From assembly GCA_020891255.1 (NCBI GenBank), contig BQFW01000008.1, positions 434,001-498,000 on the forward strand: a DNA stretch of 64,000 nucleotides, written 5' to 3'. The position numbers and the translations under genes were made by a program. The stretch is from Entomortierella parvispora E1425 (Eukaryota; Fungi; Mortierellomycota). The notes below the pieces were generated by a model. That model made no database searches and was not told where the DNA came from. It was given only the letters and a program-made list of their open reading frames with translations. Position 1 is the stretch's first letter. Each line of letters begins with the position of its first letter. Below are positions 1 through 64,000 of this stretch, one piece after another.

Positions 1-75
1 GCCAAGTTCCCAGAGCGCACGCCACAGACGCGTCTTGAGGTGGTTTCTATGATCAGTAACAAGACCAGACGACAT
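1..75 (-). CDS. possible 5' end of a minus-strand gene running off the window (MSSGLVTDHRNHLKTRLWRALWELG...)
   Basis: ATG at 75-73 in a caaacATGtc context, open to the window edge, divergent from the MFS gene. Too short to assign. Confidence 0.3.
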   Translation of the reverse strand, partial: MSSGLVTDHRNHLKTRLWRALWELG

Positions 76-795
76 GTTTGGTCCCACCAGAGCGAACCAA
101 GCAAAAAAAAAAAAAAAAAAGAATCTTATCTCCTCGCGATCTGAGATCGATCTTCGGTGCGCTGACAACAGGGGCCATTGCTCGAATCCTCTCTCCTCCA
201 TTTCACCTTGTCCCTACCCCTTCTTTTTCTCCGCGTGCACTGCACGCAAAACATTCATCGCCCTTCTCCGTCTCTTACTCCTCAGTGTCAACGTTCAATG
301 AAACGTGGCCCATTAAGCATGAATACCTGTTGTTATTCCTCTTTGGTGCCGCAAGTTGCGCAACCCGACCTCTTCGATTGTTCACATCGGGCCCGATCAA
401 AAAACACAAAAACGGGTTCACTGTTCGTGCCTTGTTTTGGGCAGGATCCAGGGAGTCAAAAAAAAAATAATCGAGCGCTCACCACAACAGGGACTCGGCT
501 GCACATCCCAAAAGCTTGACGAGCACAACAAAACACAGGCAGCAATTACACCACAAGGCGCAGTATCTGGGTTCTCGCAAAGACATTAGCACAAAGGAAC
601 AGTTGTGGGCACATGGACACTTCCGATTCTGTGGGCTGAACCAGGAAGGACATTTGGCGTTTTTGGATTTTGCAATTTAAGCATCAAAGCTTTTCTTTCC
701 TCTCTTTGTCTCCCTTCCTGACCCTTCTTTCTTTTCCCGTCATTACTCTTTATCTATAACTACTTCCTTTCGCCTAATAACCTCAATTGCCATCC

Positions 796-3120
796 ATGGC
801 CACAGACGATTCCTCTGGCCCCGAAGAAGAAGCGGCAGAGACTGTCATCTCGGGACCCTTACCGTCCGTCCCGCCTTGCCCGAAACAGTCGATCACTAAT
901 GAGGTCCTTGAGGAGGAAGAGAGCGCAATCTCAATTGCCGAGCAGGAGCAGACTCTAGCGGAGGACACACGGCTTGAAAGACTAGAACTCAAACCTTGGT
1001 ACTCTCGACCCACCATCCAATGGCTCCTGCCATTCGTGTTCCTGCTCGCCGTTACATTGGGAATCTCTTCCGCACCACAGGATCAGATGCTAAACAAGAT
1101 CATTTGCAAAGATTACTTCCGAGGACAGGAAGGGCCTGTTATCGAAATCGTTGACAAGTGCAACACGCCTGCCGTCCAGGCCATGGCAGCGGTAGTGACG
1201 AGTCGACTTCGGTCTGCCAAGTATATTTGCTGTAAGGATTGGGGTTCTGAGTGGCCATTATTTCCATTCGCACCCCTAACCCCCCGGGCTGTTTCTTTGT
1301 TCTCGCTCGAATGTATAGCAATTTTTACCGTTGGGTTCTATACCTCACTGTCGGACCGTTTGGGTCGCAAGTACCTCATCTACATGACTCTCATTCCCTC
1401 AGCCGCAACTCAGCTACTGATCATCTATCTGATCCATCCTGAGAGGAACCTGGGGCTAGGTCTGCTGTACGGAAACTATGTGTTGAACGGTTGCCTGGGT
1501 GGAGAGTCGTTGCTGGAACCCTGTGTCACTTCATATGTCGGTAAGAGTTGAGCATGGTCTTCAAGTCATAGAAGCTCAACCCTTTCTAACACCCTCCCCA
1601 AACTGTTGGACCAGCTGACTGCACTTCACGCGAGAACCGAAGCGTGGCCATGGGCTATATCATGGTTGCACTCTCGGTTGGCATCACGTTCGGCCCACTC
1701 ATTGGAGGTTACCTCAGTGATGTCACTGGCAATGATGCCAATGCACTCAAACTTTCGATCCTGGCATCGCTGGTATCGATCCTGTACACGGCGATTCTCC
1801 CCGAGTCTCGCGTCCCAACAAAAGATTCAGTGATCTCATCTATGGCCATCCATTCAGCCAGCAGTGCCAGTCCAACAGAGACGAGTGTCTCGATGATGGG
1901 CAAGGCAAAAAAATTTGTGCTGAATTTCCTGGATCCACTCTTACTGTTTTTGCCTGGCAGAATCAAGTCGGCCCCAGATGTTGCAGTTTTGCCCTCGCGT
2001 TATACCCTGGTTCTCATTGTCTTTTCATATGCCTTGACCCAATTCGCATCTAATGGTAAGTATGGCTTGAGGCGTTATGACTTTGAAAGTGTTTGCTGGC
2101 TCATGGTCATTGTCATTGTCATGCAGTTTGCAGCATCCGCGTCATTCACTGACATCATGTATTCATTCATCAGGTGCATCTTCTCTGTTGATCCCGTACT
2201 CGGTAAAATGGAGTTTGTATTATCCAAGGAGGGTTATTGACTCAGGTTCAAGGACATTGGAAGTAACTCGCAAAATGTACTTTTTGTGTTGAATAGAACC
2301 TTGTGTACTCCTGGAAGTCATTGCAGGACAGTATCTACCTCACGGTCTATGGAGTGTCAACCTTTATTGTATATGTAGCCATCTTTCCAGCAATGCAGGC
2401 AGGCTATAAGGCTATGGTCAAGAGACAATTGAAGTCGCCAACTGAACCCGAGGATCAAGAAGTGGAAGCTCCTCTTCTTCTGAGCGAGTCCTCAACAGAG
2501 GAAGCCCGGAGGACGGAAGAGAAGGATGCTGGGACGGTATGGAGGGATATCAACTTTTTCTTGTTCGGATCAGCACTGTATGCGGTCGGATTTGTGTTGA
2601 TCCCGATCTTCCACAAGGACAAAATCCTGTTCATCTGTAAGTCCAAAAGTGCGATGCATTGGTTTTTTCATTATCTCGCAGGTGGATGATATGATCATGG
2701 TGCGCTTTTATCTTATCTGATAAAAGATCACGATTTTTTTTTTTCCTTTGATCTTTGAGCTGATATCGTATCCCTCATCTTTTTACTCCAACAATCTTTC
2801 TCTCCTGATGGTCTCCGAGATCAGCTTGCGGGGTTCATTCTCTTGCATCGATAGGTATGCCCTCGTTCAGTTCCTTGCTGACAACATACATACCAGCAGA
2901 TCAAACGGGCAAGGCGTTGGGAGGGATCGCAGTGCTTGATTCGATCTTGACGAGCACCTCGTTGCTGCTATACGGTTGGATCTTCAGCAAGAGCTCGGCG
3001 ACGATGCCCGAGGCGGCGTATGTTGTGTCGACAGTGATATCGCTGTGTGGGGTTGGAGTGCTGGTGGTGGTGCGATCGTCGTACCGTACAGGCGCGCGGC
3101 GGAGAGGAGATGGGAGATGA
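796..3120 (+). CDS. MFS transporter, SLC46/PCFT-like (multi-exon)
   Basis: ORFs 787-1551, 1644-2240, 2303-2689 and 2857-3120 join through GT-AG introns. MFS motif A-like SLSDRLGRK, GITFGPLIGGYL and many TM segments. First true ATG at 796 (the ORF track starts at a TTG). Last intron 2637-2824. Confidence 0.8.
2708..2723. promoter_or_regulatory. clustered GATA sites TTATC-TTATC-TGATAA containing ATCTGATAA (SreA/Fep1-type consensus ATCWGATAA)
   Basis: Sequence TTATCTTATCTGATAA at 2708-2723, inside the last MFS intron and ~1,020 bp upstream of the SreA ATG. Function is inferred. Confidence 0.4.
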
Positions 3121-3743
3121 AAGATGAGAGGTGGGACGGTATCACAAACCCTTAAGGGACCAACGCACCAATCTTATCGCGATCAGCCGAGCAGAGAAGA
3201 GGAAAAAAAAAAAAAATCAAAATCTTTTTTTTGCAATCTGTGTGTGTGTGTCCCATCATCAGCATTCAATCAGTCCATATCAATACAATCAAGTCAATCA
3301 CCACATGAATCCCCCCAGAATAACATTTTCGCTCTCTGGTTCAGACTGTTCTTCCCTGCTCTCGCCTCTTTTTTTCCTCTCTCGCTGTCCTTGTCCCCCC
3401 TTCTCTCACTGTCTCTCTCTCTCTCACTGTCTCTCTCCCTCTCCGCTCCTCTCTTCCCTCTTCCTCTCTCTCACCTTCACCTTCTCTTCCCTCTCGTCTG
3501 ATCTTCTTTCCTTTCATTCGAATCATCCCAACATCCCCGCATCGTCTCGCCCGCTCTGCACTCATCCCGAGCATATTCACATTACCGCAGTCAATCCAAT
3601 CTTTCCGACCTCATTCTTGTTGCCATTCTCCATTCTCTCTTTTTCCATCCACGACCTTTCCACACAGCCACTTGTAAACCCCTTCTGTTTCCTCTCCCTT
3701 CTGGTCCTCACCTCCTCACCCTCCTTCCTTCCTTCTTCCACTC

Positions 3744-6700
3744 ATGTCTCTTGCCGAGACAGCTCCCGTGGTCTCGACCATAACAGCTGCCGAGGTCGAG
3801 GTTGAAGTTGCTGCTGCTCCCCCCGTCGGCAGTGTCGGTGCTGCTGCCGCTGTGGACACGGACATGGACTCCAAAGATAGTTCCTCAGCAACGATATCAT
3901 CCTCTGCTCACCCCTTGCCTTCCCCTTCCACGTTGTCTGCATCCTCTGCTGTCTCTATATCGCTAGCTACTTCCTTATCAACAGCAGCATCCCCGCCAAC
4001 CACATCCGCATCAACAACACCGCCCAAAGATCTCGTGCCTACAGCCTCTGTCGCTGTTGCACCGCTCTCGCCTTCACCGTCCGTTACAATGGCATCACCG
4101 CCTCTTCCCCCCTCAAACACAGCTGCATCCTCAACGGATCCTTCTACATCAACAAGGACAACGACCGCGTCGACAGCAACCAGTTCACCAGAGCAAGACA
4201 AAGGATCTTTATCCTCCCCAAATCCGTTCTCTAGACCAACCCCTTCATCTCTGTCTCCTCCCTTCACTCCCTCGACCACCTCCTCCTTGTCCACATCTAC
4301 TATGGTCACCATTGACAAGGGTCACCCGATCCCTACTTCCAACGCACTTTCTTTCTCGCTCAAATCGCGACTTTCGAGCAGTGCACCCTTGTCATCGCTT
4401 TCATCCGTCACGCCTACCACTATTATCTCGCCAAAACCGTACCCATCCTACGCTCCTACCGCCTCTGCTTCTCTGTCATCTTCTGCAATCTCACCCAAGG
4501 ATGGACGTCCGACATCGTACTCGAATGCTTATCCTGCCTTGGGTTCAACATCAACCAAAGATATTCATATCAAAAGCCCCGTGATCCCTCATCAGTCTAT
4601 GATGTCGCCACCACCATCAACTTCCTCCTCCTCAGCAGCACCGGCGATCAAGGAGGAACAGACGTTGACAGAAGACGACGAGGAGGAATATGACGAATAT
4701 GAGGAGATTGAGGAGTACGAGGAGTTTAATGAAGGTGATTTCTCAGATGATGATCCCGGTATCCCAGAGGAGCACGACACAGAGATGGTAGATGTCTCCG
4801 CAGGGTCCTCTTCACCACCTCACCACCCCAACCACCCAAGTGGCACTGCTTCTTCTTCCAGCAAGCATCCTCACCGGTTAACAACTCCAGGGTCGCCCTC
4901 GACTGTGACCAGTGGAGATGGTCCATCGGGTTCACCAAAGTTGAATCCACAGCAGCAAAACCAGCAACAGGAACAGCAGCCGACCGCAAACTCGACAACG
5001 TCTGAATCTTCGGAATCGCATCGATCAGGAAAGACTTCCGGGATCGTTGGTCTTAGGAAGGATTCAAAAGGTGTTATTACAGCGACGGTATGTGCCAATT
5101 GTGGAACAACGTCGACCCCACTTTGGCGCCGGGCCAGCGATGGACAAACGATCTGCAATGCATGCGGTAAGTTGCTGTTCTCCATCATTTTATTGTTTCG
5201 ACAGTTGAGAAAAAAAGAGAGAGAGAGGTCCAATTGAAAAAAAAGTGAGGCCAACAAAAAAAAAAAAAAAAAAAAAAAAAAGAACGAGAGAGATGGAAGA
5301 TGGGGGATCAAAACGTCAGAGTGCGGGAGAGAAGCAGGGCGGGGACAGAAATCTGAACCCCAATCAATAGAATGTCCACGGAACCAGAGGCGATTGTGTG
5401 GAGTGGGAGAGGATCGGTGTCCTCAGTGCTCCGTGGGGCACTAGACCAGACTGATGCTGCATATGAACAGGGGTCGAAGGTGAGATGCAGACTGATGGAC
5501 AGATCATTGTTGACGGGATACAAGGAAAGGGTTGCGGCTGGTCACGCGACTTGTCAACAAAGAAAAAGCAGACGTTTTCTTCCACCATCAGCCTTCTCCC
5601 TGCCCTTCTCTTCACTCAATCCACTTCTGGGCTGGGGACTTTCAACCTGATTTCGGAGGGAGGTCGATCGGTTATTCCTTCCTTTGTTATCGCTGCATTG
5701 ATCAAGGGACGGAGCTTTTGCTCTGGCGTCGTTTTCTTTTGAGGGTGGGAAAAAAAAAGTTTTTGTAATCAGTGATTTGATCGCGATTGCAAACACAAAA
5801 AGAATCTGAGCAGATGCAGACCAGACCAGTGAGAGGAGAGTTATTTTAAACACTCCACGCTCACATGGAAGTGAAAAGAGAGAGTGAGAGTGAACAGGGA
5901 GAGTGGCGCGGGCAGCTAGCGCCTTGGCATGGTCCTCTTCTCAGAGATGGTCTCAAATTGGCCAGGGAATAATACGGCGGACGGACGAGCAGTGTGTCTT
6001 CATGCATCGGCAATAATCTCGATTAAAGTCGACGCCTCGTTTAACATGACCAAGCGGCGGATGGACCTGTTCTGACCGGCTGTCCTTTATTCATTGTTGA
6101 CTCGGCTGAGACAGAGACAGACAGAGAGAGAAGAGAGCGGCTGTAGGGGATGGAGGTAGATTCCCGATTGTTTTGGTTGGACCAAGGCGCTCTTTTTTTT
6201 CCCTCGTTCTTGATCAGTGTTTTGTGATTGTGCAAGGGCGAGGATGCCTGTGGTCGCACACGGCCTGAACTCAATTATCCGGTGAAATCTTGTCTAATCA
6301 AGTCCTGTCTTCTTTCTCTCTGCTCCCTGTTGTATGTTCTCTTTGGTCATCTCGCGCTATCCGCTCGAATGATTGCTACATGACTGGACCTTCCATGCCG
6401 CATGCAAACGAACGATCATCGGACTCTGCACTCACTCGACGTGATCAAACACAGGCCTCTACTACAAAGCCAGGAACCTGACGCGACCTCCATGGCTCAA
6501 GCGAAACATGGGCCTGAAGAAGGGCGAGTCTGTGGAGACAGATGATGTCGAGAACGAGACAGGCGCGCGTGCTTCTTCCACTGGGCACAAGGAGGCCGAG
6601 GCGCAGGAGAATTCGACCGCCGGCCCAGACCAAGATGCAAAGAGCGGTACTGACGCCGCAAACGCCACTACGACTGAAGACAAAACAAAGACCAGCGACG

Positions 6701-8994
6701 GCTCATGTCCAGGCGAAGGCGAGTGCAACGGACAGGGAGGAACGCACACATGTTCAGGATGTCCGTCCTTTAACCAGCAACAACAGTCTAGCCGTCAACA
6801 TCTTGTTTGTGCAAACTGTCGCACAACAACGACACCACTGTGGCGAAGGGACAGCAGCGGCAACACCATCTGCAATGCTTGTGGCCTGTATTTTAAACTC
6901 CACAACGTTCATCGTCCCGTTACTATGAAGAGGGCGGTCATCAAGCGGAGAAAGCGTGTCAACGTGCCTGCAAATTCTCCTCCCATGGTTCCTCAGCATG
7001 TACTTCAGCAGCAACACCATCAGCAGCACCACCCGCATCTTCAACACCAGCAGCGTTCCCAGCACCCACAGCATTTGCAACATCAGGCACATCAGCAGCA
7101 ACTAGGACATCAACCTCATCATCCACACCTGCCACCTCATTATCCCTCTCGTTTGCAGTACCCGAAGCCACTCCAGAGAGCTAGAACGCCGCCAATGATG
7201 GTCGCTCCTAACGGAGTAGATCACGACCAGGATGAAGGCGCTGCGGCGAAACGTCGGCGGATTCAGAACTCGAACGGCTCAAGAGCCGTTCCAGCGCCGG
7301 ATGATTACATCATTCCTAACCGTGCTGGCAATGGTCAGCCAGAATGGGGACGACGAAGAAGTATTTCACCCATCGAAAATATTGGCAGCGCGGACCAGAG
7401 GATGCATCACACTTATTCTCAGCACCAGTCGAGACCACAGGACCCTCCACGTTATTCAGTCAATGTTCACCCAGGGAATGGGCAATACCATTCCACCCCT
7501 TCCATGAGCATGTCTCGGTACCCGATGCATCCACCACCACCACCCAGAGTGCAGCAGCCACCACCTTCCATGCAGCAGCAGCCTGTTCACCATGCTCCTC
7601 AACATTCTCGACAGGCTCCTTTGCCTCCTCAACAAGCGCAGCAACCTCAGCAGCAGCAGCATCCTCATGGCCATTTGCACCTATCTCACCCTCACCATGC
7701 GCCCCAGCACCACCCTCACGAGCAAGGGTCACTTGGTTATCAGCATCATCAGATGGATGAAGGGATGCATCACTCCTCTCAGTCATCGTCAGGATGGAAC
7801 AAGAGTCTTCCCGGATACGCCACGGTAGCTTCGTCGTCATCCAACACTCGCCTTTCATCGACCGGAATTGTTCATTCCACGGGTCCCCCACCCATCTCTC
7901 CTCCCATCTACCCTCGGTACCAGCAAGGAGGGGCGCCGCCCCTTCAGCCTTATCATCAGTCTTATAGAGCTGGTGCCTCCCAGCCGAGTCATGAGTACCA
8001 TCCATCGGAGGCGGGTCAACAGCACGGAGCGCCTCCTCCAACACCTCCTCAGAGTGGTCATCATTACTCTAATGGCACCTCGCCCACACCTGGTGCATCG
8101 AGTTCAGGATATACCACCCCGTATCATCACCCAATGTCGTCAATGGTCAATGGAGGGCACGGGGAAGGTCACGGTGAGCGAGAGCGTGCGCCCAGTGGAG
8201 GAAGTGGATCAGGACATCTGCCGCCGATTTCATTGCCTCATCCCTCACACCAAGGCCATCATCAGGCGTTGCCTCGTCCTGGAGAGATGATGCACCCACA
8301 GGAGCAGGGGTCACATCATTCATTCGGCCATCGTCGACAGCCTTCGTCTCCACCTACTGGAATGAATGGGGTTGCCATTGGGGCCCCTCCGCCTGTTGTT
8401 CCTTCTCCCGGAGCGGCTAGTAGTGCCGAAGTATTGCAACAGACTCGACAGGATCTGCAGAGGGAAGTTACACACTTGTCGATGCTTCTTGGACGGGCGG
8501 CGGCGGTTTTGAGTGGACTGGACCAAGCTTTGGATCCTCACCATGCAGCAGCAGCGTCGGGTTCGCCTCCTGTGCCTCATTCCATTCGCGAGAGTGGATC
8601 TCCTGTTGGCGGAGGCTACGCTATGCACAACGGACACGGCAGTCATAGCCTTGGAGGCGGAGGGTCAGGACCTTCCTCAGGCGATGTCAAGACCAATTCT
8701 GCAATGGGAAATTTGATGGCACTTAGCCCTTCTGGTGGCTCTAGCCATCCAGGAACCCAGGTTCGGCACGATGAGCGGGACATGATTCATATGCAGCATC
8801 AGCAACAACAACAACATCAGCAACAGCAACAGCAGCAACAGCACCATGTTCCTCAACACTCCATGGCAGCTCAGTCGCAGCCTCAGTACTCTAAACAACC
8901 ACAGCATCATGGACCGCCTCCACCATTGCCTCAACCGACTCGGTACCCACAGACCCATTCGTACTCGTCATACCCATTGCCGAGGAGGCCATAG
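3744..8994 (+). CDS. sreA: iron-responsive GATA transcription factor (SreA/Fep1/Urbs1/Sfu1 family), ~1320 aa, 2 exons
   Basis: Exons 3744-5166 and 6455-8994 join in frame (NACG|[16 protein letters not shown]). Two CX2CX17CX2C GATA fingers flank the diagnostic Cys-rich motif [19 protein letters not shown] (CX5CX8CX2C). Q/H-rich C-terminus with an [12 protein letters not shown] coiled coil. Confidence 0.93.
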
Positions 8995-9153
8995 ATTTCA
9001 TTTTTTTTGTTCTCAACTTTTTTTGATAATTTTTGATTTTCTTGTACAGCCACCCCACTTGTACCATAATAAATTTACAACAGCTTTTTTTTTTGCATTT
9101 CTTTCTCCTTTCCCCTCTGATCGCCCAAAACATCAACACGAGACAACATACAC

Positions 9154-10234
9154 ATGCAAACTCCACAACCAAAGGCATTGACCAGTAGGGACAGAGATTA
9201 CCTTGCGTCGGCACTTGCACTGGCCACAGAATTTCGTCAATTGTAAATGAAAGTTTGTTCTTTGCTGGTTTATTGAATTCATGGTGCACATGGTCATGTT
9301 TCTTACCTCATTCTACACCTCAAATCGGCAACAGGTCCACAGAATGGAAGAATGCTGTCAATCAAGGCTCAGTAGCCCTCAAGAGCGCAAGGACCTGTAA
9401 GTTCCATCTCCATACTGCGACCATCAGTTGACAGCCTTGTTCGAACGAAAACGCGAAGCCAAAGAAAAAAAACCGGAGATGATGTAAAGGCTCTAATCTT
9501 CAGATCGTTTACTCTTGCTTATCATCCAGCCGCCGTTCGAGCAGTAGCCGATCTCACAGTGATTGTTGACCAACGTAAGGATCCCCCTTTCCCCCCTTCC
9601 CTTCCTCCTTCATGTCACCCCATTTGTTCTCCTCAACCATTCACCAAACTTTTCATTATTTATTGCGGTGGATCTAGTTCAAGATATCCTCTCCAGAATG
9701 AGTTCTCTCCGACTTAAACTCATTGAGGCCATCCAAAAGGCCTCCCCACCAGACACACCTAGCCTCAGATCCATTCTTCAATCTCAAGTGGACAAGCAAC
9801 AGGCAGAAATCTTGGCGCAGGAACGTCGAGACCGTTACAGATCAGAGAACCCAGATGATTCCGAACCAGAGTCAGAGCCGGATCTTTCTAATATGGGCCA
9901 AAAGACATTGGGGTATATACCGTCGAGGGATTTGATCCGACATGTCATTCCAGGTACTTTGGCGACACCTATAGATTTGATGGGATACTTGGATCATGTT
10001 GTGGATCAGACGATGGATGAGATGGAGTTGAAGGAATCTCTCTTGGAAGCACTGGAGACGATCAGAGATCTGAAGGATTCTGGCGAGGACGAATTGCCAT
10101 CTTTGCTGGATCAACAATTGACAAATATGACGCTAGTTTGGGAACTGGAGCCATATCTGGAAACTGTACCAGAAAGGAACGAAGTCGAGGGGCAATTAGG
10201 GATCATGTCCTGGCAGATGGAAAAAGTAAAATAA
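9154..10234 (+). CDS. helical protein resembling CINP (CDK2-interacting protein) family
   Basis: Hand-spliced exons 9154-9242, 9335-9396, 9530-~9575 and ~9678-10234 give MQTPQ...EFRQLSTEWKNAVNQG...VIVDQLQDILSRM...MELKESLLEAL...MTLVWELEPYLE. The C-terminal WxxxPYLE resembles CINP WLHQPYVE (from memory). Confidence 0.5.
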
Positions 10235-10460
10235 ATTCCAAAAAACACGCAAAGATACAGTTGTTCACTGGTAAGAGGACAAGAGAGGCTTTGAAGATGC
10301 AATATGTGTTTTTATTGTTTTTGGGTGGGTCAGAGCCAGTGTTGGACAGAGCGAGTCAATGAGTCCGAGCATGGTTGAATGCGATGGTGTTGAGTAGCAA
10401 AAAAAAAAGAGCAAAGAGTAGAATAATTGGTATGAACAGATGCAAAAAGGCGGCCGAGGT

Positions 10461-12496
10461 TTAATCCCATCCAGAAACCTGTCGGCCTCCAAAGGCATCT
10501 GTTGTCTCTTCCAAGGCCGAGATGTCGAACTTTGGAATCTTCTTCTTCTTGGCGAGCTGAGCCGACTTGTCGACCACGGCCACGACTCCCGAGCGTGCCT
10601 TGGAGGCATCCTCGGGGCTGACCATAGCAGTACGGGCGGCAGGTGCGGCAGCAGGGTGGGTCGAGGGCTTGTCGCTCAAGCTCATACTCATGACATCGGC
10701 AGCTGTGGCAGAGACAATGGCGGGTCCCTTGTTTGCCTCCGCAACCTCGGCCTTCTTGGTCTTGGCGGCCACCACCTTCTCGATCTTGGCCTTCTTGTGC
10801 TTGACCTCGGCCTCGGAAGGCTTGGCCAAGAAGCTGTCCTCCTCCAAGGTTGTGGGCTCCTTCATCTCCTTGCGAGCAGCCTTCTTCTTTTTCAACAGCT
10901 CTGCCATCTTTTCCTTCTTGGCCTCCTTCTTGGCAGCCTTACGGGTCTCCTTACGGATCCTGTTCAGCTCGGCCTTGGCAGCCTTGGCTTCCTCATCCAT
11001 CTCCACATCTTCCTCTGCGGCCTCGCCGTCAGCAGGCGCAAGAGCAGCCAGGGGTCGAGGTCCGTTGCCCTTGAAAACTGAAGATAATGTGGACTTCTTC
11101 TTGGGTGTTGCCTCCTGATCGTCCTCCTCCTGGTCTCTTGACCTCTTAGTGGGCTTTTCTGATTTCGTGCTGCTCTTCTTTGACTTCTTGTCTGTAGATG
11201 CTTCCTCCTCTTCCTCATCTGCTGAGGCCATGGACTCGTCCTCGTCTCCGGCACCCGACTTTTTAGCCTTTTCTTCCTTTCTCTTCTTCTTTTCTTCCTT
11301 GCGTGCCTTCTTTTCCTCCTTCTCAGCCTTGGTCTTCTTCTTTTTCCGCTCAAACTGATCTGCGTCTGCCAAGACTTCCTGGTCCACATCCTCAGCCTGG
11401 ATCTCGCCACGCTTGATCTTCTTGAGTGTCTTTTTCTTTTCCAAGTCCTCCTTCTTTTGCAACATCTTTTGAACGACCTCCTTGTGCTCTGCTCTCTTGG
11501 CCTTGATCTCCAAAAATCGAGGGTCGAATCGCTCGCCATCCAAAACACGCAGTGAGGGAACGAGGGCCAGAATCTATGAGGCAGAAAAAGTTGAAATGTT
11601 AATTTTCTTTTCTCTTTGTTTTCTTTCATCTGACATAAACGATGCAATTGAAGAAAATGTAGAAGATGTACCTTCTTCTTGTAGTCGGGCTTATCGCAAA
11701 TGGGGTTTCCTTGCAAGTTCAAGTTGATCAAATGCATCAAAGAGCCCAAAGGAGCCACATCGGACCATTCTCTCAACATGTTGCCACCCAAATCCAAGAT
11801 ATCCAAAGCAGTGCAGCGTCTCAACGAATCTGGGATGGTCAACAACTTGTTGTGGTTCAATCTCAGTTCCTTCAACATGCCATTCTCTGAAAGATCCGGG
11901 ATCTGTCTCAATTCATTGTGGGCCGCGGACAATTTGGTGAGCTTGGTCAGCTTGGGGAAAGAGGGCAATTCCTGGATCCGGTTATGAGAAAGAACGATGG
12001 TGTTGAGTTCGAGCAATCCTCCGAGATAATCCACAACCTTGATCTTGTTATTGTTCAACACCAAAGCCTTCAAGTTGACGAGTTTTTCGATATGCATCGA
12101 GATACGGTTCAAGTCGTTATGGGACATGTTCAGGACTAACCACAAATTAAAAAAAAAAATGTAAATGATATTTAGTAAAATGCTTCCCTATCTGGGGTAG
12201 AGTCAAGCGCTTTAAAAAACCTTACCGAACAAGGTGGTGAGTTTTTGAACCCCCTCAAAGCTATCGAGCTGGTTGCCACTGAGGTTCAGGAGAGTGAGGG
12301 ACTGGAGATGTTGAAGACCGGCGATAGAGTCTGTGGAGGCGAGGTTGTTGTGGGAGAGAATCAACTTGTGAAGGTTGACACAGATAGAGATATCTTCAAT
12401 GTGGTTTATCTCTTTCTTGGACAGGTTCAGGTCCTTGAGCTGCTGGAGATCAACTCCTGCAGCCTGGGAAGAGATAATGGCGGGGGTCAACTTCAT
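10461..12496 (-). CDS. SDS22-like leucine-rich repeat protein with a long Lys/Glu-rich C-terminal tail
   Basis: Repeated LxxLxLxxNxL units in ORFs 12212-12592 and 10964-12145, an LRR cap (LNLQGNPICDKPDY), then a KKE-rich ORF 10461-11543 ending GGRQVSGWD. ATG at 12496. Confidence 0.8.
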
Positions 12497-12925
12497 GGTG
12501 GTAGAAGTAGGTGTCCTGTATGTCCTGTGTATATTTGTTGTTGCTGTTTTGTCTGCTTGTGCTAGTTTATGGTTCGTGTACAGATAGCCCAAGGGTGGAG
12601 AGGAGAGGATGAAGGTGAAGATGAAAGGGACAAACGACTAAACCGATGACTCGTGGGAGATAATGGGTCAATTGAGAGTGAGAGTGAGGAGAGGAAGACG
12701 TGGTCTCTGCGTGTTCAAGGAAAAAAAAGAAAAATATAAATGGCTGGACGGTCTGTTTACGTTGCCGAAAACTGTGACTGCCATGAGCAACCGCTCGAGT
12801 CCGCACAAGCCACGAAGTGGGACCTTGGTTGTCCGGAGAGACTCTCTTGCCCTGGCATGCTCATTGTCTGCATTCATTCGTTCGCTCTTGTCCAACCTCA
12901 TCCTCATCCCCTCTCTCTCAGAACA

Positions 12926-13701
12926 ATGTCCTTCTTCACCCGCTCATTCCCCTCGCTAAACCGCCTCAAGCAGCTCGCCTTCAGACCCAGAGGTGTTGAA
13001 GAGTTCTTTGAGAACGGCAAATCCATCCCCACAGAAAAGTCCTGGACTGGTATGGATCCTTTCCTTTTGCCTCCATGCTCCTTTCCTTCCACCATGCAAC
13101 GAATGCAACAAAGGCGCTCTTGCGACCACGACCATTGGATTCATCCTCCTTTGCTGGAATGCTTCAAAAGGCGATCACGATGAGAAGAAGAAATAGAGAT
13201 CCTTTGTTTCTAATTGACCTTGTTGGACTCTTTTGCAACATAGGCCGCGCATGGAGAGCAAGCGAGCTCCGAGTCAAGTCCTTTGATGACCTTCACAAGC
13301 TCTGGTATGTGCTCTTGAAGGAGCGCAATGTCCTCGCTGCCCAGAAGGAGGAGGCCCGTCGTTTCCACATCTCCAAGCAATACTTCTCCAACAAGGGTCG
13401 CCAGGTCAAGGTAAAAAGAGAGCTTTGATTTTTGCCATGTTTTCTGCTTCATGTCGGATCGGATCTTGGAACTCAAGCCCTGACAATGTCTTTTCACCCC
13501 TCTTTTTTTGTAACATAGTGCCAAAAATCGATGGCAAGGATCAAGTTTGTCTTGAACGAGCGTCGTTTGGCTTGGGTTGAGGCCAACCAGTTGCAGAGAT
13601 CCGCCGCTGCCCAGGAGTCAGCAGTCAACACCAAAGTCTCCACCACGCCAAAGTCAACATCAGGATCATCAACGGCAACACAGGAGTCGGTCTCTGTTTA
13701 A
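12926..13701 (+). CDS. MRPL4: mitochondrial large-subunit ribosomal protein uL29m (MRPL4/MRPL47)
   Basis: [29 protein letters not shown] and [12 protein letters not shown] signature. N-terminal basic targeting-like peptide [17 protein letters not shown]. Three exons. Confidence 0.93.
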
Positions 13702-14762
13702 ACAAAAGACAGCAGCAGACAGACTGATCAGAGGGACGGAGCGAAGACGCACACTTTTTTCATATCATGGGCATTAGGAACGGTCGTTTCAGGAGATTAC
13801 TAGGGTCGAGCACGATCCGTATATCCACCAAAATCATAGACAGAAACTCGGATCTACAGAAAATGGTCTAGAGGCATTAAATAACAATATCCACAATCAT
13901 CTTTGACAAGTGCGAGTGTTGAGGAGTCGACACAGGGCCAGGTTACTCGAGGATTTCAAATTGCTAGGGAAGGAAGCGGAGAGGGATGTTCACTACGATT
14001 TAGTGGCGATCTGCAGTCTGCTAGATTCATGGACTGTTGCGGCTGTGGATGTTGTTCACCAAAATAACGCAAGTTCAGTGAGCATGAGCGATTCGAGTTG
14101 AGCTTTGGATCGGATTTTGTTTCTGTAATGAATTGCACGCTGCAATCATCATGAAATCAGCCCTCCGACCTCTTGTTGGAGAGCATGTTGCTCTTGATCT
14201 GCTCATGATAAGAGTCCCTCGCTTGTCTTTATGTCAAACAAACAGCTCCATCCAACTGGCGCCATGTGCTGCTTGAAGACCATAGGGAGGGAAGGCCGAG
14301 TCATTGTGTCCTGTGGCCGTGCGAGTTGCATGCACAGGCACAAGTAGGGCACAGGCACAGGGACAGGCACCGCAATTTACATACAAATAGACCTATTTAT
14401 TTAGAGCGCGTGCATCAGATCCTCGAACCAACCATCCTGCTCTCTTTATTTGGCCCTCCACTTTCATCTTTTTCTTTTCTTCTTCACCAACTCCTCCTCT
14501 TCCTCCATCCCCCCTCCTCTTCTCCCTCCCCGCCTCCATCAATTTCTCTTTCTGGTCTCCTTGCTGACGCATCCTTGCTGAACTTCCGGTCCTCCTTTCA
14601 CCAAAGTGACCTTTTGCTGTGCCTTGGCCTCGAGATCGACTGCCCTGCCGTCCATTGTCCTGGACATACCAATCTTTTGAACGACTTGAAACGCACTTCC
14701 CCTTCTCCCCTGTAACGACCCTTCTTATTCTACACGACCCAACATAATTACTTCACGCACAA

Positions 14763-14788
14763 ACACACACACACACACACACACACAC
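14763..14788. repeat. (CA)n microsatellite
   Basis: About 13 AC units upstream of the RhoGEF ATG. A second (CA)n lies at ~15180-15200 in an intron. Confidence 0.9.
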
Positions 14789-14845
14789 CTCGCTCTTTCC
14801 ATCGCTTCATCATTTCCATCGCCTCACTCTTCATTTCCGTCCACC

Positions 14846-17800
14846 ATGAACGGAGATTCCCGCCCCATGCAAATGTCCATGCCTCAACGGGTAAAGCACA
14901 CGTCTTTGGCCGGGTTCTCTGTCCATGCAACACACACACGTCATGTTAACCTCCATCTTTTCTTGGTTCCATTCATCAAATGCCTCTCCAGCAACCCTAC
15001 TACAACGATGGACCAGGTCCTCGCCAGCCCGCAGGCGGGTATGGCAACCAGCATCCCATGCGACCCATTCCTTCCCATGTAAGCGCGGATGCACAGCTTT
15101 TCCTTCGTGTCCAGTTGACCTGCTTCTTTCTCCACTCGTCGTTACACCACATTGTCTCGGGAAGATACTTGCACCTTATACACACACACACACACACGCA
15201 CACGAAGAGACTAATGCGGCCGACTTTCTATTTTATTGCGCCTGCTCTCTCGCCGCTTCAACAATGCCCGCTGGTCTTGTCTTCCGCCTCGTCTATTTTG
15301 AACTTGTTAATATCTTCGTGATCTTAGCTCCAACGTCCGCCGTTCGAACAGCCCATGCCCAACCATCCAAAGTCGCCCAATCCACTTGACGACCTTGTAG
15401 ATACCGAGAAGGAATATGTGACGGACCTCAAGGTTCTTTTGCAGGTAAAAAGAAGCTCATGCTGACCCAATCCATCGGACCAATTGAAATGTTGAAAGGC
15501 GCAATGCCCTTCTCTTCTTTTCCGTACCCCCCACCACACCACCACCACATCACCACCCCTTCCCCCCCCCCCCCCCACTCCGTCTCAGATTGTCAAATAC
15601 TCACGCATTCCTTTCTCTTTTGCATTGCGACTGTGAGTAGCGCGTGTCGGCTGGATGGACCCAGGATGATTTCCCCCCGAAGGAGGTTGATGACTTGCTC
15701 CGGGACGTGGAGGACATTTACGCCGTCAACCGAAAGTTCTCAAAGAAACTAGTCGACGTTCTTGCGGCGGCTGATGTCACAAAGGAACTGGGCAGTGTCC
15801 TGATGTGGTTCGTGGATTCTATGGAGACACCTTACTCAAACTTTTGTCGCAGCCATGTCCCTATGCTTGACAACTGGCCAGAGATTATGAACAACACACG
15901 ACTGCAGGACATTCTGGCGGTAAGGAAAGAAGGCGACTAAGGATTGAAGTAACTGTGCTGTCATTGGCCTGAGAAGCTAAAGAAGACTATTTTTGTCCTT
16001 TGGATTCTAATGGATTTGTCCGATCGTGGCGTTTTTTAGGCTATTGCGGCTGAACAGTTCCAGCACGTTACATTGGATTCGTTCCTTATGAAGCCCATTG
16101 AACGTCTTCACTACTATCGCAGACTTTATATGGTAACAGAGAATTCCATGGAACATTGCCAGAAGTTTAGGAGTGGCTGTACACTATTTGGCTCGACACT
16201 GACGCATCTCTGATCAATCCCTCAAAAACGTCTACAGCGACTCTTGGATTCTTCGGAACGCGGCAAGCCAGATTTTGAAGCGCTGGAGTCTGCTTTTATG
16301 AGAATCGACACCATTCTGCGTTTTGTTACAGTGGATGTCCCAGGAACCTCTCGCCACCCTGCTTCGCCTGCATTGTCTGGTATCTCAAGCATGTCCTCCC
16401 TTCGCCATGCTCTTCCTTCTCCTCCCATCACGGATCAAACCTCGCCCAACTTTCCGCCTCAGGGCCGACCAATGAACAACAATCACTCGCCTGCGCTTCC
16501 TCCTTCACCTCTTTCCCCTGGTCAAAGTCCTCATCAGCGACCTCAACAGCAGCATCAGCCTAGCCCTCGCTCTGCAGAAGCAATGTTGAACCTGGAGAAA
16601 ACTCTGGATACATCTCGTACTCTTGATCTCTTCACTATGCAACCCAAGGTGAGAAACATTGACGCCATTTCGTTGAGATATCATATCTTTGCATCTCTCG
16701 CGTCAGATTTTTTGTGTCACCAGGGAGCGTTGAAATCTGATGCACGATCCTTGGAACCTGCATTATCTAATTCCATCACTCTTCGCGTCTGTTGATTTTC
16801 TTCCTTTCTAGGCCTGCTCGTTGTCCTTGGCGCTGATTGAGCGCGAGGTGTTGATCCGAGGTGATTTCGGTTTCAACATCTCGACAGACGATGGAATCGA
16901 GGAAAGGTTCGAGGACGGTCATGTCATTCTTCTTTCAGATTTGCTCCTAATCTGTAGAATGAAGACGACAGATGAGATTGATGATAACCCAGAGGGAAAT
17001 GAGTCCTTCCTTTGGCTTCTCTTCCCCCCACTGGCGATTCGCCATGTTGTTGCCCAGGATGGCACTATGAACGACCAAGGTAATTTGAAGGTGTTGAAGA
17101 GTGGATTGAAATGATATGTTTGACTAATATTGTTTGCCTTCCTTTTTTTTTCTTGTTCCCTCAATTTACAGAGCAAACGTTGGAACTCATCATTGTGAAG
17201 AGAGTCACTGCTCGGATATGGATGCCTGATCAGGACTTGAAATTCAATTGGATGGATGAAGTCAATGGTGCACAAAGTCGAGACCTGATCAAAGTGCAAC
17301 AGCAACAGCAACAGCAGCAGCAAAATCCACAGTCTCCTGGCATGCAGGGTCTCAACAGGAATTATACTCAATCCCGACCTATGAGACCTATGGGACCTGG
17401 ATCCCCTCTCTCCCCAACATTCCATGGTGATCCAAACCAGCGACCCCCCTTCAACAGTGGACCTATCTCCCCACAATTCCAGGGACAGCAATACCCTGGT
17501 GGACCAATGAGTCCCCGTCCTCGACCTCCTGTGCTGGCCATGGGCGGCGGCGGAGGTCCTATGATGCACGGAGGAATGCACTCGCCTGGTCGTCCTCAAA
17601 TGTCACCAGGAGGTGGAATGGGCAGGCCCATGCTTCACCCCGGCGCACCTATGCATCAAGGCGGTGGTGGTCGCCCACCACGTCACCCTAATCAGCGCAT
17701 GGTATGCACGTAACATCTGTCGGTGTGCCGGAAAATGTTCAAATATTAATACAATCATTTCTTTTTATTTCTAGAGTATGCGACGTGCTAATACTATGAC

Positions 17801-18638
17801 GGTTCGGCCAGGCCCACCCAGAGGAAGAATCTTGGGACAGGGAGATGTGGCGGCAGCGAAGGAGATCATGTTCAAGACCAAACCTTGTGATGTTTTCCAA
17901 TGGCGCGATGATATCTGGGACCCATTGGTGGAAGATGACGACTGCTATGCTGAGCTTCGACTGACAACGGCAAATCGATTGGCGATGGCGGTGACGACTT
18001 TCGAATCCGGTCAGCTGGTTCTGAATGCTTGGATTGTAGAGTCAACGACGTTCCGACGGGCCTCCGAGACGGACGTGAGTGTCTCGATGGACATGGGAGC
18101 CAGTGTCCAATGGTTCCTGGTCGCTCTGAATTCAGGCAGGGAGGCGGATGATTTCTGTATGGCCTTCCAACGCACCAAGGATCGTGCCATGTATGACCCT
18201 AGTCTTCAAAAGTCAGCTTCTCCCATTCTATCCAGAGGAGATAGTTTGGCCTCAACAGTGACTCAAAAGTCGGTATCGCGTGAGAAAGAGGTGAAGCAGA
18301 CGTTGACACCCATGTGCCCGGCGGTTGAGTGCAAATTGCTCCTGCAGGCGGGAGATCATGGCCAGTGGATGTCCCTAGGCGCGGCCAGGGTTGAGATCCG
18401 GATGGAGAAGCCCTCAGGCCACGTGCGGTTGTTTGTGGGCTTGATCTCGAACCACAAACGGATCTTGGACAGTGTGATTGTTCAACGCGATTGTTTGGAG
18501 TTGGTGGGACCAAAGAAGCTGGCCATCACGCTGATGAATGCTCAGGAAAAGATGAGCATCATTTACATGCTCCAGTTCAAGGACGAGACCCACGCGACAA
18601 AGATCTTTGAGGGCCTGAGTCTCAACGAGAACGAGTAG
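14846..18638 (+). CDS. Dbl-homology (DH)-PH RhoGEF-like protein with additional C-terminal PH-like domains
   Basis: DH hallmarks LVDTEKEYVTDLKVLL and FLMKPIERLHYYRRL, PH-like HVILLSDLLLICR, a polyQ/Pro-Gly-Met linker, then beta-rich C-terminal exon 17778-18638. Multiple GT-AG introns. Confidence 0.75.
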
Positions 18639-18974
18639 ATGGTGACAAAACGAGGGGAAAAAAACTCTCGCAGATGTAGTAGTGTTCCTAGAGTAGATAC
18701 TCGTTTTGTTGTTGTTTTTCTCTTCTTCCTTCACTCATCTTATCATCCTTCTTTGACCCATTGACTAAAAAAAACATACAAAAATCCTCAAAAAAAACAT
18801 ACGAACGCGTCGGCTTTGGGAGCATTCGCGCTTGTCCAGCGAATCGACAACCCCATTTGGTGCACGTGATAATACGGATCGATTTTTCGAGAAAACTCGC
18901 GGTACCAGGGGCTGGGAGCTTCTCTTCTTTCATTCTCTTTTCTTCAGACAACACTCTCGACATTTCCATTCACC

Positions 18975-20601
18975 ATGCCGAACCCGCGCACCTATTTCGA
19001 CATTACCATCGGAGGAGAGCCCATTGGACGCATTGTCTTTGAGCTTGTAATGTGATGGACCTGACGGGTTTCTGGCTTTTTAGTTTTCAGGACTATTGCT
19101 GAGCGACCGTTGGACTAACAGGCCTCATTTTTTTTCATTTTATGAATTGGATGCTTAGTTTGCCGATGTAGTTCCCAAGACCGCTGAGAACTTTCGCGCT
19201 CTCTGCACGGGTACGTAGGGGTTGACCAAAAACAAGAGATTTTTTTTTGAGATAGATTGTTTACGTTTTCATCTGACCCTGGGGTTCTTTTTTTTTTTGG
19301 AAACTTTAGGCGAGAAGGGCATTGGACAGAGCACTGGAAAGCCATTGACCTACAAGGGATCGCCCTTCCACCGAATCATTCGCGTAAGGAGAGCATTCTA
19401 CGAGTTTATGTCCTGTTGTCATGGTGTTTCATCGGTGAATCTGACGTGTAATTAATATCGGATCTTTTTTTTTATTTTTTTTTATTGACAGGACTTTATG
19501 ATTCAAGGAGGAGACTTCTCAAACCAAAACGGAACTGGAGGCGAATCCATCTATGGAGCCAAGTTTGAGGACGAAAATTTCGAGTTGAAGCACGATCGTC
19601 CCTTCTTGTTGTCCATGGCCAATGCCGGTGCCGGTACCAACGGATGTAAGCGGGCGATCTTCGAGAAACAAAAGGAAAAAAGAGTTTTGTTGGACTCAAT
19701 TAGATCATTGCTAACATTACCTTTACTTTTACCTTTTTTACTTGTATGTATATAGCCCAATTCTTCATTACCACTGTTCCTACCCCTCATTTGGATGGCA
19801 AGCACGTTGTTTTTGGAAAGGTCTTGAAGGGTATCTCCGTGGTCCGTGAGGTCGAGAAGACTCCCAAGGGCAATGGTGATGCCCCTAAGGAGCCTGTCCT
19901 TATCGCCAACTGCGGTGAATTGGCTGAGGGTGAGGACGATGGTGTTGCAGCTCCTGATGCTGGTGACAAGTATGCCGACTGGCCAGGTAAAAATCTTCCC
20001 TACTGCCTTTTTTTTTTTTTTTTTTTTTTCAATTCTTTGAGAGGGCAACAGATATCTAACCCGGCTTTTAATGATAGATGATTATGAGGGACCCAAGGAG
20101 GATACGGATCTTGTCAAGATCTCGAAGGATTTGAAGGCTTTGGGCAATGACTTTTTCAAGGCCGGAGATTATTCCAAGGCCATGGCCAAGTATACCAAGG
20201 CGATCCGGTACCTGAACGAGAAGCCAGTGTTTGATGACGATGATGCTGAAGAGTTGGTCAAGGATTTCTATTCGGTCAAGATCCCCTGTTATCTCAACCG
20301 TGGATTCTCTGCTCTCAAATTGGATCGCCCCCAGACAGCGATCAAGGACATGTCCTCGGTCTTGGATATGGATCCCAAGTATTTGACGGCGGCGGATAAG
20401 ACAAAGGCGTACTTCCGAAGGGGATCAGCTTACTTGAAGACAGCGACCTTGGATCTGGATCTGGCAAAGCAGGATTTGGAACAGGCCAAGAAGTTGAATC
20501 CAAAGGACCCTGGCGTGTTGAGGGAATTGGAGAATGTCAATGCCAAATTGTTGGCCAAACGGAACAAGGAGAAGAAGGCTTACGCCAAGATGTTCTCTTA
20601 G
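18975..20601 (+). CDS. CPR6: cyclophilin-40 type peptidyl-prolyl isomerase with TPR domain
   Basis: [61 protein letters not shown], followed by TPRs ([15 protein letters not shown]) and a terminal YAKMF. Confidence 0.93.
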
Positions 20602-21812
20602 ATCATCTCTCAGATCATTACGTAGTGTGTTCCATGCATCCATTTAAAACAACAAAGAAAGCGAAAAGCAAAAGTCCAAATCCCCAACGATCCATGCGAT
20701 CCCTTCTTCTGTTCTCCTTTCAAAGAATGTTGTGGTGTTTTGCACCACGAGGAAAAAGGCATCAGGAATCTCTATGAGGCGACGACGTGCGCAGGAATTA
20801 ATGCAGACGGACGACGGCGCAGCGTTGGGAAAAAAAGGCACATCCCCGGCCTGCATTCTTATTTTTGCTTGGATCGCAAGAAGACGGAGGAACCAGAAAG
20901 AGGCTTTTTGTCAGTCTCTCTTTCTGCGCGATCCTTCCCGATGACCACCAAGCAGTAAGGGAGGGAAGCGTCAGCAATCAGAGAAGCAGATTGCTCGAGC
21001 AGCAAGGAAATTAAAAGGAAGGTGCACACGAAAGGATCTCAAATGACCCCAACGCCATTTTCTTTTTTCTTCACAGGTCCACAGAGTGACCCCCAGCACC
21101 CACTCATACACGCACACATGCAATGCAACAACCCACACCTATTTTGTATTCTGCCTGGCAACAAAGATACAAAAAAGGGCAACAAACTAGCACCATCTTT
21201 GCATTTTCCCGCTTCTGGTTTGATCAAGAAACGGCTTTCAGGCCAAAGGAGAGAGAGGAGGTGAGGCAAAGGAGGGGAGGAGCGTGTGTTTGCATTATTG
21301 GGTGGTGGTTGTTGTGTGTTGTTGGGGACGCGCCTAGAAAAGTAAAGAGATTCCATTCTACGCCGTCCTTTCACTCCTGAGTTCCGAGTTCTCTTCGGTG
21401 GTTTAGAACCTTGGGGCCTACTTGCCTTATGATCAATACATCGATACATACATGTGAGAAAGAAAAAGAAGACATGAGGAAGAAAGTGCCATTCGTGACG
21501 ATTTGTACAAATAGGACCATCTCGGTTCTGCAGCACTCATCCTTCTGTTCTGCTCCCTCTTTTTCCTTTTTCTCCTTCTCTTTCTCTCTCCTCTCTCTTT
21601 CTCTACTCTTTCTTTTCCTCTTTCCCCCTTTCCTTCATCCCTTTCTCTCCTTTTCACCGAAAACAAGAAAGTCAGTTCAACGACTTTTGACAACCTCAGG
21701 GATTTCGCGTTTCTTCTCTCCATTCTTTCTTCGTCACACGAAAAAAAAAAGAGAAGCACGGACGCGTCGTTTTACTCTTGTCAGGATATCCACAGCGCTA
21801 CACCATCACACA

Positions 21813-22537
21813 ATGCTGACCGGCCGATTCCACCAAAAGCCCTCTGATCGCTGGATCGGCGGTGTGCCACCAGGACCTGAGGACAGCGATTCGGCATTCA
21901 ACATCATGTCACCCACGGGTCGTAACCGTCCGTTCAAAGGCATCGTTCTTCCAAAGTAGGTCATAGCAAGCAATCAGGAGTAATGATTCAGGAACAATAT
22001 TTAATGTACCCAAAGCTCTTCCTAACACCCAACCCGGTTTCTCTCTCTCTCTCTCTCTCTAATAGTAAGCGGATAGGTTCGATTCCATGGGAGAGCACCC
22101 ATCCAGTCTCCATCAGCAATACAATCTCCAGTAACAACAGTGGTCGGGACCATCGGAACAACAACAGTAACAACAATAGCGGCTGGGGAATGTTCAACGA
22201 TGAAGATCATTATGGAATCCATGTCCCCGAAGACTCTTCGTCTTCGGATGGGGTGGCCTTTGTCTACAACAAGGGCCCAGCAGGACAAACACCCTTCCCA
22301 ACCCTAGTCGCCATGCCTGGGTACTTTCCTCTAGGACAGGTCCTTGCACCCACGCCTCAATCGCCCCCTTCCTCTTCTTCGTCTTCTCCCGACCGTCAAA
22401 AACAAGGGCAGGACCAAAACACGAATTTACCCCCAATGGCTGATCCCTACGGAGTCTCTTCTCTGGACTATGCACAGCCCTCATTGGATTCGGTGGTCCT
22501 GAACGATTTGGCTGCCGAGTCTGCATCGCGGACGTAG
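21813..22537 (+). CDS. hypothetical 2-exon protein (~205 aa), no recognised domain
   Basis: ATG 21813, donor GTAGG at 21956, acceptor after a (CT)n tract at 22065. In-frame join IVLPN-KRIGSIPWESTHP, stop at 22537. Confidence 0.55.
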
Positions 22538-23313
22538 TAAGGGGTTTTCTCGTTCTAGGAGACGTCGCTGAGCGGAGAGACGCGTTCCAGGAGTCGCCAA
22601 GAAAAAGGGGTTTCATCCAGTGGAGAAGGTGGGGACTTGTTCAAGAACAAGAGAATAAGCCTGCCTCATCATTCAATCGTTTTATATAGCGTTCAAGCAG
22701 GAGTCATACCAACACAACCTAATAAAGACTTTGTATCTTGAGAGAGAGAGAGAGAGTGGTGTTTTTAATGTACATGGGTGGTTAAGGTAGAATCAAACGG
22801 CAAGAGTTCGGTACGAAACAAAAAAAAAGGTGGTGTGTCTAAATGGTTATCATGGACGGGACGAGTTGCAACAGAAATAGTGGGCTAAGGTAAAGAAGGC
22901 CAGAGGACGAGTAGGAGCGATGAACAAAGGAAAGAAAGAAGCCAACGAGCAATCCAGGCAAGGACGAAGACAGAGATATCCGGGATGTGCCGATCCAATC
23001 CCACTGCCAAACTTTTTTATCCATTTGGTCGCGGTAGATCGATTCTGGAATTTGCTCATCGGCGTTGCGGAGGTCGCCCGCACTGGTTTGGTGGAGATCG
23101 TGGGGGGAGATCCCAGAGAACAAAAAAACGATCCGTCCACCCCATCATCCAGCCTCGGTCGCGCCCTGATCCTAGTCCTGTTCCTGTCAGTCTTTCGTCC
23201 TTGTTTGTTCTATAGAGCCTCGTTCCTCCTGGGTTCTGTCCTTCTTTGTCCGAAATAAATCATCAGCGCAGCTCCTCCGCCCGACTTTTTTTTTTGTTGT
23301 CTGTGCAGTCGAC

Positions 23314-23604
23314 TTAGTGCTTCCTGAGGACCTTTTGGTTCTTGGTCTCGAGCACCAGCTTCTCTCCAGCATAGAGCTGAGAAATCTTTGACTGACGCTT
23401 CACGACCTCGAGCTCGCGCTCGGCACGGCTGATGAGCGACTTGATCTTTTCGGGATCCGTCTCTGACTTTGCGGCATGGAAGGCATCCCGGGTGCGGCGG
23501 ACGGCATAGTCACGGAAGTTGTAGGCAGCGAAGCGGGAAGAGTGGTGGAGCAAGGAGCGGTACAGGCCCAAGACTTGGGAGCGAGTGGCGGGAGCGGCAG
23601 ACAT
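23314..23604 (-). CDS. ISD11: LYR-motif protein Isd11 (LYRM4), cysteine desulfurase partner in Fe-S biogenesis
   Basis: VLGLYRSLL...FAAYNFRDYAVRRTRDAF...RELEVVKRQSKISQLY is the Isd11 signature. Intronless, ATG at 23604. Confidence 0.92.
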   Translation of the reverse strand: MSAAPATRSQVLGLYRSLLHHSSRFAAYNFRDYAVRRTRDAFHAAKSETDPEKIKSLISRAERELEVVKRQSKISQLYAGEKLVLETKNQKVLRKH

Positions 23605-24018
23605 TTTGAGAAAGAGTGGAGAGGAAGGGGGATAGGATGGAGAAAGGGAGAGAAGACGTGGAGAGATGAGTTGCACAGTCGAGGAGAACTAAAGTTCCCT
23701 TTTCTGGCGGGGATGGAAAAAGGCGTGCTAGAGCCATGCAGGCCGATTGCACGGGTCTAGCACAGAGGCAAAAAGGACGGCCTCCATCACGGAAAAAGGC
23801 ATGATCGCACGAGCTGCAGTTGGTGGCAACAGCACGTGACTTGATTATTTGTTGTTGAATCAAATCAAAAAAAAGAGACTCTCGCTCCCCTCCAGGGGGG
23901 AGAACACCTCCTTGCAGGCACAGAAACACCCTTCGAACTAGGGCGGAGCAACTCAAAGAAAGGCGTCGCATTCATCTCTCTTTCTCTTCATCCCCTCCTT
24001 CATCCACATCTTCACATC

Positions 24019-25541
24019 ATGCCCGTCTCTGCTACTAACTGGGCCGACGAGGTCGACGGCGAGGACCAACCCCAGACCTTCACCGATGCCAACGGAATCA
24101 CCACCATCATCGAATACAGAACCAACGACGACGGCAAGAAAGTCAAGGTACCGCATCAGGATCAGCTTTACACACACCCTCCTTCGAGATCATGCACAAC
24201 TCGGCACCACCAAGCTCGCAATGTCCTCTTCCCTGGCATCGTCCTGTCGTTCACTTTCTTTCTCCCTTTCTCTCTCATTCCACTTTTGCTTTGGCGCCCA
24301 TGATCACATGCCTCTCGTTTTCACCAATCGCCACTCGAGATCTCGTTCTTGTTTCGTTTCTAACCAACAGTACAATTATAGGTTACCCGCCGCACTCAGA
24401 AGAAGTTGATCCACGATGTCGTTAACAAGGCCGTTGCTGCTCGCAAGGTACGGGATCAGGTCAGATCAGATCAGGACAGGAGGCAGCCACGGGTTTCTTT
24501 TTGTAGACAGCCGTTGTGCGCCATTGAAGTTGTTATTCTGGACAATGACCATTGGATTTGTTCAGGAACAGAGGAACAGGAGTGAAAAAAAAAGACAATT
24601 GTCTGCCCCATTTCACGATCTAATATTTGCTTTCCATCCCCCCCCCCCCCTCAATCAATTACGATCTCTATTCATTCTTGACAGAAATGGCCCAAGTTCG
24701 GAAAGGAGAAGGGCAACAAGCCAGGACCTGACCCAGCAACCACCAACGTCGGAGACAACATCAAGTTGAAGCTCTCCTCGACCGGACAGGTTGTTCAGGA
24801 GGTTGATGAGCAGCACGAGGCTATGAAGGCACAGCTCCAGAACAAGAAGATTCTCTGCCGTATCTGCAAGGGCGACCATTTCACAACAAAGTGTCCCTAC
24901 AAGGACTCCTTGGGCATGGAGGATGCCGCCGCTCCCGCCTCTGCCCCTGCCGAGGATGCTGGTATGGATTTCATCACGGTTCTTTGTCTGGATGCAAAAA
25001 AGAAGAGAAAAGTTGATAAGAGACTCGGTGGAAAAAAAAATCAGACAAACTAAACTACAATTACTTGTATTTCTCATAGCTCCCGCTGCCGAGCAACAGA
25101 CTGGATCCAAGTACATTGCCCCTCACATGCGCGCTGGCGCCAGCTCAGATTCCAAGGCTGGAAGCGGCAGTGGCGATCGCGAGAAGAGAGACGAGCAGCC
25201 TACGCTGCGTGTCACCAACTTGTCCGAGGATGCGACCGAGGCCGATGTGTCCGAGTTGTTCAAGCGGTTCGGTCATATCTCCCGTGTCTTCTTGGCACGC
25301 GATCGCGAGACTGGTTTCTGCAAGGGTTTCGCCTTTGTTTCTTTCACCATGCGTGAGGATGCTCAGCGTGCACAGGAGGCCATTGACGGACGTGGTTACG
25401 ATAACTTGATTCTTCGTGTGGAGTGGGCCAAGTATGTACTCTTTTTTTTGGCGAGGGGTTCAGGGAAGACGGCTGATCCGTTTTACTAACCTAACTATCT
25501 GCTCCATTGTCTTTGTTCTCCTCTCTAGGTCATCTGCTTAA
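24019..25541 (+). CDS. TIF35: translation initiation factor eIF3 subunit g
   Basis: NWADEV, TIIEYRTNDDGKKVK, zinc knuckle CRICKGDHFTTKCPYKD, C-terminal RRM (TLRVTNLSEDA, KGFAFVSF, GYDNLILRVEWAK). Final mini-exon KSSA* ends at 25541. Confidence 0.95.
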
Positions 25542-25750
25542 GTATGTGTGTTCTATAATAAATATCGTTTCAGTCATCATCTTTATTCACATTTTCAAAC
25601 GAACGGACCTATTGTCCGATGTCGTGTCCTGGGTTGGGATCGTTTCAACGTGGACTATTCCCTCCCGAGTCTTCATTTATGGAGACAGGGTATCTGGACA
25701 ACGATAGGTTGGTGCTAACGAGTATGTTTTGCGCTACCAAGGGATGGTCT

Positions 25751-27909
25751 TCATTTGATCATTGAACTCGGGCGACGCAAAAGGCCTTTGGTCGGGGTCG
25801 AATGCAGTCGCAGGTTGTAATGAGCTTCCTCCTCCTTTGGCACGGATTCGATCGAGTTTCCGAACTGGATCGACACATCAATGTTTCTCTCCATAACAGT
25901 CTGCAAAGGCAGAACAGAATTTATTTTGTGATTATTGGCGACCAGCTCAAAAAAGTAAAAGTAAAACATTAGTGGGATCCAACGTACCTTGATGATCAGA
26001 CAAAACTTCAAATGGACAAGGAGATTGGCGAGGTAGACGTCCTTTGAAAAATGATATCTTCCTTGGAAAATCTTCGATACTTTGAACTCGTTCGCGTCCT
26101 TGATATTGGCGGTGTATACACTCACCTCATACCCTACAAAGATCAACAGGAATGGGATTAGATGATACGAACCATCGGGTCTTATACGAATCAGACACGA
26201 CCCAAACCACGCCACATACCAAAGACAATGACAATCAGGACCTTGTACTCCTTTGCCACTTCAAAAGACCCGGTGGAATTGTAAAAACGCTCTAGGAGCG
26301 CATCCGCAGCATTCCTGCAAGACTTTTCCTTGTCTTCTCTATGCTTCGAATGGTCCGTACACGTCGGCGATCCAATGTTTTCAAAGATGATGTCGACATA
26401 GTTGTCGCGAGCAACATAATAGGCGTCGACATTCGTGCCCTTCGATGACGTTTTCCCCCTACAAATAGCACGACGCCAGGCGGATGGGGTAAAGTGGTTT
26501 TCGTTTGCAAAGCCTCTGGATATGAGGCCTGGAATACCTGTTTGCAACGCTACAAAGTCTGGCGTGATCCAGAACGACGTATATGTGTTCTCATCGCAAT
26601 GAGAGCTCAGACCAGTCCGGAGAAGTTTCAGCCTGTTATGGAAGACGATCAAGAACTATTAGGATATAGCTTTAGGTTTGGTACCCTGTTAATGCAGACA
26701 AAGCAATGAACTTACCGGTCATAGAGGAGGTCGTGCACCCAGGGCTCTCGAAAACGTTCATCGCGAACTTTTCTTATAGTAGACTCGGTATCTCGCCCCA
26801 ACTTTGATTTGAACCATTTTGCAGCCTCATTGTAAAGGACTTGGTCCTCATCATTCAGTGTGAAGGTGCTGATGTCGTCGCAGTGGCGAAATGATGCTTT
26901 TGAGCTACAAGTCAATAAATCCAGATGAGCAAGAATACATCAATGGCGTAACATGAACGTCTTATCAGGGCCCAGACTTACTCATGAACAAGAGGAACCT
27001 CTTCTGAGTGTCCCTGCAGCCGCTTGGGGGGTGTTTGTTGTCCAGCAAACAAGTCGTCGTCGTCACTGGTAGCAACATCCTGTGTCTGATTTCTCGACTC
27101 TGGCCGCTCCTGCGTTGTTGAATCATTGTCCTCATGATCTTCACCCTCTTCATCTGCATGTTTCCCCAAATTCAAAGGCGGCGTTGTCTTCTCTGCGACA
27201 TTTAGCCCGTCCACAACTGTTTCGATGTCTGCATCATCGTGTCCGTTATAGTTCCCATCGTTCTCAATCCGCTTCTCGATATCAACGTCCTCGCCTCTGA
27301 CCATAATATTCCCGCCTCTCCTCTTGTTCGAAGAGTGTGACGCTCCAATTGAGGTTCGCTTCCCGGTCAGTTTTGTCGACAAAGTCCATGAAGACGAGCT
27401 CGATGAAGAATATTCCTCAGCAGACATATCAGCCAACTTATTCAAAAAGTATGATCGGAGCAGAAGACGAAACGTAGATGGGGTCGTTAGCATCAGTATC
27501 AATAGTGAATGGGCATGCTGACTCGCCTCAACGTCTCAACAATTACCTGGTCGTTTTTGATAGTCTCATTCACTCTACTCTGGAGCAAAAGATGTTCCCT
27601 CCCACTAAGAATCTCACGATTCATCTCTTTGAGGGCGTTGTTTTTAGCAATGGCGGCGACCTCATCTTGAAAGATGCCTCCGTAATAGTCTTTCAACCTC
27701 TTTGCGAACATCTGAATTTCACATGGCAAACGTTTGATGCGCGCGATATCCTTGACACTCGATAGAAATTGTAGCTCGGTGAGTCCTGTGGACATGAGGA
27801 ATCCCTCCAGATTCCAGTCCGATATCCTGGTCGTTTTGAAATAGGCAAGGGTTACAATGTCCGCAGAAAGGGCTTCGACTGCCCCGTCATAGGATGGAGG
27901 AGAAAGCAT
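25751..27909 (-). CDS. lineage-specific protein with a predicted Crinkler-type restriction-endonuclease-like (CR-REase, PD-(D/E)xK) C-terminal domain
   Basis: Six exons join in frame through canonical GT-AG introns. Core reads SAWRR..KGTNVD..IIFENIG..KHREDKEK..VLIVIVFG|YEVSVY, matching the remembered CR-REase pattern (xxRR..GxxxD..E..DxxK). Acidic low-complexity middle region. Confidence 0.55.
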
Positions 27910-27959
27910 TATGGCTCTATTTGGAGAATATCATTTGGATTAAACAAGATAGAAGAGAG

Positions 27960-28490
27960 ACATTGCCCAATGCATTTCAACCCAACATGAGTAGCACCTG
28001 CCAGCAGCCCAGTGCACCCTGGTGGACATCTCTTCCTGCCAGCAGCCCAGAAGAGTAAAGAAGAGGAGAGAGCTCAAAACAACTTATTGTAGACCTTCAC
28101 GTCATGAATATCTATCTCTCTTCCTGCCAATCAGCCCAGAAGAGAGAGATAAAGTCGAAGAGCGATTCCCCTGACATCCTCGTCAAGTCCACCAAAAAAA
28201 AAAAAAAAAAAAAGGAAAAAAAGAGGTCATGCAGTCCTTTTAATGAATGCACCTGCAAAAGTGCCCAGCGCATTCGACCTACCTTGGGTAGCACCTGCCA
28301 GCAGCCCAGTGTACCCTGTCGGACAACTCTTCCTGCCAGCAGCCCAGAAGAGAACAGGGGCAGGAAATTACACAAATCACCTCATTGCAGACCTTCATGG
28401 CATGAAGGTCTGACTCTTCCTGCCAGTCAGCCCAGAAGAGAGACATGAGGTGAAAGCGTGATTCCATGACACCCTCGCAAAGTCCAACCA
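27960..28490. repeat. tandem ~297-bp duplication, each unit with three copies of a CCTGCCAG(C/T)CAGCCCAG-like hairpin repeat
   Basis: Core copies at 27997, 28035, 28123 and 28294, 28332, 28419 (offsets 297, 297, 296). Four copies are flanked by the inverted repeat CTCTT...AAGAG. A 20-nt poly-A follows unit 1 at 28194-28213. Confidence 0.9.
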
Positions 28491-28971
28491 ACAAGAGCAA
28501 AGTGTATATGAATGGTGTCGTACAGATGTAGCAACAACACTTGCAAGCCCGACATACCATTCTCAAAGGTACAATCACAGCAATGTTATGATGCACAGTA
28601 ATTGTTTACCTCAACCTGAATCCAGTGAACGTATGTACAGAAGTTAGGGCGGCTGGTCAAGGAGATGTGAGGCAGACGACGGAAGGATATCGTGGAAAGA
28701 GGAAATGAGCAAACAACGAGTGCAATGGTATGACAATCGCGTTGAAGAAGGACGTGGCGCGCCCCTTGGAATTAATCACGTGATTTCATCTTGGTGAGGA
28801 TCAAGAAGGCAAAGGGGAGAGGATGGTGAGAGGGTAGAGACAGGATAGAGAGAGGATGATGGTGAGGGGGTAGAGAAGGGATTGAAATACTTCAGCAAAA
28901 CATGCAAATTGCAACTGTGTGGAAGGTGGAAATATTTAGAAATACTTGTCTATTCGCTTTATGATTGTCGT

Positions 28972-31065
28972 CTATTGAGCCAAGATCGCAAACTCGACCA
29001 AGAGGCAAAGGTGGTCACTGGAAAAGTTCTCATCTGGCAACCCATGTCCCAAGAAGCTCGCGTCTGGGATCTCCAAAAGTTTGAGGGGGACCAATCGAGC
29101 CCCGTCTGCCTTCAATGGCTCATCCAAAAGGTAAACGTAGTCCAAAGTATCCTTGAACCAGTTGGCGAAATTTGTGAACGCTGGTTCGCCATGCATGTGC
29201 TGTGTGGGAGCTGGGCTCGCTGTCGATTCCTCGGCTGTGCCCTTGGCCACCGCGGCCGCTTCGGCAGCGGCAGCGGCAGCAAGAATGGCAGGATCGCATT
29301 TCTCGCCAGGGCTGTTCTTGATCAAAGTCTCGTACTGAGAGTAGATACTGATGCACCGAGGACGAGACTCGATAGAGGCCAAGAGATCCTTTGGAGGCGT
29401 GAACGCTTCAAGAGGTGCATAAACTGGTGCGTCCTCTGCTGTGGCCTTGAAGTCTTGTGCTGCTAGATTCTTGATCTTCGGGTCTTCTGAAGTTGCAAAT
29501 TCGGCAGCATTGACAATGGTCGATGGTGGGGAGGGGGAATCGCCTCCGTTTTTTTCGGCTGGTGGACTAGGGGTGCTGGAAGCGCTCTTCTTTGGAAGAA
29601 TGATACCAGTCGGTGGTGCACGATAAGGCAGATCGGATGATGGTGTTTCCTTGCCCTTGTTGGTGCTCAGATCCAAATTACCAGTTTTGGCTGTAAGCTC
29701 ATCTATGGAGTCCTTTGACTCGTCCGAAGCCGCAGGAGCCTGAGCTTCCTGAACACGCGCAACCTCGTCAATGAGCCACTTTTCCAGATTGGGGATCTGA
29801 TGGGGAGGCATTTGACTGCGAGTCATAGCCCTGTATGCTGCATCCCTTGGAGTCGTATTGAAATCTATTTTCAGCAGAACGAGTTTGTTGTTAGTTTCCG
29901 TACCATTCTTTGTCAAGGGCAAAAGGCGAGATGTGGCGATGTAAACACCCTCCTACCTCCTCCGATAAGAACTGTGTAATTGAGATTCTTATTCCACTCT
30001 TGGATCTTTTCCACAAAGATGGACGCCTGTCGAAGGCGTTCGTATGATCCGTCAGGTCTCCAGAACAGATGCGTCTAGCAAGCAAAATGAAGGGTAAGTA
30101 AGTCAGCTATGAGCTGTTTTACAGTTTTCTTTCCTTGTAGGCTATGCTTTTGTGAACAAAGTCTAGTGTGTTCTGTCTGGACTTACGGTTGCAACCAAGA
30201 GTCCTCCAGGGACCTTTTCTGCCTGTCCAGCATGATCATCTTCGTTCTGCTGAGTTTCGTTTTCCTCAGGCAGGATCATATCCGCGTTCGGATCAGGGTT
30301 CTCATGGATCTTCTGTGTCAAGGGCTTCAATGCGACCATGAGTCCGACGTTTCCGGTCGTGAATGTGGGTTGACCAATGTCGTCGTATTCCAGAGTCAAT
30401 TGATTCTCCTTTTCGAAGCTACAAAAAAAAAAAAAAAAAACGTCAAATTAGAAAATGAAAAGACATGAAGATCGGATCGGTTTTTCAAATCTTTCTCCTC
30501 CTCTACCCTTGATAGATGTCATCTCACTCGAGAGCTCTGAAGGGTGAGGGATCCATGATCATATCGCGTCGGAAGCTTGGCATTACCGAGTCTTTCGCCA
30601 GATGATGGCGCAGCCGTGTTTCTTGTTGGCATTTTTATAATAAGCAGTGTCATAGCCAGCCTTGATCAAGGAAGGAAGGTAGACCTCTTCCCAAAAGTCA
30701 ACTTCCTGCAAACAGGCGAGATCAGGTCCATAGGACAGGAATTCCTGAAGGATGTTTTGCTTTCTGAACTTCCACTTCAGCGCCTTCTGACTGGAATGCG
30801 GGAACATATCTCGGCGAACCAATGCCTGGGCCAGCAGCTATACAGAGTCAAAGCAAAAAAATAATGGCAGAATAGTAAGAAGCAGGTACTGAGAGAATGA
30901 ATGGATTCCATCCAAGCAGTTCTAGTGGGGTAAAGGTGAGGTGCATACGTTGTAGGTCATGAAGAGAAGACGATCCTTCTTCTTGCGGAGGCGCAATGCA
31001 TTTGGTCCGACGGTCAATGCCTCCGCGGAAGGCAAAGTGAGCATGCGTCTGTGTGGTCGCGACAT
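28972..31065 (-). CDS. CCR4/nocturnin/Angel (Ngl) family EEP nuclease/phosphatase
   Basis: LLFMTYN, VRRDMFPHS..ALKW..R, DLACLQEVD, HGCAIIWR, LLVAT, and C-terminal LDY.Y and SSDHLCL EEP motifs. Multi-exon, ATG 31065. Confidence 0.88.
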
Positions 31066-32026
31066 TTCCGGTGGCAAAGTAGTGTTGAGGATAGAGGTGA
31101 GTTTCAGCAAGTGAAGAAGAAGAGAAGAAGAGAGCGAGCAAGTGAAGCAAGAGCGAGTGAATGAAGGAATGAATGCCAGAAAAGAGTACATTCATTCAGC
31201 GCTCTTTTATACGTGCTAATCCGATTTGAGTTTTTTTTGTGTTCACCTTGGCCTCTCCACCGAGAGACAAAAAACGCGTTGCTTTCTTGATTCTTTTTGG
31301 CTCCAACGGATCCATGGCGCGACGCGCAGACTAGTAGAGCGTGGCTCCCATCCTTAATCCCATGCTGTGGACCTTGTTCTTCCCTCTTCCCTCTTCCTTC
31401 CCGGGGATGGGCTCTCGCTGTCGATCACGGGTCATTCCCGGTCGATCTTGGAAAAAAAAGACAGCATTGATGCGAGTTCTACGGAGGGTTACAAACACTG
31501 CCCCTCCTGCTACCACTCCCAAGTCCAATCTGCACAGAGGTAGAGACAGACACAGACCTCCTGCGGCCACCCCGATTACAATCTAAGCATTCTATGGAAT
31601 AAGGATTCAGCCGAGAGGTTGTCTGTTCAGTCCTCAGCAGCGGTACTCTCGTTCTTTCCTGAAGTTCCAGAATTGCAGCAGGTCCAAACACTCATCTCAA
31701 AAGCCTTCATAAGTTCCACATCGGCTTTGCCGTCTCCTTTTCATGGTCACCTTGTCCTCACAAGGGTCGCCATTGCTCGAGAAACGAAAAGTGACATGCT
31801 GTTCGGTCTGAACCAAGGAATTCAGTCCAGATACCCATTGTGGCTTCAACTGGTAGGGTCCCTGCAGAGCCGCTTACCAGGGAAACAGAAACTTTCAGTC
31901 TTGCTACGCCGGAGATCACCTCGTACTGTATACTACCCTGTGGCATCTCTCTTCAGAGATAATAACCAAAAAGATACGAATTTCCTTTATTTGGTGAATA
32001 TTTGATCGTTTTCCACATCTGCTTCC

Positions 32027-33717
32027 CTAGATTCGAATGACTTCAATGTCCACCTCTTCTATGACATCCTTTGCCTCCTGGCCATAAAAGTACACGAGAG
32101 CCGGGCGAACCTTGGCCAATCGAATGTTGAGAACTGGGTGAGTCGGCTCAACAACATTGCTGGGTGATCCCACAACCCGTCGTTTCTCAGGCGACTCGGT
32201 CCAGAGGAGGGCAGTCAAGCCTCCCTTCGCATGTTCTTTCAAGTCGTGTCTGAATGAGATTTGGTGTTGTGAAGAAGAGAGCCCACTGAGAGTGTAGCAG
32301 GTGTGGTAATAATCCGCACCCCTATTTGAGCGAAAAACAACATATGGTCAACTTCTAGTTCTACTTCGATAAAAGAAAGCCGCAACAAGAAGATATTGAC
32401 TGCTTACGTGGAGGGCTTGTCTCGAAGACCACCTGTCTTGGATTGGCATGCTACAAGGGTATATTCTTGCAAGGCATCTGCCATGACAAACAAGGTATCC
32501 AGGTGAATTTCAAGCTTCTTACGAATGGTTGCATTTGAACATAGACAACGTTTGCTTACCTCGATCATAAATGAATTCCAATGGGTCTTGTTCACCTCCA
32601 GCTTCTTCTAGCATCTTGCCCAAGATAGGGAACATGCCTCCCATCCAGAAAGAATAGCAGCCGTCAACTAACTTGTTGGTCCTGCCTTGGAATCCACCCT
32701 CCAGCGACATCTGTCTCCGAGTACTCCAGCGAGCAAGGGTCTCCAAGTTCAAGACGTCCGTCCGTCCCAAAAGTTCCAATGCTGCCAATCCACAGAATGC
32801 ATAGCCCCCATGTGCCTCCACTCCTGGGTATCCTCCAATTCCTCCTTCATATGTCTGACACCTTCCCACAAATTCGGCCACACCTTCTGTCAGTTGCGGC
32901 GTCAAGATGTTTGTGATCGTGGCGGCAGACAAGGCGCAATAGCACCCTCGGACATCAATCTCGCCACCTTCCATAACCCTGAACGAACCATCCGGTTCTT
33001 TGCATCTCAAGAGGAATTCCAGCAGTGTTGTTCGGTTAATCAAAGACAGAGCCTCTTCCGTTCCAATGATAGCCAGAGCATTGACAGCTGCATAGGTCGT
33101 GGCGATGTGAGAAGCCTGGCCAGGTCCGCCACCAAATCCTCCAGTGGGCGATTGCATCTGTCGTAAGGTTGAGATACATCTCTGTGCGATCCTCTCCGGG
33201 ATCTTGTAGCCCAACAAGTCGAGGGCGTGAAGAATCCAGTAACAGAGCCAGGGCTTGCTAGCATCCAAAGCGGCCCAATAGCCGGGCAAATGGTCCAAAG
33301 CTCCGAGGACATATTTGACGTGGCGAAGTTTTCGAAGCTCAATTCTAGATGGTTTCCAGGGCGAGGGGAGGAAGAGAAAAGAAAGGGTCGGTTGGTGAGG
33401 CGATGGATAGTCCCCTCTGATAAAGAAAGACAGTAAGTTTTCGACACTCATACCCTTCGACTGGTTTGTTCATGTCTTCGTCTGTGTAAGGAAAAAACTC
33501 GCGAGCGACCCCCTCTTCAGTCTCGGTCTAGGAGAGTTGCAATAAAAGAAGTCCAGTCAGCCATATGTTGCATGCTTACATGCATTGAGCGCGTCAGGCA
33601 CGCTGCTTTCCATTGGAGAGAAGGGAGGCTAACCTGAATCTCGGAGGAATGAGTTTCAATGCCATCATTATTGTAGCCGTAGGAGTTGAGCGGCTCCTTG
33701 CGTTTGAGGACACCCAT
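32027..33717 (-). CDS. RAM1: protein farnesyltransferase beta subunit
   Basis: ALDASKPWLCYWILHALDLL, GGFGGGPGQASHIATTYAAV, GEIDVRGCYCA, EAHGGYAFC, EGGFQGRTNKLVDGCYSFW. First exon MGVLKRKE...DGIETHSSEIQ. Confidence 0.95.
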
Positions 33718-33897
33718 GATGTAGGAGAAAAGGAGGAGTTGACGTGGGGAGGAAAGAGAATGGAGGAAGGAAAGAAGAGCGGGAGGGTGAACTTGAAAAT
33801 TGCACGTGACCTGATCGCGCTTTTTTTTTTTTTTTTTTTTTTTTTTTGCTTTCTTCTCCTCACTCTCATTCCCCCTCTCTTACTACCTTCTAGTTCA

Positions 33898-36056
33898 ATG
33901 AACAGCCCTTCATCGAACCAATCCACAGGAATGAACTGTCAAACCCACGTCGCTTTTCAGGAAGAGCCTGCCCTCTCAACATTAGCGACATTCCGAGCAG
34001 AGATCGCGTCTCATTTGTCTCGAGTGCTACAGCGACCCGTCGAGGACCTCTTACCCCTTATTCAGAACGAAACAAAAGCCAGAGCCGGAGGCGGTGCCAA
34101 GGGTCACAGTCTCTTCTCAGTACCAGTTCAACGGCTTTTCATCTCTGCCCCGCGCACCTCATCTAGCAGGAAACAAAAGGAAGGCGCGAGCGAAAGCATT
34201 GATGACCGAAACAAAGGCAACGACAACCCTGGTCTCGATCGAGAAAGTCTCCTGGAACAGCTCCTAGTGCTCCCAGAGGACACCAAACTACTTGCCAAGG
34301 TGTCTCTCGGCGCAAACAAAAGTCTGTTAATGTTTGAACCGGACCGCATGGAACTTATCCGACGCACCTGCCTCGCCATCACTCGCGACCTGTCTGATCT
34401 GCCAGATGGCCAAAGTCAGAAACAACCAGAAGATGCCCAGAAGACTGTCCTTGGAAAAAGAGGTCGAGCCAAGGATTCACTCGTGATTGTGAACGCTCTA
34501 TCACTCTCACAGACCGAAGGCGTATACTCGAATCTGCGACGGGCGGCCATCGCAGGGTTCGTTAGCCGACTTATGAATCTGCGAGCAAAGAGGACGGCTT
34601 CGCTGATCGTTGGTCAAGAACTGGAAGAGGCGCGCATCGGCATTGCGTCAGGTACGTGAGAGGATGGCCAATTAAATAAATGGAAGGATGATAGCTCACC
34701 CTTTCTCACCTGTGAATCGTATAGGGCATACGATCCACATTTTGGATGGAGAGGCATCACTGGACCAATATAACGATTTGCTGGGTTTAGGTAGCCACCA
34801 GGAGAGTAACAGCGGACGGGAAGCAGAAGGGCACATTGCTGGATCCGAGTGGGCGTTTGAGAAGATGAGGATGGCCTTGCAGTCTAATCCTGCTCTAGTG
34901 GTACGCGGCGAGGAAGGTTCTTCCTTTGTAGATTTGACCGCGCATGGCCTTGGCCAGGCCAAGGTCTTTTCAACGGACCCTTCGTCCATGGCATTTGAAA
35001 GCTCGACCCTCATTACGCGGACTATGGTTCAATTGGCGTATCATTTAAAAGAGCACAAGGAGAGCTGTACCCGGTATATTTGGATCCTGCCAGAGGGCCG
35101 AAAGCACTTTGCAGACCAGGTGCTACGCCTGATTGAGATCATATTCAACAGCCCTTCTGAGGAGCTGCTACCGAATGGCGATGCTGCGACCGATAAGATT
35201 GAGCCATGTATCAAGGATAAGAAGACAAGACACCAAGGAGCCGGAACAGGATTGTGGACAAATCTCGTTGAGCTTGTGTTGTATGACCCGTCGTTTGGCC
35301 CAGATCTTTGGAATGGTGCTACGCCGTTCGAGAACAAAAGTATAGGCGGTCTGATCGACTACGCCACTGTTCGGATGAAGGAAGTTGTTGTTGAGAACCG
35401 AGGCGATCCTCAGGGCATGGATGACGAAGACATGTACGGCGATGACGAAGGAGAGAAGCCTGCCTTGGATGAAGCCTCCCTCTCAAGGATGGCCACGATA
35501 CTGAGTACTTCAGCATTAGTTGTGGCCAGTGTAGGGACGCGCTTGCGGAAGAAAATCCAATTGGATTTGACAAAGATCTTGGATGGGAAGGGCAATTCTG
35601 GCGTATTTCTGCAGTATGTCCAGTCAAGGCTATGCGGGTAAGCTGTCTGTCATCCTCCATTCCTATCGCCCCCTTTTTTTTTCTATTTTTTGCTAATTCA
35701 CTATTCGTACTTCTCTCAGAATTGAGCGTAACTCGCAGGTTCAATTCAACCCGGAGGCGGATCTGTCGCTTCTTCAAAAGATACCCGAGGCGTACGCCTT
35801 AGCAAAGGTTCTGTCAGAATGGGAGGATCTTGTGTCCTCCTCTTCCAGCACTGTATCGACAACTCTGGATCCAAGTCCGTTAGTGCTCTATCTGTTTAAT
35901 TTGGCCGCCGAAGTTGGACAAGCGAATCGGACCATGAGAGTCAAGGGCATGAAACAGGAGGTAGCAGAGGCACGGTGGTTATTGTTCTGGTGCGCAAAAA
36001 AAGTACTGGAAGAAGGTCTTTGGCTTTTGGGTCTAGAGTCTGTAGGAATGATGTGA
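33898..36056 (+). CDS. degenerate arginyl-tRNA synthetase paralog with intact DALR anticodon-binding domain (~667 aa)
   Basis: Exons 33898-34651, 34725-35637 and 35720-36056 total 2004 nt in frame. Colinear similarity to yeast-type ArgRS (GNSGVFLQYVQSRL, PSPLVLYLFNLA, ARWLL..AKKVLEEGLWLLGL), but HIGH, GDWG and MSTRKG are absent. Confidence 0.8.
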
Positions 36057-36141
36057 GGCACTTCTATGGCCTGCACTAGATACGAGTTGGTAGCCTCACT
36101 CAAATTAAACAACTACTTTTTATTAAAATGTATCCATTGGA

Positions 36142-38925
36142 TCATGCTCTAAAGACATGCAGAAGCTTGACAATATACTCTCGGCAGATGGGGCAGGTTC
36201 GAGGACCATCCATGATTTTCTTGCCACTAAAGAGAAGAGGGAAGATAGAAAGGCCGAGAATAATTAGAGTCTAAAGAACGCGCGCACCCCCGGTAACAAA
36301 CAAAAAAAAAAGAGTCGCACAATGCACGCGGGTCTTACCAGTCCATGCAAGTCGACATATGATTGCAATTGAGCATCACGCAATTGAGTGAAGCATCCAA
36401 ACAAATCTTGCACAGATTATCGTCGCCGTTCATAGATTGAGAATCCATACCGTGCGCAGATGAAGTGGGCGACTTTTCCCCGCCTCGCGCGGCAGCAGCG
36501 GCAGCAGCAGCAGCCTCACTGTCTTCCTTCATCTTTTGGGCCGCCTGCTCCGCTTTTGTTTCGGAAATCAGTTGCTTCAATCGGCCCACCAGATCGGTCT
36601 TTTCCACGACTCCAATATAAGACACGCAATTGGTATCCAAAAGTGATTTCAGGACCTTGACCGAGAGCGTTGAGGTATCCACATCCAAAGAAATGATCTC
36701 GTCCAGTGTCAAGACTGCTGTGCTGTGTGTGGTTTGAGGGCCACGGGAAGACACTCGGGGTCGAGAGGAAGAGGAGGAAGTTGGTGGAGGTCGTGGCGGT
36801 GGAGGAGAGGCACGTGCAGGGTCTGGATTTGTCCCTCCTGTTTGACGTGGGTCGGGAGTTTCGCGATGAGTACGCGGATGGTTCGGCTCTGGGGAAGGCG
36901 GGTGCTGATAGGCGTACTCTTGCCGATCCTGAGGTGATCTGAACCCCGAGGAACCTGGAGTTGAGCTGGGCTGTGAGGTTGGCGTAGGTGCCGGCCGAGG
37001 TGCTGTTTGAGGGGTCGGTTGAGGTCGACTCTGGGACTGTGGCGGCGGCGGATTCGCCGCTGCTGGTTTCTTAGCAGTTCTTGGCGACGGCTTAGGTGAC
37101 GGTTTGGGAGAGGGTTGAGGGGAAGATTGACCGCCCGGACGATCGCTGCTGCTGCTGGCTGACGCTTGAGGTCGATCTGAATTATACATTGTACTTGGTC
37201 GATAAGAAGAGGAGGAATAGCTGCTCGACGCACTATTAGACCCATAGGAAGATGTTGGTCGAGAGGGTTGTGCAGGTTGAGGCTGCGGTTGCGGCTGAGA
37301 TTGCATCGGAGGCACTGTTTGCTGCTGCTGATACTGATGCTGCTGCTGGTGCTGCTGTTGGTGTTGGTACTGAGTCTGATGCTGAGGAGGGTATTGTGGA
37401 TACGGCTGCTGTGGCTGTGGCTGAGGCTGAGCCTGCGGGAAAGTTGGACTTGGCTGGCCAGGGAACGGCTGATATGGTGGATATGCTTGATATGGTTGTT
37501 GACTAAACGTTTGTTGTGGATACGCCTGTTGCTGAGGTGGGAATGGTTGATATGGATGAGGAGCTGGCCCATTCTGCGCGTTTGGATATGTGCCAAAGAA
37601 CGACGGTATAGGTCCTGAATGAGGGGATGTGGTAGGGTACTGCTGGTATCCATAGGGCATCCCTTGTGGTGGAGTGTATGGAGGAGAGTTTGGCACTGGC
37701 ATTGCCGTAGGAAAAGGTGTCGATGGGATATAAGGAGGCGTATATGTTGCTCCTGGAGGGGTGGCCGGGAAGGGATTGTAAACTGGTCGATGTCCTCCTG
37801 CAGTGGGTTGAGGCTGTGAACTCCATGCTCTTCCATCCGCAGGTTTTTGTGGCGCCGGTTGCGCTTGAGGAGGTGCCTGAGGTTTCGGTTGTTGTTGTTG
37901 CTTGTACTGCTGTGATCGCGGGCGTTCGGATTGAGTTGCACCACTCGACTGGGGCTTTGGAGCGTTCGGAGGAGTCGCTGTTGGCCCAGCTGAGGTCTTT
38001 CCTTGAGATTGCCCTGGCTGCGATGTTTTGGATTTTCGGGGCGACAGTGGTGTGCCGTCGTTGCCAAAAAGCTTTGAGAAGAATTTATCCATCGATCCCC
38101 GGTCGGCTTCCTGCCACATCCCTCCCACATTCGAGAATTCCTCGTAGAAAGTGGTGGTGTTTTCCACAGTATCTGGCATGTTCTCCCTAAAGTGTGTTTC
38201 TGAAGCCTCTGAGAGGGGACGGTTGCTCTGGATTGCATCGACAAGATCTGTTTATGAGGAGGGTGAAAGCAGCGGTAAGAAAGCCAGATCCAAGAACGGC
38301 ACAGGCTACAGTTGAATTGTCCTTACCCTGTTTCTCTAGCATGCCAAGGATCGAGATGTTATAGGCGGTCAAGTATCCTTTTAAAGTCCTGATATTCAGT
38401 TGAAGCAGCGACGCCTTGTCCATCTTGCAGACTAGAGTGGGGCAAGTAGATAAAACCAGGTTAAACAGCACGGTCTTTGAATTTTTCTTTCATCCCTTCA
38501 AGGACTCCTACCTTGCAGAAAGTGCGCGCAATAGGCACAGCATCGAACAGGCCTAGAGATAGGGACCTTTTCTTGTTAGAAGCATTCTACAACGCGACAA
38601 ACGTGGCGACCACCCCTGCACTAAAAGCGATCCCTCCCTGAAGCCCCTTCCTTGTACCTGAGATGTCCAAAGTGGGGTAAAGGTGTCTTGTATTTGCTGC
38701 AGCTCTCACAGACAACAAGTCCTGTGCAGGTTTGGAAAGAGCATTAGACATTCGCTTCTCTAATCTCATTCAGCATTACTGACATGCGCGTGAGGAGATG
38801 AGGGAGTGCCTACCGCAATTGTAGCAATTCTTCTTGTTGGTAAAGATCCCAAAGTTCTTCCCGCACCTGTCACAGTCGTTCGAGTCAACTTTCAGAGAGG
38901 GAGGCGAGCGCCTCGTTGTGGTCAT
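36142..38925 (-). CDS. FYVE-like + SAP-like + RING E3 ubiquitin ligase (RNF34/RFFL-like)
   Basis: N-terminal CDRC..KKNCYNCG|LVVCESC..RCCAYC zinc finger, two LxxxLKxxL...GxxEKxDLV repeats, a Q/P-rich linker, and RING CKICLD..CVMLNCNHMSTCMDC|GKKI..CPICREYIVKLLHVFRA*. Confidence 0.82.
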
Positions 38926-40619
38926 CCTTGCAGTCCTTTAGTCCTGTGAGAGAGGGGAGCGAAGGGAGAGGCAGGGGGGAGAGAGACAGAGAGGCATCCT
39001 TTCACCACAGGCACTGTGCACAAAATAAAAGAGAGCCAGCCATCGCCACACGTCCCACGACCATGACAATTGATTTTATTCCTGAATTCAGGAACAGGAA
39101 CTGTTGATCGGCGCTCGTGATGGCGTTTCTTTGTTTGCAGGGACGCGTCTTTGTTCAGAAACATCTTTTCCCTCATGCTTGACCTACTGTACCTTGCTCG
39201 GACCCACGCCTTTCTAGTCAGAATCACGTACGAAACCGTGACAGGGGTCTTGTTCCATGGCACGATCAGGGACGTTCACTCACTCATAGACCAACACCAA
39301 TACAGCGGCCGTACTGCGCTGTGTGCCATGCCCTCGATTCAAGGTCTCGAAGCCGATGGCGTTTATCCCCGGAAAGAAACGTTTTCCACTGTGTATACAA
39401 GGTCAGACTCGAGCAAGGGACCAATACGTTCACGACCCTGCCTGTTATTCATACTGATATTCTAATGGGAGTCACTGTTAAACAGACGCTGGATCATTGC
39501 TTGTGCAGGGCACAGGGCTTGAGTGGTGCCGTAAAACGCGGGAAGGGCGATGGGCGGGAACAAAAACGCGTCTTAGAATCTATGATTCACATTGATTAGA
39601 AAAGCCGCAGGTTCGTCTTTTTTGCCGAGACATATCCCAAAGGCATAAGTAAGCGCTTTCATTCATGCTAACTGAGGTCTTGTAGCAAGGTGATCGACTC
39701 TGCTCTTCGACCAAGGAGCATGCTTAGCTGCGCACGTACAATTCATCCACGACAGAGACGATTCGTGTTCTCTTTGAATTTCCATTTAGTCCCCACTTCG
39801 CCTTATAATTGAATCATCGTAGGAGGGCAGGGGCAGAAGAGAAGCTGACGGTGCCGAGCAGGAGATGCGTAATCTTGAACCAGTGCCTTTACAATAGGAC
39901 AACAGACGGGATTCTCTCTCTTTTTTTTTTTTTTTTTTTTTTTTTTGGAGGGTGTCTCAGTTTAATCAAAATCCCGACAGAGGAACATCGCCCTTCAGTC
40001 GCCGAACCCATGGCGCGGATGGAAAAGAATTGCTTTGGGTGGTGCGAATTCTGGAACACTTCTTGTGGCAGCGGAAGGTTCACTCCAACTCGCTCTACCA
40101 TTTGCTCCGATGGGGGGAAAAGAAAAGCCCTTTGGTCAACCTCAGATGCCCCTCCCTCGGCGTTTCCAAGTATTAACGCAAAAATAAAATAAAATTCATT
40201 CATCATGACGTGAACATGCCCGTCCATTGCGCGCTTATGGAAGCGGCCCATGCATCAGCTGTGCCTCTGCGAGCCCCAGCTTGACTATAGTTCAAGGCGC
40301 GCCATTTGCTAGAATCATCAATGGCTCCCTGGCCAACCGGCCATTGAAAAAAAAGTACATGTGTTAAACTGGATCACGGAAGGGACACGATCCAGAGGGA
40401 AAGGGTGGCCCGGTCCATTGACAAGAGTTTCACAGGGTTGTGTTGCGCAATTCGTTTGTTCCAGGCACAGGAACGCGCGGTCCATACCTCGCGTGCGTTC
40501 GCCTTTTTTCATATAAAGTGATAAGGATCTCCTCGATCTTCGTCTCTTTTTTTTTTGTTCTATCCTCAACACTCAAGTGTCCGTCAATCCCTTCTCCTTC
40601 TTTGTACACATTATTCAAA

Positions 40620-41510
40620 ATGGCCATCTATTCTCTTGCCATCCTGGCTGCTTCCCTTTTGGGCGCCATGGCTGCTCCCATCTCTCACGGCTCCTCGATC
40701 GCCGTGACCGACAAGCACTACTCTGGTGTTGGAACTCTGTATGATGATCGATCTATCCGTGGTGCTTGCGACAATATCCATTATTCCTTGGATCAGCCCT
40801 TTGTGGCTGTGAGCGCCGACAAGTTTGGAGGACTCAAGGGAAACAAGAACGTTTGCGGTCAGTACGTCAAGGCCAACCGCGCCGACAACCCCAACAAGAC
40901 TTACGAGTTCAAGATTGTTGATGTTTGTGAGGACTGCGATGACGATTCCTTGGACTTTTCCGAGTCGGCTCTTCGCACTTTCACTAACAAGGATAGCCTC
41001 GATATCGAGTGGGAGCTCGTAGGAGACAAGGAGGATCAGGAGGAAAATGAGGAGGATGAAGAGGAGGACAAGCCAGTCAGCAAGTCTCACGGCAAGGACA
41101 AGAAGAAGGAATTGGACGAAGAGGACGAGGAGAAGGATGACGAGGATGACAAGGATGACAAGGATGATGACAAAGAAGACAAGCACCGTCATTCGGACTC
41201 GGTTTACCATGGCCGTGGCACCTGGTTTAGCGACACCCATGGATCCTGTGGAGAGGACTTTTCTCAGGACGATATGATTGTCGCCTTGAACGAGGCTCAA
41301 ATGGGCCAGCAGTCTGGCTCCGGTTCCAAATGCGGTCAAAAGATTCGCGTCTCTGCCAAGGGTTCCTCGGCTTCCGTCGTGGTTCGCGTCGTCGATACCT
41401 GCCCTAGCCGTTACTGCAGTCACGGACAGCTCGATCTCTCTCGCAAGGCGTTCCAGAAGTTTGCCTCCTTGTCCAAGGGTGTTCTTGAGCTGGAGTGGTC
41501 CTTTGTTTAA
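40620..41510 (+). CDS. secreted RlpA-like/expansin-related protein with two DPBB domains
   Basis: Signal peptide MAIYSLAILAASLLGAMAAP. Domain 1: GACD..CGQ..IVDVCEDC..SLDFS. Acidic D/E/K linker. Domain 2: GRGTWF..GSCG..IVALN..KCGQ..VVDTCP..LDLSRKAF. Intronless. Confidence 0.88.
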   Translation: MAIYSLAILAASLLGAMAAPISHGSSIAVTDKHYSGVGTLYDDRSIRGACDNIHYSLDQPFVAVSADKFGGLKGNKNVCGQYVKANRADNPNKTYEFKIVDVCEDCDDDSLDFSESALRTFTNKDSLDIEWELVGDKEDQEENEEDEEEDKPVSKSHGKDKKKELDEEDEEKDDEDDKDDKDDDKEDKHRHSDSVYHGRGTWFSDTHGSCGEDFSQDDMIVALNEAQMGQQSGSGSKCGQKIRVSAKGSSASVVVRVVDTCPSRYCSHGQLDLSRKAFQKFASLSKGVLELEWSFV

Positions 41511-41897
41511 AAGAACCATTGGATATTTTGTTTGGTTTTCTTTTTCAGTTCTCATAGTTTCATTTTCTCCTGCACATATCCATTACCCCTCCACTCTCAC
41601 AAACAACCTGCATTGGCCCCCCACAGGGCCAAACTCATACGTACTGTACCATACTCATATTTCATGATAAACACCCATTCAACCATCCAGACCTTGATAC
41701 GCCATTGATGCACGTAACATACATGTAAAGTTTGAACGTCTTTTTACACAGGTGGTGTTTATTACAATGAGAAATGAGAGTCGATTAAGGCGGGGATAAT
41801 ATAGTAAAAGGTGTGTGTGGGGGGGTGATATCTTTTTGGGCTTGCTCCAAAGAACAGCCTACTTGTGTCAGCGCTTGTCAGTTTTTTGTTAGTCCTT

Positions 41898-43588
41898 TCA
41901 AGAGCGCTGCTTCTTGTGAATGTGCTCAGGTGCCACAGCGGGTGATTCGTCATCATCACTTCTGTCGTCGACCACGCCTCCTTTGCTGGCAAACATCTTG
42001 TAGACGATTCTGAAGATGGACCAGAGCCAAAAGAACATGAGGGACTGGAGCACCAAGAGAAGTCCAATGATACCCCAATGGGTGATCCTGGAGTAGTATT
42101 CGCCTCCGTGAAGGGTCCAGGCGTAGATGATGTATCCGTAAAGGAAATGGCGAGTGTAGATCCAGATGACCATGAAACAGGCAAAGATAGGATCGCAGAT
42201 CATGTCGGGCATTCCAATGTACTTTAAGCACTTGCCGAACGCCAGCACGATATCGGCGAGATCCATGGCCACAAACACTGCGTTTCCAAAGGTCGTCACG
42301 TTCAGGACCAAAGAGCAAATAATGAGCGAGGCCGTGACGAGATGGTGACTGATGAGGTCAACAAAAAAAAAAAGATAGAAAAGAGAAGGGTTGGCCAGAG
42401 CGCACGTTAGCACAGCAGGCAGACACTAGCAAGCACCCTTGAAAAAAAAAAAGAGAATCAAGTGCAGAAATAGAATATCTCCTGGGGAATTGAAGTGGGA
42501 TGACGAACCTGATCATGGCCAAGAAATCTTTGCGGGGAGCCTCAATGCAGAGAACAAACATCTGCTGGATCCAGAACGAGAACTGCAACCAATAGTAGTA
42601 CTTGGTAATGAGGGGAAGGGCGGTCAGGGGATAGCTGTCAAAGAACTGATCCGTGTGGAACCAGACGAGCCAGTTGTTCCATGAAGGTGTAAGTTGGAGA
42701 CAATACTAAAGAAGCACAAAAAGTCAAAAGGCAAGGGCGGGTAATTGTGGTCAGTAAGCGTTGATCCGAGGGTTGTTTTCTGGAGATGGGCAACATACGG
42801 TCGGGCCTCCAACACCGTGTGTATTGGGATACATTGTCCGATTTAGGGTCAACCGGATTGGAGAGAAACATCCCACAACAAACGAGACGTGCTCAATTGT
42901 TACGATCTCAGCAGCTTAGCAGCCCTGCAGCCCTCGGGAAAGCCAAAAGACGAAAAAGAAAAAGAACAAAAAAAAAAAAAAAACTCACCATGCCAAGAAC
43001 CCAACTGCAAGAGTAGTAGAGACAGATCCAGCCCTGCTCTGCGAATCGAAGGACAGACCTTTCCGTAGTAGCGCCAAGACGTCTGGCTGTTGGCATGAGG
43101 ACGTAGGTCATGACAGAAGCTCGCAGGAAGGTGAAAGTCAGGACCCAGAAGACCAAGAAGTAGAGGTCGTACCAAGACTTTTCGTAGGTGTCCGTGGCTG
43201 CGTCATACTCCTGGAAGAACAGAAACTTTTTGGCAAAAGAGTTTGGAAAGACGAGATAAGTTCCAATGATGGCAAGAATGATCACCAACGGTCCGTCTAT
43301 TTTGAGTTGCAACGAGGGCAAGAGTGGGAGGTTAGTTTTGTGTTCGTGTGAAAAGAGGCAGAATGAGATTCGACGGCGTGGTTCGTTCGAAGGTGCCACA
43401 ACAAGTCAAAGTACAATTGACCAAGGAAAGCACATGGAAAAGGGGGTGGCGAGGTGTTGCGTACCGATTTGGTGTCTATCCAAGGTGCCCAAGAGTCCCT
43501 TTCTGCGATGGACAACTGCGGTAGGAGCGGGAAGGGTATCGAGGTGCCCTTGGGCCTTTGGGGACCGCTTTGTGGAGGAGGAAGCCAT
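41898..43588 (-). CDS. LAG1: ceramide synthase (Lag1/Lac1, TLC domain)
   Basis: RFAEQGWICLYY, Lag1 motif PRKDF..MI.HHLVT, GNAVFVAMDLADI, WIYTRH and LQSLMFFW. Multi-exon. Confidence 0.92.
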
Positions 43589-43741
43589 TCGAGGGGATCA
43601 AGGAATGGAGATGAATGAAGGGGGTGGAATGAGATGAGAGAAACGGAGAGAGGGAAGGGGGGAGAAAAAGAAGAGGAAAGGGAGGAAGGAAAGAAGGAAG
43701 AGAATAAGACTGTGTTCAAGAGAAGAGAAAAAAAGGAGGAC

Positions 43742-43777
43742 AGGAGGAGGAGGAGGAGGAGGAGGAGGAGGAGGAGG
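43742..43777. repeat. (AGG)n trinucleotide microsatellite
   Basis: About 12 AGG units in the LAG1-CFT1 divergent intergenic region. Confidence 0.9.
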
Positions 43778-44412
43778 GGCACGAGAACAAGTTTTGATCC
43801 TTTTAAGAAAACTTCAGAGTGAATCCGGGATAAAAGCGGCCCTGGCTGTCCCTGAAAGGGACCAGCGGGCAGGCGGGCGAGGGCGAGCGCATCATGGCAT
43901 GACGAACTGCGACCAGAAACCAGACAACAAGACCAAGGACAAGAGACAGAGAGACAGACACGAAGGGACAGGCACCACAAGTAAAGTGAAAAAAAAAAAA
44001 AAAAAAAAAAAGAAAGGTGTCGGCGGAGAATCAACTCTTTCAGCATTTTCCTTTCTGTGTGTGCTGCGCTGCAAAACGTTTTGCCACTCACTTCGATCAC
44101 CATCAGAGCTTGGATGTCATGCACGTGACGCGGTGGCTTGGGCCTCTTCTTTGTCGCGCAAAGTGTGCTGTCCGCATGGTGCACCTCGAGCAGGCGACCC
44201 TTGTCCTTTTTTTTTTTTTTTTTGTTCTTGTCTGTCTCCTGTCTTCCTCTTTCAAACGTCCATTCCTTCGACCCTTCTCTCGACCGCAACCTCTCCCTCG
44301 ACCCCACCTGCGCTGACACGCGTTCTCAAGGAGAGAAAACACCCCTGCTGCCCTGCTGAAAGGAGGCTCAACAAACAGGACATCGGACTCAGGAACATTT
44401 CAACCTTGACCA

Positions 44413-47400
44413 ATGTCAATGTACACTCTCGCCAAGGAGATCTTCCCTCCTACTGGCATTGAGCGCGTGGTCCGATGCAACTTTGTGAGACCCGACATCC
44501 TCAATGTCATTGTCGCAAAGTCATCCGTCCTCGAGATTTACAACTTCCAAGAGCCAGCGCAGGCAGATCAGTTGCCGCGATTGGAGATGGTTGCCACCTA
44601 TCGACTGAATGGCATCATCACCTCCATGGGAGTTATTCGCACAAGCTCCTCTGGTCAGCATGGACTGGACAGTATTCTCGTCAGTTTCAAGGACGCAAAG
44701 GTTTGTGGCTGCAGCTTTGTTCTTTCTCGCGAATCCAGCTCCCAAGTCTATCCTCTCAGAGAACTCGTTGACTTGAATAAAAATGCAACATTTTTACCAA
44801 TCAAGAAAAACCGACGCGGCTTTCTTTGTTTTTTTATCGTATCCATTCTAGATGTCCCTGTTGGAATGGTCATTCTCGAACCATAGCATTGTCACAGTGT
44901 CGATCCATTACTACGAAAGAGACGACTACAAGGTAAAATCTCTTGGCTCCAATGGAACAAAAGGCTTTCTCAGATCGTTCTCGAAGTCGTCATCTAATTC
45001 GACTTTATGCTCCAAATAGCAAGAGTTTTTGAACAACACGCACCCTACAGAGCTTCGTGTGGATCCCTCCCGTAGATGTGCAGTCTTGGCGTTTTATGGT
45101 GATCGCTTGGCAGTACTTCCTTTTCGTCAGGATGAAACATCGATTGGAGATGAGGATGACGCTTCAAAGTAAGGCGCGATATTGAATCAAAAATGTAGAA
45201 AGAAACATCGGACCAGCGACTGATCTTCTTAACTATGTTCTTTGTAGGAAATGGCCATACCTGCCAAGTTATGTGATGACCTTGTCGGATATCGACGTCA
45301 GGATTAAAAACGTCATCGACATGGTGTTCCTCTACGACTTTTTTGAGCCGACGCTCGCCATCTTGTTCTCGCCACAACAGACATGGACAGGGTAAATAGA
45401 CCAGCACTCATAGGGATACATTGAAGTTGTACTATTCAGGAAAGCCACCGTATGCTAACAACAATACATTTTAATCTTTAGACGTCTTGCCGTTCGAAAG
45501 GATACCTGCTCATTGGTGGTGGTGTCGCTCAACGTGGCGCACAAAACGTACCCGATTATTTACTCTATCGACGATCTTCCTTACGACTGCACAAAGATTA
45601 TCGCTGTCCCCAAGCCCGTCGGAGGTCTTTTGGTTGTCTCTGCCAACGGTTTTATTCATCTGGACCAAAGTTCTTCAGGAACAGGAGTCGCCGTCAATGG
45701 ATATGCTCCCATGATCACAGCCTACCCTCTGGTATCTCAGCATCATTTTGATATTGCATTGGAGGGTTCAGAGCACGTTTTTCTTGCGCCGGATCAAATT
45801 CTTTTCACTCTCAGGGATGGCGAGATGTATGTTGTCGAACTTCAACAGGAGGGAAGATCGCTTTCTGGATTCAGAATCGAAAAGGCAGGAAAGAGTATGC
45901 AAACTTCATGCAAGTGCTCCTTGGGACCTGGATATTATTTTGTCGGATCTCGGTATGCAGACTCTATGCTGATCAAGTACTCGACCAAAGATCAAGTCAA
46001 GGTACAAATGATTCCGTTCTTGCAATCAGATGCTTCAAGGAGGGGCATAGAAGACATTGTTAACTTTATTGAATTTTTCCTAGAAAAAGAAAAAGAGGGC
46101 TGTGCTATCGTCAAACGCCATGGACTTGGACAATGGTAATCCTCGAGAGCATCATTAACTGTGGTGGCCTGTTTTGGGAACCAACTCTAATTTTTTTTTT
46201 TTTTTTTGCTGTATAGAACTTTATGGGGACGCGCCTCTGAAGGAAGAGGAGACTGACAAGTCCAAGGATGAGATCGAATCTGCTATGGATGCAGGAGAAT
46301 CGAAGTGGCAGTTCGAGATTTGTGATACCATTACAAACACTGGACCTATCGTTGGAACTGATGTCGGTCAAAGGGCCAGCAATGTAAGGAACTTCGTTTC
46401 TGATGCTGTTTATTTTGAGAATCAATGAATATCGTTCAGTAACTAACTCTGATTCCATTATCATTGTGATAACTAGGAGGCGGTATGGAAAATATGACAA
46501 GGATGTGGACTCTGGTTTGTGGAAGATGCCCTTTTTGACCTCTGGCTGTTGCTTTTGTAATTCGATATAGCATTCTGGATATGCCCCGCAACATGAGCTT
46601 GTTGCTGCAACGGGTTCGGGACAAAATGGATCGCTTGTTGTCTTTCAGGTAAGCGCTCTTAGGCACAAGCGAATATCTGCTATATTCAAACGCTTCTCGT
46701 CTTACATATGGTTTATCATCGTCATTTAATAGAGAAACATTCGGCCCAATGTGGTTCGCTCGACCGAGGCATTGGCTGGAGCTACTTGTCTTTGGACTGT
46801 ATTCTGTCGCAGGGAAATTAACTTTGAAGGAGTGTCACAGTTCGAAAGTAGAAATGGACGCGGAATGGGCGATGGAGACGAGGGCTACGATAAACTGCTG
46901 GTCATTTCCAAGACCACTTATACACTGGTATGTTTCATTACTTTGGATGGTATTTGGCTGCCACTGTGAGTGACGATTACTTAGTACAATCTGTTCTTCT
47001 CTCCATAGGTCCTGGCAACAGGCGACGAGCTGCGTCAATTACCCTCTTCCCAATTCTATGTCGAAGGCCCTACTGTCGCTGTGGGATCCCTGCTGGAGGA
47101 GACTCGGATAGTACAGGTCTATTCCAGTGGGGTGCGCCTTTTGAACGCCGGTAAGTCTAGAAAACTGCCATGTCGGTTTTGTTTTGAGGACGCCCTTGCA
47201 CTCGGTATCTCTAACAGGCTATCGTCGTCATTTAGATTGCAAAATCACACAAATCGTACCCATTGGCGAGCATCTCTCTATCGTCGCTGCAAGCATTGTA
47301 GACCCATATATTCTTTTGCAGCTTCACGATGGGTCAGCTTTGCTTCTGAAAGGAGATATGAGCACAAAGGACGTGTCAATTCTGAGTCAATCGTCCATTT

Positions 47401-50400
47401 TGAACGTAAGTGTTAATGTGATAATATGGCAGACAACAGGAATGAAAGGGTCAGTTTGAACGACGAGCCAGAGCACGTCTAACACGTTCGCCCTTCCTCA
47501 ATCATCGCAATAGAGCATCCCTATTAAGAGTTGTTGTGTCTATTCGGACTCTCTTAATGTCATGTTGACAGTCAAAGATGCCCCAACCATGGCATCCCTA
47601 CGATCATCTGCCTCAAAGACAAAAGTCAGCGCAGCTGCCACAACAAAAACTCAGAAACGCACAAAGAAGGTCAAGAAGGAGGCGGTCGCTGTCATGGATG
47701 AGATCGACCTGGACTTGTACGGACCAGAACCTGTAGACGAAGAGGAGGAAGAGAGTGAGGAGGAGGATGAAGACGTTGAGATGGGATCCGATATGCCCAT
47801 GGCAGATGTTGATATGGAGGAAGCAAGGTCCAAGGCCAAAGCCGCTATGGCGAATCCTGAAGGCAAATCCGTGCAAGCTACCCATTGGTGTCTTCTTTAT
47901 AGGAGTGATGGTGCCTTGGAGGTAAGTGTCTTTTGACCTTCGTAACGCGACTTTTCTCTTTCTATGTTCCGATGGTCGAAGAGGTTGAAGAGTCTAACAG
48001 GGAGTTCTTTTTTTTTGTAGATTTATCAACTGCCAGACTTCAAAGAAGTATTCTTCTTTCCTCATTTCGATCTCTTGCCTGATGTATTACCCGACGCACC
48101 AGCACATCAGGATGTCAAACCCGCTGGAAGGGCACGAGAGGTGACCGAGATGGCCTTAGTGAACATGGGTTCTGAGTACAAGAAAGAGCCCTACCTTGTT
48201 GTAAGTTACTTGTTGCGACATGAGTGTTCTTTGGCTGGCCAAGCAATGATATTAACGGTGATCTCCTGTGTAGGTGCGGACATATCGCGGCAACATTGCC
48301 ATGTACAAAACATACCAACATTTCCCTACAGTAGAGCTTGACGTCAATGGGAAGCCCATCGACCTTTCCAATCGTCTTGCCATTCGATTCAGGAGAATCC
48401 CCTTGGATGTCGTTGCTCGTGAAACGCCAGAGGAGGAAGAAAAGGAGGAGGCGGCTGTGGACGTGATTGATTTTGATATCGATCCACGAGATGCGGTGGA
48501 AAGAGAAGTTGAGAGACAGGAGCGGAGGAGACAGCGGAGACCCAAGCATCTGATTCCTTTCACGGACGTGGCTGGTTATGAGGGTCTTTTTGTTCTGGGA
48601 TCTGCTCCTCTCTGGATCCTCAGTTCTGGACGTGGCCTCCCTAGGGTTCATCCCATGATTTGCGAAGGCAAGATCGAATGCTTTACGCAGTTCCATAACG
48701 TAAACTGCAAGCAAGGGTTTATTACTTCCAATGCAGAGGTAAGCCGCGAGTGGGAAAACAACCTGCGTTTCTTTCTAATCGACAATATCGTGTATACTCA
48801 CCTCAACCTTCATGTCCGTTGTCTCAGGGAAATGTTCGTATCAGTCAATTGCCAACAGACGGAATCCAATACGACATGCCCTGGCCTATTCGCAAGGTTC
48901 CTTTAAAGAAGGCGGTTCGACATATCAAATACCACCCCACCTCCCAGACCTATGTCATCATCACGGCCGTCCCTGATGCATTTATTGTAAAGGATGAAAA
49001 CAACGTAGCCGTTCATGAAAGTGGATCAACCACCGCCGCTACTGCAGGAACAGAGCCAAATGGAACAACGACTGCTGCTGCTACCGCCACGGCTGCAGCA
49101 GCCTCTGCCACTACTTCTGCAACCGACGCCTCCAAAGCGACTGACGCCACCGCTGCAGCGGATGCAAGCGGCACAGCCGCAGCTACGACGACTATCCCCA
49201 ATGGTCAGCCCAAGCCCATCAAGTCTACCCGTCACATTCCTGGATTCCTTCCAACTTCGGAAAGACAAACTGTTGAGCTGGTGTCGCCTGTGACATGGGA
49301 GACCGTGGACCGATACGAGTTGCAAGAGTACGAGATTGTGACAAGTATGGAGACTGTCAGCTTGGAGTCGTCTCAGGATCGATCGGGTCGCAAACAATTT
49401 ATTGCTGTCGGTACCTCATTCCTCAAGGGCGAAGATTCTACTATGCGCGGAACAGTAAGAAAAGCAATTTGCCATGCTAAACCGACTTGACATGATGTAG
49501 TTTTTGACTGACTGTTGTCTTTCTTTTTGCTTTAGATTTACATTTTTGATGTGATTGACGTTGTTCCTGAGCCGGATAACCCCCAGACGGACCACAAGCT
49601 GAAGTTGATCTATTCAGAAGAGGTCAAGGGAGCGGTGACGGCGATGGCTCCTTTGAGTGGATACCTCTTGACATGTGTCGGTACCAAAGTGGTGGTGCGA
49701 AGCTTTGAGGACAATGAGACGTTGACGGGTATTGCGTTTATTGATGTACAAATCTTTGTAACAAGTGTCCGGGTGGTCAAGAACACAATCATGTTGGCGG
49801 ACGCGTACAAGTCTGTTTGGTTTGTCGGATTCCAGGATGAGCCCACAAAGCTAGTCTTGCTCGGCAAGGACTTTAATCCAATGGAGGCCATGCATGTCGG
49901 CTACTTGATCGAGCATCAGACCCTCCATGTCGTCGTTGCGGATTCTGAAAAGAATATCCGTCTCCTGCAGTATGCTCCCTACCGTAAGTCTTCTTTTTTT
50001 TTTTTTTTCTGTCTTTGTGGATCTTCCTATGTAGAGCTCGTTCTGATCGTTCTTTTCTGCTACAAACACACTACCTAGACGTACAATCCTTCAGTGGACA
50101 GAAGCTGATTTGCAGAGGCGACTATCACTTGGGATCACAGGTGCAGACCATGGTCTCTCTTCCCAAGATTGTCCTCAGTGGATCAGATGAGGGCATCTCT
50201 CACTTGACGGTCTGCGGAACTTTGGATGGCAGTCTCTGTATGATCACCCCCATCCCCGAAAAGACCAGCAAGCGTCTGGCGCTCTTGAGCACCCAGATTG
50301 TCAACGGCGTGCAGCATCCCGCAGGATTGAATCCCAGAGCGTACAGGTTGCTTCAGTCCAAGGATAGACTCAACTCTAACCCTGTCAAGGGTATCCTTGA

Positions 50401-50533
50401 CGGTGATTTGCTCTTTGAGTTTATCAACTTGCCTGCCAATCGCCAAAAGGAAATGACAAAGCAGATTGGAACAGGAGTGGATCGTGTCATGGACGATTTG
50501 GCTGGTATTGCCGTCGCCGCAGATCACTTTTAA
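44413..50533 (+). CDS. CFT1: cleavage and polyadenylation specificity factor subunit 1 (CPSF160/Cft1)
   Basis: KEIFPPTG, LNGIITSM..DSILVSFKDAK, RLAVRKDT, LPYDC..VPKPVGG, WPIRKVPL, EEVKGAVTA, LADAYKSVWF, HPAGLNPRAYR, ILDGDLL. Many GT-AG introns. Confidence 0.95.
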
Positions 50534-50723
50534 AGAATAAACAAGAACAATACAACTTTGAAAGCACACAAAAAAGACAAGAGAATTTGATTTAAGGACA
50601 TGGTCTATGGCAATAAGAAATAGTATGGGTTGAAGGGGAGGTTGATTGCGAAATTAGGAAGAAATAATCCATGTTATGAGGTCCAAAAGAAAGCTGATGT
50701 ACATCTACTCTGTGCTTGTTGTT

Positions 50724-52350
50724 TTAAAGAATGCTGTCCATCTTTGTGAATACGTTCAGAACAGCAGCCACAACTTCCATCTGAAGATCCTTGCCAGCCA
50801 CCTCGCTCTTGCTGGCAGACGATCCGAAAGGGTAGGTGCTGTAGTCGCTCAAAAGTTCGTCCACCTTGGTATAAGCGCGCTCCCGCATCTCGTGGTTGAG
50901 ATACATGAGGGCATTCTCGAGCACGTTGGCAGCATACGCCGCACAGACCATCGACACTGTTCTCAATTGTTGGAAAGCAATGGGCGATTCGCGCTCCGCC
51001 AGACTAGGTGATCCGTTGGCTCTTGAGATCAGCACAGTGCATGCTCGCTTTACAACCTCTTCTTTCACTGCAGAGTCGGTGACGGGATGTGTTGCCATGT
51101 CGAAGAGCAAAAAGTTGCGTTTCTCTGTCCTCAAAACACCCTTATCCACCAATCCCTTTGCCAGACGCTCACGCACCTGCTTCAATTGGAACCCAATCTT
51201 CATGACGTTCCAAGTCTCGCCTAAAAAAAGGTAAGGCGTCATGTGTTAGAGCACTCTAATTTGGTCTAAAGCGGACGTTTCCATCCACATATCAGAGGTG
51301 GTGGCTCTTACCACTCATCAAGTCAATCCATTGTCCCACACTCATCCTCTCCTGTGTAGAGTTGATCATCTTCAGCGCCTCGTCCAAAAGAACCTCGCCA
51401 GTCAACTTTTCGCTCACGACTTCAATGTAGCGATCAGCAAGGGGGTATTTGCGGCGGTTGGGGTCCTTGACCATGGCAATGCGGTTACGGAAGGCGAGCT
51501 CCATGAGAATGCATCCTCGAAGGGTGTATGAGATGTTGTCGTTCCAGAAGGATAGATAGCCCTACGACACATGAATTGGGGTCGGATAGTTAATAATAGG
51601 CATCGAAAGAACGTAGATCTGGTCTCTATAATCTCAGCGATAAAAATGCTGTAGGAGAATCAGGAACCAAAGACAGAGCTGTTTGCTCCTTGCTTGTTGC
51701 TTGACCCGACTCCCCTTCCCCGACAAGAAAGCTCGACTCTCCTTCATCCCCATTTCAAAGCACGCTAAAAAGGGGCTCGAAGTATGCACATCCTGAGGAA
51801 GCATAAAAGAAGTGGCAAGAAAGACGAGGTTGGGGCACACCGCCCTTTCCGTGCGAGGCTTTAAACCCGTTCCAAGTATAGGATCGCTGTCGGGGGCAAA
51901 CAAGAGTCGAAGAGGAACTACAGCCCTCGCCCTCGCTTTTGCTTTTTCGCTTCTGTGCTCACATGGCGCCATCTGATCCATGTGGAGCAAAGTCAAAAAA
52001 ACCCAGGGACAAGATGTAAACGTGTCCAACGATGGGAGGATGATGTGCCAGGGGGGAGGGGGGGAATAAAAAAGAGAGACTGGGAGGAGTCGCAACCAAA
52101 AGAGAGCAGGTCCCCTTACCTGCTTATCCTTGAGTCCCAAGAGAAGGACTTCCTCCATCAATGTCAATCTTGGCTGTGTCTTGTTCTCGTCCTCCATCTG
52201 CAAGTCCCGTGGGTCAGAGACGACCTTGTTGTCTGTGCTCGACCTGTGAAGCTGGCTGTCTGAATTGGAGTTGGCAGGCGAGGAGAAGGCCGAGTCTGAA
52301 GTACCTCCAGCGGCGCGCCGCCTTGAGAGTCCACCAGTAGATGACATCAT
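50724..52350 (-). CDS. VPS74: Golgi phosphoprotein 3 / Vps74
   Basis: RLTLMEEVLLLGLKDKQ|GYLSFWNDNISYTLRGCILMELAFR, TGEVLLDEALK, GETWN..FQLKQVRERLAKGLVDKGVLRTEKRNFLLFDMATHP. Confidence 0.96.
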
Positions 52351-52490
52351 ATGAGAATGCTAGAATAGAAGAACTATGTTCCTGAGATGAAGAGTCGCAA
52401 CGACTGCTGGAGAGAGTAATAGATTGTCTGCAGAAATAGCACCGCCGATAGTTGATGCGCCGCGCGTGATGAGCCTTGTGCTGGTGAGAC

Positions 52491-52516
52491 TGGATGGATG
52501 GATGGATGGATGGATG
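52491..52516. repeat. (TGGA)n tetranucleotide microsatellite
   Basis: About 6.5 TGGA units upstream of VPS74. Confidence 0.85.
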
Positions 52517-54328
52517 GGATGAATGAATAGGATGAGAAAGAGCACAAAAGATGGGAAACGATGGAAGGATGCAACCAGGTTGATGATGGCTCCGCCCTCT
52601 CCGCACAATTCTCCATGAACCGCGTTGAGCGCAAAGGGGCGCTGGCTGGGTCACGTGGCATCATGGCAGGTCACACGAGCCCAGCTACGGTGATGTGTCG
52701 GTACGTGGCACGGTCGTACTCCTTGCACCTTTAATCGAGGTAAGCATGGCTGGTTCAGGGAAATTCATTGTGCCGGCCACAAAACAAGAGCAGGCCAGCA
52801 ACAACACAGATGCACCATATCGGGGCACGACCTAAATTCGATTGGAGCGAATCTTCGCTCCAAACGGAGTGCCCATCCACATCTACAATTTAATCGTCTT
52901 CATTCAAGCAGCCTTTGCTCCACACCACACCACACAGTGCGTGATTTTTTGATGGAGGACAAGGCAGCGAGGCGCCTGCTGGACGGACAATTGAACGCGT
53001 GAGCCAAGGGCAAGCAGGGCCAGAGCATCAAAAAAGTGCATCAAAGTTTATTGCAAGTAAGGTAAGCGAGCAAAAAATGTCCAAACACAGAGTCGATGTA
53101 CCTTTCTCCGCTTCCTCCAAATCCAGTAATTCTGGAAAGCTGGTTTTTTTTTCTTGCCTTGCGTCTCCATCTCCCCACTGCTGCAATCGCAATTGCAATA
53201 GACCGGTCTCAACAGGCTTTGACAGCGCAACAACACAGACAGCTAAAGCAGGATTGACTTTTGTCTGTGTTTTTTTTCGCTCAAAAAGTTTCCCGCAGTT
53301 GAAGTGAAAAACAGCGACCAACAGGCGACACAATCTGAGCTGGGACCATTTTTTTTATTTTTTTTATGAAACTCGGCATGTTGAACAGGTTCACTTCCAA
53401 ACAAGGGCTGTTCATTCAAAATAGAACAACGCAATGAGTACGTGGACAGACTTTTTTTTTTTATTTGTGTTGTGCTTGATTACATGTCTTTCGATCTAGT
53501 TTGCAGTTTGTCCCTGTTGGATGATAAATTCAAAAACTGCGCAGGTCAGAGTTAAGACGCAATCTTGACCGGGCTATGAAAAAATAACAGAAAGCAAACG
53601 ATCGTCCCCATGGATTTTCTCAGATTCATTATTATAAATCGGGGGCGCCGCGTCACCGCAACTCCATTCAAAAAACTCAGAGAAGGGGGACCTGTCAGGC
53701 CAGACTGTTGCACTGTAATTTACCTTTACCAACAAAACGAGAATTGGCGCAGCTTTCGTTGGGCGACATATCTGGAGAGATCAACGAAAGCCGGACTCAC
53801 AGATGTCCTTCGGTGGATAGACAAGCCGTGCCGATTTTTTTTTCTCTTTTTTTTTTTGTTTTTTTTTTCGGGGGTTGAAGAATCGCTTCATGGTATTTCG
53901 ATAGAATCGTTCATCCCTTGGGGGTGAATTGCGGCTGTATTCAGTCCGATTCAATCGCCCTGGAAAACTCTAAAAAATTAAGCATGGCCTGTCCTAAGAT
54001 GGAGTGAACTTGTTTGTCCAGTCCGTGTTGGAAGATGTTTTCCCTGCAAACAAAAAATTCCCTTCTTCACTCATGTCACCGATCAAGGCTCGCTTTTTTG
54101 TTGACACTTTGACACTGGTGTATCTATGACCTCCAATCAATCAACCTTCGGCATTTTGGTTGTTGCACACCTTGCCAAAGGGAACAACAAGAGCCGACCA
54201 AAAAAAAAAACTTCATTGAGCCGACTGCGCCTGATTTCTTCTTGGACAGTAGTGAGTGTTTATCTCCTTCCCCCCATCCTTGCCCATTACCCACAGGCAG
54301 GCTGCGCGCTCTATTGTCCTAGAGGACC

Positions 54329-54934
54329 ATGAAACGGCCATGGGAGATTTGTTGTCCGGGCTGTCCCTTCTCCGGGTACGAATGCCAACTACAACTGGAA
54401 AATCTTTTCAAGCACAAGGTCATGGCTAAGGACGATCCCCACAGTCAATTTTCAAAAAAAATATGCCTCAACAAAGATCAACTGAAGAAGGAAAAGCACG
54501 GTCAGCTTGTGCTCAAAGCAGATTTGTTTAGCTCTGCCGGAAAAGTTGTGCCTCTATTTCGCCGGGATGAAAGTATTGCCACGGTGGATAAAGTGATGGC
54601 CACAGTTTAGCCCCACTGTCGTCACCACACTGAGACTGGTAACCCGTTAGGTGTTTCCCCCCATCTTGTGTCAAGCAACAATGTGATATCGGAGAATGAC
54701 TCCCATCGACTGGAGTTGGATCATGGTGTCGTGAGCAAGAGCGTGATTGACAACTACTTGTTTGGGTTCGAGCCTCGACCACTGATCGAATTCCTTGATA
54801 GCCCCCATCTCTCCACAACTGTCCGGGGCTACGATGCGTTTTATTTTTCAACGGGTTGTGCTGATAGCAGGTGTTTCTCGTTTGTCCGTGAGGTGGCAAG
54901 GTGGTTGGTCTTTGTTGACTATCAACATTATTGA
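54329..54934 (+). pseudogene. possible disrupted ORF (202 codons, one internal TAG)
   Basis: ORFs 54329-54610 and 54668-54934 are in the same frame, and the 19 codons between them are open. The only stop is TAG at 54608-54610. No recognised homology. Confidence 0.3.
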
Positions 54935-56158
54935 TCCAGTCCCTCCGGAAAGTAGTCTCACAGTCGCCTGCAGGAGCAAGACTGGACCACAGTCTTGCTG
55001 ACAGACAGGGTGTGTTGAGTCTGTCCATGCAAAAAAAGCTTATTTTTGGTCGCCGGCCCAGGGTTTTGCCTGTGGCTTGGAGCTCCGTTGATTTCTAATT
55101 GTTGCGCAAGCACTGTTCGGAGGGGGGTCAAATGCGCAATTGGCGGCGAGACAGAGGGAGTCAGAGAGGTGCGCGTGAGGAGATCAAGCAAAAATATCAT
55201 AACAGCAGGAAGAGAGGGGGCATCTAGTGAATGCCATAGAAAAAAAACTGCAAAAGGTGATCCGGGAGCAGTATTCAAGGCAGAGTGATTGCAGTACAAG
55301 GGTCGGATGCACAATGACCGTGGGCGACTGTGATCGCCTTTATCTTATTGTCTCGCAATTCAATCAGTCGCATGGCTGACTTGGAGTTCAATGACCGTTC
55401 GCCATATAAAAGGCCGGCTCTTGGAGCGGCTTTCTGCCACTCTTTTTTTTTTTTTTTTTTTCCTTTTTTCTCCCATTTCTCCTTGACTTTTTTTCTTCTT
55501 CCTTCGACCCATCGTCGCTCTGTGTCGGCCACGTCGTTTGTGTTGTCCTCCTTCCCAATTAACTGTGATTGTTTTCGGAGACACAGTTCTGGTTTTCGAT
55601 CATTCTTGTTTTTTTCCAAGTCCTGTCGATTTTCTTTCCTTTTCCAGCAAGGCACACCTTTTTCCCTTTCCTTGGCTTTTTTCCCTATAAGTCTCGACCT
55701 TCTCTGATCTCCCCTCCCTCCTCTGCAAAAAGCAGGTTCCTCCTCTTCCTCCGAAACTGCGCGTTGCGCCTCCCCCAGACAGCCAACAACCAGCCAGAAA
55801 CAAGCTTAGCACCGACACCCCATCAACACATCACCCTCGTCTCAAACAAGATAAAATTCTTCTTTGATTTAACCTCACCCAGCACCCTCTCACAACATCA
55901 CCGTCGCCTCCTTCTCGTCCTTCTTTCCCTCTCTTTACTCCTCCTCATCCACTTTTACTCCTTTCAACAGGACTCTCCCACACCTCGCACACTCCCTTGT
56001 TGTTTCTTTTGATCCTCACACTCGGACTATCGAGACCCACACCTGCTCCTATTCCTACGCCACCCCCTCCACTCCACCCATCATTCCTCTCTTCTCGTCT
56101 TTCTCCGAGGCAGATACGGCACCAATTCAACATTCTACGCCGCCAAGTGTGACACACA

Positions 56159-57821
56159 ATGGACCCCAACTCTATGGAGACCTACTATGGTCTCATCAAG
56201 ACCCCTCACGACGCCCTTATTATTTTTGAAGGCAAGTTCAAGTCCCTGCACCGCGCAACATAGAATCATTCTTGTCAAAGATACACAGCCGCGCCCCTTG
56301 AAGAACAATCCTGTATTCCTGTTGTCCAACAATCCCGCAATCCTGCAATCCTGCAATCCTGCAATCTCTTTGGAGTCGGTTTCGACTTTGAGGGTTTGTG
56401 GCGGGGTGGATTCGCGAGTCGGCGCCCTTGAGTCGCACAATAGCTCTACTCTATTCCGCTCTGTCCTTTCTGTCCTTTCTGCTCTTTCTGCCATTCTGTC
56501 CTCTAGCCCAGCCCCAAACACTCCAGTCACTCCACACTCCACGGTGCTCTAAATGACGGATTCGCTTTCTTCCTTACCCTCTAACCTGTTTATACTTTTT
56601 TACTTTTTTTCTCTCCCCTCCTCAAACCTGATTGAAATCGGTCTATTAGCCTGTCACCTCGGTATCATCTCACGCGTGCATCGCCGCCTGTCAGACATCG
56701 AGCGCCAGTCTGTTCGCTCTGGATCCGTCTACTGCTTTGATGAACGTGAGGCCGGCATGCGTCGCTGGACCGATGGCAAGAGCTGGAGCCCCAGTCGCGT
56801 CACTGGCAGCTTCCTGACCTACCGCGAGCTGGATGAGGGTAGCCAAGGCGGCAAAAACGTCTACAGAGCAGATGGTCTGTTGAAACAGTCCTTCAGCATC
56901 ACCACCTCTGACAACAAGAAGCTGCACCTCATCTCTTACTATACCAACGAGGATGTTGCCTCCGAAAGACTGACCGGCACGCCTACGCGCGATCCCCTCT
57001 TTGCCAACATTGTTGTCCCCAAGGGTATCTACCCCGAAACCGCATCCACCTCCGAGGCCCTTTCGGTCCAGGCCTCCGTTCCATCTTCGTCCTCCTCGCA
57101 CCAGTCCAGCCCATCGCCTCCAACGCCACACAGATCTAGACATCGCCCCCATCACCGATCCTTCCCACAGAAAGATCAGCACGACCTCAAGATTAAAATC
57201 GAGGCTCCCGTCTCCAGTGTGAAGGAGCACCGTTATTCGCCCCTGCAGACCAATGATCACAAGCACGGACTGTCCTCGAGATCCAGATCCAACAGCCATA
57301 ACACAAGTCATCCTTATGGATCCCACGGCCCGGGCCCTGAGAAGCGATACAAATCCTCAAGCCCTACAGCCACGTCATCGTTCCCCACTCCTCCACCAAA
57401 CGTCTATTCGCCCACAGGGTCTTCCTGGGCCTCTGAGGACGATCAGTCATTGGTGATGGACTTGGAAACTGTCACCCCAGAGTCCCTGGATGGTCGTGCA
57501 CAAGAAGGAGAGGCAGAAGAGGGCCTGACATCCCGTATGATCCCCCCTCTTCGAGAACTTCCCTTGCTGGCCTCAAGTTTCGATCTCTACAAGAACACCT
57601 CCTACCCATCGTCCGATGAGCAATGTCATCCCCACCACGACCTGTACACGCCGCCTTCGGATATGTCCCACGAACAAGATTCATTATCGGTCTTGGCCAA
57701 TTTGGCCACGGATGCTTTGTTGCTGCCCAAACTCGAGCCTAAGGAGGTCTCTCGGGAGAGGGTCCGATGGGTCGAGGACGACCGACAGCTGCGGGCGCTG
57801 TCGTCCATGCTACGCTTGTGA
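56159..57821 (+). CDS. pac2: Gti1/Pac2 (WOPR) family transcription factor, Pac2-type, ~414 aa
   Basis: Exon 1 (56159-56231, METYYGLIKTPHDALIIFE) joins exon 2 (56650-57821, ACHLG..RRLSDIERQSVRSGSVYCFDEREAGMRRWTDGKSWSPSRVTGSFLTYRE..GLLKQSFSI..HLISYY) through a GC-AG intron. Confidence 0.92.
56331..56366. repeat. 8-bp tandem repeat (ATCCTGCA)n in the pac2 intron
   Basis: aatcccgcaatcctgcaatcctgcaatcctgcaatc, about 4.5 units. Confidence 0.8.
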
Positions 57822-58278
57822 AAAAAAAAAGAGTTGTGTGTTCTGAGACTTCTTGTACCCTGCACCGTTTGTTCTTGTCTTTCTTTTTTCTGCTTCTCCT
57901 GTTTCCTCGTTGTCTGTTCCTGTCCTTCTCTCTCCCCACTGTAATTTTACGAGTGGCAGGCACCAAGACGATCAAGGCATTTGCTCCTTTGCTCCTTTGC
58001 TCTCCCTTTTGCTTTTGGTGGCGCTATCCATGTTCCGACAGGACAGCCCACTTTACCCAGTTTTTGTACCATAGACTTTTCTTCCCCCTTGCACACACTT
58101 ACATACACCCACCCACACCACCAATCACCATTACCAGCAGCCGTGCTTCAATCTGTATGATAATAAATGATACTCCGGCAAAAAAGATCCAGAACTGATG
58201 ACAAAACTCATCTTTGCAACTCCAAATACCTATCCACACTCAATTTATTTTCGACAATTGCGACAGCCATAGGCTGAA

Positions 58279-59558
58279 TTACAAATCGGCAACCTGGACA
58301 ACCTGTTTGCCGAAGTTCTTTCCACTCAAAAGTCCCACAAAGGCCTCTGGTGCGGCCGCAACACCCTGGGCCTCATCGACCTTGTAAATGATCTTTCTGT
58401 CCAGCAGCAATTGTCTGACCTCCTTGAAAAACTCTTCAAAGTACTGCTCGTGAAAGTCTGCGGAGATAAAGCCTCGCATCGTCAAGGATTTAGCCACGAC
58501 TTGCATCAAGTTCTTGATACCATAGGGGGTTGTTGTGTTGTACTGAGAGATCATACCAGAGGCAATGATCCTACCGTGTTTGTTGAGCGCATCCAGGGCC
58601 GCCTCCAAGGTCTCGCCACCGACGTTCTCAAAGTAGATGTCGATACCCTTGGGGGCCGATTGCGCCAGAGCCTCGCGAGTGCTCTGCTTCTTGTAGTTGA
58701 ATGCGTGATCGAAACCGACTTGCTTGATAAGGTACTCGACCTTCTCATCACTTCCAGCGCTTCCGATGACTGTCAGACCCCAGACTTTGGCCAATTGACC
58801 AGCGAGTTGGCCTACATGGTGACCATGGTGACGACGAGGTAAACTAGGTTAGATCCTTTTTTTTACTGTCCTTTCGCTCTCTTTGTCACAAAATTTACCG
58901 ACAGCGCCGGAGGCGGCAGAAATGAAGATGGTCTCTCCAGCCTTGGGCTTTCCAATGTCCTTCAAAGACGCGTACGCAGTGAGTCCGGGGGAGCCTAGCA
59001 CGGAAACCTAGGTAGAGATGGCAAGTTTGATGTTAATAATCGATTCCCTTTCTTGATCATCCGGTTCCACTATCATCAACTTACATAGGACCACAGAGGC
59101 AATCCTGAATCGCGCGCTCCAGGGATGATGCGGGTCGTGGGAAGATCTGGCACAACAGAGTATTCTTCCCAACCGACAAAAGCGTGAATGATGGAGCCAA
59201 CAGGGTACTTTGGGTTCTTGGACTCGATCACCTCAGCGACACCTCGGGCATCGAGAGGATGTCCGATCTCGAACGCAGGCGAGTAGGACTTTTTGCTGGG
59301 GTCTCTCATCTTGCCACGCATATCTATTTTTTTTTTCAAACAGAAATATAGCCCTAGTAAGAAGATGCTCAATCTATTTCAAATACACATCCATGAAGAC
59401 TTACATGGATCAAGCGAGAAGACCAAATTGCGGGTGAGGACCTCGCCATCCTTGAGAACGGGCTTGAAATCCTGGACAGTCTTTGCGGCCAGATGTTCGC
59501 CCACGACAGGGAACTCTACGGGGTGCTTGAGGTAGATGACGGAGGTGTTGGATGGCAT
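58279..59558 (-). CDS. NADP-dependent alkenal/one oxidoreductase (PTGR1/LTB4DH family, MDR superfamily)
   Basis: [79 protein letters not shown]. Confidence 0.92.
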
Positions 59559-60055
59559 TGTGTAAGATTCTTTTTGTTTTCTGAAGAGGAAAGGTGAAAA
59601 GAATGAGTGGAGAACAGCAGAAAGGTCGGAGATCAGTGGAAAAAGATGTGCGTGAGAGAAAAGAAGAAGGAAAAAAAAAGACAGGTGGACACCGGCAGCC
59701 AAGGTTTATATCTCGAGTTTTTTTTTTCCTCAGAGAATTATTAAGCAGGTTGGTTTTTCTGCAACAAGTTGCGCGATCTATGGACACAATGGCCCGACTT
59801 TGCCTAGACCAATGTTGACGCCGTTCTCTTCTTGATCTGTAAGCGACCTTTCCACAGCCCTTCGGACAATATAGAGAAGACATTGACACAAAGTGCCCTC
59901 TATAGTTTCAAACAGAACGTCGTCGCCCTCCACAAGTGTAAAGATTTCCCTCGGTCACCCAGCCCAGTCCCCCTTCAATTGCGCGGCTACGCCATTGTGC
60001 ATTCAATTCATTCTTCTTTACTCTCCTACTATTCACTCCAATCTCAATCTTCACC

Positions 60056-63000
60056 ATGGCAGCGTGCCCTCACATCTCAAACGTGCGCCTGACAGTGCCT
60101 GCACCTACCGCAAAGATTTACAAGGACGAATGTACCCTCTGCTATGACAGTCCCGTAAGCATTGTGCAGAAAGACATGCCTTGGAACAGAAACGCGCCAT
60201 GGAGCTCCAGCTCTCTTTTGGACGCGTGTTCCCACGCACGCACTATGTTTGACTGACACTTTGTTCATGTTATTGCTTGATGGAAACAGGATAACGAAAC
60301 TGGATTGGATGTCTGCCTCTCCTGCTTCAACGGAGGCTGCACCGACGATGATCGCCTTCATGCTTACAAGCACTACAACAAGTCTGGTCATCCCTTGGCC
60401 CTCAACATCAAGCGTGTCAAGATCCCCAAGGCTGCAAGAGTAAGAGCTACGACCAGGGACTCGTCTCATCCACGAGAGAGAAAATCCACGACCAGCGAGG
60501 CTCGAAATCTAATCACTTCTGGGAATGTCTTTTCTTTCTTTTTTTTTATTGCAGGACGTGGAGGAACCTCCTCAAAAGATTTCAAAGATTGCGATCGTGC
60601 CCGAGAACGACTTGGACAACTACGAGTACTTCACCCAGGTCAAGTGTTATGAATGCGGCGGCGTTGAAGTGGACAAGAATGTTGGACAGGTATGTTTTTG
60701 TAGCATTCTTTGGTTTTGCCCCTGAAGGCTTTGCCACCTGACGTACTAACTTGGATCTCATCCCACTATAGATCCCTCAGGTTGTGGATGCCATCATGGC
60801 GGCCTTGTCTGCATCTCGACAGTCCGAGATCAAGGCATGGGAAGAAGAGATCGTCTCATGTGACCATATCCGGAACCTTCAACAGGATGCTGAAAAGGTC
60901 GTATCCGCTGGTATGTTTAGACGGCAAGGAGTGGAATATGATAAATGACTAGAAGCAGAAGGAGAATCTGGGGTTGACATGGCTCTCCTCTTGTTTTATT
61001 TTAATTGTAGAAAACGCGCACTGCGGCAGCTGCGAGCTTGGAGAAAATCTTTGGCTCTGCCTCGTTTGTGGAAACCTAGGCTGTGGACGTCAGCAGTTTG
61101 GAGGCACGGGTGGAAACGGTCACGGACTTGCCCATTTCGACGCCACGGGACATGGTGTTGCCTGCAAACTTGGAACTATCACACCCGAAGGCACAGCAGG
61201 TAGGCTTGGACGTTGCGAGATAACGCATTGATTATGCAGGCGTGCCTCTGTAAACTCACCTTGAATATGTCTGTCGTCATAGATATCTATTGCTACCACT
61301 GTAATGAAGAGCGATCTGATGACCAGCTTGGTGTTCATCTTGCTCGATTTGGTATCAAGGTGGAGTCGCAGCAAAAGTCGATCAAGTCCTTGACTGAGTT
61401 GGTATGACAAAATGATTGGCTTCATATGGCCGGATAGAGGCTCTGTAGATTGTCAAAGTGAACTAATCTTTTCTGGATCACAATTATAGTCCTTGGAGCA
61501 GAACCAGAACTTCAACTTCAACATGTTTACTGAGGATGGCAAGTCCTTTGAACCTCTTTTCGGGCCAGGATACACTGGCTTCAAGAACCTTGGAAACAGG
61601 TGCAGTCACATACCTTTGCGTCGATTCTTGACAGAGAGTTCTAATACTTGAACTAACGCTGTGATCACCATGAACTTTCTTAGCTGCTACATGGCCTCCG
61701 TTCTGCAGTCTGCGTTCGACCTTCCCGCCTTTATCACAAAGTATTATCCCGCTGACGAGGAACACATCTCAACGTGCAGCCAGGAGCCTGGAAACTGCCT
61801 TCACTGTCAATTGACCAAAGTCGCAGATGGACTTTTGAGTGGGCGTTACGCTTTACCGGTCGTTTCAGAAAGTGGCGAAGTCCAAGGACAGGATGGCATC
61901 GCTCCTGGGATGTTTAAGGCTCTGATTGGTCGTGGACACCCCGAGTTCTCTACTATGAGACAGCAGGACTCTTTTGAATTTTTCCAGCACTTGATCAAAA
62001 CTGTGTCCCAGAATAACCGCGCCACAGGAGCAGACACCACCAAGACGTTCGAGTTTTCCAACGAGCAGCGTCTTCAGTGTAACAAGTGCAAAAAAGTCCG
62101 GTACTCTCATGACACCACTACAGCTCTTTCGATCGCCGTTCCTGCAAAAAAGAAAGCGAATGTCGAGGGCGATGACGAAGAATACGAAAGCGTCTCACTC
62201 AAGCAGTGCCTTGACACGTACGTCGCGGAAGAGTTTCTTCCTTACAAGTGCCCTAGCTGTCAGGAGGACACGACAGCGACCAAGTAAGTATTAGAGTCGG
62301 AGAATCCAGCTTGGTACCGCTCCTTGAAGGGCCAATATCAGCAGAATCCATGGCTAACACTTCCATTTGTGCTCTGTTAGGACAAACCGTTTTGCCACAT
62401 TCCCTGAGGTCTTGGTGCTCAACATGCGTCGCTTCCAGTACCAAAACTGGGTCCCTAGAAAACTATGTAAGGCGTTATATTGCGTTTGTGAGCTTGTAGT
62501 TATTTTCGACTGGACTCGATGCTTCTCGGTTCTAATCATTCTTGATTGTACGATCTCTTTGCAGCCGTCCCAATTGTTTTCCCTGAAGGTCAAATCGATC
62601 TTGAAGAATACCGTGGCCGTGGCCAGCAACCAGGCGAAGAGTCGTTGCCGGAGGATGCTCCAGCGGCCAGCGCCTCTCAAGGACCGACTTTTGATGAAAC
62701 CGCATTGGAGCAGTTGCAGATGATGGGGTTCCCATTGATCCGGTGCCAGAAAGCGCTTTTGGCCACCAACAACCAAGGATCTGAAGTGGCGATGGATTGG
62801 CTTATTCAACACATGGAAGACCCTGATATTGACGCTCCTCTCGTTGTTGCTGGAGGTGCTGATACTTCAGCTAACCCAGAGCAGATCGCCCAATTGGCAG
62901 ATATGGGCTTTACCGACAAGCAAGCCAGGAAGGCCCTCAAGGAGACTGGAGGAAACATGGAGCGTGCTGTCGAGTGGCTTTTTAGTCATATGGACACTCC

Positions 63001-63259
63001 AATGGACGATGACGAAGATGCAACTGCCGCACCATCGGCTTCAGCTGGAGCGGGAGCTCTTGCTGGTGATGTGACGAAGCAAGGGCACTACCTGCTAGCG
63101 TCGTTTATTTCACACAAGGGACCGTCAGTCCACTGTGGACATTATGTGAGCCATATCAAGAAGGGCGACCAGTGGGTCTTGTACAACGATAACAAGGTTG
63201 TGGCGGATCCTAAGCCTCCAGTGGGTGATGCGTACATGTACTTCTTCAAGCGGCAGTGA
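60056..63259 (+). CDS. UBP14: ubiquitin C-terminal hydrolase 14 (USP5/USP13, isopeptidase T)
   Basis: IYKDECTLCYD, ZnF-UBP LWLCLVCGNLGCGR, Cys box GFKNLGN|CYMASVLQ, RQQDSFEF, two UBA domains (MGFPLIRCQKAL, MGFTDKQARKAL), His box HKGPSVHCGHYV. Confidence 0.96.
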
Positions 63260-63501
63260 GTGCAAACAGAATAAAGAATCATGGACTCCACACGTGATGG
63301 TTTTCCTCGGCAAAAGAAAAAAAAAAGAAAATTGTCCATCCGCCTGTTCTTTCCAAATCGGTGTCGCTCTTTCAAACCAATCACTGGGGTGAAAAGGCAC
63401 TCGTTGTACCCTACACCCAGGGTGCTCAATCTGTGTTCCCAGGGATAGGCACCACCCGGCCAGGGCACTGCCAGCACACAGCAGAAGCCCATCTTTCGAT
63501 C

Positions 63502-63760
63502 TTACTCGTACTGCATTCGTCGCGGATGCCAGCCTTTGACTGACGAAAATATCTGCGTGCCACCTTGGTCTTTGCTGTCATCTGTCATCGGTGAGAGGTG
63601 TTGAGTGATAGTGAGGAGTGGAAAGGATGAGCCAGGGTTGTGCTCACCTAAAAGGTGGCTCTGAAGAAGAGCTACATATCAGGGCAATTCCGTTAGAAAC
63701 TCTCGATTGTCATTAAAGTCTATTGAATTGAGCTTGCCACTTTACTTTCTGCAAGGTGAG
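63502..63760 (-). CDS. possible 3' end of a minus-strand gene with 15-nt and 24-nt micro-exons
   Basis: Exons 63760-63746, 63671-63648 and 63581-63502 have canonical GT/AG ends, 74- and 66-nt introns and consistent phase 1. They read HLAETLLQSHLLDDSKDQGGTQIFSSVKGWHPRRMQYE*. Confidence 0.35.
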
Positions 63761-64000
63761 CTATGGTCGACAAGAACATGGACAAGAATGAATGGGTATT
63801 GATGAGGGGTCGAGAGTCCGAGGGTACTATGGGACGAGTTCGATCCATTGAAGTTAGTGAAGGAAGTGAAGGGAAGAGAGCGCATCAATAAGGTTGGTTG
63901 GTCAATTCGCTAGTGTACCCAATCGGTGAGAATGGTGCTGAGGGCAAGAGAAGAGGCATTTTCTCAAGACAGTTCTATGACCACCAACTAGGAAGGACAT

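Follow-up and report, generated by a model that had tools for sequence, protein, structure and literature searches.

Does a gene annotated as an arginyl-tRNA synthetase (ArgRS) in the fungus Entomortierella parvispora still encode an enzyme, or has it been put to another use? The question is raised by a stretch of 64,000 nucleotides (contig BQFW01000008.1, positions 434,001 to 498,000 of the forward strand; hereafter the window), in which an earlier reading made from the letters alone (the sequence-only reading) had proposed an ArgRS derivative of full length whose active site is dismantled and whose anticodon-binding domain is preserved. According to this reading, the protein would act as a non-catalytic tRNA-Arg-binding adaptor in an early-diverging fungus, either as an ortholog of human DALRD3 or by independent origin; the host is indeed a member of the Mortierellomycota. 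DALRD3 is the partner of METTL2 for m3C32 on tRNA-Arg-CCU/UCU, and the yeast pair formed by SerRS and Trm140 is an analogous case of synthetase-assisted modification (PMC7237682). Homologs of DALRD3 have been reported from vertebrates only (Lentini et al.; PMC7237682), and our literature search returned nothing on DALRD3-like proteins in fungi.

The gene lies at positions 33898–36056 of the window on the plus strand. The sequence-only reading had described it as an intact gene of 667 codons, and this is what we found: three exons, uninterrupted, with 667 codons counted from the first ATG. The model agrees with GJJ73454.1 (656 aa), which corresponds to the spliced gene read from the second ATG (33931), matches all three exons at 100% identity in tblastn and bears the GenBank product name "arginyl-tRNA synthetase". 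Exons were used individually as queries, full-length comparisons were done with GJJ73454.1, and the content of exon 1 was assigned from hhalign, tblastn and the structure model. Both introns are short and of the fungal type. Neither the Rfam scan nor the tRNA scan of the window gave any match. The parts of the gene and of its upstream neighbor are as follows:

32519..33451, minus strand: main exon of RAM1, prenyltransferase alpha-alpha toroid (Pfam Prenyltrans, 2.9e-89)
33634..33717, minus strand: exon 1 of RAM1 (farnesyltransferase beta), MGVLKRKEPLNSYGYNNDGIETHSSEIQ (from its translation and an orthologous first exon in Gryganskiella)
33718..33897, no strand: divergent intergenic region of 180 bp, including a stretch of about 28 T (33821–33848), delimited by the starts of RAM1 and of the ArgRS copy
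33898..34651, plus strand: exon 1, with the Add-1-like N-terminal domain, a disordered loop with a GKRxR patch, strand beta-1 and the HIGH-region remnant (alternative GenBank start at 33931)
34495..34542, plus strand: remnant of the HIGH segment, counterpart of SSPNIAKPFHAGHLR, which reads ALSLSQTEGVYSNLRR (hmmsearch sub-alignment, hhalign)
34652..34724, plus strand: intron 1, 73 nt, GTACGT...TAG, phase 1
34725..35637, plus strand: exon 2, which completes the degenerate Rossmann-fold core and opens the anticodon-binding domain
35297..35317, plus strand: remnant of the GMSTRKG (KMSKS-equivalent) loop, which reads GPDLWNG (BLAST, hhalign, column table)
35591..35637, plus strand: GNSGVFLQYVQSRLCG, a conserved motif leading into the anticodon-binding domain (column table)
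35638..35719, plus strand: intron 2, 82 nt, GTAAGC...CAG, phase 2
35720..36056, plus strand: exon 3, with the DALR anticodon-binding domain and the ArgRS-typical C-terminal Met, then the stop codon

The 180-bp promoter that the sequence-only reading took to be shared with RAM1 was measured correctly, as exon 1 of RAM1 starts at 33717 on the minus strand and the spacer up to 33898 is exactly 180 bp. The two genes also lie head to head in Gryganskiella, with a spacer of 218 bp. The arrangement is absent at five other loci, where the upstream gene is co-oriented and encodes about 1200 aa. Because only Gryganskiella has it in common, we rejected a functional meaning of the linkage: the shared promoter is real but a local feature and not part of the system.

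The protein has the fold and the domain order of an ArgRS, namely an Add-1 N-terminal domain, a Rossmann core and a DALR domain. Plain HMM searches recognize the C-terminus only: the protein matches Pfam DALR_1 at 8.7e-14, exon 3 taken singly matches DALR_1 at 6.1e-12 and yeast ArgRS (1bs2) at 2.8e-8, and none of 14 family members matches the catalytic domain tRNA-synt_1d (PF00750), even at E 10. The homology of the core is visible by profile–profile comparison and by fold. With hhalign, the family aligned to 18 canonical yeast-type ArgRSs with a probability of 100 and an E-value of 1e-61 over 500 aligned columns, from the first Add-1 helix (from residue 16) to the C-terminal Met, and a profile of 14 family members searched against the PDB matched yeast ArgRS 1BS2 at 5.2e-29 and human RARS1 at 1e-8. 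Within the core, an hmmsearch sub-alignment placed the family segment LRRTvLTGFvAR on yeast ArgRS 162-HLRSTIIGGFLANL (residues 162–178). A phmmer search with exon 2 against 1.84 billion proteins gave 15 matches, including a catalytic fragment of a canonical ArgRS (P0015; E 5.5e-6). The AlphaFold model (pLDDT 65, pTM 0.70) retains four parallel core strands and a folded Add-1 region. Foldseek of this model against the PDB returned an ArgRS in all of the top 20 matches, the best being the yeast ArgRS–tRNA(Arg) complex (1f7u_A; E 8.6e-17, TM 0.61/0.66), and structure searches of the ESM Atlas led to full-length ArgRSs of Mucoromycota with TM of 0.64–0.67. The colinearity with yeast-type ArgRS noted from the letters alone thus holds from end to end, in the hhalign alignment as in the Foldseek matches.

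How much of the enzyme is left inside this scaffold was assessed with a column table, in which positions conserved in at least 90% of the 18 canonical enzymes were mapped onto the family and counted as kept when present in at least 70% of its members. The DALR domain keeps 15 of its 24 conserved columns; the catalytic core keeps 16 of 93, and 19 more have no aligned residue. In the HIGH block (SSPNIAKPFHxGH), each position is kept in at most five of 13 members, the aligned counterpart being ALSLSQTEGVYSN, and the HIGH signature within SSPN(I/P)AKPFHxGH is absent from the family. The window protein, whose counterpart reads LSLSQTEGVYSN, retains a single Ser out of S, S, P, N, I, A, K, P, F, H, G and H. 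The placement of ALSLSQTEGVYSNLRR on SSPNIAKPFHAGHLR, already proposed in the sequence-only reading, was the same by hmmsearch sub-alignment, hhalign and the column table. NYLGDWG, which had been called replaced or shortened, has no aligned residue in the column table and is deleted; altogether, about 70–90 residues are missing from the first half of the core relative to canonical yeast-type ArgRS. In structural work on yeast ArgRS, arginine is bound by the Y-x-TRD motif and by a Gln of strand beta-4. The family retains Y in 0/14 members, T in 2/14, R in 1/14 and D in 0/14, and the Gln is an Arg or a Lys in all 14. Of the GMSTR loop, only the Gly survives (M 0/14, S 0/14, T 1/14, R 0/14). The sequence-only reading was right about the loss of this KMSKS-equivalent site and wrong about its position, since BLAST and hhalign put GMSTRKG on GPDLWNG, six residues upstream of the GATPFENK it had chosen.

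The C-terminal part has fared differently. The family is invariant in the GxxGxxLQYxxSRL motif, in several DALR helices and at the terminal Met, and every member that has a residue there keeps G, G, L, Q and R of the motif. The retention of GNSGVFLQYVQSRL and of the DALR domain is thus upheld by the column table as well as by the DALR_1 match. Both the DALR anticodon-binding domain and the N-terminal Add-1 domain, which in ArgRS binds the D-loop of the tRNA, are present. In relation to canonical yeast-type ArgRS (S. cerevisiae YDR341C/MSR1; PDB 1BS2 and 1F7U), the protein therefore shares the domain order, the fold and the best sequence and structure matches, the GxxGxxLQYxxSRL motif, the C-terminal Met and, with the Mucoromycota orthologs, one intron, but differs by the loss of HIGH, NYLGDWG, the arginine-binding Y, D and Q, and the MSTR loop. 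Judging from the alignments, the residues expected to bind ATP and arginine (HIGH, NYLGDWG, Y-x-TRD, Q and MSTR) are almost entirely lost. Because the replaced residues are those whose catalytic roles are known from yeast ArgRS structures, we infer that the protein cannot aminoacylate. Profile, fold and column table together agree with the earlier description, in which the ArgRS derivative is full length and its active site dismantled.

The product name given by automatic annotation in all species implies the opposite, a still active if highly divergent ArgRS, such as one dedicated to mitochondria, and the full-length fold is consistent with it. We regard this as very improbable, given that almost no member retains the residues of HIGH, of arginine binding (Y, D, Q) or of MSTR, that NYLGDWG is gone and that tRNA-synt_1d finds no match in the 14 members. 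Moreover, the N-termini begin at the first Add-1 helix with no presequence seen, which argues against a mitochondrial enzyme, and a canonical ArgRS (PF00750 + PF05746) is found beside the degenerate copy in E. beljakovae, E. lignicola and A. wolfii. The existence of separate canonical genes, which the sequence-only reading had named as a point to check, is hence confirmed in at least three related Mortierellaceae species. For E. parvispora itself, no canonical ArgRS appeared among the best 120 of 1249 matches to a canonical-exon query within a length window; we assume that it has one because ArgRS is essential.

A second possibility is that the gene is a decaying duplicate, a young pseudogene intact by chance. 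Its branches are two to three times faster evolving than those of the canonical copy when the same species are compared in the maximum likelihood (ML) tree, as might be expected of such a duplicate. The gene is, however, neither young nor unconstrained. Gene models exist in at least 12 species and at least six genera, and intron 2 is conserved in the three family gene models checked. In a phmmer search with the middle exon against 1.84 billion representatives, homologs were found solely in Mortierellaceae, in Entomortierella, Gryganskiella, Mortierella, Podila, Actinomortierella, Lunasporangiospora and Haplosporangium; two further searches gave two and five matches, swamped by low-complexity words, and are uninformative on distribution. 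In two close species pairs, dN/dS was 0.235 and 0.26, and the pooled changes (31 synonymous vs. 26 non-synonymous) depart from neutrality with a p-value of 3e-7. The parts of the protein differ in this respect, with a dN/dS of 0.06 for the DALR part in the more diverged of the two pairs and of 0.22–0.28 for the part that precedes it. Between genera, synonymous sites are saturated (pS 0.76–0.80), but pN is only 0.31–0.34 overall and 0.17–0.21 in DALR. The gene is under purifying selection, relaxed yet clearly constrained, and the anticodon-binding domain is under the strongest constraint. A dN/dS of about 0.25, together with saturated synonymous sites and low pN, excludes a decaying duplicate in practice; we rejected this explanation, the least probable of all those considered, in line with the sequence-only reading, for which a dN/dS near 1 together with no expression would have pointed to decay.

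Where the family came from is a separate issue, on which the earlier reading had left two options. The first is that the protein is a true ortholog of animal DALRD3, in which case the adaptor would already have been present in the opisthokont ancestor, would have been lost in all other sampled fungi and would serve m3C32 with a Trm140/METTL2 homolog. The two proteins do resemble each other: both join a C-terminal DALR domain of the ArgRS type to an N-terminal part without synthetase motifs, and each is presumed to be selective for tRNA-Arg but not to charge it. In the language-model search of the ESM Atlas, animal DALRD3 clusters, including arthropod ones, came first (0.93–0.95, with 192–196 shared features) and canonical ArgRS followed at 0.90. 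This ranking may simply reflect the state that they share, that is, a DALR domain attached to a dead core. By structure, the nearest neighbors are all full-length canonical ArgRSs, with no DALRD3 model among the 30 nearest in the ESM Atlas, and the search of the PDB with the family profile found no chain matching as DALRD3. The fungal protein also keeps the whole recognizable ArgRS architecture, Add-1 included, as seen by profile and fold, and its 656–667 aa exceed the length of the DALRD3 clusters (544–570 aa) by about 100 residues. The precomputed Pfam annotation of GJJ73454.1 and of one relative gives PF05746 (DALR_1) only and not DALR_N (PF26758); our own scan found no DALR_N match among the 14 members, with a Pfam copy that may predate PF26758.

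Phylogeny and gene structure favor the second option. In the ML tree (LG+C20; 34 rows, without animal RARS1, RARS2 or DALRD3), the family forms a clade (100/100) on a very long stem (2.45), nested in a clade of Glomeromycota, Mortierellaceae and Mucorales ArgRSs (100/97) and apart from the sequences of Zoopagomycota, Ascomycota and Amoebozoa. The AU tests do not decide between positions: they accept one in which the family joins the canonical clade of Mortierellaceae (p 0.33) and also one outside all canonical Mucoromycota sequences (p 0.136), which would suit an ortholog of DALRD3. A. wolfii, Phycomyces nitens and an Endogonales-like fungus all carry an intron in their canonical ArgRS genes at the codon and in the phase of intron 2 (before IER, phase 2); the genes of Neoconidiobolus and Tieghemostelium lack it. 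Because homologs are confined to Mortierellaceae, the clade is nested among Mucoromycota ArgRSs and the intron is shared with them, we lean to an independent origin, most likely by a DNA-level duplication of an ArgRS gene of the Mucoromycota lineage. On these grounds, a lineage-specific duplication separate from that of DALRD3 appears likely, and orthology with DALRD3 quite unlikely.

What such a duplicate might do is suggested by what it has kept. Our favored interpretation, which we consider likely, is that it is a catalytically dead, full-length paralog of fungal (yeast-type) ArgRS, maintained by selection across Mortierellaceae alongside the canonical enzyme as a factor for the handling of tRNA-Arg. 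After duplication of the Mucoromycota-lineage gene, one copy would have lost catalysis and kept the ArgRS scaffold; its product would use the Add-1 and DALR modules to dock on tRNA-Arg and would serve as a non-enzymatic specificity or handling factor. That it binds arginine tRNA for a non-enzymatic purpose is probable from the conservation pattern. In the most likely version of this mechanism, it would work as DALRD3 does with METTL2, namely as an adaptor through which particular species of tRNA-Arg are presented to a partner enzyme.

The former active site leaves room for another interpretation. Its region carries invariant residues of the family's own in place of the ArgRS catalytic motifs (DEN-x-Y before LRR, RYxWxVPxGRxxFxxQVL, GxDxWK and VENRG), the family-specific GKRxR patch sits in the disordered loop, and the part before DALR is still selected. 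These invariant residues could serve as a surface for binding a partner or as a nuclear localization signal, and they may point to a role beyond passive tRNA binding. Taken further, they would suit a neofunctionalized protein, whose conserved former cleft binds a new ligand or partner, whose DALR domain serves another RNA or as a scaffold, and for which tRNA-Arg is not the relevant ligand. We find this unlikely, as the best-conserved part is precisely the anticodon-binding module, with its ArgRS-typical GxxGxxLQY, R and C-terminal Met, and as the D-loop-binding Add-1 fold is retained.

Returning to the tRNA-Arg handling factor, the most concrete proposal is that of an adaptor for an enzyme modifying the anticodon loop. 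By analogy with DALRD3, a role beside a methyltransferase of the Trm140/METTL2 type on tRNA-Arg is plausible, although the m3C32 version has, in our estimate, a low probability. The same estimate applies to the broader suggestion that the Mortierellaceae duplicate might be a tRNA-Arg-specific adaptor recruiting either an m3C32 enzyme of this type or another anticodon-loop enzyme, and might thereby have converged on vertebrate DALRD3. If true, evolution would have arrived repeatedly at the same solution, a dead synthetase that confers specificity.

Precedents for the principle exist in other families: the HisRS-like domain of GCN2, insect SLIMP (SerRS-like) and bacterial HisZ are dead synthetase paralogs that keep the binding of tRNA or of a partner. 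As proposed here, the synthetase scaffold was preserved for recognition after its chemistry was lost, although the parent synthetases and the lineages are different and, to our knowledge, none of the three derives from ArgRS. Dead synthetase paralogs that retain tRNA recognition are, as far as we know, rare, and DALRD3 is the only ArgRS-derived one studied that we are aware of. The Mortierellaceae protein is probably a second ArgRS-derived pseudoenzyme, independent of the first. DALRD3 itself has been described as vertebrate-specific and of unclear origin (PMC7237682). The fungal family, recognizably full length, under selection and found in culturable species including Mortierella alpina, offers a natural comparison for how such adaptors arise. 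It also reveals a systematic misannotation, as every GenBank copy carries the name "arginyl-tRNA synthetase", and it provides a starting point towards a tRNA-Arg biology specific to this lineage.

The farnesyltransferase beta gene RAM1 and the gene for the catalytically dead arginyl-tRNA synthetase paralogue (dead ArgRS) lie head-to-head both in Entomortierella parvispora and in Gryganskiella cystojenkinii (locus L008), and this arrangement is conserved between the two species. The pair was absent from the five other loci compared, those of E. lignicola, Haplosporangium, two Mortierella sp. and M. alpina. The two spacers and the gene that converges on dead ArgRS from downstream in E. parvispora are as follows:

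33718-33897 of the window: RAM1/dead-ArgRS spacer, E. parvispora, 180 bp
33821-33848 of the window: T-run of about 28 nt within that spacer
4783-5000 of L008: RAM1/dead-ArgRS spacer, G. cystojenkinii, 218 bp
36335-38179 of the window, minus strand: convergent gene encoding a very Pro/Gln/Ser-rich protein

The product of the convergent gene terminates in the beginning of a C3HC4 RING finger (E-value 2e-4), and an intron interrupts the open reading frame at its 3' end.

In Lunasporangiospora selenospora, a single gene model of 1595 residues (P0010; DALR_1 at residues 470-586) joins dead ArgRS with a SNF2 helicase/RING finger protein; it may represent a genuine fusion of the two, and is probably a wrong merger by annotation of two adjacent genes. 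The GenBank models P0007 and P0012 lack the eight residues YVxSRLCG (columns 687-694 of their alignment, A1) immediately before intron 2, which most likely reflects a mischosen splice donor rather than a true deletion.

As for the non-catalytic DALR-domain protein DALRD3, Arthropoda are among the taxa with clusters of that name in the ESM Atlas (22 DALR_1-only clusters at ≥0.9), which is at odds with its description in 2020 as vertebrate-specific (PMC7237682).

Among canonical enzymes, an Endogonales-like fungus (L001; Logan SRR32476553) has a yeast-type ArgRS, 63% identical to that of Jimgerdemannia, whose core holds an acidic insertion at approximately the site of the dead-family insertion. 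In the maximum-likelihood tree (34 rows), most Mucorales have two canonical paralogues, forming two well-supported clades; the three Mortierellaceae sampled (E. beljakovae, E. lignicola and A. wolfii) each have one canonical ArgRS plus the dead copy among the matches listed (canonical counts from the best 120 of 1249 matches, with a length window applied). In the same tree, the partner of the E. parvispora dead ArgRS is the Gryganskiella copy (100/98) rather than that of E. lignicola or E. beljakovae. Either the genus assignment or the history of the dead-ArgRS gene is inconsistent with current Entomortierella taxonomy.
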